Shown here in pieces: positions 1-64,000 of a stretch of DNA of 64,000 nucleotides. The notes beneath the pieces are model-generated. The model did no database searches and was not told where the DNA came from. It was given only the letters and a program-made list of their open reading frames with translations. Source of the DNA: Octopus vulgaris (taxonomy: Eukaryota); contig OX597822.1 in assembly GCA_951406725.2 (NCBI GenBank), positions 106,020,001-106,084,000 of the forward strand, read 5' to 3'. The translations under genes were made by a program, and so were the position numbers. The number at the start of each line of letters is the position of its first letter. Positions within the stretch are counted from its first letter, which is position 1.

Positions 1-224
1 ATATATGTGCTCCATATTTGATGTGAAGATTCTTAATTTAAATTAACACTGCATCAGTCGCTGTTCATACACGTGTGTTTGCGTGTGTGTGTGTAGAGAG
101 AGAGAGGGGGAGAGAGCGAGAGACAGACAGAGATTTACCTTGATAGCTACAGAGAAGCATACGTAGGAAAAAGTTTATATAATGTGTGTATACACGTTTC
201 TTTGCATATGTATGTATATATACA

Positions 225-389
225 TACATTTTTTTCTCTCCTTGTTTCCTTCTGTGTTCCATTCTGTGGAAGAGCGTAGGCTCGAAACTTGAAAGACTTT
301 TTCAATTCCCAAGCGTTATACTAACACATCTGTTTGTTTTCTACACCACCTGCCTTCGTCTTTTGTTGTTTTGTTCGCGAAGTTGCCCT
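225..389 (+). mobile_element. Short (TA)n-inserted element, family A (hammerhead-like core, degenerate copy)
   Basis: CTGTGGA-A-GAGC-GTAG-GCTC-GAAAC at 264-288; homologous to 12391-12600, 57575-57760 and 60132-60320; abuts (TA)n. Confidence 0.7.
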
Positions 390-392
390 ATG

Positions 393-454
<62 letters not shown>

Positions 455-603
455 ATCGATAAAAGACACGAAATTATAGGGATCTTTTGAATATTGTCTA
501 ATCAGTAATTAGCTACGAATTTTCCTGGCCATGTTTTTGTTAAATCTTTGAAACGCACACACATATACACACACATACATACATGTATATATATGTGTGT
601 ATT

Positions 604-750
604 CTTTTATTATTTTACTTTCTTCAGTTCATTTGACTGCGGGCATGATAGAGCACCGCCTTGAAGGGTTTTGGTCGAACAAATCGACCCCAGAAGTTTG
701 GTTTTTATTGTAATTATTTGTACTTATTCTATCGCTCTGTTTTGCTGAAA
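604..750 (-). mobile_element. 3' fragment of a tRNA/CORE-like SINE
   Basis: Matches 19700-19830 (tttgactgcgg..catg..gagcaccgcc..gtcga.caaatcgacccc). Confidence 0.65.
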
Positions 751-1885
751 TGACACTGAAAATATCAAAATTTAGGCTAATTTAATGTAGCAAAAATTCT
801 AATGAATTAAGTATTATAGCATTGACGTGATTCTCACTGTATACTTCCTTTTGCCCTTCCCCTCGTCGTGTATAAGTGTGTCTATGTATATAGACAGACA
901 GACAGATTGATAGATATATAAATAGGTTTACATACTGGTATATGCATGTATGTATCCTTGAGTGTGATAATTTCGAATCGCTTCACGCTCTGTAACTGAG
1001 ACCTCAGTGTAATACGCTCTGGTGTCGCCATGATCATCAAAAGAACCCACTGCAGTGGCTTAAAACGATTAAAAGAATACAAGATTATACAATATTCCAA
1101 TTAGCTACATTTTCATTCGTTAACTCCATCACAGACACCAGTCTCGTGGGTGATATTCGTAGGAACTGCTTACAAATTCTGAGTGAACCATTTAATTCTC
1201 ATCTAATGTTCATTATTTATAAAAATGAGAGACTATTTTCCTATATAATGTATTCACGTATTTTAACATTTACCCAACTTTTTTGCATGGGAATATATGT
1301 TAGTTATTTTGGGGATAGTTTTCTGCTAATGTGCTTTCCCTGCTAAATATACTCCGGTGCATACTACATCGTGTTTTACTTATGAGATTTTCTACAAATA
1401 TTATTTTTTCCTTCTGATTTGCACTGATCTCCACATGGCCTTATTATGGTTATATATCCTATATCCGTGATACTATATTCACCTCAGTTATTTTGGTTGT
1501 CTTTTCCATGTGTGGGTTTTTTGTTTTTATTTTGTCTTGTATTTTGAGTTGTTTTTTGTTTCGTATATTTCTGCTTGAATAACCCCCACTGTTTTTGTTG
1601 TTTTTTTTACGTAAGTCTTGTAAGAAATATCTAAAAGGAAAAAAAAACAATAGAATTATCCATGACGTATTATGTTAATGCGATAAATCAATACGTTTCT
1701 GCTGTATCAGTAAGTTGACCAAAAAAAAGTCAGAAAAAAATCGACACAGTCATGGCCGTGCCATTTAAAACTCTACTTTGTGGATTCATGGATTTTATTT
1801 CGATCTCAATCTGCAACATCGTCATTGATCTCACTCAAATGTTAGGATCACTGTAAGCGGTGTGTGTGAAATTAAGTTGGAAACT

Positions 1886-2257
1886 TACTTACTTGTGGCG
1901 ACATTCACCCTGGGCGGGTTGAATCAGCTTCTTCTACCATGGAAGAAGTTTCGTGGGAATATGTGGATTCTACAAGCGGTCCCCAACAATCCCGCATGTG
2001 GAGACATCCTGTTTGCCGCAGATTCTCCGCAGATGCAGGGACAGAACGACCGAGGTGCCGCCGGTTGCCGAAACAGACACTCCGAGGATTTTCACCAGAG
2101 CCCCGTCTGCCGGGTTGTGGCCCTAATACCACTCGGTGTCAGACCAATCCGCCTTGGGTGGCTCTACCAGGAACCGAAGTTCCCGACGGCATAGCTCTGA
2201 CACCACCCGTTGCCAGTGTCCCCACCATGGTGAGGAGGGGATGGACTTTGGGGACGC
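1886..2257 (-). mobile_element. 372-bp non-autonomous non-LTR (RTE-like) element
   Basis: 12-bp TSD AAGTTGGAAACT at 1874-1885 and 2258-2269; (TAAG)n tail on the minus strand; GC-rich body; 5' motif GAGCTATGCCGTCGGG..CCTGGTAGAGCCACCCA resembles RTE 5' UTRs. Confidence 0.7.
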
Positions 2258-3327
2258 AAGTTGGAAACTGTATGGAAGCCTATCGAAAACACCATTCCTG
2301 CTGTTGGTTGATGGCATTAATCCGTCACCTTATTTAATAACCACACCCTATTCTCAGGTAACTTAATTGAAGTCACCTCTGTTGCAAGTTTTCGGAATAT
2401 ATTTCCGGCTTGACAATAATCCCCTTCCCTCGCTAACATTACATCAGTCGCAGACGCCTTGAATAACGCCAAAAGGGGAGGCTACTGTTATTCTCCTAAA
2501 TCATTAAATTTATATGTTTTAAAATACTTTCATGTTTTTAGATTTATAGCTCAAAGTTCTTTACTTAAATGTAAAATGCCTGTTTTTTCCTCCGAAATCA
2601 ATAAAGCCACACCTTCAGTCAAATGCTGGAGTTTATTTAATAGTTTCATCTATCAGAGCCATTGATATGCTGCCAAATCAAACAAAGAAAGGTTTGAATA
2701 TTTTTGTGGCTTTTCCGTGTAAATTTCAACTTTAATGTTATGTTTTACATTCTAGTTGTCTCATTTATCTACACAGACAAGAAAAATAACTAGGTTTAGA
2801 TTATTTATACGTTTGTTCATATCTTACAGTTTATTAAGTGTCAAACAATTTTTAAGATGTACATATTTTTGAATTTCTTTTGAAAGACTTCTGATGTAAA
2901 AATGATTGTCGAAACATTAATATCGTTGTACTTTACTAGATTAAACTGCCAGTAGTCATATACACTGATTGTTTCTTACTTCAGTTATACTTTAATATTA
3001 AAAAACTCATCTTAAATTTTTCGTCACGCGACTGTGATTTTTCCAATGGCTTTATATTCTTCAATTGATTTTCTTTATTGTTTGCATTATGCTATCAAGC
3101 ATGGAGTACGTTGTCGAGTTAATATTTTATATTCTCTTTTATTTTTGTTTACACTTGACTGTTTATAGTTTTGTTGGTTGTAGCATAAGTACCTATATGT
3201 TTATTTACTTGGTCAGTTGTAAATATGTGAGCTTGTGGTCTTATATCTGTGTTTTATGTATAATTGTGTGTTGTGGATAACTTTAATCTTAGCTTGATTT
3301 TCATCTTAACATTACTATAGCAGTGTA

Positions 3328-3711
3328 TGGACGCGCAATGGCCCAATGGTTAGGGCAGCGGACTCGCGGTCATACGATCGCGGTTTCGATTCCCAGACCG
3401 GGCGTTGTGAGTGTTTATTGAGCGAAAACACCTAAAAGCTCCACGAGGCTCCGGCAGAGGATGGTGGTGATCCCTGCTGTACTCTTTCACCACAACTTTC
3501 TCTCACTCTTACTTCCTGTTTCTGTTGTACCTGTATTTCAAGGGGCCGGCCTTGTCACTCTCTGTGTCACGCTGAATATCCCCAAGAACTACATTAAGGG
3601 TACACGTGTCTGTGGAGTGCTCAGCCACTTACACGTTAATTTCACGAGCAGGTTGTTCCGTTGATTCGGATCAACCGGAACCCTCATCGTCGTAACCGAC
3701 GGAGTGCTTCC
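3328..3711 (+). mobile_element. tRNA-derived SINE, full length
   Basis: A box TGGCCCAATGG and B box GGTTTCGATTCC; near-identical copies at 17092, 21109 and 30249. Confidence 0.9.
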
Positions 3712-5052
3712 ATTTACTTGGTCAGTTGTAAATATGTGAGCTTGTGGTCTTATATTTGTGTTTTATGTATAATTGTGCGTTGTATAACTTTAATCTTAGC
3801 TTGTTTTTCATCTTAACATTACTATAGCAGTGTGTGGTGGTGATGGTCGTGGTTGTGATATTACTGCATTTATCCATTCTGTTGAAAGTGTGAGTGATTT
3901 TAGAATCTTTTAACAGGTGTACGGACTACTTCTGTGGCTAGTCAATGTGCCGAGAGCTTTGATGCGTGGAAATAATTTTTATCTCAATATTATTTATTTA
4001 TTTATTATGCATCAACCTGGAATGTTGAAATGGGTATGGATATCTACCAATTTCTTTTTCACTGCATTTATTTAATGCTCCCTGGCTCATTCACCCATAT
4101 TGTAGGCTAATTCTCCTATACAGGTTGTGCTGTGCGCTTATACAGCCCTAGCAGGATCATCATGATCTACATGTCATCCCTATAGCTGAAGCTTATCTGC
4201 GGTATAGCTGCTTACTCTCTGATGTTGTCAACATAGTTCTTTTTTGTGTATTTTAAGGAGGTTTGCTGGATCAGTTTGTTTTTGTTTCGCTTTTGATCGT
4301 TGTGTTTCTATAACTGATATTCAGTTTCCTTTCGTGTAGTGATTCCCTAAAGTTGTATTTGGGGATTAGTTCACCAAAGGTTGGAGAATCGATGAGCATT
4401 GCAGTTTGGAATTACTCAAGTATATGAGGTACACTCTACATTTATTATCACAGAAGATGGTTTCGGAAATTTTCTACGTTCTTCTTTTCACGAATTCGAT
4501 CCATTTTATTGATCCACGTTCCCGTATGAAACGGATAAAATTCTATCTGATTTCTCGCTTCACAGGATGGACACATACGAGATCTAATTGTCATCACACT
4601 TACTAGATCTGCGGTTCTGATGGTACATATTTCCTTTTTGCTTAGATAGCTGAAACCCAAAAGATTAAGTGTATAGCGACCAATGGTTTCATATACTGTG
4701 AAAGAGAATTTGTTTCAGGTCTGTTATAGTTTATTGTTATATGAAAACTTTAGATCGTACGTATGTGTATGTATGTGTGTGTGTGTGTGTGTATGTGTGT
4801 GCGTGATTAATTACTGTGTGTGTGTGAGAGAGAGAGAGAGAGTTTAATTTCTAAAACTCCTTTTGCAATTGCTGTATTTTTATACCCGTTTCCACAAGTG
4901 TAGATGATTTATATCATCCATCTTTTAAAATTCATTTCCAACTCGTTTTTAATGCTTACATTTTTATTGTTACGATCAGTAGCTTTTCATCCAACAGATT
5001 CCAGTTATTTAGTATATTAATAATGCTCTGTCCAATCAGCTTTTATTGCTTA

Positions 5053-5435
5053 CTAGCAGTATCGCCCGGCGTTGCTCGGGTTTGTAAGGGAAATAACTAT
5101 AAAGCATTTTTAGAGAGTTATAGCCAAAAAATAGCAAAAAGATGGAAAAAAATGATGGTAAATTTTTTTTTTAGTTAAAAAAGGTGGAGTTGCGTCCCCT
5201 AGACAGTTTGCGGTTTGTGTTTCTGATTCTCGACCCCATGTCGAATTTATCGATTTTTTTCAGAACTGGGGGAAATTTTCAAAATTTTCGCTGCGTTAGT
5301 TTTGAATTATGACATTGGGCTATGTGTGTGTCAAGTTTCATCAGAATCGGTTGAAAGCCGTGGTTAGGGTGAGGGTACAAGAAAACAGACACACAGAAAC
5401 ACGCACAGACAAACTGCCGTTTATATAGAGAGAGA
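5053..5435 (-). mobile_element. Non-autonomous Helitron
   Basis: Minus strand starts TC(TCTCTATATAAAC) and ends with the hairpin CCCG-AGCAACGC-CGGG followed by CTAG; inserted between host A and T, no TSD. Confidence 0.8.
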
Positions 5436-5790
5436 TTCGATGATACATTAAGTTTTAATTTCTACACCATTTATACATACTCATAATACTTTTTTATATA
5501 TTAAATTCTTCCTCTCTGATGAACCGGTTACGTAAAAGAAGTTTGTGAAGTCTTTTCAGTTCCAGCAAAATATTATTGTCAGATATACATATATGTTTTA
5601 TATAGTTGTTTTGAATATCGATGTACAGCCTATGATACTGCATGTTCATTCCATAAGGAGGTTCACTGTCTTCAGGGTCAATTTAAAACATGATTCGTGT
5701 ATTTCATATTTTCCCTTCCGTTCGTTTTGTAACAATTTTACGTTTCTGCTTACACACACACGCATATGCACACGCATATGCACACGCACA

Positions 5791-5839
<49 letters not shown>

Positions 5840-6045
5840 TCATATATATATAGGAATATAAAAACGTAATATATCTATACATATATATGTATGCATATAT
5901 ATATACATTTACATATATGTACGCATACATATATTTATACATGCATATGATATATATATTATATATATGTATGTGTGTATATATATGTGTATGTATATAC
6001 ATATATATATGCATGTATGTATGGATATATATATATATATGTATA

Positions 6046-7194
6046 TAAGTGTTTCCTGACAGACAGATCTCAACATGTTGTAGTTGAAGGGGTAAAATCA
6101 AGCCCAGCCAAAGTCAGTAGTGGCGTTCCGCAAGGCACTGTGCTGGGCCCACTTCTTTTCATCATTTACATTAATGACATTAATGACATCATCAAGCACA
6201 GCAACATAAAAATCTTTGCAGATGACTCCAAGCTACAGAAGGTCATAAATGTGGCGAGTGACCGGACATGCCTTCAGTCAGATCTACTGGCTGTTATCCA
6301 ATGGGCAGAAAAAAACAATATGCTGCTGAACGAGGATAAATTTGAGCTAATCCACTTTGGAAAAGAGGATGCCCTGAAACTCCCATACTCCCTTCCTTCA
6401 GGTGAAACTCTCGCGGCGTCCAACAACATCAGAGACTTGGGAGTAATTGTGGACAACAACGTAAGCTGGGCCACTCATATAAACACCAAAGTTGACATGG
6501 CCCGCAGAATGTGTTCCTGGATTCTCAGAACTTTCCAGTCGAGAGATATCCACACCATTATCCTTCTCTTCTCCACTTTTGCCCGACCCCACCTTGAATA
6601 CTGTTGTCCACTGTGGTCTCCCCACACAATACAAGGTATCAAAAAAGTCGAAGCACCTCAAAGGGCAATCACAAAAAAGATAGATGGCATGACAGGCCTC
6701 GACTATTGGGATGACTAGAAAAGCTAAAACTCTATTCTCTCCAACGTCGTCGTGAGCGCTACATCATCTGCATGATGTGGAAAATATTCCATCAGCATTG
6801 CCCAAATGATGTTGGCATCACCTTTAAGGTACATTCAAGGCTTGGGCCCCGTGCCATCCGCCCAAAACAAAAATCGCACTCTCATCTCATAACAACAATA
6901 CGGCACAATTATTTCACCTCAATTGGCCCCGCTCTCTTTAACATTACACCAAAACACATTAAAACAGAAACTGACCCTATAGGGTTCAAGAAGTCTTTGG
7001 ACAGATTCCTTCAAGAAATCCCGGATAAACCCCCTACACCCGGATATGTCTCTGTAAACAATAACTCTCTACTTGAGTGGGCCATAGTGCCCAAATTCTG
7101 ACTTGAAAGACTTCACCAGGTGGTGCTATTAAGTTAGACATGGCCTGGGCCAATAATGGCCGAAACCTATCAAAGTATCAAAGTATCAAAGTAT
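6046..7194 (+). mobile_element. 5'-truncated CR1-group LINE (RT domain and 3' end), one frameshift near 6712
   Basis: SGVPQGTVLGPLLF, FADD, PHLEYCCPLWSP, then YWD(R)LEKLKLYSLQRRRERY in a shifted frame; stop at 7101; (ATCAAAGT)n tail; inserted in a TA-rich array. Confidence 0.9.
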
Positions 7195-7620
<426 letters not shown>

Positions 7621-9269
7621 TGTGTGGTGAATTGGCAGTTATGTCGTTTCATTCTAATTTAGTCTTTAGTCTTTCTTCGTCGACTTAAAACATTTCATTT
7701 TGCTTGAATCGTTTCGTTTTGTTTTTCTCAAAATTCAATTGTTTTATTTATTTATTTATTTTTGCCTTATCTCTTGATTAAGAATTTCCTTTTTAATTTA
7801 TTTATTTATTCATCTTTTTTTATTCTTTTTCCAAGTTTTTGTAACAGTTTCCATTACTCCACTTTTTTTGTTGATAGTCTTGTCTTTATTTGCGGTTACA
7901 CTATCTTTGTTTTGTTTTGTGTGTTTTTTACTACGGAGAGTGATTTCATTCTGTAGTTATTATTTCCTGAATGATTTTAGTTGTTTACTTTCATGTTCAT
8001 TTATCGATTTCAATATCAGCCTTCTTCATTTATTTTATATGGACTTGACGTAGTTGGTTGATTTATATTACTCATATTTTATGTCACTTTTTATCTTTTA
8101 TTACTTCCATTGCATCAATATTGTTGTTGTTTGTCTTCTATTTCACTGTTCTATTTTCCATCTTGTGTATTTGACTTAATATAAATATTAAGCATAAATA
8201 CAGACAAACCAACAAAGGAGCTTCTATGTCGTCAGTCTGTCTGTTAAAAATAGTAACCAAATCTCCTTTAAAAGTATCATATCGTACTATCTTGGGAAAA
8301 AACACCTTTGGTTAATGAATTTTGGAATAGCATTTAAAAAACCTGATTGACATCAATGGAATGCGTTTTATCAAAGTTATTTGTATCAGGACAAACAAAA
8401 ATTAGGTATAAAGTGGAAGAAAAGTGAGGATATGTATGCATATGTTTCCGAAAACTTTTGGTAATACATGTGGAATATAAGCCATCTCAAACTTATGAGT
8501 AATATATATTTTTTTTCCGCAATGATTAAAATTTGTTGTAAATATTTTATATTTAATCAGTTTCTATTATATTTAATCAGTTTCAAGTACCTAAATTATA
8601 AGATTCTTTGTTATAATTCCAATTTAACTGGGCCCTCTTTATTCTATATATAAACCTGCTCACTTCCTCTAACTTCACTGCTAATCTCACCAACTTCAGT
8701 ATCATCTACAACCTTTAGGTAGTCACTTGTCCTGTAGAAATAGCAGTAAAGTAATTTTGAATTTGAACGCCCACCACCCCAACCACTACTATCTGGATTT
8801 AGAAGGAATATATTAAATAAGACAGTCTTACTCAATAGTAAATGGCAGGATGGTTCTGCGTAGAAAATATTTTATCCTAAGCTCTGCTGGGACAAATCTT
8901 ATCTAAGGAAGAACAGCCACAGCATCCATTCTTACATCCTTTAGTCGTTCATATTGTTATTTCTTTCTTCTGTAGCATCAAATGCTTCGGTAAGCTATCT
9001 TACTTGCCTTGTATTGCTATCTTCAAACCACTCAAAGGTTACTTTGCTTCGTAACTCTCATTCAAATGCTCGAATATCAAACAAAATGATAGAAACAACG
9101 TTGCTTTACATCCCTTGGTCAATATATTCGTCGAAATAACACACAGGCCATGCTGGAATTAACGTCGACTCATAAGCCCTCTTGCAACTTTCTACACATA
9201 AGTGAAAACTGCGTCATGGATATTGATTTCCTCTTTATTGAAAGATGATACATCATAACGTCTAAATAC

Positions 9270-9840
9270 ATCCAACGAAATATTACTACTCAGTTATATG
9301 GCTGTGAAACATTGCCTGACTACCAATGGCGTTCAAAGAAGTTGAATCGTTTCTGTAACACTGGCCTTACGAACGTTCTTCACATGAAATTGCCACAGAA
9401 GATACTTCATTCAGTAGTACTCTTTCATGCTGCACTGGTCAGCATTCACACAATCCTAGTGCAGTCACATCTACGTTGGGCAAGTCATACTGCTCGCATG
9501 CCAGGTCGCAGCCTCTCAAGGATCCTTCCTTACGGCGAATTCAAGCGCGATAAATGTTCTCGGTGAGACCAGAAGAGTGCCACAGAGCGACAGGGAAAGC
9601 TTCTATGAAAACCTTCAATATCAACCATAAAGAGACGGATGAGACAACATTAGACAGAGAAGAAAGGTATGAATTGGTTCGGAAGGCTCCCAAACATATT
9701 AGAGCAATAAAGTAACTGCAGCTGAGCAAGACAAGTCGGCCAGAAAAGTTAATACTGTCAGCATTGTCTCTCCTCACTCAATGGGTCTTCCACGCACGGA
9801 GTGGACTACCACGCCATCTGTGCATTCACAATACCCGACT
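9270..9840 (+). mobile_element. Degraded RTE-clade LINE 3' fragment
   Basis: LYGCET...KLNRF...QSHLRWASHTARMP...LPYGEF resembles the RTE/BovB RT C-terminus; remnant zinc-finger-like FHAR.GL..H near 9790. Confidence 0.7.
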
Positions 9841-10224
9841 TCCCTAAAATGATTAGTAGGTCATAATCAGATCGACCTTTCAACAACACTGCCCATACAT
9901 CCGAACGAAGCAGTGCACTCATTTCTCCTATTAAAATTTTTGACTGCTGTTGTTCGTCTTATGAGTACTTTAAACCCGTTCTGTTAATATAATTCTGCTA
10001 ATACAACTACAAAGATCTTTGTTCCTCTGAATAGGCTGACTCACTTAATCTACACAATTGATCTCAACTGTTTATCAATGCACAATATCATATCCTTCCT
10101 AACAGAAACCTTCAAAAGAGTGTATTGAAGAATAATAACTAGTAATAGATGTTTTAAATACGAGCTCACTGATTGAAGTTACCATAAATGAGACGATTTA
10201 TTGTCTCTTCGTGTTGATTAATCA

Positions 10225-10470
10225 ATATTTAATTGCTATTACAGAGTTGAGATTACAATTAGGACTTTGTATTTTTATTATCAAGCATTGCTTTTGTGCG
10301 GCTATAATGAAGCCTTCAGCATCTGCCTTTATTCTGTAAACATTGTTGCCACCTCTCTGTATACATTGATTAGAAGAGATATTTCTTATTAGACAGGTCC
10401 TTTGTTTTGTATTTTTCCGCATCCTCATTTGTAACAATACAAATTTAATTTTTGTAACCAAATCGATTCA
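10225..10470 (-). mobile_element. Degraded R4/Dong-like LINE fragment
   Basis: IKADAEGFIIAAQKQCL resembles the post-RT motif LK.ETEGFI.AAQDQ.L. Confidence 0.6.
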
Positions 10471-10688
10471 CATCTCATTCACGAATAGAAATGTTTAATT
10501 TTCAAACCACAGAGAAAAAAGTTATTGCCTAATTATTTAGGTATGTTTTGTATTTAGGGAAAGCAATGAAGTGGAAGTTTAAAAAGCTGGACATTTTTTT
10601 CCTGTAAAGCTAAATATGGCAAATATATTTATGTGTTACATTTCTGAATCTGCAGATTTGTGTCACATACTTCATGCCCCAAGTAATA

Positions 10689-12318
<1,630 letters not shown>

Positions 12319-12390
12319 CACACACATACACACACACATACACATAGACATACACACACACATACACACACACACACATATATATATATA

Positions 12391-12600
12391 ACGGGAAGCT
12401 TTATGAAAATAAACAAAAGACGAAGGCAGGTGGAATACAAACAAACAATTGTATTAGTATGGCGCTCAGGAATATAGATAAAACAAGTCTTTTACGTTTC
12501 GAGCCTACGCTCTTCAACAGAAAGATACACAGAAAAGAAACACGGAGAGAAACAAGGAGAGAAAAAAATGCGTGCAGAAGCTAGCGAATCAACATTGGTC
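12391..12600 (-). mobile_element. Family A (TA)n-associated element with hammerhead-like core
   Basis: Minus strand TCTTT-CTGTTGA-A-GAGC-GTAG-GCTC-GAAAC-GTA-AAAGA at 12525-12488. Confidence 0.75.
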
Positions 12601-12847
12601 ATAATCCTTGTAGATTTCGAATGATGCCACCATCCCAGGCTATTGGAGGAAGCAAACATTTCACCTAATGGAAACATTATTCCACCGTAGGGTATCTATT
12701 TACTGTTGAGTGAATTGGGGCTAAGTAAAATAAATTGTTTTGCTCAAGAACTCAACGCGCAGCCGGAGTGTCAAATGAAACCACGATCTCACGAATGTGA
12801 GCGCAACACGCCTAACCACTAAGCCATGCACCTTCCTACAGATATGC

Positions 12848-12879
<32 letters not shown>

Positions 12880-13137
12880 TGTTATACTTTGGGATAGTCA
12901 TATTTTGCCAATTAAATTCATACACTGTATGTTTACTTTGTACTTTATTATCATTATTTCAATTTCTTTCTCAAAACTCTTTCCTCACACATCATGTGAC
13001 CTCCTCAATGACTCACTATAGCACTTCTCTTCTCTTGTTTTTTTTTTCATGAAAAGACATGTGGCTTAAAGATATATATACACCTAGATATATATTTATA
13101 TATATACTTCTATCTATCCTCTTTATTCTACCGATCC

Positions 13138-13225
<88 letters not shown>
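13138..13225. repeat. (AGAT)n microsatellite
   Basis: Direct inspection. Confidence 0.95.
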
Positions 13226-13434
13226 CACGTTTATGTATTTGTTTTCCATGGTAGTTGATGTGAAATTTTATTAGTAGTACACAAAAACATGTATTGTTTC
13301 AATTAAATATTTATCTCTCGCCAGAGGGAGTACTTTTTTTGTTGATCTTACCGTCACGGATGAGTATATTTTATATACTCTTCCGTAACACACATGTATA
13401 TAAACACACACACACACACACACATGCACACACA

Positions 13435-13647
13435 CGAGAAGATGCTGAATAGTTCATGCCTTTGGATAAAAGACAATTCAGAAGGATCACTTAACTATGA
13501 ATTTATTTAACATATTCCTCCTTTCAATCACATACTTATTGCAGCGGTCCTTCAGTTTTCTAAACCCTGTAAAAGAACTCGGACAGATGAGGTTTCAATT
13601 ACGCCTTTCGCGATACCCTTAAAGCCAGCCAATTTCAGCATCCCTTG
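13435..13647. mobile_element. Mariner-type MITE
   Basis: Imperfect ~28-bp TIRs CGAGAAGATGCTGAATAGTTCATGCCTTT / AAAGCCAGCCAATTTCAGCATCCCTTG. Confidence 0.6.
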
Positions 13648-16077
13648 ATACACACACACACATATACATATCATAAATATAACGATACTGTAACAAAAGA
13701 ATAGACTACACTTCAAAGAATTTCGTGGCAGGTGAAAGTCTAAACTCTACTATAAATAGCAAATGGTTTCCACTATATAGCTATAAATGTGTTCGGCAGA
13801 TTTCACTCGTTGCAAATAGTAAAGATTGCGGTATACGGAATGTATTAACGGAGCGATGGCAGTAGCTTAGAAAAGAATTCTGGAAAAATATACAATGAGG
13901 TAAATACAATAAAATAAAAGAATAAAGATGTAATAAAAAAAAAAGAAATTTTGTCAAAAAGATTTGCATTACAAATATTTGGTTGACCGTCCAGTAGCTT
14001 TTTCACTTAATACATCATACGATGAGGAAATTAATGAATAAGATAAATAAATGAAGAGACAAACAAACAAGCTGTATGAAAAATAAAATGAAATGGGTTT
14101 AAATATCGAGATAGGAGGAGAGATTTGTCAAAGACAATGTGTATGATTTTTGCTGAGGTAGTAAGGTGCATAGTAAAGTGGCCTAAACTGATGAAATTTC
14201 ATGCATGGTTGATTCTGAAAGACATAAATGTCATTCCAAGATCATTACTAATGGCACAAACATACACGTACATATATTTCATACGAATATTCTCAGATAT
14301 TCATATTCATAGAGACGCTTACACACACACACAACAGTTCTCACGCAAAAAATATTTATATCAAAATAATTATTTCACATATACTGGAAGTCCTTCGACA
14401 TGTTTAAGTGATGAAATTAATGTATAATATAATTCGCGTATATATATATATATATATATACATGCATATTCATACGTGTACACATGCTTGCAATATTCAA
14501 ACAAATGCATGCATACTATGGTCCATATCCTATCAAGTTATCCCAATATCAATTCTAAGAATTAGGATAAATAATGTAACTGGAAACGACAGGTTAAAAC
14601 TTAGGAATCAGATATAATCAAGCAAAGTAAAGTAGGGAAAACCTAAATTCTGAAGTAAACTAAGGAAGCTACATTGTAGAATTATCCGGTAGTATTATTA
14701 TCGTACTGGAATTAACGCAAATAATTTCATTATAAGTATAATATAGAGAGGACTGGTAGTACATTTGTGGACATCGTATAACACATTTATAAGAAAAGAT
14801 TTATAGCTAATTAGTTCCTAGCATAGAGTTTTATAGCTAATTTGTCCTTAGAACAAATTATTTCATAGAATTAGTTCATAGAATAAACCAGTCATAGTTA
14901 TCATTACTATCTTTATAGAGTAATGTTAAATTGCCAATCAAATCAACGGACTGTCGTTGAATAAATTTAGCATGGTAGAAATGCAAACACAGAAAAGTAG
15001 AAATTATACTACTTAAAGAGTACAAACCTCCAAGGGTTGACTAGTAATAGTGCATCTAGATTAACGTCAATACGTTGGACATAGGATATATGTGTGGATA
15101 TCGCATCATTACATCCTCTCTTTAACTAATGGGATATGATTTTCACTTAATTATTTTATAAGTTTCCGATATACACACATTACATATATCGTTGCTGATA
15201 TATACGGTTCTGTCTTGCATATTATAGAGCAAGCAATTTCACACTCAAACTTTTTATCTGCAACAATCCATAGAAAAATATCTACAGATGCAAAAATTAG
15301 TTTTGTTCCTGTCCGTAACTCCCCAAGTCTTATAACAATATCTAAATTTAAACTTATTTGAGGTAGTCACAATACATACATAAACATTAGCGAGTGCACG
15401 TACAGAACATTTATATGCAACATTCTTGCAAAAACAATAACATTCAAGTGGAGACAGAGATCTGTTTCTACAATTGTATAGTTCATTTACTCAATTTTTC
15501 TCGATTGCATTGGTTAGACTTGCTGTTTACTGACGTATTAATATTTGTGATACTACTTTGATCATTAGATCTCGGTGCATTCATGCTATTACTTAGTTAA
15601 TTCTAAGGAAACTATAATTTCTGGATACACTGTTGAGTTTAGTTATGTACTGGGAAATATTAGCTGCTATGGAGTAGGTTAACGCTCAATTTCTCTTAAG
15701 TATCTTCCATTATGGGCCAAATGTAAGGAAATACTTGTCCAGAACATTAAAAATTAATGCGGCTATGTTCGTTAGTAAATTTAATCCGAATCACCACTTT
15801 TAGATAATTGTCTATACCCTTCGTTTCGGTACATATTGGTTCGAATGGCGTCATAGGTGAAGTGAGTAGGTTCATTTGCCACATATTTCGTATTTCCACA
15901 TTCTGGCTTAATTACTGTCGTCGTACTATAACATTTTGGCCTAAACGTCTCTCTACATCAATATCCCTGCGAGAATATATCAGTTAATTGTTTTCGTATT
16001 GTCCTCTCTACTTAAGCAATTATTTTTATGTCTAGTTAGATTATTATCGTTAACATGATTTCTACCTTTCGAATAAA

Positions 16078-16205
<128 letters not shown>

Positions 16206-16380
16206 CAGCTATTGAGATCACCATTTGTTGCTTTAACACATTAGATTTACACTACAAGTAGGATCAAATGTTTGGTGGTCTAATTTCTAGCTATGGTATC
16301 GTGGTTAATATTAATATTAACCTTACTATAGATAGTGCTACGACTTGATACAATTATGTATATATATATATATATATATA

Positions 16381-16441
<61 letters not shown>

Positions 16442-16845
16442 GTGTGTATGCATATACAAATACATACAATGAATATATTTCATTCAGATATTATCTGTTG
16501 TTTCGGTGAACTTTCCAAAACACCTCGGCATTTTACCATTGTAGTTCGAACCAACTTCTTCAAGCCCTACTCCAACGTCTTAAAAACATAACCACACATT
16601 AGATAATTTAGTCTACGCATATCTGGTAGCCTGTTCTATCAGAAACGATGATTCTAAACACCAATCATAAAAAAGCGCTAACAATCTGTTAAAATTTATA
16701 CTAGCAATGTATATCAACATAAACCAATTCCTTCATCCTCCAATAAATCTTAGTAATTATTGTTAACCATCTTGGTGCCCTAGCATCACCGCACCTTTAA
16801 AGCTGAAACGGTGTAAAGAAATTAAAAATTAAAGAAAAATTCAGT

Positions 16846-17062
16846 AAGGCGGCGAGCTGGTAGAATCGTTTGCACGCTGAGATAAATGCTTAGCGGCATT
16901 TGGTCCGTCTTTGCATTCTGTATTCAAATTGTGCCAATATCTACTTTGCCTTTCATTCATTCAGGACTGATAAAATAAATACCAGTTGGGCACTAAGGTC
17001 GATATAATAGATTAGCCATACCTCAAAATTGCTGGCTTGGTGCCAGAAATTAGAATTATTAG
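16846..17062 (+). mobile_element. Old SINE of the AGGCGGCGAGCTGG family
   Basis: Diverged homolog of 55672-55902. Confidence 0.7.
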
Positions 17063-17091
17063 TAATCTGTGATATTCTTATCTATTTAATG

Positions 17092-17476
17092 TGGAAGCAC
17101 TCCATCGGTTACGACGACGAGGTTTCCGGTTGATCCGAATCAACGGAAAAGCCTGCTCGTGAAATTAACGTGTAAGTGGCTGAGCACTCCACAGACACGT
17201 ATATCCTTAACGTAGTTCTCGGGGATATTCAGCGTGACACAGAGAGTGACAAGGCCGGCCCTTTGAAATACAGGTACAACAGAAACAGGAAGCAAGAGTG
17301 AGAGAAAGTTGTGGTGAAATAGTACAGCAGGGATCACCACCATCCCCTGCCGGAGCCTCGCGGAGCTTTAGGTGTTTTCGCTCAATAAACACTCACAACG
17401 CCCGGTCTGGGAATCGAAACCGCGATCCCATGACCGCGAGTCCGCTGCCCTAACCACTGGGCCATTGCGCCTCCAC
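17092..17476 (-). mobile_element. tRNA-derived SINE (same family as 3328)
   Basis: TSD CTATTTAATG at 17082-17091 and 17477-17486. Confidence 0.9.
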
Positions 17477-17935
17477 CTATTTAATGAGAAATATACAACA
17501 TAGCTATGGCAAAATCTAGAGTGTTTCGAAGTTATTTTCGAAAGGAACAACGTTGTGTAAGAAATGAATATCTCATCTGGGAATTTATATATGTAATCAA
17601 ACATTTAATGCGGTGTGAATTAAATACGGTTCAATGGATGATCAAAATGGATTTAGATATTTATCTGGAGGCTTTCGTTCGTGATCAACAATGCATTTAT
17701 AGTTTCTATTGGCCTAAACGACTCTAGTAAGTCTTGTAAGTTAAACGGAAGATATTCCCTACAGGTATTATTGAAATTAATCTTAACATAACAAATACTT
17801 AGGTGTATTTAACCTCCCAAGATTATGGCTTGGGATCTAATTTTGAATGTGCTTTAGGGATATGTAGAAATAAGAGTATTGCATACGATCTTAGAGTAGA
17901 ACGACTGAGTGAAGTGAAGAACAGAACGCAGGATG

Positions 17936-18026
<91 letters not shown>

Positions 18027-18275
18027 GTATATATATATATATATAAATATCTGAGTGAGATATAAACAGCAGCAATACGGAATCGTAACCTACAATTGCC
18101 AACTGACGTTTATAATCCTAGGAAGCGATCCCTTCCAGCTGGTTAACGACACACATTCTGTGTCCGATTAGTATTTGCGAGGTGAGTTCATCGCTCCCAT
18201 CCCTAGCCTTACGTGATACACACGGACTCGAGTTTCTGGGTGGTTACCCGTCCTCAGTGTGTGTTAGTCACCAGC

Positions 18276-20475
18276 TATTTCCTTTATTATAGGCACAAGG
18301 CCTGATATATAGAAGGGACATACAACTGACATGCGGGGACATAAAGATGGATGAGAAATGAAATGAACGTAAATATGAAGCAAAGGAGACGGCCATTTCG
18401 CTACCGCTGTGAGATGAACCGTGAATACCTTTACAAGACTTTATGATTAAACATACAATTAAACTTTACAATTAACTTAACAATCAGACTTTACAATTAA
18501 CTTTAAAACTACCTCTAGTTTCGTTACAACGCGAAACTGACCTCTCCTTTCATTTTTTCCTTTAATTTAACCGCTCATATGTGTCCTTTTACAACAGCAA
18601 ATTAAACTTTTTTTCTCTTTTTTATACAACTTTTAATTACTTGCCCATTCATCAGTTCTTTTTCTATTATTTTCTTTTTGTTTAAGACAATTTACAATGT
18701 TCATGTTTTTTTTTTCCGTTGTAATTTTTCCACAAATTTATCATCCTTACTTTTTTCATCCTATCTCGTTATGTTTTTCTCCATGTTTCTGTTTCCCTCG
18801 ATGTTCCTTTCGTTTTCCATTTACTTCTAGTCCTTCTCTCCACTGTACTTCGATAGTCTGTATTTTGTCGCATTCTTGCTTTTCTGTATCTCCATCCAAC
18901 TGCAATTCCCCACCTTTCATCTGTATACCTTTGTCATACGCCTCCTGGCTCTTTTGCTCGATTTCCTCGTCGCTTTGCACCTCCACCTACTCTTCTGATT
19001 AGTTCTTCTTCGTTTTCTGTTCCTTGTTGCATTCCTTCTTCCATACCCTTGTGCCTTTTTGTTTCTGCTATTGTCGGTGACTTCTTTCTTTCACGCCTTC
19101 TGCTTTTTGTCTCTTCTAGTCTTTCTTTTTCTGCCAGTTCTCTTTCCCTTTGTTCTTCCATTATTTCTTATTGTATTTCTCTTGTTATTTCCTCAACTGA
19201 ATTACAATTTTTTTTTGTTTTGTTTTGTGCCTTCTTAGTCCGCACCTGTAATACTTAGGTAGTCATCCAGTAAGAATAATATCCAGCCTCTCTCCTGTCG
19301 GCATCTCTATCGCTTCAGGCACTTCCTTATAATATTCTGGGATTATGGATCCGATTATTTCAATGCCGTAACCCAGAAATTCCAACATTCGCTTCTGCTT
19401 ACCAGCTGAAACTTTTGGCTTCCTTTTTGCAGCCTTGGACCAAAAATGGCCACCATTACCCACTCAGGTTCTATCATTGGAGGTACTCTTCCAACTCTAA
19501 TTTTTATCAATGTTTTCCCTGAAGTGCTAGGCAATAGAGACCATTTCATCCCTTCTATCACCTGTTTACAATTTGTCGCTGCACCTTCATTTTCGAATAT
19601 GGCTGCCACAGTCCCGTATTCCTTTCCTCTATCGAAGAAGATTATTTTCTCTTCAATGCTGCTCATAATTAGTTTTTTCTATTTCTTCTTCTGGAGCTTT
19701 CTCTACTTTTACTTGTTTCAGTCATTTGACTGCGGCCATGCTGGAGCACCGCCTTTAGTCGAGCAAATCGACCCCGGGACTTATTCTTTGTAAGCCCAGT
19801 ACTTATTCTATCGGTCTCTTTTGCCGAACCACTAAGTGACGGGGACGTAAACACACCAGCATCGGTTGTCAAGAAATGCTAGGGGGACAAACACAGACAC
19901 ACAAACACATATACACACTTATATATATATACATATATACGACAGGCTTCTTTCAGTTTCCGTCTACCAAATCCACTCACAAGGCATTGGTCGGCCCGAG
20001 GCTATAGCAGAAGACACTTGCCCAAGATGCCACGCAGTGGGACTGAACCCGGAACCATGTGGTTGGTTAGCAAGCTACTTACCACACAGCCACTCCTACT
20101 CTTCTATTTTCGTTCGAAAAAGTTCGAAAGATTACAGTTTTCTTCTCAAAAATCTCTTCTTCGGGTATTACTAGACTTACTTTTGTTTCTCCAGCTTCCA
20201 CCATACTGCTGTACTTTTTCAATTTCTTTACATCCCATTCTATTTGTTCCTGCTTCAGTCCGCGTGTATTCTTGGCTTCCCGCGTTTCCGCAGTCTCCGC
20301 ATACGTCTTCATTTCATCTGCTTTCTTCATTCCGCCCAACATCACGGCTTCGTATCGAATCGACCTCACTTTCCAAAACACGCAGAAGAGTGATAATCGC
20401 CAGCTAGTGATGAAAACTCATTCAACTCGCAAAATACTCTATACTTTCCAGCGACAAACTGTCGCTGATCTCGAA
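18276..20475 (-). mobile_element. Degraded ORF1-only non-LTR element (L1/Tx1-type ORF1 with remnant zinc knuckle), interrupted by a SINE
   Basis: Minus-strand frames ...KTVIFRTF...GKEYGTVAAIF...KIRVGRVPPMIEPEW...LDIILTG*LPKYYRCGLRRH...NC, then a K/E-rich region; no EN/RT seen; ends GGCCTTGTGCCTATAATAAAGGAAATA. Confidence 0.6.
19700..20099 (-). mobile_element. tRNA/CORE-like SINE, full length
   Basis: Head TGGCTGTGTGGTAAG...GGTTCAGTCCC, CORE-like CTTGGGCAAGTG and an internal microsatellite. Confidence 0.85.
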
Positions 20476-20543
20476 AAAGGAGAAATAAGATATACTAAAT
20501 CTCTGATCGAGATATAAACAGTGGCAATACGGAATCGTAACAT

Positions 20544-20778
20544 ATATATTTCTTAACTACCCACAAGGGGCTAAACACAGAGGGGACAAACAAGGACAGA
20601 CAAACGGATTAAGCCGATTACATCGACCCCAGTGCGTAACTGGTACTTAATTTATCAACCCCGAAAGGATGAAAGGCAAAGTCGACCTCGGCGGAATTTG
20701 AACTCAGAACGTAGCGGCAGACGAAATACCGCTAAGCATTTCGCCCGGCGTGCTAACGTTTCTACCAGCTCGCTGCCT
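20544..20778 (-). mobile_element. SINE, AGGCGGCGAGCTGG family (young)
   Basis: TSD TCGTAACAT at 20535-20543 and 20779-20787; near-identical to the copies at 53236 and 55672. Confidence 0.85.
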
Positions 20779-21108
20779 TCGTAACATTTTGTTGTTTTTG
20801 TAAAATCTCAGAAAATAATAAAAAATTCACATGCCAGCCAAGTGTGGCGTCCAAAACAGGACAGTGCTACTGACGTTTTATAACCCCATGAAGACATCTC
20901 TTCAAGCTGGCAAACGACACACATTTTGTGTCTGATTAGTATTTGCGAGAGGGGGTCATAGCTCCCTTCTCTAGCCTTACGTGGAGTAAGTTTTCCTCAC
21001 TAGCTGGTGATTAACATACGCTGTATCCCGTAATGTTCCGATAAGGTAAGATCAACAAACATGTACCCCATCCAATGTGAGACAAACATCATTTAATGTA
21101 CTCAGTAT

Positions 21109-21494
21109 GGAATGGAAGCACTCTGTCGGTTACGACGACGAGGGTTCCGGTTGATCCGAATCAACGGAACAGCCTCCTCGTGAAATTAACGTGTAAGTGG
21201 CTGAGCACTCCACAGACACGTGCACCCTTAACGTAGTTCTCGGGGATATTCAGCGTGACACAGAGAGTGACAAGGCCGGCCCTTTGAAATACAGGTACAA
21301 CAGAAACAGGAAGTAAGAGTGAGAGAAAGTTGTGGTGAAAGAGTACAGCAGGGATCACCACCATCCCTGTCGGAGTCTCGTGGAGCTTTAGGTGTTTTCG
21401 CTCAATAAACACTCACAACGCCCGGTCTGGGAATCGAAACCGCGATCCTACGACCGCGAGTCCGCTGCCCTAACCACTGGGCCATTGCGCGTCC
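21109..21494 (-). mobile_element. tRNA-derived SINE (same family as 3328)
   Basis: TSD GTACTCAGTAT at 21098-21108 and 21495-21505. Confidence 0.9.
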
Positions 21495-22223
21495 GTACTC
21501 AGTATAAGATACGCGCTACTAACTGTTTCTGGCTGTGACGACACGTATCTTCGCTGGTCTTTATAACTACTTAATTCCACATCCGAAACTTTCTGCAAAT
21601 ACAAGCATTTGGACAAATTTCTTACGGTGAACCGGAGGAGACCACCGTCACCTGATTCAGTAGCTCTCTCACTCTCTCTCTCTCTCTGTTGGTCTTCAAC
21701 TAATTTAATTATGACTTCTTCAGTCAAAGGAAACGTAACTGTAGTGTTTATCCTCCCCACTCCATTTTATTTGCTCTTCCACCTTTTTTGCATTATCGTT
21801 TTTTTGTTTCGTTCTCATTGTGGTTTCTCGTGTGCTAGCAGTCTGATGTTCACATAGAACTGACCATCAACTTAGAGCCTCAGGGTTGCTGTGAGACACG
21901 AATTACGTTATAAAGACTTGCCTAGCCTCGTGTCTTCACAGCAACTAACAGTTAGTAGTTCTTATCTTTACACTGTGTACATTAATTGATATAAACACAT
22001 ATGACTATTTATGCATGTATGAATGTATGTATTTTTGTTTGTATGTATACACGTACGTACATACGTACGTACGTATGTATGTATGTATGTATGTATGTAT
22101 GTATGTATGTATGTATGCATATAAGTTTGTGTATAGGAAAGGCGGCTGGTTATTTTTAGATATTTGCTTTACACTTTCGAGAGAAATAAAATTTATTAAT
22201 TTTGCATATGTACACACATACAC

Positions 22224-22272
<49 letters not shown>

Positions 22273-22359
22273 TAAACACACATGTATTGTATTGTATATT
22301 TTTCGCATATATCTAATATCTATGTATACATGCATATATATATATATATATATATATAC

Positions 22360-22525
22360 AAGGTGGGAGAAAAAAGTACTCAAACACCGGAGGTAGAGTA
22401 ATATGCTTCATTATAACTGAAGCTGCAAGGTCATCACAAAAGTATCACTAAAAAAGTGCTACACACTGTTTCACGTTCCGTCCGTCGGACAGTTTAGATT
22501 GAGAATCTCAAATAATAAAGTATAT
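22360..22525 (-). mobile_element. (TA)n-inserted short element with a degenerate hammerhead-like motif (family C)
   Basis: Minus strand CCGACGG-ACG-GAA-CGT-GAAAC-AGTGT-GTA; flanked by TA-rich repeats. Confidence 0.45.
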
Positions 22526-22596
22526 TATAAAAAGGTATATACATATACATGTATGTGTATATATATATATATGTATGTGTATGTGTCATTCAAAAT

Positions 22597-22804
22597 GTGA
22601 CCGCCTGTGTACCGTTGGCGATTTTTTTCCCTCTGTCTTCCCTTCTCTGGATCTTTCCTTCTCCTATGTTTCCGACGAAGAGCTCCGCTCGAAATGTTAA
22701 ACCCTCCTTCTTTCCTTCTTTCCTGAGCGTCCAATAATACTATATCTGTTCCACATCCTCGCGTTGTTGTGTTTTCTCTTTGTGTTTTCATGTTTGGATT
22801 AACT
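22597..22804 (+). mobile_element. (TA)n-inserted element, family B, hammerhead-like
   Basis: GTTT-CCGACGA-A-GAGC-TCC-GCTC-GAAAT-GTT-AAAC at 22668-22702; homologous to 60467-60668. Confidence 0.7.
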
Positions 22805-23081
22805 ATATATATATATATAGAAATTCAGGGTGAGTACTTGATAATTGTACATATATATATATGTATATGTATATATATACGTATATATAATAATAAATAT
22901 TAGGGAATAAATCCAAATTTACAGGGAAAAAATCAGATTTAGGATTAAATCCAATTTTATAGTAAAATATTATATAATATTAATTCGAGACAAAACCACT
23001 ATTTTGCAAAACAAACAAGGAAAGACTTAATCGTATACGTATATATATATATATATGTATATGTATATATTTATATATATG

Positions 23082-23151
<70 letters not shown>

Positions 23152-24555
23152 TGTATATGTATATATATATATATGTATATGTATGTGTATATATATATAT
23201 GTGTGTGTGTATATATATATATGTGTGTGTGTATATATATATATGTGTGTGTGTATATATATATATATATATGTACGTTTATATATATATATATATACAC
23301 TTGGAAAAGGATGCGTGGCGTTCGATCATATAATAAAACAAGTAATATATAAATATATACATACATACTTACATATGCATGCATATGTATGTGTATGTGT
23401 CTGCGTTCATTCGCACACGAACACAATATTGAAAAGACTAATGGAAACCTGCATTTCTCATGCGGAACCCTCTATAATTTTCTTAATTGAAGTTCATTAG
23501 GATCCAGTTTTAGAAGTTCACGCTTAAGATGATTCGCTACAGCCTTTTTTTAATTTTTTATTATTATTGTTTTTCACTTGCTGATTTGGTAGCGTGCATA
23601 AAAATTTCCATCATTACACTTAAATTCATTATTTAATGACATTTCACCTCCGATAAACCTATTTCGGAGAAGGTGAATGCACATGATAAGTTTCTTCATT
23701 ATTTTTGGCTGCTGGTAATTATTTACCATTTCATATTAGGTCATATCTCAGAGTAAGGTTAATGAGATGTTCAAAAAAGCCGTAATGACTATGGCACTCT
23801 CCTTGACATTTCCTTCTATATTATCACTCTTATGCTCATCGATAATTTCTCATTCCTCTAGGCATGTATTTGATTTGTACTTTGACGGTGGTAATTTATT
23901 TTCTGGAAAGCTAGTTACATGATCATATAATTTGTCCGTTGTTTTTATTTCTAAATTTTGAGTGTATCTACTTTTATTTCGTGGAATCCATTCATCATTA
24001 TCGTCTTCCTTAAATAGTTGTTTACGTTAGGCATCATTTTGTACTTTAGGCCGAAACGTGTAAAATTAAAGTTTTAATATGCTGGTGTGAAAATCTGTCC
24101 TTTTCAGAGAATTTTTATCTTGCCTTTATAGGTTCTTTTGTTGTTCAACATGCAATTATAGGATTTATGTTGCTTTTTCTTCCTATGGTATTGTCTCATC
24201 TCTTCTTTCGCCTACTCTGGCAAATTCCAACTAATCAGAGAGCCGTGAAGAAGAATCTGTGTCACTTGTTACAATGTGTAGTCCTCTCTCACCCTCACTC
24301 ACTATTCCTATGTAACATGCTTATATCGTACTCAATGAAAGGCACTCATATCGAGTAACACATATAGCATTTAATATATCATCTAGTAAGTTATATGCAG
24401 AAGATCCCTAACCGTTATACGTGATAAACATTAATCCAATAATTTATTGAATGTACATGTACAAATATAAGGATACAATTTAATAGTAATAATTTGAATA
24501 TTGAATCAAAATTAGTGCAGTCATTGTCTGTATACATAATGAATACTGCAAATCC

Positions 24556-25021
24556 CCAGTGCGTACTATATACGAGGTTAAAAATGAAACATATTTTCTA
24601 AGCAATGTCCGAGTCTCTATTTGCTGTCCGGCGATGTTTATTCAGACGCATTTTGTGATGTTGGGCGCGAAAATACCTTAAGCTAAGCCTGAAAACAATG
24701 AAGTCATAAAAGAATCATCCATAACTTGCAGTAAGCAACATTTATTAAACGTTATTACTGTTATTTCTTTATTTTCTGCAAACAAAATGCACAAAAATGC
24801 TACACAAAATGCACAAAAATGCTATGTTATATATACAATAATAATACAGGACGTTACCGTATACATTTTTACAAACCAAGGGCGTTATCTAGACCTCCTT
24901 GACTCATGTTTGAGAAGGGGTGCGTATTATACACAAGGTTTAAATTTCTCAGAGGTACAGCCCCCTAAAAATCCCCTGCGCATTATACTCAAGGGTAGAG
25001 TATACTCGAAGATTTACGGTA
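24556..25021. mobile_element. Pogo/Tigger-like (Tc1-mariner) non-autonomous remnant
   Basis: Terminus ...TATACTCGAAGATTTACGGTA with subterminal GCGTATTATAC/GCGCATTATAC repeats; the other end is not clear. Confidence 0.5.
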
Positions 25022-25844
25022 GCATAAAAATAATATATAACGAATCACTACGCAGAAACCTTTCTGTGGTACCTCACATTTAGACAGTACCACAAAGTGA
25101 TCCGATTTTTGCCGATTCGATGTATAAATAAACTTAACCATTTTATCAATATTTTATTAATTGATATCATTTATTATTTTCCACCAGTTTTAATAAATTT
25201 GTTGTAATTACTTTCTTCATTCCTGTGTCCAGATTGGGCTTAGACCAATCTGGAATTAGCTTTCGTGTTACAGTTTCTATTCATTTTCTTGAGATGAAAA
25301 AAAAAAGCTTCGTCTTGATAAAAAGCATTTTTCTTTCTATTAATGAAATTGTTTCGCTACCGAAATCTTCTAGAATTGACTTTATATCTTTGACGACTGA
25401 TTCAGTAATTGCGATATGGAATTACCAAAAGAAGCAATACTAACAACTCGTTCATGACAAATGAAGGAATTCGTAAATACTATGAGCTAACAGTAAAACG
25501 AACAACAACAAAAAAAATGATGATGCAACCAACCCGAATAACATCCGCATCGATTCTAGTGCAAATGAAGATTATGTAATAATTAATGATCATAGCAACC
25601 GTTTTCATGGTAGTGTTCTTGCTAGTGGTGATAACCCCACTGCCTCTTATGTGACCCCGGATTATTCGCATAATTCTATAGAATCTAACAATAGTTATCC
25701 CTCTCTGCGGTCTTTGAATAACACTAGAGCAAGGAAGCTTATAGTGAGTGTGTAATTTCTTAAAACTCTTGGACTGTTGGAAATTATTCAATTTATTTCT
25801 GTTTCTTCTTGTGAGTATTTCCATCAACAATTTCTATGATATGA

Positions 25845-26407
25845 GACCTGCATACACTGGAAGCTATGCCAACATTATGGAATAACAACAGAAAAAAGAT
25901 GGTATAGGCACACACCAGAAAAGGTCACAGAAAACGAGAAAGCAACCATACTCTGGGATATGCCAATACACACAGATAGAGAAATTAAGGCCAACAGGCC
26001 AGATATAGTTGTCAGAGATCATGAAGAAAAATATGCTTTCTAATTGATGTATCAATACCAGCAGATGACAACGTGTCACTAAAAGAAATGGAGAAACTTT
26101 CAAAATACAAAGACCTGGAAATAGAGGTAACCAGAATGTGGAATCTAAAAACAGAAACAATTCCTATTATAGTAGGTGCATTAGGTATGATAAAAAATAT
26201 TCAGACAAATACATAATAAAAACACCAGGACTTACAAATATATATAACATACAGAAAATTCCACTACTGGGCACTGCACACATCCTACGCAGAACGCTTT
26301 CAATACAGTAACCATCAGAGCATCACAACGAACCACAACACATACCCAAGGCACACAGAGCTGCGCTCGGTAGTGAAGTGAAAGCACGCTATGAAAATAA
26401 AACTACC

Positions 26408-26410
<3 letters not shown>
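25845..26410 (+). mobile_element. 3' end of an R4/Dong-clade LINE (restriction-like endonuclease domain)
   Basis: IHWKLCQHYG...ILWDMPIHTDREIKANRPDIVV...LIDVSIP.D.NV..KE.EK..KYKDL...PIIVGALG; followed by (TAA)n at 26410-26487. Confidence 0.85.
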
Positions 26411-26491
<81 letters not shown>

Positions 26492-26515
26492 TGTGAATAT
26501 TGTTATATTTTTCAG

Positions 26516-26915
26516 ACTATGACTATCACTGGTGTTCTTAAAACTGCCCGCCTTCTGCGACTTCTACGCGTACTTCGAAGAATCGAACAGTTCGCAGAAT
26601 ATGGAGCTGCTGTTCTATTACTCTTGATGGTATCTTTCACTCTTATAGGCCATTGGTTGGCCTGTATTTTTTACGCCATCGCAAACATGGAACGGCCTCA
26701 TTTGAAAGCAAAGGTTGGTTGGCTAGACAACCTGGCCCAAACGTTAAATGAGCCGTATCTGCCAAACGACACCACTAGTGGGCCCAGCATTCGGACCAAA
26801 TATCTCACAGCACTCTATTTCACCTTCACCAGTCTCACCAGCATCGGGTTTGGAAACGTTGCACCCAATACCAATGCTGAGAAGATATTTTCCATATTTG
26901 CTATGTTGCTGGGAT
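26516..26915 (+). CDS. KCNH2: Internal exon of an Erg-subfamily (KCNH2/6/7-like) voltage-gated K+ channel: S4, S4-S5 linker, S5, turret, pore helix/filter, start of S6
   Basis: Translation [37 protein letters not shown]...GWLDNL...[35 protein letters not shown] matches h[12 protein letters not shown]...EYGAAV...GFGNV.PNT. Acceptor ttttcAG at 26514-26515; donor GTAAGT at 26916 (phase 1). The symbol denotes the Erg subfamily, not one-to-one orthology. Confidence 0.95.
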
Positions 26916-27010
26916 GTAAGTATACCGTTTTAACATCATCATCATCGTTGTCTTAGTGCCATAATTTTCGTCATCATCATCATCATCATCATCATCATTA
27001 TTATTATTAT

Positions 27011-27420
27011 ATGTTTGACTTTTGCGTTGTATTTGTACAAGCTGACACCAAAGACCTCAAGAGACAAGTTAGAAGTTCAAGTTGCTGTTATGCCTAGGGT
27101 GTCATATATTTGTTTTTGCATATTCTAGAGAATATTTATAAGAAAATTATAAGTTTGTTTTAAAATTTGAGATTACATAGACAGTATTTTACGTAGGATA
27201 TGGGTAGTTCTCATGAACACTATCTTTTGAATATCTGCCACTTTGGAGCTTCCTGGTATCTGAGCTATGTAGGAATCAGCTCCTTTTGCACTTATCACAA
27301 CAGTCTTGAAGTTCCAGATTTTGCTAATATCTATTTCAAGATCTTTATACATGCTCAGTTTTGATAGGTCTTGACAGATGCATTTATGTCGATTGGGACA
27401 GTCATATCAAGGAGGAGACT
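27011..27420 (-). mobile_element. 3' end of a second, diverged R4/Dong-like LINE
   Basis: Minus strand LLDMTVPIDINASVKTYQKLSMYKDLEIDISKIWN...IQKIVFMRTTHILRKILSM*, ending at an (ATA/ATG)n array. Confidence 0.75.
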
Positions 27421-27435
27421 TGATTTTATTATTAT

Positions 27436-27996
27436 TATTGAGTGAGAGAGCAGTTCATGCCATCAAAGTGACACTGGGGTAAAATATACGAAGCCCAATA
27501 TACCCATCATGACTACCCGTCTGATAAGGGTACACCAGGCACATGCATCACAACCATATGTGCGCGACATGGTGATCTCATATCAAGGTAAACAGCGCAT
27601 GACCTTGCAGGTGGGGCCCAGTTAGAATTGTCTTCAGGTCGAGTAGCCCATCCCGCTCAAAAGGTCCCTGAATAAGGGTTGTTTAAGGATGTTGAAAGAA
27701 CCACCCATTTTTCCAGAGGTGAATTATTCAAACCCCAAAGAATCCCTCTCAACACATGGCTATGACGCTCCCCCACTACTTCTGCTCGTGATCAGAGATG
27801 CGCATATCGTCAGCCACTAAGGACATGCTCAACTGGTTATGGTCAAACAACTGACAAGCAAATCTGTGGTATTGAGCAGAATATTTGCTGTAGCCCATCT
27901 TTTATACCAAGACAAAACAATGTACATGATGACACTTCCAATCAGTTAAGATCAGAAGCCATGAGAGCCACTGCCTGGTACTGCATCAGGGCATTA
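27436..27996. repeat. Unclassified ~560-bp interspersed element (copy 1)
   Basis: Collinear with 28064-28545; bounded by (TTA)n. Confidence 0.7.
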
Positions 27997-28063
27997 CACT
28001 GCCTGGTATAGGCATATTATTATTATTATTATTGTTGTTGTTGTTGTTGTTGTTGTTGCTGCT

Positions 28064-28545
28064 GTTGAGTGAGAGAGCAGCGCATGCCATCCAAATGTCA
28101 CTGGGGTACAAATATACGAAGCCCAGTATACCCATCATGACTACGCATCTGATATGGGTACACCAAGCATATGTTCGCGACATGGTGATCCCATATTTAG
28201 ATAAACAGCGCATGACCTTGCAGGTGGGGGACCAGTTAGAATTTTCCTCTTGCTCAAAAGGTCCCTGAATAATGGTTCTTTAAGGCTATTGAACGAAACA
28301 CCAGGGTTTCAGTTCCCAAAGAATTACTCTCTACAAATGGTTATGATGCACCCATATGCACATAAGGGACATGTTTGAACGGTTAGATTCAAGCATGTAA
28401 CAAGCAAATCTGTGATATTTAGCAGAATATTTGCTGTAGCCCATCTTTTGCACCAAGACAAACATGCCTATACTAACCATTCCAAACAGTTAAGATCAGT
28501 AGCTCTGAGAGCCACTGAAAGATATTGCATCACGACATAACTACT
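28064..28545. repeat. Unclassified element (copy 2, diverged, with internal deletions)
   Basis: TTGAGTGAGAGAGCAG...CAGTTAAGATCAG..GAGAGCCACTG shared with copy 1. Confidence 0.7.
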
Positions 28546-28565
28546 GCTTAGTATTGCATCAGAGA

Positions 28566-28631
<66 letters not shown>

Positions 28632-28668
28632 TACTACTACTATTATCATTATAATAATAATAATAATA

Positions 28669-28704
<36 letters not shown>

Positions 28705-29097
28705 TTTGTTGTTGTTGTTTTTGTTGCTGCTGCTGCTCTTAATGTTGTCATCGTCATCTCCATCGTTATCCCCATCATCATCATCATCATTATTATTTTT
28801 AGTTGTAGTAGTGTTATCATTATTTTCCCCTCAAACGGTGTGAATATAAAAATGGGAAAAGCACTAACCTTAAGAATTTATTATCTCCTCTCTCCTTTTT
28901 TTTTTCTAATTAGGGTCGAAGGATTTGCAATCGTCTTTCATCTTGTGAAGGTTGATTAAGTTATTACATGTAAAAGTACCGAGGCGATTTGATCAACTAT
29001 ATTTATTACAGTAATAAAATTTACCTTGTGTCTCTTAAAGTAAAATATATATTATCGGTGTCATCACCATCACCATCATCATCATCATCATCATCAA

Positions 29098-29130
<33 letters not shown>

Positions 29131-29338
29131 TGTCGCCCCCATAATTATCACCGCCTTACTATGATCACCCTAATTTAAACGACGAATTTATGCGAAAATT
29201 TCATATCAAAATTTTTTATGTCAAATTAATGTTCATTTCCTTGAAAATACACTTTATTTTCTGTTTAGATATAGCCCATTTCTATGCCAAAATATCCTAA
29301 TCCAACAAGATAAGGTTTCGATCTCCCTGTTGAAGTCA

Positions 29339-29524
29339 AGGCTCCGGCAGAGAGGGGTAGCGATCCCTGCTGTACTCTTTCGCCACAACTCTCTCTCCCT
29401 CTTTCTTATGTTGGCCTACTCGCTTAGCCTGTGGGGTGGCGTCATTTGAAGGCTAAAACAATGTGAAGTGCTTTGTGACCAGCGATGTGTAGCAACATCT
29501 GATAGCCTTGTCGGTCACGGTGAT
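29339..29524 (+). mobile_element. 5'-truncated SINE, alternative-tail subfamily
   Basis: Shares GGCTCCGGCAG..GATCCCTGCTGTACTCTTT with the 3328 family but has the tail of 50819-51126; runs into (TA)n. Confidence 0.75.
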
Positions 29525-29535
29525 ATATATATAAT

Positions 29536-29690
<155 letters not shown>

Positions 29691-29970
29691 CTAAACATTT
29701 TTATAAAACCGAAATCTTTCACACTGATAGAAATAGACCATGATATATATTTACACTACAAATGCATCGAAAGGTATTAATTGTTAAATTAAAATAGTAA
29801 TAAATTAGCAGTCAGTGAAGACAGTGAACTGATAGAATAGTTGGAGCATTGAATACAATAACTCGCGATAAATGCTCCAGCTGGTCGTGCTCTCTATTTG
29901 TTAATTATCTATCTGAAGTCGTTAAATGAAGTTCGGAAAACTGGAACCGATTTCTTCTCTTTCTCTCCCC

Positions 29971-30035
<65 letters not shown>

Positions 30036-30248
30036 CACGTCACGTGAATGGAAAAGTAAGAAAGTCCTTGCGCAGAAATTCCACCAATCCTTTCCCTTGC
30101 AAATATGTAGGGCATCTCAAATGAAAACACAGTTCTCAGAGGCTTTTCCTTATTGCAGTAACTCTGGCTCAAAAAAAGGACACTTCATTAAATAAGTTTC
30201 TGTGCGGTTGTTGGCACCCCTCAGTAGAGCAAATGAATCTCTCTTAAT

Positions 30249-30637
30249 GATGGAAGCAAGCCGTCGGTTACGATGATGAGGGTTCCGGTTGATCCGAATC
30301 AACGGAACAGCCTGCTCGTGAAATTAACGTGTAAGTGGCTGAGCACTCCACAGACACGTGTACCCTTAACGTAGTTCTCGGGGATATTCAGCGTGACACA
30401 GAGAGTGACAATGCCGGCCCCTTGAAATACAGGTACAACAGTAACAGGAAGTAAGAGTAAGAGAAAGTTGTGGTGAAAGAGTACAGCAGGGATCACCACC
30501 ATCCCCTGCCGGAGGCTCGTGGAGCTTTTAGGTGTTTTCGCTCAATAAACACACACAACGCCCGGTCTGGGAATCGAAACCGCGATCCTATGACAGCGAG
30601 TCCGCTGCCCTAACCACTGGGCCATTGCGCCTCCACA
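30249..30637 (-). mobile_element. tRNA-derived SINE (same family as 3328)
   Basis: TSD AATCTC(T/C)CTTAAT. Confidence 0.9.
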
Positions 30638-31566
30638 AATCTCCCTTAATACACGTTCTAAGTCTTCTATAAAGAGAATTACAAATTAGATAATTTAACC
30701 CATGAAATAGCATAAAAAGACGAGATGGTCATGGATGAATGCGATTGATTATGAATATACTTATTCGCGGTTGATAACAACGGATATCTTACAACTGTAC
30801 AACTTTTAAGCCGATTATTTTAAAGGTGTAAGGGTTGTTAAAATCGAGTAGTTTAATTCTCCCCGTGGTTACAGTTTGGGAAGACGGCAGGTGAACTTCT
30901 ACTGCGATTATATATCTTAGATACTGTATATACAATCTAAATCTCATGTGATATCTCGTCATAAAACTCACGGACAATATTTATAAATTCACAGAATAAT
31001 CACTTCAGATATTTTCCAAACTTGTTCTCTACTTATCGACAGTTTTAGACATTCAGTATCAAATTTTATTCTTTGTTTTCAATTTTTCATTGTTTTGCTC
31101 ATAAAGTATTTTAATGTTCTTCGTGTGATAAATTTAAAATCTTTTCCAATAATGTTATACTTTAAGTGTATTCGATCGCGGTGTATGTTTATTTTTAAAT
31201 ATTCATAAATTGCATTCGATATTGAGTGACAAAAGAGAGGATGGTTAGCAGACAGTAAACGGGTGCTAGAAACAAATAGTTAGTTGTACTTCAATGTTGT
31301 GCTGCTAGATTGTAAGGTTGTAATGTGGATGACTTCTATAGATAGAGAAATCAACATTATATCAGACTACTAAATCTCTAACACGGTGAACGATGATTAT
31401 ACACCATCTAGTTATTGGTGAATTAGCAGACATTGCAGTGTATAAACCATATACATAACAATGACAATGTGGCACGAAGGTGGAAAACGAAAGAATTTAA
31501 GAGGAGAAAAAACAGAAAGGCAAACAAGCTGAATCCGTCATCAGTGACCAACCAAATATCATTACA

Positions 31567-31986
31567 GGGATCTTTTCGGTTTGAACGGCAGTTTTTAACA
31601 TAATTTCTAGGTAACTAAAAAATTTTAAACTTCGTATACTGGTAGAATGTGTTTATAAAACATCTTTTTCCCTTGGCTTTCTTGAGAAAATTCTATAGTT
31701 TGTAAGATATTTGTTGTTTTTTTTTCTTCAATTTCTGCAATTTCAACCAATCAATGACGTCCATTGAGGTAAAAAAATCATTCTGTGCCGTATGAACATG
31801 TTCCTCGTTTAAGAAACAGATTGGGTTTATTTACATTTGTTAAGAAAAAAGATACCCTTCCCCCACCCCTAACCCTAACCTTAAAACAGATTGAAATGCA
31901 ATAGATCGATACTAGGGTCATAACTATGGGAGAAAATTTTATATGACACCGCTAGGAAAAACTGCCGTTCAAACAGAAGAGATCCC
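31567..31986. mobile_element. MITE with ~30-bp TIRs and a 6-bp TSD
   Basis: TIRs GGGATCTTTTCGGTTTGAACGGCAGTTTTT / AAAAACTGCCGTTCAAACAGAAGAGATCCC; TSD ATTACA at 31561-31566 and 31987-31992. Confidence 0.85.
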
Positions 31987-33659
31987 ATTACAGTTTCGAA
32001 GCCTTTCAACAACAGCGTTCAATTTGGCAGAGTCGGAAACACGAGCTACTCGGATATAAACGCACAAACACGATAAAGAAACAAGAATAGAAAACAATAA
32101 GACAAGTGTGTTAAGAGAAGAAATGAAGTCTGTAGACTGAATGGTAAAGTTGTAGGGAGAAGAGGAAGAAAATATAAAAATATAAAATCAGGCAAATAAA
32201 TAGTGAAAGACGAAAAATACAAAACTAAACAAATGTTTATACAATGTCTTTCGACATAGCGAAAAGAAAGATGTGTTATGCGAAGTAACTCTACTAGGAA
32301 AGATAGCGTGCCTTTCGGCCTCGGAAAAAGAATTTAATTAATCAAGACAGAAGCATATGCAAAATAGCATTTAGTTGTATTCTTTACTGTTTGAGCTGAA
32401 TTTTTTCTAATAAAATTTACAAAAGTATACAGTTTGATTCAGTTCCTCTCTCTTCTACCCAACTAAATTCGAAAAGACAAAAAAAAAAAAACATGTTTAT
32501 GTAGGATTTTTTTATTAAAAGTTCGATTTTAATTAGCAGTTCAATGTAAAAACAAAAATATACATTAATATTATTTTCCAATCTGTTTCTATGCTTTTCA
32601 AACTCATATTAGCTATTATTTCCATTTGAGTGTCTTACCCTTGGTTCCCATCATTGAAAAAATAACAGATTGGAACAACAGCTGTGGTGATTTATTGATC
32701 GTTGTTATTGTCAATTTAGAGTGCATCATTCTAATATCGGAATTTTCTTTGTTATTTTATGAAAGAAAAGAAGAGAACTGGGAAAAGAGACGTTTTACAT
32801 AAGATGGGTAATTTATTTTGCCAGTAACGTTTCTTCAATTGTCTATTCTACAGATATTGTCTCATTATTTTCTATTAACTAAAACACACCATGTAATTAG
32901 TGAAGAAATATTTAGACTAAACATTATAAAAAATATAAATCACAAATATTCGAAGATTAGAAATTAAGAAGACATATGACAGCAGCCTGATTGGTAATCA
33001 TCGTTGTATCGATCAGTACAAATAGGTTTTTGTGTTGCTTCTCCTGTAGCCGATATTCCTGCCGATATCATTTTTGATGACTATGGATGTTGATTTTTCA
33101 ATGACACTACCGATGACAGATTCCACAGTAGGAATTTTATTTCTTCTTCCTTTAATTTTTATAACTTATATATATGTGTGTGTGTGTGAGTGTGTATTTC
33201 TTTTTGATTTAGGTTTTATATTTTTTTTACCTTTATGTTTAATGATTGTTTTTATTTTTCTTCTTGACTTGCAACTTGAAGTAAACTGATTAGTAAGACC
33301 GCTACCTGTCAAAACAGGAAGCGCTTCACTTCGAGATGAGTAGCTGAAAAAAAATATAACTCTAATGACCCACTCTCACACTATTACAGTGAACGGACCA
33401 ACGACAGACCCTCTACGTGGTTGCTTGATCCGCAGAAAATAACAGGAAATCTTCTTTCAAATCACACTGTATTATCTTTAAAAGAAAAGAAAATGGGAAA
33501 CCAATGTAGATAATGTACTCCGATACTGGATGATCTTGTTTAGAATGCCTTTTAAATATAGTATTATTCAGAGTCAACTTGGGGTTCAGTAGGGGATTCT
33601 GATTTAGGCCCAAAGCTAGGATTTTTGAGGAGAGGCGTAATTTAATAGCATTGCCTCCT

Positions 33660-34211
33660 ATGGATCACTTTATCGACAGCAGAAGGATGAATAGCAAACT
33701 AGATCTTGGCCAGTTGAACTCATAACGTAAAGAGACAAAAGAAATACCGCAAAGCATTTCCTTTCGAAGCTCTATCAATTCTATCTGCTCGCTGTTTTCT
33801 TAGAAAGATAAATAATCCTTTTTGCTATAGGCAAAAGGCATGGAATTTGGGGTTCAAAGTTAGACGATTACATCTGCCCTAGTAGGTACTTATTTCAACG
33901 ACCTACCGAAAGTAGAGCAAGCAAAGTTGACCTCGGCGGAATTTGAACTCAGAACATAAGTAATGCCGCTAATTATTTTGCCCCGCGTGCTACAGATTAT
34001 TTTCTACGCTAGGCGCAAGCTCGAAATTTTGGGAGAAGAGGGCAGTCGATTTGATCGACTTCAGTACACAACTGTTACTTAATTTATTGACCCAGAACGG
34101 AGAAAGAGCAAAGTCGACCTCGGCGGAATTTGAATTCAGAACGTAGCGGCAGGCGAAATACCGCTAAGCATCTCGCCCGGCGCGCTAACGTTTCTGCCAG
34201 CTCGCCGCCTT
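33660..34211 (-). mobile_element. Three tandem/nested SINEs of the AGGCGGCGAGCTGG family of different ages
   Basis: Repeated GACCTCGGCGGAATTTGAA motif and heads at about 33795, 33990 and 34211. Confidence 0.75.
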
Positions 34212-35309
34212 CGTCTTCTTCGAGATAACAATAATTTTATGTTGATATCGGTTGAGAGCGTGTTAAAATGTTCGATTTAGATGTATTAAGCGATAGTAAG
34301 CCTACAGGAAAAAAAATGAAATCACTTTAAGAAATTAAAATCGAGACAGACCGGTTCATTTGTAACGATAACAACATTTAAACCATCATTACTGGCTGTA
34401 CAAAATGTTAATTCACGTGTTTGAGAGATTTCCTCAAGACAAAAAAAAACAACAGCTTAGATTTAACTCCTAATTAAATATCTTTTGTCATTCACCAACA
34501 TATCTTCTGTTAGTGTATAATAAGCTGTGGCTTCTCAAATGGAAGAAAACATCTGCCTAGTTTGAGTAACAGTTAATGTACCTCACTATAATTAATATAT
34601 TGTGTAATTGAAGACCATATTTTAGCATAAGCATTACGCTTTGAGTAACATTTGGAAAATAGTAACCTAATTTATCCTTCTTACATTTGTATTCATCACC
34701 GTCAATTATTATACTCTAATTCTTAGCTGGCATGTATGCTTGCCAGATACGATTTCTTTCTCGTTGTTTTATTGTCGTGGTTTATTGTTGTTGCTGTTGT
34801 TATTTTCCTTTGGGTGAATAATGAAGCGATAATTGCCTGTTTTATATCTAAATATTAATCGAGCAAATATTTTTATCATTAGATGCAGATGCAGTTGGGT
34901 TTGAACCAGTACCCCTTACTTGTGATCTGTTTAAATGGAATACATACAAATACTACGCTAAAATATTTCCCTTAGAGAGCTAATACGTTGCTAGTATCTG
35001 ATTTTTTCATCAGAAATATATTCTTCCTTTCTATTAAGATCAAATGGAACTAAACAGATATCAGTGGTTACGTATTGTTATTTTACCTTACAAATGGCAT
35101 CCTAATAGTAGTCTAGGCTTTATCATTACCGATTTTAAAATGCCATTTCAATACTTTATTATAAGGAGACAAACTATTGTCATTCGGGAAGAACTCTTTG
35201 GTTGCTAACTTCCTTTGCCAGATCTGTTAGGAGATTCGATTTTGTTCAGTTCTTTGATTTTAATAATCAGTGATAAAGAACATTATAAATGAAATCTCAT
35301 TGGAAGTGT

Positions 35310-35398
<89 letters not shown>

Positions 35399-37054
35399 AT
35401 ATGTAAATATATATGTATATGTGTATGTATATATATTCTGTCATTTGAAATATCTATAATATATATTTTATTACAAAATATGTTTTTAGCATATTCGACT
35501 TATGAAAAATATTTTGAAAAGTGAATCCTTTATTTAGAATCAATAAAAGAATTTCATTTTCAAAAATAGTTTATATGAGTGTGTAGAAATTTATAAAGAT
35601 GAACATAGGGTTAGTAACAATAATGAATTATGCATTTTACTTATTTCGTATATAACAACAGGAAATAGATCTCTTCTTAGACAGCATATGTTTTGTGAAT
35701 ACAAGTTAATGAAGTGTATATAACATATATTAATTTAAAATATCAACGAAGTTTGAGATTACATAAATATGTTCCTAAATAAATGTACATACATTTGGCA
35801 ATTTAAAAATCTATAAATCTTATGGAGGTTGTACATTTATTTTCCCCTATGCTTTACAAAATCCAGTGGTTTATGCGTATATAATAAATATTAAATTGTT
35901 ATGTTATAGAATCAAATTACTGCCGTCTGCGAGCTGTCAGAAAGAGAAAAATACAGAAGACACGTGATTAGAACTGGTAGAAGTAATTTTGTCGCTGTTA
36001 AGACGAAAGTTTACCCATTAACATAGCAAGAGAGAGAGAGAGAGAGAGACTAAAATGAGACAGCTTAGCTATAGGTGTTGGTGGTAGCTTAAAGTATATC
36101 ATACTATGGTGAGTTCGTATAAAAGCCAAAATATGGCTTGCGGTATACTAGTCTCTGGTTAAAATAACTCATGTGACAACGGTGAAAGATGGTTGTGTAT
36201 TTTACTTAGCTGGTCAATAACGAAAATTAGCTGACAATCTGCGATCTCAGATTGTTGGGACTTAACACATGGCTAAACTGAAGCTAACCTCACTGCGTTA
36301 TCTTCTACTAGATTGCTAAAGAAGCAGGCATTAGACAGCAGATTGGGAAAACAAGTTGAAGATGAATGAAAATTACGAACAGTAGGAAATGATAAAAATA
36401 GTGAATCGGTTCAAGGAAACTAAATATAATACTATGCATGTATGTGTTAGGTGCAAACAGAGTGACTGCATGTGTGCATAAGTATGCAAATGGGTGCTGT
36501 TGTTAGCTATCGGCTAGTTCTGTGTTTGTTTGCCTACACGTGGAAGATAAAAGGGTCCTGCATAAAGGTGAAGCGATCAATGATATTAGTATTTTGCAAC
36601 CATAGGTATTTGGTTTGCCTTCGTGTCACAACGTGCTTTGAATGAATACTGAGATTGGCGGGGATTAAATGTCTGAACTGATGACTGCAAAAGCGAAATG
36701 CAGCTCGCTTGCAAATCTAACTCGTCACGTGTACAGTGCTTGTATTGGTGTCAAGGTGTGTATATATGTGCGCAGGTGCCTCTGTGACTATACATCTATG
36801 TGTGTAAAGCAAATGAAAAATCTAATACATAGTAAATGCTATTGAGAACGAAAAGAGATATTACAGGGTGGTAGAGGAGGAAAACGTACATCTGAAAGAG
36901 TTAAATGAAAAAGTTGAATTGATTAATGATATAAAAAGAAAAGAAAGAAAAATTATTACATTGCTAGCAAGAATTAAGGCAATATAAGTCCTATCTTAGA
37001 CATTCTGTTTAATGAAACCAAGTATTTCAGCCGTAATTCTATTCATATTAACGT

Positions 37055-37228
37055 TGTTGGTGTGTTTACGTCTCCCATAACTTAGCGGTTAGGCAACAGA
37101 AACTGATAGAATAAGTACTAGGCTTCAAAAACAATTAGTCCTGGAGTCGATTTGTTCGACTTAAATCCCTTTAAGTTGGTGCCATAACATGGCCTCAATC
37201 AAATGAGTGAAACAAGTAAAAGATAAGC
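37055..37228 (+). mobile_element. 3' part of a CORE-like SINE
   Basis: GGTGTGTTTACGTC..TAACTTAGCGGTT..GATAGAATAAGTACTAGGC..GAAACAAGTAAAAGA. Confidence 0.65.
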
Positions 37229-39919
37229 AATAATAGATAGTTACACCATTCAAGGCTGGTAAATGCATTGTAAAATAAAGCAGAAATGAAATAGTAAATA
37301 TAACAGATGTTAATTTAGAATATCACTCTAAGAAGAGTTTACATAAATTGTTTATAATCTGTGTATATTAGTCTAGTACATAATTTGTATCGGGAAAAAA
37401 ATGATATGGGAAATACGTTTATATTTTGATGTTTTAAAAGTTACTAGTAGTATGTGTGTTAAGAATGATCGATTCGGTGGAATAATTTGTGTTGTAGAGT
37501 TCAAATGTCTGCAATTTGAAAATGACCAGCCGCAAAGCGAAAAGCAGATAATGTACTTGTGTAGAGAAGTTTAGATGTTATTGCGTCGAAGCAAACAGAG
37601 AGAGTTAATCACTTGCTGACAGTGAGAGAGCGTAAGAAAACAATAGCTTAGTCTTGTCTGTATGCGACAACAAAAAAAAAAAAAAGATTATTTTGAGTTC
37701 TTTAAACAGTTAAAACAACTCACAGGCTACTAGTCTCTGACTAACTAAAATCTCACGATTATTACTTCTATATTTAATGGTAAAAATCGTAGAATATCTG
37801 TTCCCTTCGTAGTCACAGAATTATTGTGGGAAATATTTAAACTTAATACTTTAAAATTGTCTCATATATTTTCCCCAGATAGACTCACTTGAATTCAAAT
37901 TAACCATTAAACACTAAACCATATTGAAATATATTTCGTCCTAATCGAATGTTTTTATAGTAAATAATGGTTTTCTATTTTTATGAGTGGAACAAAAAAT
38001 GCCTATACTTGGTTTTCTAATGAAACAATACTTCAATTTTTCTTTCATTGTCATCCTTATTTCATTCAATGTCGATATAATGTGTTTTCTGTGCGATAAT
38101 TATCATCCAAAATGGAAACAAATACTATTGGCAAATAAGAACAAGTAGTCTAATTGATTTTCTACAAATCATATGAATGGTAAAATATTTCCTTGGGTCT
38201 TTTGTTATGCAATAAAATGTAATTTATTGCCATATTAACATCATATTTAATATCTTTTCCATTGCAATGTTTAAATGAAGTTTTCTAGAATAATATGTAA
38301 AACAACGTAAAATTAAATTTCCGGAAAGGAAACTACTTGTGCAATTCTACACTTTTGAGATGTTTACAGACTGATAAACTGAAAACTAATTTTTTTGAAA
38401 TAATTCTTTTGAGAATTTTCATAATTGATTAGGTTGTGAAGGTACCACTAATATAATCCAGTTCAAAGACTCTGACACAAGTGAACGTGGATTTATTGCT
38501 GTCAAGAAAAACAAACGCTTCCATGGAATACAGAAAATAAGGACTGAAGTCCACCCTCCAAATGCATTCGTTCTCAATGGAATACTTGTCAATGTACTAA
38601 TTAAACAAAGCCCTAAATCAACAGTGGTTTCTCATTATTTTCTATTAACTAAAACACCAGGTAATTAATGAAGAAATATTTAGACTAAATAACGTTAAAA
38701 ATATCAATTTCAAATATTTTAAGACAGAAAATTAAGACGTATGACACCACCTTGATTGGTGATTGCTGTATCGATGATAACAAATAAGTTTTTTTTATAT
38801 TGCTTCTGAATCCGATATTCACGCTGATAGGATTCTTGAGGACTATGGATGTTAATGGCTGAAAGACATGAATGATAACAGACTCTACATTTGATATTTT
38901 CTTTCTTTTTCATTTCTTTGTTAGTTATTTTATATTATCATGTTTTTTTCTATCGAATTGAAAACTGTCAAATGAGGCAATGCCCCAACTCGTGTTGAAT
39001 AGACAGAAAAAAAAACTGTTCGTGTAATTACCCACTCAAGTAATGCTGTGGTGAAATTGTCAATGAGGAAGCCCCTGCGTGTGAGCCCATCCTGTTAAAC
39101 ATAGTACAAGTCAACGAGATGGTTTTATAAGACGGATCGATAACGGCTGAAATGCATTTGTTTATAGATCTGGTATTCGATCAGACCTGATTTGGAGTTA
39201 AACAACAAGATTATAGATTTATAGCTTGATGCCTGCTTCTGAGCCAACTTTATTAGGCACGAATAAATGTGCAGAGCAAGTGACATCACTCTTGAAGTCT
39301 TTGAAATCAGATGCGCAGACGTTGGCTCATTGGTGACGATAACAACCTCATGTAAAGCAAGCTCGATGTTTTACACCAACGTGGACCTTAACAGAGCAAA
39401 AGTCTCATAAAAGGCATTTCACTGTGAAAATCTTTTTTTTTATTATTTTGAAGTGTTGGCTGTATGTATTGCCAACATTGACTAACGTATCTTCATCTTT
39501 TTACGGCGATAGAGTATTATTTCAGGGAAATTTGTTTGCTATTTCTACCAAGTCCGGGGACCATGGACTGATTCATTAAAATAAAAGTCTTGTTAGTAGC
39601 GAAATATTTGTGTTTATTGAAGTGGTTTTGACGTTTGATATTTGATAAAAAAAATCGACTTTGATTTATTAATAATTTATAAAGCGGGTATTTAAATTAG
39701 CGATAGTATTGTTTTTTGTGTAGCGTATGTATAAACGTTCCAAATAAATAAACACCTGACCCACAACACTAAATATTTGTCCTGTAAGATCATTTAGAAA
39801 TTATTCAGCTCCCATCTATCAATCAAAACTTATTTTACGACAGACATTTTATATTCTGATTTCATATTTCAGGTCTGATTTACCTTTTAACTCCATTCAT
39901 GATGACAATTTATATGATT

Positions 39920-40123
39920 TCAAATCTTGGCACAAGGCCAGCAGGTTTAAAGGAGGAATTAAGCTGATTATATTGAACTCAGTGTTCAACCGATACTTAT
40001 TTTACCGGCTCCGAAAGGATAAAAGGCAATTCTGACCTCGGCAGGATTTGAACTCAGAACAAAGACAGGCGAAATGCTGCTAAGTATTTTGCCCGGCTAA
40101 CGACTCTGCTAACTCACCACCTT
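39920..40123 (-). mobile_element. Old SINE, AGGCGGCGAGCTGG family
   Basis: Homology to 20544-20778. Confidence 0.65.
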
Positions 40124-40214
40124 ATGATGTCAGCTGATATTAATGTACTAAGGTTTTACTGAATGAAACCAAAGAAGGGTTAATTACTTTCTCCCTCCAG
40201 CAATTTCCTTACGC

Positions 40215-40470
40215 ATCCCATCTGCTGGGCCAATTCCCTAGGGGATTGCCGTGGATCTTTATAGATGAGGTTGTTCAATCGGTCTTCAATGAAATGATCA
40301 GGTCAGCCGAAAAGCGGAGCCTGTGAGGTTGAATTTGCCATCGTTGAAGAGCAAACCCTGTCTGTGTACTTCTTTCAGTTGTAGGCTTTCTCCGTACACA
40401 GCACAAATGTGTCAAGCGGCCTTAGCAGCTTTGGAACATTGACTGAAAGGGAAGAAAAACAAGTGATGGA
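40215..40470 (-). mobile_element. Degraded mariner transposase N-terminal (HTH) fragment
   Basis: Minus strand SKAAKAA*HICAVYGE...GKFNL...EDRLNNLIYKDPRQSPRELA. Confidence 0.7.
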
Positions 40471-41729
40471 CATGCTCATTTGTTTCTACTTGGCACATTA
40501 CGTCATATGTCTGAAAACAGTTAAATATATTAAAATTTCAAATACGATAAACAAAAGCTGTTGGAGAAAAAACAGCTTGAAAAAATACAACATAAAACAG
40601 TATGACAAAAGTATTTTTTTAATTTATCTGACAGCCAAATATTATCAGATATTTTACAATACATTTTAAGTACTAAATTTTTTCTATTACATATATAGCA
40701 CAATATACGTGATAAAAACATAACCGCTTTTCAAATTCTATCTAGCATAATGTGTATAACTATACCTGCAACACAGTTTAAATCATTTCGATTTTTTGAA
40801 ATTACCTTAGCAGTGGGACTACTTTTCCATGGAAACTGTCATTCTTCAATCCATTACGTGTTAACCTCATAAAATAAATTGCTCTGCCAGAATGAAATTT
40901 TCCACCCTTTAATTTTCTTGTGTTATTTAGTCGTCATTTTGCGAAATAGCTTGTAGATGATTTACATAAAATGTTTTCTGTCGGCATCTGTTTTCCTTCT
41001 CAAGTCAATCAATAAAAACAAACACATATTAGAATTCCGTTCTTTCACACATTCTAAGCAAGAACGAAGCAATGACACAACGCCTAGCAGTCACGTCCTT
41101 TACATCAATAGCGACAATATCGGATTTGAAATGAACACGTTAGTTATTTCCATTTTCCAGCATGGACATACTCGGTAAATATTAGCAGAGACGGATGTGT
41201 ACACAGTTCATGAGAGTAGAACAAACCTGGCAGAAAATGTTCCAGATTTTCTTCATCAGTAATCACAAAACGGATATAGATTAAAATATATTGTGACTTG
41301 CCATTGATTGCTATAGTTGTGCATAGATTTCATGTGAGATTTTCTCGATATGCAAGGGAGATAAAATTGTGTAACTAGCGTATAAGCTTGGTAATAATAT
41401 TGTATATTGTTTCAAAATAAACGCAGAGGATCATGGGATTAAGAGTTTGCGAATAAGATGTTATAAGTCATGTAGTAACATCAAATTAATTTGATAGTAT
41501 AGTTTGATACACAGCTTGACGCTTATTAATCGAAAATTTCCAAAATTGTACATATACATACATATATGCGTATGTATATATATACATACATACATACATA
41601 CATACATAATCGAGTTATGCCGTGCAGTAGAGTCCAGAAGGCGGATGAAATAGTGCTATCCGTGGCTACATGAGATTTTAAGTGCTTTAGTTAATATAAA
41701 AATCAAGAAGTTATATGGAAATGTGTACA

Positions 41730-41761
41730 TATACATATATATATATATATACGCATATATA

Positions 41762-41796
<35 letters not shown>

Positions 41797-42095
41797 TTAT
41801 GTGTGTATATGTGTGTGTGTTTGTGTGTGTGTTTTCACTCTTATTTTAAATTTATACATGCCTTATATATATATATAAATATATTTATGTATATATATAT
41901 ATATTTATGTATATATGTATGTATGTATATATATATGTATGTATATATATATGTATATATATATGTATGTATATATATATATATATGTATATATATATGT
42001 ATGTATATATATATATGTATATATATATATGTATGTATATATGTATATATGTATATATATATGTATGTATGTATATATATATATATGTATGTATG

Positions 42096-42126
<31 letters not shown>

Positions 42127-42158
42127 ATATGTATGTATATATATATGTATATATATAT

Positions 42159-42199
<41 letters not shown>
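41730..42199. repeat. (TA)n/(TATG)n compound microsatellite
   Basis: Direct inspection. Confidence 0.95.
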
Positions 42200-42202
<3 letters not shown>

Positions 42203-43814
42203 AATTCAAATAAACAAGGAAAATTAACGGACAAGAGGACGTGCACAAGAAATGTAATGTATTAGGTTGACGCTCGGTCAAAAGAGATAGTCTGACCTTT
42301 CAAGCATAGCTCTTCGTCGGATAGGCGAAAGGGAAAAGTCCAAAAGGAGAAAAGGAAAAGAAATCAACACTTCATTGATGAATATATGTAAATGTATAAA
42401 TGCATTTCTATAAGTGTATGTATATATGTATGTGTACATGTGTGTGTTTGTGGGTGCATGTATGTGTAATATATACATCGCAGTTCACCTATCGCGCACT
42501 CAGTATATCGCGGATTTTTCTGGTTAGTATGTGTAAATCTATATCGCGTACCCCTCAGTATATCCGGGTTCCTGCGGCTGAATAGATATCTATAGTTTTT
42601 AGATTTTAATTATTTCCATGGAAGGTTTTGGAACGTAACACTCGCGGTAGTTGATGGATTATATTCATCAGTTGTTTCTGGGGCCTCGGCGATCCATAAT
42701 GATGCTTGTAGATTAATTCCATTAGAGAATGTTGCTGTATGGATGCATTTAACATAGGATGAGATGAGCCTCCGTCTGCAGGAAAGAGATCTTACGTTTG
42801 AGATCATAAAGCATTAATACTGTATTGTACATAATATATACGTCGTGCAAATAGTTAAATTTTGCAGATTTCTACACGGAGAATTTCTTTACAACTGCTT
42901 TCATTTAATTAAGGATAGTGCAGTTCGATTTAGATGTGTGCCGCCACCCTTAGATTCTTCAGAGGTCATTGTCGAGACAAGAGAAGTGAAATGAATAGAA
43001 ATTCAGACAATAGCATTGCTTTAGTCTTTTAGCAGAATATAATCAGTTGTCAGTCACAATTAGTAAGAGATTTAGCATTCGATACCAACAAGATAGAAGG
43101 TTAGAGCCAAGATGTATAATCTAACTGAATATTATTGATATTTATTTTATGAGTGAAATAATTGGAAGAATAAATTTTAATCGATTTTAGTATATATCAC
43201 TGTTATTTGATCTACTTTTGGAGAAATAAAATTTGAAGTCACCTGCCAAATGATTCTAATTCTGGATAATAGAAAGATGAAACTAAACACTGTAATGTAT
43301 TTAGTCTGGTCTGCTGCCATCTCTGACAAAGAGCCGCCCACGAGACAAATAAAATATTTATCGATTAAGAAAACGCATGCCAGGTTGTTATCGAAGTAGA
43401 ACAGAAGAAAAAATATCGTAAATCTATATTACCTTATAACATTCTTGTGTTATGGCCATTACGTGATCATAACACTGGGAGATAATATTTATCAATATAC
43501 ACTTTGTATTATCTGTTATATTATTTCGCATGAAATTTCATTGAGCAAAGAGAAACATGAGTACGTCCATATTTGCTTCTGCTTTGATTTCTTTTCACAG
43601 TCATACATTGAATATGGCATAGTTTTATTGGATTTGGCGTTTGCAAACGTAATGGGATATTCGATTTTGTTTCAAATAACTTTGTTTCCACAGCTTTTAA
43701 TTTTCATCTTCATTTCAAGAACACAAGCTGCAGAAAATGTGTTTTAGTATAAATCGAAATACATACATATACAAGTGTACGTGCACACACACACGAATGT
43801 ATTGAAAAAAAAAA

Positions 43815-43844
<30 letters not shown>

Positions 43845-43850
<6 letters not shown>

Positions 43851-44045
43851 TATATAGAAGGAGCTTCTACAGGACTAGTACTGTTTCATTCAAGAGAAAT
43901 CTTCAAGAGAAAGCTTCCTGAAGATTTCTCTTGAATGAAACAGTACTAGTCCTGTAGAAGCTCCTTCTATATAATAAATTAATTTTACTCTGCTATGTAT
44001 TGAGTACCTTATTTACTGTGGTTAACCCCGAATCAACCCAGGACC

Positions 44046-44048
<3 letters not shown>
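43845..44048 (+). mobile_element. Penelope-type pseudo-LTR remnant with a perfect inverted arm, inside (TA)n
   Basis: 61-bp perfect inverted repeat (43845-43905 / 43919-43979) overlapping a hammerhead; (TA)n on both sides. Confidence 0.7.
43912..43962 (+). ncRNA. Type I hammerhead ribozyme candidate
   Basis: AGCTTC-CTGAAGA-T-TTC(TCTT)GAA-T-GAA-ACAG(TACTAGTC)CTGT-A-GAAGCT: 6-bp stem I, intact core, 4-bp stem III, GUA cleavage site after 43956. The stem II closing pair is U-U. Confidence 0.7.
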
Positions 44049-44081
<33 letters not shown>

Positions 44082-44419
44082 ACAAAATAAGATGGCAAAG
44101 AAATAAACGATCATCTTATGAACTTCATTGGATTACAACTATTTCTGCTTCATATTCGAGGCTCCGGTGAAGCTACACGTCTCTCAACTCAGGCTCTCAA
44201 CTGTGAGTTCACTGCACCTTATAGCAGAAACAGTCGTAAGCTAATGAACTTCATAAGATTTATTCCGTTTATTCCTTCACCATCCCATTTTCTTATTTCC
44301 GCTCTGGACTTGACTAAGACTTCATTCTGAAGCATATGCATATTGAGTTCTACTCCAAATCGCTACACCCGGTTCTACACCAATCTCACGATACCCGAGT
44401 GACATTTATATATTTCTTT

Positions 44420-44709
44420 CGTCATTTACTTATATGACAGTCATTAGATTACAGCCATGCTGTGACAGTGTCCTGAGGAATCTTAGTCAAACGAATACCC
44501 TGGTACTTATTTTCTAAACCCTGGTAACTATTCTATCATACTGCTTTACCGGGCTATTTTAGTTATGGCGATGTAAATACATCAGCACCGGCTATCATAT
44601 TCATTCACAAAGCTTTAGGTGGCCTGAGGAGAGAATACAAGATACTTACACAAGATTCCACGCTGTAGAACTAAACCCAGAAGCATGTGGATGGGAAACA
44701 GATGCATGT

Positions 44710-44710
<1 letters not shown>
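44420..44710 (-). mobile_element. Old CORE-like SINE
   Basis: Diverged homolog of 19700-20099. Confidence 0.6.
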
Positions 44711-44750
<40 letters not shown>

Positions 44751-44777
44751 ATATATATACATATATATATATGTGTA

Positions 44778-45696
<919 letters not shown>

Positions 45697-46632
45697 TATA
45701 TATATAAATTGCAAAAGAATCGGGGGAGCGGGGAGGGAGAATATGTCTAAGCTTCCATATACATTAGTCAATAGGGTTGTGAATATTTTCCGATATCTCA
45801 CGAATTAAAAATCTCCTTGAATGAAATGAAAAGTCAGTTTTTCAAATTGATTTTTCCGTATGGGGTGCAATGAAGAAAATAAAACCCAAATTAACGGTTA
45901 TTAAAAGTTACAGAATCAATAGTAATGCGGCATCTGAGAAATAAAAATTTATAAACACTAAAGATCAAATGAAACCGTCTTTTACTGGGTGTCAAGTTAT
46001 TTATTTTTAATGTTGATATAAAGCAATAAAAATATGACTATTAAGAACCTTGATTATCTCCCATTATAATTTTAATAAAACTTTCTAACGAATATCGTTA
46101 AAACTATTATTACGAAATGATCAATATTTCAGTCTTTAATAATATTAATGGCATGATAATGCACACATATAGGGACTGTACATGTAATCATTTGCATTCC
46201 TATATATACGTATGTTTATATATATATATATAAGGCGCGAACTTGTAATGATCTCTTGGATGTTGGCTGATGATGAATAAGCTACGAAGTTTCTGTTTAT
46301 TTTGTTTCTTTAATATTTCCGTTTGTTGTTTTGTTTTCGTGAAATTTTTGCAAATATATTTATGTAATGCTAAGCAATCCTGATTTCGGTACTTATACAT
46401 ATATGCGTATGACCATGCATTCATTGCCTGTCACAAAACCTATTATATGTATTTAGCCTGCACTTCTTATATTATTATCTTTCTCTAGGTATGCCTCTTT
46501 TCTACTCTCAATTTCCCGCCTCTCTACGTTATAGAACATGAATGGAAATATCACTCAACCGACTAAACAACATTAATAGACTGGGGTTGGACAAAATATG
46601 GGAAAAACTTAGTCAAATAGAAGTTTGACAAT

Positions 46633-46816
46633 TATGTGACAATTATTCGGTAGCCATGATAAAACTCCGAGTTTTGGATGCCGAGGTGGAAATCCACGCC
46701 GCCATCTCTTTAGTTATTCGGCCATCGGGAAAAATACTATGAAAAATGACCGTGGATTTTCACCTCGGCATCCGAAACTCGGAATTTTATCATGGCTACC
46801 GAATAATTGTCACATA
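46633..46816. repeat. Fold-back element (66-bp arms, 3 mismatches, 52-nt spacer) containing a hammerhead-like motif
   Basis: Arms at 46633-46698 and 46751-46816. Confidence 0.85.
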
Positions 46817-46951
46817 TTATATTTATATATATATATATCATATCATATCAAAAGGGAAATGGAGTTTAATTAAATTTAAAATATTCAATCAAAATTTACA
46901 TTTTCAGTGGTCTAACGTGCAAAAAATTTGTGAAAAAGACTATATATTAAT

Positions 46952-47217
46952 TATACGATAGTGTAAAATTATACACATAAGGAATCTACACCTAGGGTGA
47001 AGATTCAGCGCATTAGAGAGCCACAAAAATAATGGATAAGATTCGACAGAAACAAAAATTTGAAAATGAAAAACATTTACGATTTATGTTTTTCAAATGT
47101 TTTTCATTTTCAAATTTTTGTTTCTGTCGAATTCTTATCCATTGTTTTTGTGGCTCTCTAATGCGCTGAATCTTCACCCTAGGTGTAGATTCCTCATGTG
47201 TATAATTTTACACTATC

Positions 47218-47222
<5 letters not shown>
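46952..47222. repeat. Fold-back element (~127-bp arms, 16-nt loop) next to (TA)n
   Basis: Arms at 46952-47078 and 47095-47222; 2 mismatches and 1 indel. Confidence 0.9.
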
Positions 47223-47264
<42 letters not shown>

Positions 47265-49729
47265 GTATATATATATATATATGTTATCATACATACATTA
47301 TGATTGTGCATACATATTTTTGAAGAATTTTATTATGCTCTTATTTAAATAGCCATACATTATTCAATCGCTATCTAATTTTTAAAGGAATAAAAAATTT
47401 GTTTAATTACATCGTAGAAAAACGCTTAATGTACACTTTTGATATCCACTTTTCGTAACATCATATGATACTACTCTGTACATTTTGTTGAAATATTATA
47501 TACTATCGGGAATTGTCAACTAACATCATTGTAGGTCAACAACGTGGTCATTGATAAAATTTCACTGCAATAATAGTACAACACCTGAGACGCAACAGTA
47601 AATAATACTCTACGAAAATATAACAAAAATTCAATATAAATTTACTTGCATGTTTTAAATGAATCTACCATCATGTTATTATTTCAATCTCAGTCGACGA
47701 GCTCAGTTAAAAACACTTATGAAATTAGTAATTTGTGAAAATAGTGAAATATCCTGTTCAAGATCACTTCTCTCTTATACGATATTGATTCATATTAGAT
47801 AGGTGTGATTCAATTTCTGCAGTTAAGGATTTAAACAAATATTTGAACACCTGTAATTTCTTATTCTGGTAAAATGAAAAAAATGTTGACTTAAGTGGGA
47901 TTTAACTAGAAGCCGCAGAAAACAACTCTGAGCAGTGAAGTTGAAATCATTATCTCCCTTTATTTCTTAGAACCTCATTGCTGTTATGTCACAGTTTGTT
48001 CCATTTGCGAATGGACACTGATTTTAAATCAATCGTCCCCATGACATTTATGATCGCCGCTACAGGAAGAAAAGTTGTCATCTACAAGATTTTAACTTTA
48101 AAAGTAAAATTAAATCATTTAATGTGAGCTGTACTCATTCAGACATTTTACTTACTTAACCATAGAATGAAACACAAATAATCAGTTTTATCTTCTGACA
48201 ATGTCAATCGTTTCTGATCCGTGTAACTCACCTTACATTAAACTACATTAACCGTTAATTCAATGGCCTTTACTTCGTTTGGTTTCTACTGGTAATGTTT
48301 AATTATCTGTCGCTTAAACTACTTACAAGTATTTCTCACCAGTATATCGTGACGAATTACTGTTCAATTTTTCGTTATTTTAATTCTCTCTTAACAGCAT
48401 TACAAACTTCCATAGGCCATCTGTCATTTCGTGTCGGCTTGCTTTAATATTATTAAATCCTTGACGCATCATTTCCTGGCGCTGGCTTTCAGTAACTCTT
48501 TTTCAGATAATATTTTCTTGACTGTTTCTCATTTTACAGAATTAATATTATCACACACATATATTCAGATCTGTTTGCGTAGAGATCTTTATTCTATAGC
48601 CTAAGACAGGCAGATTGGAATGATGAATAATCACATTATTCAAATCTATCATTTATATGACACACTACAAAACGTGAAGCACCAAACGCACTTGTATCTG
48701 GACAATATTAGTGGAATGACCGATAACTTATTATAATCAAACTAAATTTATCTTAATACAAGTCATTTCCCTTTTTATTACGACGGTTTGAAGTTATTTG
48801 TTTGATATAAACCAAAAAAAAAATGGTTGATAGAAAAACGTTATCATGAAAAATAAATCAAAGTGAAAAAAAATAACGTCCATCTTTACAGCAAAATAAC
48901 TTCATCATTAACTAAAATTAAATAAATTGTCCAATGATGAAAACCGACCGAAGATGTCTGGTAGGAAATTATCGGTAGTTATCTAATAAAAATCAAAATT
49001 GCGGCTATTTATGGAGCAAATTTCATATAATTTAGTGAAGCTTAACTAATGGATGGAATTATTTCTTCAAACCGGAAAAACATCTTTTAAAATAGCTTTT
49101 GCACTTTATTTATTTTACATTCTTCGACAATTTGTTTCCAGTTATAAAGTATACACTTTTATAGAGAGAACGCAAAACTATATTAAGTAGATGGAGAAAG
49201 GAATATAGAAATACGAGTGCGTATATGTATATGTGTGTGTGTGTGTATTCATATACACATATATATATATACATATACATCTATATATTTGTGTGTGTGT
49301 GTGTGTATATTCATTAATTTTCTTTTTCCTTTTTCCTAATTTTCTAAATTGTTAAAATTAATAACATTTTATCCCACCTTATTGTTATATAGACGTAACG
49401 ATCTAAATAGAGGCACACTTTGCTTCACCATTTCCTTTTAAATAAATGAAAAACGAAATAGAGAAAGCAGAAAAGTTATGTGAGAATTCAGTGATGACAG
49501 ATACAACTAAACACTATTCGTTTAATTCAACAATAATGATTACTTTGGACTAAGCTCGCAGCCAGTTTTGCTCAAAAGATGGGGTTTCATTAATACAATC
49601 AAACGTTATAGTGCAGTGCACCATTGGAATTCATTATATCAACATTAGAATTATAAAACAAAATATCAATATTCATTGCCTTTTACACACACACTCACGC
49701 TCGCGTACATAGATGCACATTCTTGCATA

Positions 49730-49791
<62 letters not shown>

Positions 49792-50004
49792 AAGTATGTA
49801 CATTCACGTGTAGATATGTGTCCGGGGCTAATCACCCAACCCATGAAGCCACAAGTGACTATGAAATCTTCAGTGAGTCGAGGATTATACCCATCTCATT
49901 TTAAATATGATTCTAGATATTTATGCGTGTATATATGTGTGTGTGTGTGTATGTATGTATGCCTGTATGCATGTATGTATGTATGTATACACGTGTGTGT
50001 GTCC

Positions 50005-50356
50005 TTCCCAACCATAAAGTTGCGAGTTCAGTCTCACTGCGTGGCAGCTTGAAAGAGTGTGAGTGGGTCAGGTAGGCGGAAATTGAAAGAAGCCCGTCGT
50101 ATATATATATATATATATATATATATGCATGTATGTATGTATGTATGTATGTATACATCTATATGTTTGTGCCTTTGCGTCTTTTTCTCCCCTACCACCG
50201 CTTGACAACATAGCGGTTCGGCAGAAAGATTCGATAAAATAAGTACGAAGCTTTAGAAAATATGTCCTGTAGTCGATTTGTTCGACTAAAACGCTACAAG
50301 GGGTTACCCCAGCATGGCCGCAGCCACATAATTGAATCGAGTAAAAGATAAAAGAT
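50005..50356 (+). mobile_element. CORE-like SINE (diverged)
   Basis: Homology to the 19700-20099 family. Confidence 0.6.
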
Positions 50357-50399
50357 GTGTGTGTGTGCGTGCGTGTGTGTATGCGTATTATTTTTTAGT

Positions 50400-50745
50400 G
50401 CGGATATGCCGGAACACCGTCTTCAAGAATCTTTAGTCGACTGTTTCGACCCCGGTACATCTTTTTTAAAGCCTGGTACTTAGTCTATCGGATCCTTTTG
50501 CCGAACCACAGATTACTGTACGTAAACACACTAGTACCGGTTGCCAAGCAATGGCGGGGCGAACACAAACACAAAGCTACACATACATTGATATGCGTAT
50601 ATATATATATATATGCCGGATGAAGTTTTTTTAGTTCCCGTCAACCAAATACTCTGACGAAGCATTTCTTCGGCCCGATGCAATAGTCGAAGACAAGATG
50701 TCACGCAATGGGACTTAACCCGGAACCTTGTGGTTCTACGCCTAT
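50400..50745 (-). mobile_element. CORE-like SINE (diverged), inverted relative to its neighbour
   Basis: Homology to the 19700-20099 family. Confidence 0.6.
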
Positions 50746-50771
50746 ATGCATGCATATATATATATTGATTC

Positions 50772-50818
<47 letters not shown>

Positions 50819-50825
<7 letters not shown>

Positions 50826-51126
50826 ACCACATGACCGACCAGGCCATTAGATGTTGCTACACATCGCTGGTCCCAATGCACTTCACATTGTTTTCGCCTT
50901 CAATGATGCCACCCCGCTGGCTAAGCGAACAGGTCAAGAGAAGAAAGAGTGAGAAAAAGTTGTGACGAAAGAGTACAGCAGGGATCGCCCACCACCCCTG
51001 CCGGAGCATCGTGGAGTTTTAGGTGTTTTCGCTCAATAAACACTCACAACGCCCGGTCTGGGAATAGAAATTGCGATCCTACGACTGCGAGTCCGCTGCC
51101 CCAACCTCTGAGCCATTGCGCCTCCA
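50819..51126 (-). mobile_element. tRNA-derived SINE, alternative-tail subfamily, full length
   Basis: Same head as 3328; different 3' half ending GGTCACGTGAT(AT)n; TATATTGATTCCGATATAT duplicated on both sides. Confidence 0.85.
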
Positions 51127-51150
51127 TATATATTGATTCCGATATATGTA

Positions 51151-51219
<69 letters not shown>

Positions 51220-51238
51220 ATATATATATACATATATT

Positions 51239-51270
<32 letters not shown>

Positions 51271-51282
51271 AATCTATATACT

Positions 51283-51376
<94 letters not shown>

Positions 51377-51707
51377 TGCTAGGTCATTAATTTTAAGGGC
51401 AGTTTATAATTGATCGGATCGAAGTGTTGTGTAGCCGGTTGAATCGGCGCCACTACATTTTGCTGTTTGCTTTGATTATCGACCCAGGAGGATGAAAATC
51501 AAAGTTAGTTTCTGGTGAACCGAATCCGTATCTCGAGTTCCAGAAATAGTTTTCGATATCCTATTTCCTTTACTTTGTGAATTGAATTGGGAATTGTATA
51601 AAAATCATAAGACTCTCCCACTTTCTTTCTCTCTTTCTTTCCCTAAATGTGTGTGTGTGTGTATCCATATATGTGTTTACATATGTATATATATATAAAT
51701 ATATCTG

Positions 51708-51755
<48 letters not shown>

Positions 51756-51892
51756 CATATATACACACACGTATACACACAGTCTGAATATATAGACATA
51801 AATATAAATATGAGGCTCTGTCTCTCTCTCTTTCTCTCTCTCACTCTTACACACTTTCCCTGTTTCTCCTTCTCTCTCCCCTCGCTCGCTCA

Positions 51893-51923
<31 letters not shown>

Positions 51924-52006
51924 GTATGTATGTATGTATGTGTGTATGTATGTCTGTATAAATACATATATATATATGTATATATATGCATGTGTATATG
52001 TGTATA

Positions 52007-52068
<62 letters not shown>

Positions 52069-52446
52069 GAAACAGGCATTCTCATAAGTGTCAATAGTGT
52101 GTGTATGGGGTGAGGTATATATTTGTGTGTGTATATTCGTATGTGTATTTATCAATACTTGGAAATTTCTGCAAACTTTCTGAAGTTTGCTTCTTATAGA
52201 TAATATAACGCAACACATAATTCGTATTGCTAATTTGATTTGTCTATGCAGCCATTACGTCGTCAAGTCTGTACAAGTATTAGGAATATTAATTCTTCCC
52301 TTATTCACGTTCATCAATGCATTTCTCTGAAACCTAGCGATATTTAGTCTTATAAGATTTGTAATTATGCAATTGTTATTTACCACTATTCCTAACCGTT
52401 CGTAATATATTCGGAATATCCTCCAATGTGTCTTACATACAATTTA

Positions 52447-52480
<34 letters not shown>

Positions 52481-53235
52481 GCGAAGATCAACGTTATGCT
52501 TTTATGTTTCGTTATATAAATAAGTTTATCAACTAAAACACATTTGTTTTTGTTATTATTATTAGATTTTTTTTTTCGTGTGAAAAGATTAATCATCCAT
52601 TGTAATTTAATGAGCTGTATATTTATAATGATATATTTGAGCTATGAAAATGTCTTGCCTTCTAACGAGATGGTGATGTGTGTTGCAAATTCGAACGGCA
52701 TCGCTCAATTATTTATTCTCTAAACAATTCTGTTTCCCATCGCTAGCTAATGTATAACCACGGACATTTATTTAGTAAGTGATTTTCTCATTAATACTGC
52801 AAGCAACTGTACTGAAGTCTATGCTTCATTGATGAGTTTACATCAAATCCGAGATATATCCGGTGTTGCTTTTCCGTACTAGCTGAAAATTGAAAATAAT
52901 TATCGTTGACTAATATCATTTTTACCCTCATATCATTATTATGTCTAGTTGTTATTTAATGTTCTACGCATTAAATATGTTGAATCTTAATAGGATTCAT
53001 ATTACAGGAACTTCATTCTTTATTGACTCCAATATAATAACGAACTAAGTGTTTGCTCATAGAATTTATACTGTAAATGTGAAGCTTCCTAAAGCATACG
53101 TACGCCTATAAATAAATGCAGGCGTAGCTGTGTGGTTGAGACGTTCGCCACGCAACCACAAAGTTTTGAGTTTAGTCCCACCAAACAGCCCTTTAAACAA
53201 GCGTGTTCAACTTAGCCCTGGACCCACCAATACCT

Positions 53236-53463
53236 ATTTCTTTATTGCCCACAAGGGGCTAAACACAGAGAGGACAAACAAGGACAGACATAGGTATTAA
53301 GTCGATTACATCGACCCCAGTGCGTAACTGGTACTTAATTTATTGACCCCGAAAGGATGAAAGGCAAAGTCGACCTCGGCGGAATTTGAACTCACAACGT
53401 AGCGAAAGACGAAATACGGCTACGCATTTCGCCCGGCGTGCTAACGTTTCTGCCAGCTCGCCG
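53236..53463 (-). mobile_element. SINE, AGGCGGCGAGCTGG family, nested in an older CORE-like SINE (about 53120-53510)
   Basis: TSD CCAATACCT. Confidence 0.85.
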
Positions 53464-54949
53464 CCAATACCTTGTGAATAAATTTACTAAACGGAAGCTG
53501 TGAAAAGATTGTCATGTTTATAGAGTTGTCTTGTTATATTTCTTGCGAGTGTATGCGTTCTGATTTCAAAACCTACCGTGGTCAACTCTGCCTTTTATCG
53601 CTTCGGAGTCCAAAAAATTAAATGCAATTACTGAGTGCAGAATTTGCTGTAATATTGTCGTAATAGTGTCTTTCAAGATTCCTCTCGGCCCTCTACATTC
53701 TGAGTTCTTGGTTTATAAATATAGTCCGTACCGCTGTTTAACGCAGCTCCTGTCTTTAATGCGTATAGTAGAGCCCATTATGTTGCACGCCTTCACATAA
53801 TAACATTCTCCTTTCTTTGCACCAATCTCGGGAGACCTCAGAGAAGAGGTCGTAATCAATGCGTTTTTTTTTTGTCCTCGACGAATAGCTAAAATTAAAA
53901 CTATAATATAAATGAAATATTTCCAATTTTTGTGAAAGAGGCAATTAGCAATTTGTACAAATTATTTGAACATTGGATAGAATGCCTCGCGTTATGCGTT
54001 CCGGATTTCTGGCAACTGAATTCAAACAAGGCGAAGATAAACTTGAAGTTGCAGTACACGTTGATGGATTTGCTTAATGGTTGCAGCATCAGGCAGCATG
54101 GCTTGCAATATCAGTACTAAGTCTTTGTTGTTACGGCGGAAATTTCTGTGAAGTCACTAATACCAAGATGGATCAGTTGTACGAAAACGGGAGGTATGAA
54201 TTTATAACCTAACATAAAACTATTTGGTGGACGCCTGCGCTTTTAAGAACAATATTCCAAGTACAGATACGTTGTCCTACAAGACATATTAGGGATGGCT
54301 ATAATATTGCAACACCCATAAATAATTAATCCTTACAGTTTATCAAGTCACAATCTTCTACAAATGCTGGATTATAACAATAATTTATAATACATGCTGA
54401 TGTATCGCAATATTGCCAGTTGGATTTATCTTCTGACACGATGGTGCCACTAAATATTATCGAACCTGGCAAGAACTGAGTAATTATAAATTGTGTTTGG
54501 TTATCTGAAAGTGCTGCTTTTATAATCCCCACATTATGCTTAGCGTTTTTTTACCTTTTTGTTATTATACTTTCGTTATTATTTCTTTCTTGATGTTGGT
54601 CTAGTATGGTTAAAATCAACACATGCTTCCACTTTTAATATGCACTTTTAAGCCATTTTTGACTTTCAACTTATTTTCTCTCTATCAAATCTAACAGAGT
54701 AACCGTCATGGGATGGGTTCTCTCTCCATTTTTAGGTTTCCTTTGTATCATTTGGAATTCTGCTTTTATCTATAGGTTTTCTTATCTGTTTTTGCAGGTG
54801 ATTTCCTTACCTAATTTTATTTCTTATAGATGGGTACTGGTGTAGGTATGTCGCGCAGGCGCTGCTATGAGGCACATGTGCGGCTGTGAGACGCATTTGG
54901 CTTTTAGGCGCAGGCTTGTCTGTGAGGTACAAGTGTGGCTGTTAAGAGC

Positions 54950-55315
54950 AAAGCGTGACTATGTGTTAAAAAGTGTACTTTCCAACCACATGATTCAGGA
55001 TTCAGTCCTACTGCATGGCACCTTAGGCAGGTGTCTTGTGGGAGAGCTGCTAGAGGAGAACTGAAAGAAGCCCGTGTGTGTATGTGTTTGTGTGTGTGTG
55101 TTTGTGTGTGTGTATGTCATCACCGCTTGTCAACTGGTGAAGGTGTATTTACGTCCCCGTAATCTAGCAGTTCAGTAAAATAGAACCGATTGAATAAGTA
55201 CCAGTCTTTGAAAAAATAAGTAGTGGAGCCGTTTCTATCGACTAAAATTCTTCAACACGGTACCTCAGAATGGGTGAGACTAACGACAGAATCATGTACG
55301 GGATAAAAGATAAAA
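54950..55315 (+). mobile_element. CORE-like SINE (diverged)
   Basis: GATTCAGTCCTACTGCATGGCACCTTAGGCAGGTGTC...AACTGAAAGAAGCCC... Confidence 0.65.
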
Positions 55316-55671
55316 TACACTTGCACTCAAGTTTGTATTTCATTATTTCGTTATATACAGAGAGAAAAGATTTTTCTTCTTGTATCCTCATTATAATAAT
55401 TGATTTCCTTTAGGTTACCTAGTGTAGCAATTTTTTTATTTGTACCCTTTTGGGTGAGTCATTATATTATTTGTGATATGAATTTTTTTTTTTCTAAATC
55501 AAGAAACTCTTCCAAAGTGAATTACTTATTAAGAATCCTTTAAGGAAAGTTGTCTTACTTTCAAGGGAAACATGCCTGACTTATCAGAAATTACATAGGA
55601 GTGAGAGTAGCGAACTAGCAGAGTTGTTAGAGCATCAGAAATAATGCCATACGGTATTTTTTACCGTACAA

Positions 55672-55902
55672 GGTGGCGAGCTGGCAGAAACGTTAGCACG
55701 CCGGGCGAAATGCGTAGCCGTATTTCGTCTGCCGTTACGTTGTGAGTTCAAATTCCGCCGCGGTCGACTGTGCCTTTCATCCTTTCGGGGTCGATTAAAT
55801 AAGTACCAGTTACGCACTGGGGTCGATGTAGTCGACTTAATCCATGTGTCTGTCCTTGTTTGTCCCCTCTGTGTTTAGCCCCTTGTGGGTAGTAAAGAAA
55901 TA
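55672..55902 (+). mobile_element. SINE, AGGCGGCGAGCTGG family (young), nested in an older relative
   Basis: 19-bp TSD GGTATTTTTTACCGTACAA at 55653-55671 and 55903-55921. Confidence 0.9.
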
Positions 55903-56831
55903 GGTATTTTTTACCGTACAAATCTAACAGAACTTATCTTCTGTTTCATTCATTCTGGGTCGATAAATAAAGCGCAAGTCCCTGATAATGGTTTAAAAGA
56001 ATTGTTAGTTCATCAAACAAGATACGTTGTGGTGTTTGTTCTAGGTTTTTAAATTATGATGTTGTTCTAGGTGTTAAATTATTAAGTCGGTCTTTGCCTT
56101 TCCAGTAGAGAACATCGATATCGTGTAATACGAGAGACAAAGAAGACCGTCAAGTAAGGGCAACTTGTCCGGGCCTGCGCTTTGAAAAGGAACGTTCCAG
56201 ATGAAGATAACGATTATAACAGCTGGCAAAAGCCATTGATTCATACAAATCACCGACACTTCATTAATAATCCGACAATTTATCAATTCGCTCATCTGCG
56301 GTTATCTTAATGTATTCTAAATTTTGCAAAACAGAACCGAGAAACTAATAACGGACTTTCTTTCATGATTCAAGTTGTCTATGATTAGACGTTCATTTCA
56401 ACTGTGCAGGGTATTTTACTAACAGCCATCATATTTTATTAACAAGATCATCATCACAGTAGGTTCGATTTCTAGGAGCAGGAATCGAACATTTGTTAAG
56501 GAAAATCCTCTATCTACTCTGATTTATTCATCAAACACCTTTCTATATTCATTTGTCATGATTTACTGCTAATATTTATAAAACTTTCAAATGAAAACGC
56601 GTCACACAACATTAATTATAGGATTTCCTTTGAGGTAATATTAATAAATTTACTTAATAAGAACGATTCAATTAATAAACATTAATGATTCAAACATTAA
56701 TGGTTCAAACAGCGATTTCTTTTCAGCAACCAAAGCCAAAACTATTTCTTGACGTTTATCCGTTTCTTTACGACCATTTTTATTCGAAGTTGTTTTATTG
56801 TTCTTTTGTTTCCTTCTATTCCTTTTAATAG

Positions 56832-57031
56832 CATTGCTGAGTGCCGCTATATTCGGTAATGTGTCTTCAATAATGTTACGGCTCTATCAAGGAACAGAAG
56901 AATATAATGAAAAAACAGAAAGTATCAAAGAATTTATCAACTTTCACCATTTACCAAAATCCTTGGCGAATAGACTGCAAGAATCATTCCAACATACCTG
57001 GTCATATACAAATGGTATAGATATGATGAGT
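56832..57031 (+). CDS. KCNH2: Next exon of the same Erg-like K+ channel: S6 C-terminal half and C-linker
   Basis: Acceptor ttttaatAG at 56830-56831. T+CA reconstitutes Ser, giving (MLLG)SLLSAAIFGNVSSIMLRLYQGT...FQHTWSYTNGIDMMS (hERG SLMYASIFGNV...FQHAWSYTNGIDMNA). Donor GTAAGT at 57032; 200 nt; phase matches the upstream exon. Confidence 0.95.
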
Positions 57032-57574
57032 GTAAGTAAAAAAATGTTCATATCTTTTATTGTTTTGAATGGCGTCTAAGTTGTTGTGAAGCTTGATCGA
57101 TCAGTGCCAAGATCAAAGACAGACTAGCTTTGGTCATCCTACCATTCTTAGAAATATCTAGAATTATATTATCTTATGTATTCTTCTTTGCTTTAAGATG
57201 CCAGGATGTGATTTTAATGTGACTCGAGTACTATTTCTTATATATTGTTCGTCTCAGTTGCTGGTTCCTGGTATCTTTCCCCTTTAAAGTTATCAAGCAT
57301 ATATAGGTATAAATAATAACATGTGAACACTCTTTACTTACCGAACTGTATGAAACTAATGTTGAAACCATAAATAAATTTCAGATATCACACAAAAGTT
57401 TCATTAAATATAATCTTCTACTTACGAGAATGAAGTCTTCACTATAAAAGTGAGTTGCGTTAAATATATATGTTTGTATGTGGTTGCATAATATATATAT
57501 ATACACAATACATATTGGACGTTTGTAATATAAATATATAATAGATATATATATACTATATATATATATATATA

Positions 57575-57760
57575 GGGAGATTTACGAAAAAAACAAAAGA
57601 CGAAGACAGGTGGTGTACAAAGCAGACAGATGTATTAGTATAACGCTCAGGAATAGAAAAAGTCTTTAACTTTTCGAGCCTACGCTCTTCTACAGAAAGG
57701 AACACAGAAAAAACAAGGAGAGAAAAAATGTGTGTAGTAGCTAACGATCTATCATGGCGA
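57575..57760 (-). mobile_element. Family A (TA)n-inserted hammerhead-like element
   Basis: Minus strand CTTT-CTGTAGA-A-GAGC-GTAG-GCTC-GAAAA-GTT-AAAG at 57699-57664. Confidence 0.75.
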
Positions 57761-57761
57761 C

Positions 57762-57859
<98 letters not shown>

Positions 57860-58429
57860 TTGTGTGCGTGTGTATATAAAAACGCAAACACAGAGACACA
57901 CATATACATACACGGGTGCATGTATTATACGCGTGAGCTGTATATGTGTGTAATATATATGTAATGTACATATGCACGCGTATATACAAATGTGTGTGTC
58001 TGTATGTCTGCGTGTCTGGTTGTCTGTGCGTAGTGTTGTTGCACGCGCTGGCATGTGTCAGCATGCGCGTGTGAGCAGATAAGTCAGAGTAGCGAAGCGA
58101 ACAGAAACTACAACTGCCTGTGACGGCCATATTAATTTTGCTCGGTCGACTGGCAGAATTCAAACAGTGTCGCACAAAATGCCTCGCAGTAATTTGTTCC
58201 GGCTCATTATGTTGAAAGCTGAAATCTAGCCGAGATCTACTTTGCATTTTATCTCTCCGGCAGCGATATAATCATATTCACTTGCCCCCCCCCCCCCAAA
58301 AAAAAAAAAAATTTCTGGTCTTGTGCCTATAACACACACATACACACACATCCACACACACTCAACGTATGCACACGCGCACATACATATACTTACATAC
58401 ATATGTAGATATATACGCACAAAGAGAGA

Positions 58430-58501
58430 TGCAAAGATAGATGATAGACACACGGACAGACAGAGAGGTAGACCAACAGACAGACAGACAGACAGACAGA
58501 C

Positions 58502-58541
<40 letters not shown>

Positions 58542-59199
58542 TGATTGATTGATTGATTGATAGATTGATTGATAGACAGACTGACTGGCAGATAACTTGA
58601 TTGTTTGGTAGACAGACTGACTGGCAGATAGATTGATTGATTGATAAGCAGATTGACTGGTAGATAGATTGATTGATAGACTGACTGACTGGCAGATAGA
58701 TAAATAGATTGATAGATAGACTGACTGGCAGATAGACAGATTGACTGATAGACAGACAGACTGGCAGATAGATAGATTGAGTGATTCATATACAGACAGA
58801 CTGACTGGCAGATAGATAGATAGATAGATAGATTGATAGACAGACTGACTGGCAGATAGATAGATTGAGTGATTCATAGACTGACTGACTGGCAGATAGA
58901 TAGATTGAGTGATTCATAGACAGACTGACTGACTGACAGATAGATAGATAGATAGATAGATAGATTAATAGACAGACTGACTGGCAGATAGATAGATTGA
59001 GTGATTCATAGACAGATAGACTGACTGACAGATAGATAGATAGATAGATTGATAGACAGACTGACTGGCAGATAGATAGATTGATTGATTGATAGACAGA
59101 CTAACTGACCGATAGATAGATTGATTGATTGATAGACAGACAGACTGGCAAATAGATTGTTAGATAGATAAATAAATAGATAGATAGATAGATAGATAT

Positions 59200-59232
<33 letters not shown>

Positions 59233-59233
59233 G

Positions 59234-59274
<41 letters not shown>

Positions 59275-59295
59275 TAGATAGATATAGATAGATAA
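58430..59295. repeat. Complex GATA/GACT/GATT tetranucleotide array with a higher-order unit
   Basis: Recurrent GACTGACTGGCAGATAGATAGATTGA(GTGATTCA)TAGACA. Confidence 0.9.
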
Positions 59296-59485
59296 GCAGC
59301 ATTGTATAGTCAACGTCATGTTGACAAACAATATTATGAGAATCTTTATATGTGTGTGTACTAGTATGCTGGTATTTGTGTAAAACACATCTATGTATAC
59401 ACCTACTCACAATAATGGTGTTTGTCGTTGTGTTTACGTACGCACACAAAAATTCCACTCATAAATACATACTCTCACATACACA

Positions 59486-59537
<52 letters not shown>

Positions 59538-59552
59538 AAAACATACATACAT

Positions 59553-59637
<85 letters not shown>

Positions 59638-60131
59638 TACATATATGAGAAAAAAGGAAAGAGAGAATGAGAGATGTTGAGCAAAGGGAATTAAAAAAAA
59701 CGTGCAGACAGCAAGCAGACATATAAACGTTGGATATTAGTTTTATAGGTGTAAATATCAAGTAATAGAGACAACTAATAGTGTAAAGTTGTAAAAAGCA
59801 AACACGAAATTTTGCGAAAACAAAATATGAAAACGTGTGACATTATGACACATTATATATCAATGTGAAGATATACGACATAGAATATATCGCTTAGATG
59901 CAGTGGCACCATTATCCAGAAAATATCACGTATAACGAAACACAGCTGTCTTACGAAACTGAATACGTGTTACCGTATGATGCACTTCTTCGGTATAAAT
60001 AATATTACGTTATAGACAGGCGAAATTATATATACGTGTGTGTGTGTATGTATGTGTGTATTATATGGATATATGTATGTGTATTATATGAATGTAAGTA
60101 TACGTGTATATATATATATATATACATATGT

Positions 60132-60320
60132 GGCCATGATAGATCGTTAGCCACTACACAAATTTTTTTCTCTCCTTGTTTTTTTTCTGTGTCCCTTTCT
60201 GTAGAAGAGCGTAGGCTCGAAACGTAAGGCTTTTTTCTATTCCTGAGCGTTATACTAATACATCTGTTTGTTTTGTATACCACCTGTCTTCGTCTTTTGT
60301 TTTTATCGTAAACTCTCCCT
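60132..60320 (+). mobile_element. Family A (TA)n-inserted hammerhead-like element
   Basis: CTTT-CTGTAGA-A-GAGC-GTAG-GCTC-GAAAC-GTA-AGG at 60195-60229. Confidence 0.75.
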
Positions 60321-60329
60321 ATCTATCTA

Positions 60330-60397
<68 letters not shown>

Positions 60398-60425
60398 TAT
60401 ATATAAATATATATACACACACAGA

Positions 60426-60458
<33 letters not shown>

Positions 60459-60466
60459 GTATGTAT

Positions 60467-60668
60467 GACCACGTGTGTATCGTTGGCGATTTTCTTTCTC
60501 CGTCTTCCCTTCCTTGGACCTTTCCTTTTTCTATGTTTCTGATGAAGAGCTCCGTTCGAAACGTTAAATTCTTCTCCTTACTTTCCTTTCCTGGGCGTCC
60601 AATAACAGTATATTTGTTCCACGTCCTCGCGTTGTTCTATTTTCCCTCTGTTCATGTTTGGATTAACT
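60467..60668 (+). mobile_element. Family B (TA)n-inserted element with a canonical-core minimal hammerhead
   Basis: GTTT-CTGATGA-A-GAGC-TCC-GTTC-GAAAC-GTT-AAAT at 60535-60569. Confidence 0.75.
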
Positions 60669-61789
60669 ATGTATATATATATATATATATATCGCTAGTT
60701 GAGTACTATATTAACTGTATATTTTTTTAATGGATTCCAAAGTATTAACAAGTTTGCAAGTCGGTAACATTGGCTCCATATCTTATGAACAAAACAGAAA
60801 GACTTAAACTTAAAAACAAGATACAATTGTTTAACTGTAGATGTGTCTCTTCAGGTGTGTGTATTTTTTATGCTACTGTCTTCGAGCTAAACGGACTTTC
60901 TCTCAGTCTCAATAAATATTTTTGACATGTGCGTGAACTGGAGTATTGGTCGGTATAGTGCCTGGGAGAAAAGACACATGTCTTTCTTAATCCAGCCTGA
61001 ACTTTGACGTTATGACCCAGATTCCAACCCCTTAAACACTTTACACCGCGCCATATTTTATAGAAACTAAGAGCCAAAGAACAACCCCATGAATCTAAAA
61101 CATCAGGCGCAATTTTTTTTGTAAACGAGACGATGTGAAAAAAGGATAAATGAAGCCACATCAAATTAAGAAAAGTGGTATATAACAAGAACAATAATGA
61201 ATAATTAGCAATTAGTTCTGATATACAGCTTCCATGGGAAAATATTTACTGAGTGTCGATAAACCTGTTCATTTATTCAAAACAGTCATCCATTTTGTGG
61301 TTTATTACAATCTGCTTGAAAATGGAACTAAAGGAAGGCTACCCGCAAAGACTTTGTATTCTCGAATATCTGTTGATAAGAATAACTGTTTCTAAGGATG
61401 ACAACATAACACATACTTTCGTCGGACCTGGTACTATGAAAGAATAATAGACATAAGTGTCTTGAACACACGAGAGAGAACAAGGAGTAACTGGAGAATG
61501 GTATACATAAAATTGGAGAAACTAACTTAGTCATCCGTCAACCCCAGAACAACAAAATTGAATTTCATGCTGGAAAACTGCGTGTACAGATGAGAAAACA
61601 GAGGCTGATTGGCAATTTCCCATGCGAATAGCTCTGCTAACCTCAGTCAACATATGGCCACATGCACATGAAGTACGACCGACTGTGTGTGAAGTAAACC
61701 CATCAAAGCAACGATGATGGAAGAGCAAACAAACGGAAGTTCCGATTCACCACTGTTCATTGTTATGCGTACATACGGCAACAACGCGA

Positions 61790-62044
61790 TTTCTCTCTCG
61801 TCCTCTCCCTCCTTACCTCTTTCTTTCTCTCTCGTCTCACGACTTTCTCACTCCCTATGTCTTTCTCTCATTCCCTCTCTCTTTCACTTCACCCTCTCAC
61901 ACCTTACGTCTCTCTCTCTTTCTCCCTCTTTCGCTCTCTCTTTCTCCCTCTTTCGCTCTCTCTCTTTCACCTCCTCTCTCTCTCACTTCCTACATCTCTC
62001 CCTCACTCCCTACGTCTCTCTCTCTTTCTCTCCCTCTCCCCTTT
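61790..62044. repeat. CT-rich low-complexity tract
   Basis: Direct inspection. Confidence 0.9.
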
Positions 62045-63524
62045 AGATCCACAAAATATGTTTGGGTTAAACTATTATAGACACGTGACAATCATCGTTT
62101 TACCAGCGGTTTTAGTTTTAATCTATTCTTTTCTATACTTATAGAATATACGCAGAGTTTGAGAACTGCTTGTCAATAATACTTGAACTTAGAAGCTGCG
62201 AAGGAAATAGACACAAATTTTCTTATTGTTCAAAGAGCTGTTAAAGAACTGCTTCTCTGCAAACGCATTGTTGATTCCTCTTGAGACACATATTCCTGAC
62301 TTTCGCTGTGTGGACATTAAGAAAACCAATAAAAATATATATATATATATATATATTCATAAAATGTGTGAAGCTTTAGAATAATTTACAAGATCGTGTG
62401 CGATGGAGTCTGCAAATCTATTCGAGCTAGTTCTCACAAAGCATTCATACAAACTTATATACTTGGCATTGTATACAATGAATATTTTACAAGCAAGTGT
62501 TTTCGAGTGTTTGTACGCAATACTGATACTTATATTTCTGTTTTGAGGAGCAGATATAAAAATAGAGAATTATATCTGTCAAGATAATACGAATATAGCT
62601 TTGCATGTAAACGCTCAATGAAAATCCAAATTTTTGCAATTTTATTCGTTTTCGGCATCACTGGATTCTATCTTTCCATCATTAAAGACACACCACTTAA
62701 AAATTATTCATTTTCACACTTACATTGCCATCTCAAAAGCAAGAATTGAATATCAGTATGCATTGTGTGCGAAGAAGGAGGCACCGGAATGTTTCGATGA
62801 GGACATCAGTAATAAAGGATCCTTTACATGATCACGGGATATGCTAGAAATAACGACCATATCTCTTTCAGTGTTTATGACCATAGTTCTTCTGTATAAG
62901 GGCTGGCATGTGATTAAACAACATCTGTGATAACAACGATAGCAACATGGTTATTTATGTTCGACGCATTTAAATAATTTAATATCAATATAATTCGGGT
63001 AGTGTAAAAGGCAACAGAAAGAGCAACAGAGGACGTAGAACAGACTTAAAACAGGTTTAATGCTATACTCGATTTCATGATGGAATCGCCATGAAGTGTC
63101 AAAGCCAAAGAAATATGCAAAAGATGAGGCAAATCTGAGGAGGCATGGTTATTGATAGTTGTAAACTATATATGTGTGTGTGTGTGTGTTTGTGTGTATG
63201 TGTGTGTGTTTGTGTGTATGTGTGTGTTGTTTGTTTTCTCTCACCGTTTTTTTTCTTTTCTCTTATTTTTTCCTCTCAATCCGTTCTGTTGTTGGAGGGA
63301 TGATAGTTCTTCATACTCATAATCTTTTTCTCCAGAGTTTGGTGGTTTTATCAAAGAGTGCACCTTCACAGCATTTTGAGATTTCAATTTGCATTTCGTT
63401 GTCAAGTGCCTTGAATTTTTCTTCGCTGGAATTGGCTCTTAGCTGTAACAATTCTATTTCTGTTTTGAATTTTTCGAAAGCCAATTTCTCCTTGAGTTTT
63501 TGTTGGTTTTCTGCTTCACTCACC

Positions 63525-64000
63525 TCCAATTACCCAAAGCACACAAAGACAAACATCCCCTTCATCCTAGCAAGAAGAATCTGTACAATTGTCTCAAATT
63601 ATAGAACGTGAAATAAAAGACTGCAAGAACTAAAGGATGGCAATTCTCATCGAAAGACATTACTCAGCATCATTAATTGACAATGGAATAGAACGGGTTA
63701 AGACAATCGCTACCCAAGACTTACGAAAAGTGAAGCACACTCACGGTACATTAAATAGTCTCCCATATCACTCAATACACAATCCAAGAAATGCAGAAGC
63801 TTACACAATTATATACAAGAACATCCCACTACTGAGTCAAAAGCCACGTCTAAAAAGGTACTCGAAACCCATAAAATAATAAAAAGCAAAAGACAACCTA
63901 AATCACTAAAAAGCCTACTCACCAATTCAAAATTATCCAAGACAAGCCCACCACCCACCGTCAAAAAATGTGGTAGTTCCAATTTCAGGAAGGAACAATA
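63525..64000 (+). mobile_element. Penelope-like retroelement remnant (RT thumb and linker toward GIY-YIG), runs off the window
   Basis: SNYPKHTKTNIPFILARRICTIVS..RLQELK..LIERHYSASLIDNGI..LPYHSIHNPRN..KIIKSKRQPKSLKSLLT..VKKCG, with stops and frameshifts. Confidence 0.8.

What the first reader, a model, noticed from the sequence alone, without database searches (positions are those of the whole stretch)
43845..44048. Near-intact sense-strand hammerhead in the K+ channel intron, preceded by its own perfect antisense lock
Seen: a complete type I hammerhead fold at 43912-43962 (6-bp stem I AGCTTC/GAAGCT, CUGAAGA and GAAA core, 4-bp stem III with a palindromic ACTAGT loop, GUA site) on the same strand as the Erg pre-mRNA. 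Immediately upstream is a 61-bp, 100% complementary arm covering all of the ribozyme except its first 7 nt, and the unit sits in (TA)n. Established: Penelope-like element pseudo-LTRs carry minimal hammerheads and often show inverted 5' duplications. Inference: the antisense arm is transcribed first, so it would sequester the ribozyme and protect the pre-mRNA. The perfect duplex is also an ADAR/Dicer substrate, so editing could in principle unlock cleavage.
Basis: partly seen in the sequence, partly recalled or inferred. Interest (0 to 1): 0.75.

Follow-up and report, generated by a model that had tools for sequence, protein, structure and literature searches.

The report
Head-to-head Penelope stub in Erg intron
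A real hammerhead (self-cutting RNA) motif and its 61-base mirror image sit in an intron of an Erg potassium-channel gene, but this is the usual two-armed stub left by a very abundant Penelope-type jumping gene, likely two short DNA copies that ran off the capped front of its RNA and joined head to head, so the predicted silencing of the ribozyme is likely a by-product and not a switch for the channel.

Summary
Observation confirmed: a perfect 61-bp inverted repeat (43845-43905/43919-43979), a type I hammerhead at 43912-43962, in (TA)n, sense to a 29.9-kb Erg intron. It is one of thousands of insertions of a young Hydra-clade Penelope-like element (8,498 exact cut-site motifs). The arm is the family norm: 57 of 70 consecutive insertions have two divergent arms, all 57 with exactly one tail. 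The U-U pair is common in the clade, so the ribozyme is intact. The arm should lock it (about 70 kcal/mol), but it folds poorly without the arm too, and simulated editing does not unlock it. Arm 5' ends pile up 29 nt behind a conserved TATAAAT, often after an extra G (42 of 74, control 4 of 89): likely two cDNAs that ran off the capped start of one uncut RNA. Inverted arms with one tail are published; I did not find the cap run-off reading in print, but this scan noted it on other genomes, and the two-end rule in this one. No RNA reads or gene annotation were available, so cleavage, editing and intronic strand bias are untested.

The parts
43817..43846 (.). Left (TA)n target tract; last AT shared with the arm
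   Evidence: sequence
43845..43905 (-). Inverted, tail-less arm: element positions +1 to +61 (C of CUGAAGA = 0). Lacks the 5' strand of stem I and C3, so the minus-strand hammerhead is incomplete
   Evidence: tail-less ends cluster at +61 in the family
43906..43911 (+). Junction filler AGAGAA, a short re-copy of arm sequence; the same junction occurs at one other locus with a different tail haplotype (L335)
43912..43962 (+). Type I hammerhead, family-consensus at every core and stem position; predicted cut between 43956 and 43957; 43912 is the inferred transcription start of the parent element
43953..43971 (+). Native competing hairpin (8 bp, loop CUC) that buries the cut site and the 3' strand of stem I even without the arm (predicted)
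43980..44052 (+). PLE 'tail' present on one arm only; end at +130 to +134 merges with (TA)n; in full elements it continues into the 5' UTR and ORF
44049..44079 (.). Right (TA)n target tract
26525..26915 (+). Host Erg (KCNH2-like) coding exon, S4-pore-S6, upstream of the intron (matched part)
56832..57025 (+). Next host Erg coding exon, S6 end and C-linker (matched part)

Best explanation
This is a short, two-armed insertion of a young Hydra-clade Penelope-like retrotransposon into an intronic (TA)n tract, likely made when the element's reverse transcriptase primed on both cut strands, copied the front of one uncut RNA from two start points and the two copies were joined head to head; the hairpin is predicted to keep the hammerhead from folding, likely as a by-product with little effect on the Erg gene. 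Shown: family membership, copy number, two-arm/one-tail rule, shared haplotype of the arms, pile-up of 5' ends at the first base of stem I, TATAAAT 29 nt upstream, extra G. Inferred: that this base is the capped transcription start of the parent RNA; that +61 and +134 are two internal reverse-transcription starts; that both cDNAs come from one RNA; end joining by microhomology or short fillers. Predicted only: silencing of the ribozyme in the pre-mRNA.
For: Parent found: same hammerhead at both ends of a 5.4-kb unit with an RT and GIY-YIG ORF bearing Hydra motifs (in frame in L327; features). 8,498 exact cut-site 21-mers, 300 exact AAGCTT palindromic centres, 1,109 native-context copies of one subfamily. 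Census of the first 100 hits on C1 = 70 events: 57 two-armed, all 57 with one tail; 45 of 57 tight hairpins. Arms agree 35 of 35 at core position 7, where the population is 57 A: 36 T. The tailed arm reaches further 5' in 19, the tail-less in 16, equal in 10 of 45; in 4 the arms barely or do not overlap, so neither arm is simply a copy of the other. 42 of 127 arm ends lie at -7 to -4. [TC]ATAAAT starts exactly 29 nt before the A at -6 in 12 of 18 distinct upstream variants (139 of 147 redundant contexts); -7 is a pyrimidine in 30 of 30. Extra G before that A in 42 of 74 arms joined to ATAT against 4 of 89 at a control junction 7 nt downstream (Fisher p 2.5e-14). An extra G marks capped 5' ends in L1 insertions (PMC11702581). 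Only 197 copies lack the native G three bases before the cut site, against 8,498 that span it, as expected if templates are uncut; PAc also uses uncut RNA, nicks and extends both strands, and has two internal RT starts (PMC11167929). Folding.
Against: No transcript 5' end was observed; the start site is inferred from DNA copies. The control junction differs in microsatellite phase and in the letter it excludes, so the G contrast is not an exact like-for-like. In 30 junctions inspected, 10 of 20 Gs could be templated by the partner arm or a slip (by eye). The window's own copy has no extra G. AGCT is itself a palindrome, which favours head-to-head joins at -6 without any RNA end there. Many arms run kilobases past -6 (28 of 127 beyond -40), which needs priming in the downstream repeat or longer RNAs. 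A small excess of arm ends near the cut site (31 of 48 at +37 to +40 among very short pairs, by eye, 16 AGCT palindromes and 4 unrelated or tandem-type rows plus one more set aside) suggests the ribozyme sometimes cuts or RT stalls there. Census is one 28.7-Mb stretch of one contig. Effects on Erg expression are untested.
Confidence: 0.75

Rival explanations
1. Selected lock: an active sense-strand ribozyme in the Erg intron would harm the gene, and this copy persists because its arm blocks cleavage; editing could release it.
For: Arm is upstream, perfect and predicted to abolish the fold; upstream complementary inserts block ribozyme folding in vivo (PMC2817708 abstract); a fast engineered intronic hammerhead cuts mRNA 14- to 20-fold (PMC11856399 passages); tandem retrozymes are reported depleted from Xenopus introns (bioRxiv 2026.07.22.740005). 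Two arm-less copies are predicted to form a dimer through loop III (-29.4 kcal/mol).
Against: At least 57 of 70 insertions have the arm regardless of context, so its presence needs no selection. Arm-less fold probability is 4e-3 to 5e-5. Metazoan PLE hammerheads cut weakly or need protein (PMC4209133; PMC11167929). Simulated editing never brought the hammerhead within 22 kcal/mol of the hairpin, and random editing usually hits core adenosines.
Confidence: 0.08
2. Self-priming fold-back: one copy folds back at a palindrome and its reverse is synthesised, as proposed for rotifer Penelope elements.
For: Palindromic junctions are common (300 exact centres); arms share haplotype; some long pairs are near-symmetric 3-kb palindromes (L118, L123, L125); model in PMC3846280.
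Against: A fold-back of the tailed cDNA cannot give a tail-less arm that reaches further 5' (16 of 45) or arms that do not overlap (4 of 45). It does not explain the extra G or single arms that end at -6 against (TA)n (L266, L280, L282).
Confidence: 0.08
3. Ends pile up at -6 because reverse transcriptase stalls on leaving the hammerhead or because AGCT favours joining, not because the RNA starts there.
For: AGCT is a palindrome; the second AGCT at +41 also gives palindromic joins (16 of 44 rows); D. virilis Penelope has a TATA-less internal promoter (PMC2377424).
Against: Fixed 29-nt TATA spacing across variable spacers, pyrimidine at -7, and the extra G in joins to plain (AT)n where no palindrome is used.
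Confidence: 0.06
4. The 200-bp hairpin is its own non-autonomous element (MITE- or SINE-like) copied from a few palindromic masters.
For: 300 identical centres; the window's unusual junction recurs once.
Against: Junctions are highly varied and spacers run continuously from overlap to more than 8 kb; the exact palindrome occurs on several haplotypes; the twin junction L335 has a different tail haplotype.
Confidence: 0.03

Closest known systems
Hydra-clade Penelope-like elements (Craig et al. 2021, PMC8557442; passages, section 11, supplement parts 1, 2, 52 and one supplement search read), e.g. Hydra-1_Obim, Penelope-13_HM
   Same: RT plus C-terminal GIY-YIG with DKT, RWK-like, CxCX5C, CxxC and CxH motifs; (TA)n targets; canonical hammerhead, often with a U.U-closed stem II and in three families the same ACAG/CUGU stem III; 5'-truncated inverted copy and a tail on one end.
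   Different: Different family from Hydra-1_Obim (different hammerhead, visibly different protein, compared by eye); unit about 5.2-5.4 kb because of a long simple-repeat 3' UTR, against under 3 kb; tail about 70 nt against 30-40; thousands of young copies.
PAc (Poseidon of Anolis carolinensis; Frangieh et al. 2024, PMC11167929; parts 1-2 of 4 read)
   Same: Two internal RT starts that define the tail, AT-rich targets, both strands nicked and extended, uncut RNA as main template, weak protein-assisted hammerhead.
   Different: Other clade; RT starts here lie upstream of the ATG rather than inside the ORF; the paper parts read do not address inversions, the start site or a cap G.
[quoted passage not shown]
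   Same: Type I fold in pLTRs, palindromic loop III, low activity; opposite-strand pairs 100-700 bp apart already noted in Schistosoma.
   Different: Real 4-bp stem III with an 8-nt loop and short stem II with U.U instead of G10.1-C11.1.
Inverted-pLTR insertions of Adineta vaga Penelope (PMC3846280; passages read)
   Same: Head-to-head repeats with palindromic junctions, optional tail on one repeat, putative TATA box in the pLTR.
   Different: That paper proposes self-priming on an antisense template; the census here favours two primed cDNAs from a sense, capped RNA.
L1 twin priming and cap-derived 5' G (PMC11702581; passages read; twin-priming model otherwise recalled)
   Same: Both target strands prime; full-length run-off leaves an extra G; microhomology end joining.
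   Different: In L1 the inversion is a minority event and the two cDNAs cover different parts; here it is the rule and the arms mostly duplicate the same stretch.

Membership tests
Hydra-clade PLE (parent element) | Single ORF, RT followed by C-terminal GIY-YIG endonuclease | tested here: met
   YRDD and YIGMT in one frame in L327; but 79 of the first 100 of 162 listed ORF sites are out of frame at a C-run, 17 in frame (by eye). Pfam gave no RT or GIY-YIG hit.
Hydra-clade PLE (parent element) | DKG changed to DKT; RWK motif | tested here: met
   SDKTKN and RIRWRSFF (RWR, one conservative change) in L114; definition
Hydra-clade PLE (parent element) | CxCX5C linker; CxxC and CxH around conserved E and N | tested here: met
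   CNCPDKTTC, CCNLCISE, NCMH in L061
Hydra-clade PLE (parent element) | Insertion into (TA)n | tested here: met
Hydra-clade PLE (parent element) | Canonical hammerhead on the sense strand of the pLTR | tested here: met
Hydra-clade PLE (parent element) | Generally short, under 3 kb | tested here: not met
   tandem units 5.2-5.4 kb apart owing to a long 3' UTR; a tendency in the paper, not a strict criterion
Hydra-clade PLE (parent element) | Groups with Hydra RTs in a tree | not tested
   reference proteins were seen only in a supplement and compared by eye; unnamed homologues at 40-52% identity, about 700 aa
Type I hammerhead ribozyme | Conserved core CUGANGA, GAAA, NUH | tested here: met
   subfamily variation falls on N7, loop II and loop III
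Type I hammerhead ribozyme | Three helices around the core | tested here: met
   MFE of 43912-43962 alone forms stems I and III and the stem II hairpin
Type I hammerhead ribozyme | G10.1-C11.1 closing pair | tested here: not met
   U.U here, as in many Hydra-clade motifs; lowers expected rate, does not mark decay
Type I hammerhead ribozyme | Self-cleavage | not testable with these tools
   indirect only: slight excess of arm ends near the cut site
Non-LTR retrozyme | Tandem non-coding units each with a type I hammerhead | tested here: not met
   the window copy is a single inverted pair; the family does form such arrays elsewhere (277-nt and 271-nt units)
MITE / DNA transposon | Terminal inverted repeats with a fixed internal length | tested here: not met
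   one end extends 69 nt beyond the repeat, spacers vary from overlap to over 8 kb, sequence is the pLTR of an RT element
microRNA precursor | Family match at gathering score | tested here: not met
   only sub-threshold generic hairpin matches

The most novel reading that the evidence does not exclude
The hammerhead is the capped first 45 nt of the Penelope mRNA, started by a TATA promoter in the upstream repeat; a dimeric reverse transcriptase primes both nicked (TA)n strands at two internal starts on one uncut RNA and runs off the cap, so inversion is the default insertion product and seeds thousands of perfect, self-silencing double-stranded hairpins in introns; the ribozyme would act as a decapping switch for the element rather than a tool for cutting out monomers.
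Probability: 0.55. Interest if true: 0.65.

Novelty: new member of a known kind. Interest (0 to 1): 0.36.

Why it matters
For the Erg gene it likely matters little: one recent insertion among thousands. For retrotransposon biology the family is a large natural experiment on a question that Craig et al. 2021 name as open, how Penelope-like elements form tandem and inverted insertions. The census gives exact predictions (RNA start at the first base of stem I, RT starts at +61 and +134, both arms from one RNA) that one in vitro assay and one cap-mapping run would test. It also implies that a genome of this kind carries thousands of perfect intronic hairpins of about 60-70 bp, a possible bulk substrate for ADAR or Dicer (inference, untested).

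Tried and rejected
RNA evidence: no RNA holder listed as such, only contigs of guessed type and no raw reads, so ends at 43956/43957 and A-to-G sites could not be examined; contigs laid showed only substitutions also present in the presumed DNA run X15, which is inconclusive. No contig covered the unique left flank, so whether the insertion is fixed or polymorphic is unknown. Idea that small deletions near the cut site in one arm (G at +42 missing in 9 of 118 arms) record RT jumping a cleaved RNA: rejected, no such gap reached 1 in 100 in four runs of contigs, so they are likely long-read errors in hairpins. Idea that templates begin at the cut site: rejected as the main route (197 against 8,498), and many of the 30 inspected are joins through native microhomologies or point changes. 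Greedy measurement of arm lengths in long pairs failed in simple repeats for most loci; only clear cases are cited. First census script returned nothing for lack of coordinates and was rerun. Rfam and Pfam did not recognise the ribozyme or the PLE protein. Sense-versus-antisense intron test not run: no annotation. The paper on PLE hammerheads cleaving as dimers (Lunse et al. 2017, recalled) was not held. Supplements of the bioRxiv retrozyme preprint were not seen and may bear on intron depletion. A look-up of earlier scan notes by sequence returned nothing.

Full report
Observation. The sequence holds a perfect 61-bp inverted repeat, 43845-43905 and 43919-43979, with a 13-nt loop, and a type I hammerhead at 43912-43962. 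It lies between (TA)n tracts. The flanking + strand exons match consecutive parts of hERG (to residue 648 and from 649) with a GT donor at 26916 and an AG acceptor at 56831, so the ribozyme is sense in a 29.9-kb Erg intron. Rfam does not detect it. The organism was not given; an octopus is likely from genome size (2.8 Gb) and earlier scan notes, and I did not test this.

What it is. The right part has many copies at 98-100% identity (519 candidates, 40 scored). Exact counts: 8,498 copies of the 21-mer across the cut site, 300 perfect palindromic centres at AAG/CTT in which both strands carry a whole hammerhead, 1,109 copies of one subfamily in native upstream context, many as divergent minus/plus pairs 0.1-8.5 kb apart. 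Scaling 100 hits to 70 events gives very roughly 6,000 insertions. Upstream of long copies lies an RT and GIY-YIG ORF with the Hydra-clade motifs of Craig et al. 2021. Among subfamilies, variation falls on N7, loop II and loop III, the positions a hammerhead tolerates, while flanking sequence upstream varies more; this suggests the fold matters to the element.

Is the arm special? I grouped the first 100 listed cut-site hits on C1 (0-28.7 Mb) into 70 events and fetched all of them. 57 of 70 have two divergent arms, and all 57 have exactly one tailed arm; 45 are tight hairpins like the window's. This is a lower bound: one 'single' is only a 22-nt match, and another has an inverted ORF beside it (L211). 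Of the 45 tight hairpins, 18 have one whole hammerhead (the window's type), 13 have two and 14 none. The arm is therefore the normal product, and whichever strand is transcribed reads the antisense arm first.

Does the arm lock the ribozyme? Predicted yes: the hammerhead fold is 61-70 kcal/mol above the ensemble with the arm. Without the arm it is also disfavoured (P 4e-3 to 5e-5; about 2e-2 for the bare motif) because a native hairpin at 43953-43971 buries the cut site; the same holds in the parent element's context. These energies ignore tertiary contacts, Mg and proteins. Published metazoan PLE hammerheads cut weakly or need the element's protein. Simulated editing does not unlock it: all 21 arm adenosines as G leave 55 kcal/mol, as unpairable letters 22 kcal/mol; random editing of 25-50% of adenosines spared the five core ones in 2 to 63 of 200 trials and left at least 27 kcal/mol.

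How such copies form. Tail-less arms end near +61 and tailed arms near +134, both merging with (TA)n; this matches the two internal RT starts and two-strand extension shown for PAc. The arms of one insertion share their haplotype (35 of 35 at N7; chance per pair 0.53). Either arm may reach further 5' (19, 16, 10 equal) and 4 pairs do not overlap, which a simple fold-back cannot give. 5' ends pile up at -6, the first base of stem I (25 of 90 ends in tight hairpins; 42 of 127 at -7 to -4). TATAAAT begins 29 nt before that base in 12 of 18 distinct upstream variants, the rest having indels, a changed box or truncation. Arms joined to ATAT carry an extra G there in 42 of 74 cases (16 no extra letter, 10 C, 5 A, 1 T, by eye), against 4 of 89 at a control junction (by eye); a wider pattern gave G in 62 of the first 100 of 341, though 10 of 20 inspected Gs could be templated. 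An extra G is the known cap footprint in L1 insertions. About 98% of arms span the intact cut site. I infer two cDNAs primed on the two target strands, copied from one capped, uncut RNA, run to or near its 5' end and joined. The window's right arm reached -6 without a G; its left arm stopped at +1 and added a 6-nt slip copy, a junction seen at one other locus.

Against this reading. No RNA end was seen. AGCT favours joining by itself. The control is not exactly matched. Arms beyond -40 (28 of 127) need another priming site or longer RNAs. Very short pairs show some excess of ends at +37 to +40 (31 of 48 arms in 24 loci; of 44 loci, 16 AGCT palindromes were set aside, as were 4 unrelated rows, and one tandem locus is counted once among the palindromes, by eye), so occasional cleavage or stalling at the ribozyme is possible.

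What is known. Inverted 5'-truncated copies, a one-sided tail, palindromic junctions, (TA)n targeting and opposite-strand hammerhead pairs are all in print. I did not find the TATA/cap run-off account of PLE stubs in searches, which cover open papers only. This scan has noted it on several other genomes and the short-end/long-end rule in this genome; I reached both from my own counts before reading those notes, and they are not independent evidence.

Verdict. Real feature, correctly described, ordinary in kind: a new octopus-type Hydra family member. The lock is likely real as physics and incidental as biology. Interest 0.36, carried by the testable insertion mechanism and not by the Erg locus.

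Noticed in passing
G000:C2:64628400-64632200 (L007, L064) and G000:C8:91475200-91483600 (L065, L066): Retrozyme-like tandem arrays of the same family (277-nt and 271-nt units: TATA, hammerhead, tail, first codons of the ORF), each built as a minus-strand array followed by a plus-strand array, i.e. the same head-to-head plan; fits rolling copying of a small circular RNA.
   Followed up: partly
L114 and other ORF copies: 79 of the first 100 of 162 listed ORF sites are out of frame at one C-run between RT and endonuclease, 17 in frame; either a homopolymer error of the assembly, a non-autonomous subfamily or frameshifting.
   Followed up: partly
window 46953-47225 (approximate): A second fold-back of about 270 bp with near-perfect arms ending at a (TA)n tract in the same Erg intron; no hammerhead core found, unrelated to this family by BLAST.
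   Followed up: no
window 63634-63879: Remnant of a different Penelope-like element (thumb region, 31% identical over 71 aa to the long RT-GIY-YIG ORF nested in L116).
   Followed up: partly
L114 (unit positions about 2890-3080), L115, L116, L124: The family's simple-repeat 3' UTR is itself a landing site: a short hairpin copy of the same family, other PLE-type ORFs and LINE ORFs are nested in or beside it.
   Followed up: no
hairpin copies genome-wide: One arm often shows 1-3 nt deletions at GAAG-CTC-CTTC in the assembly that short-read contigs do not show; exact-match counts in hairpins are therefore underestimates.
   Followed up: yes
window 5951-7101: LINE reverse-transcriptase fragment (RVT_1, E 1e-10) of a family also seen nested in several fetched loci.
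   Followed up: no
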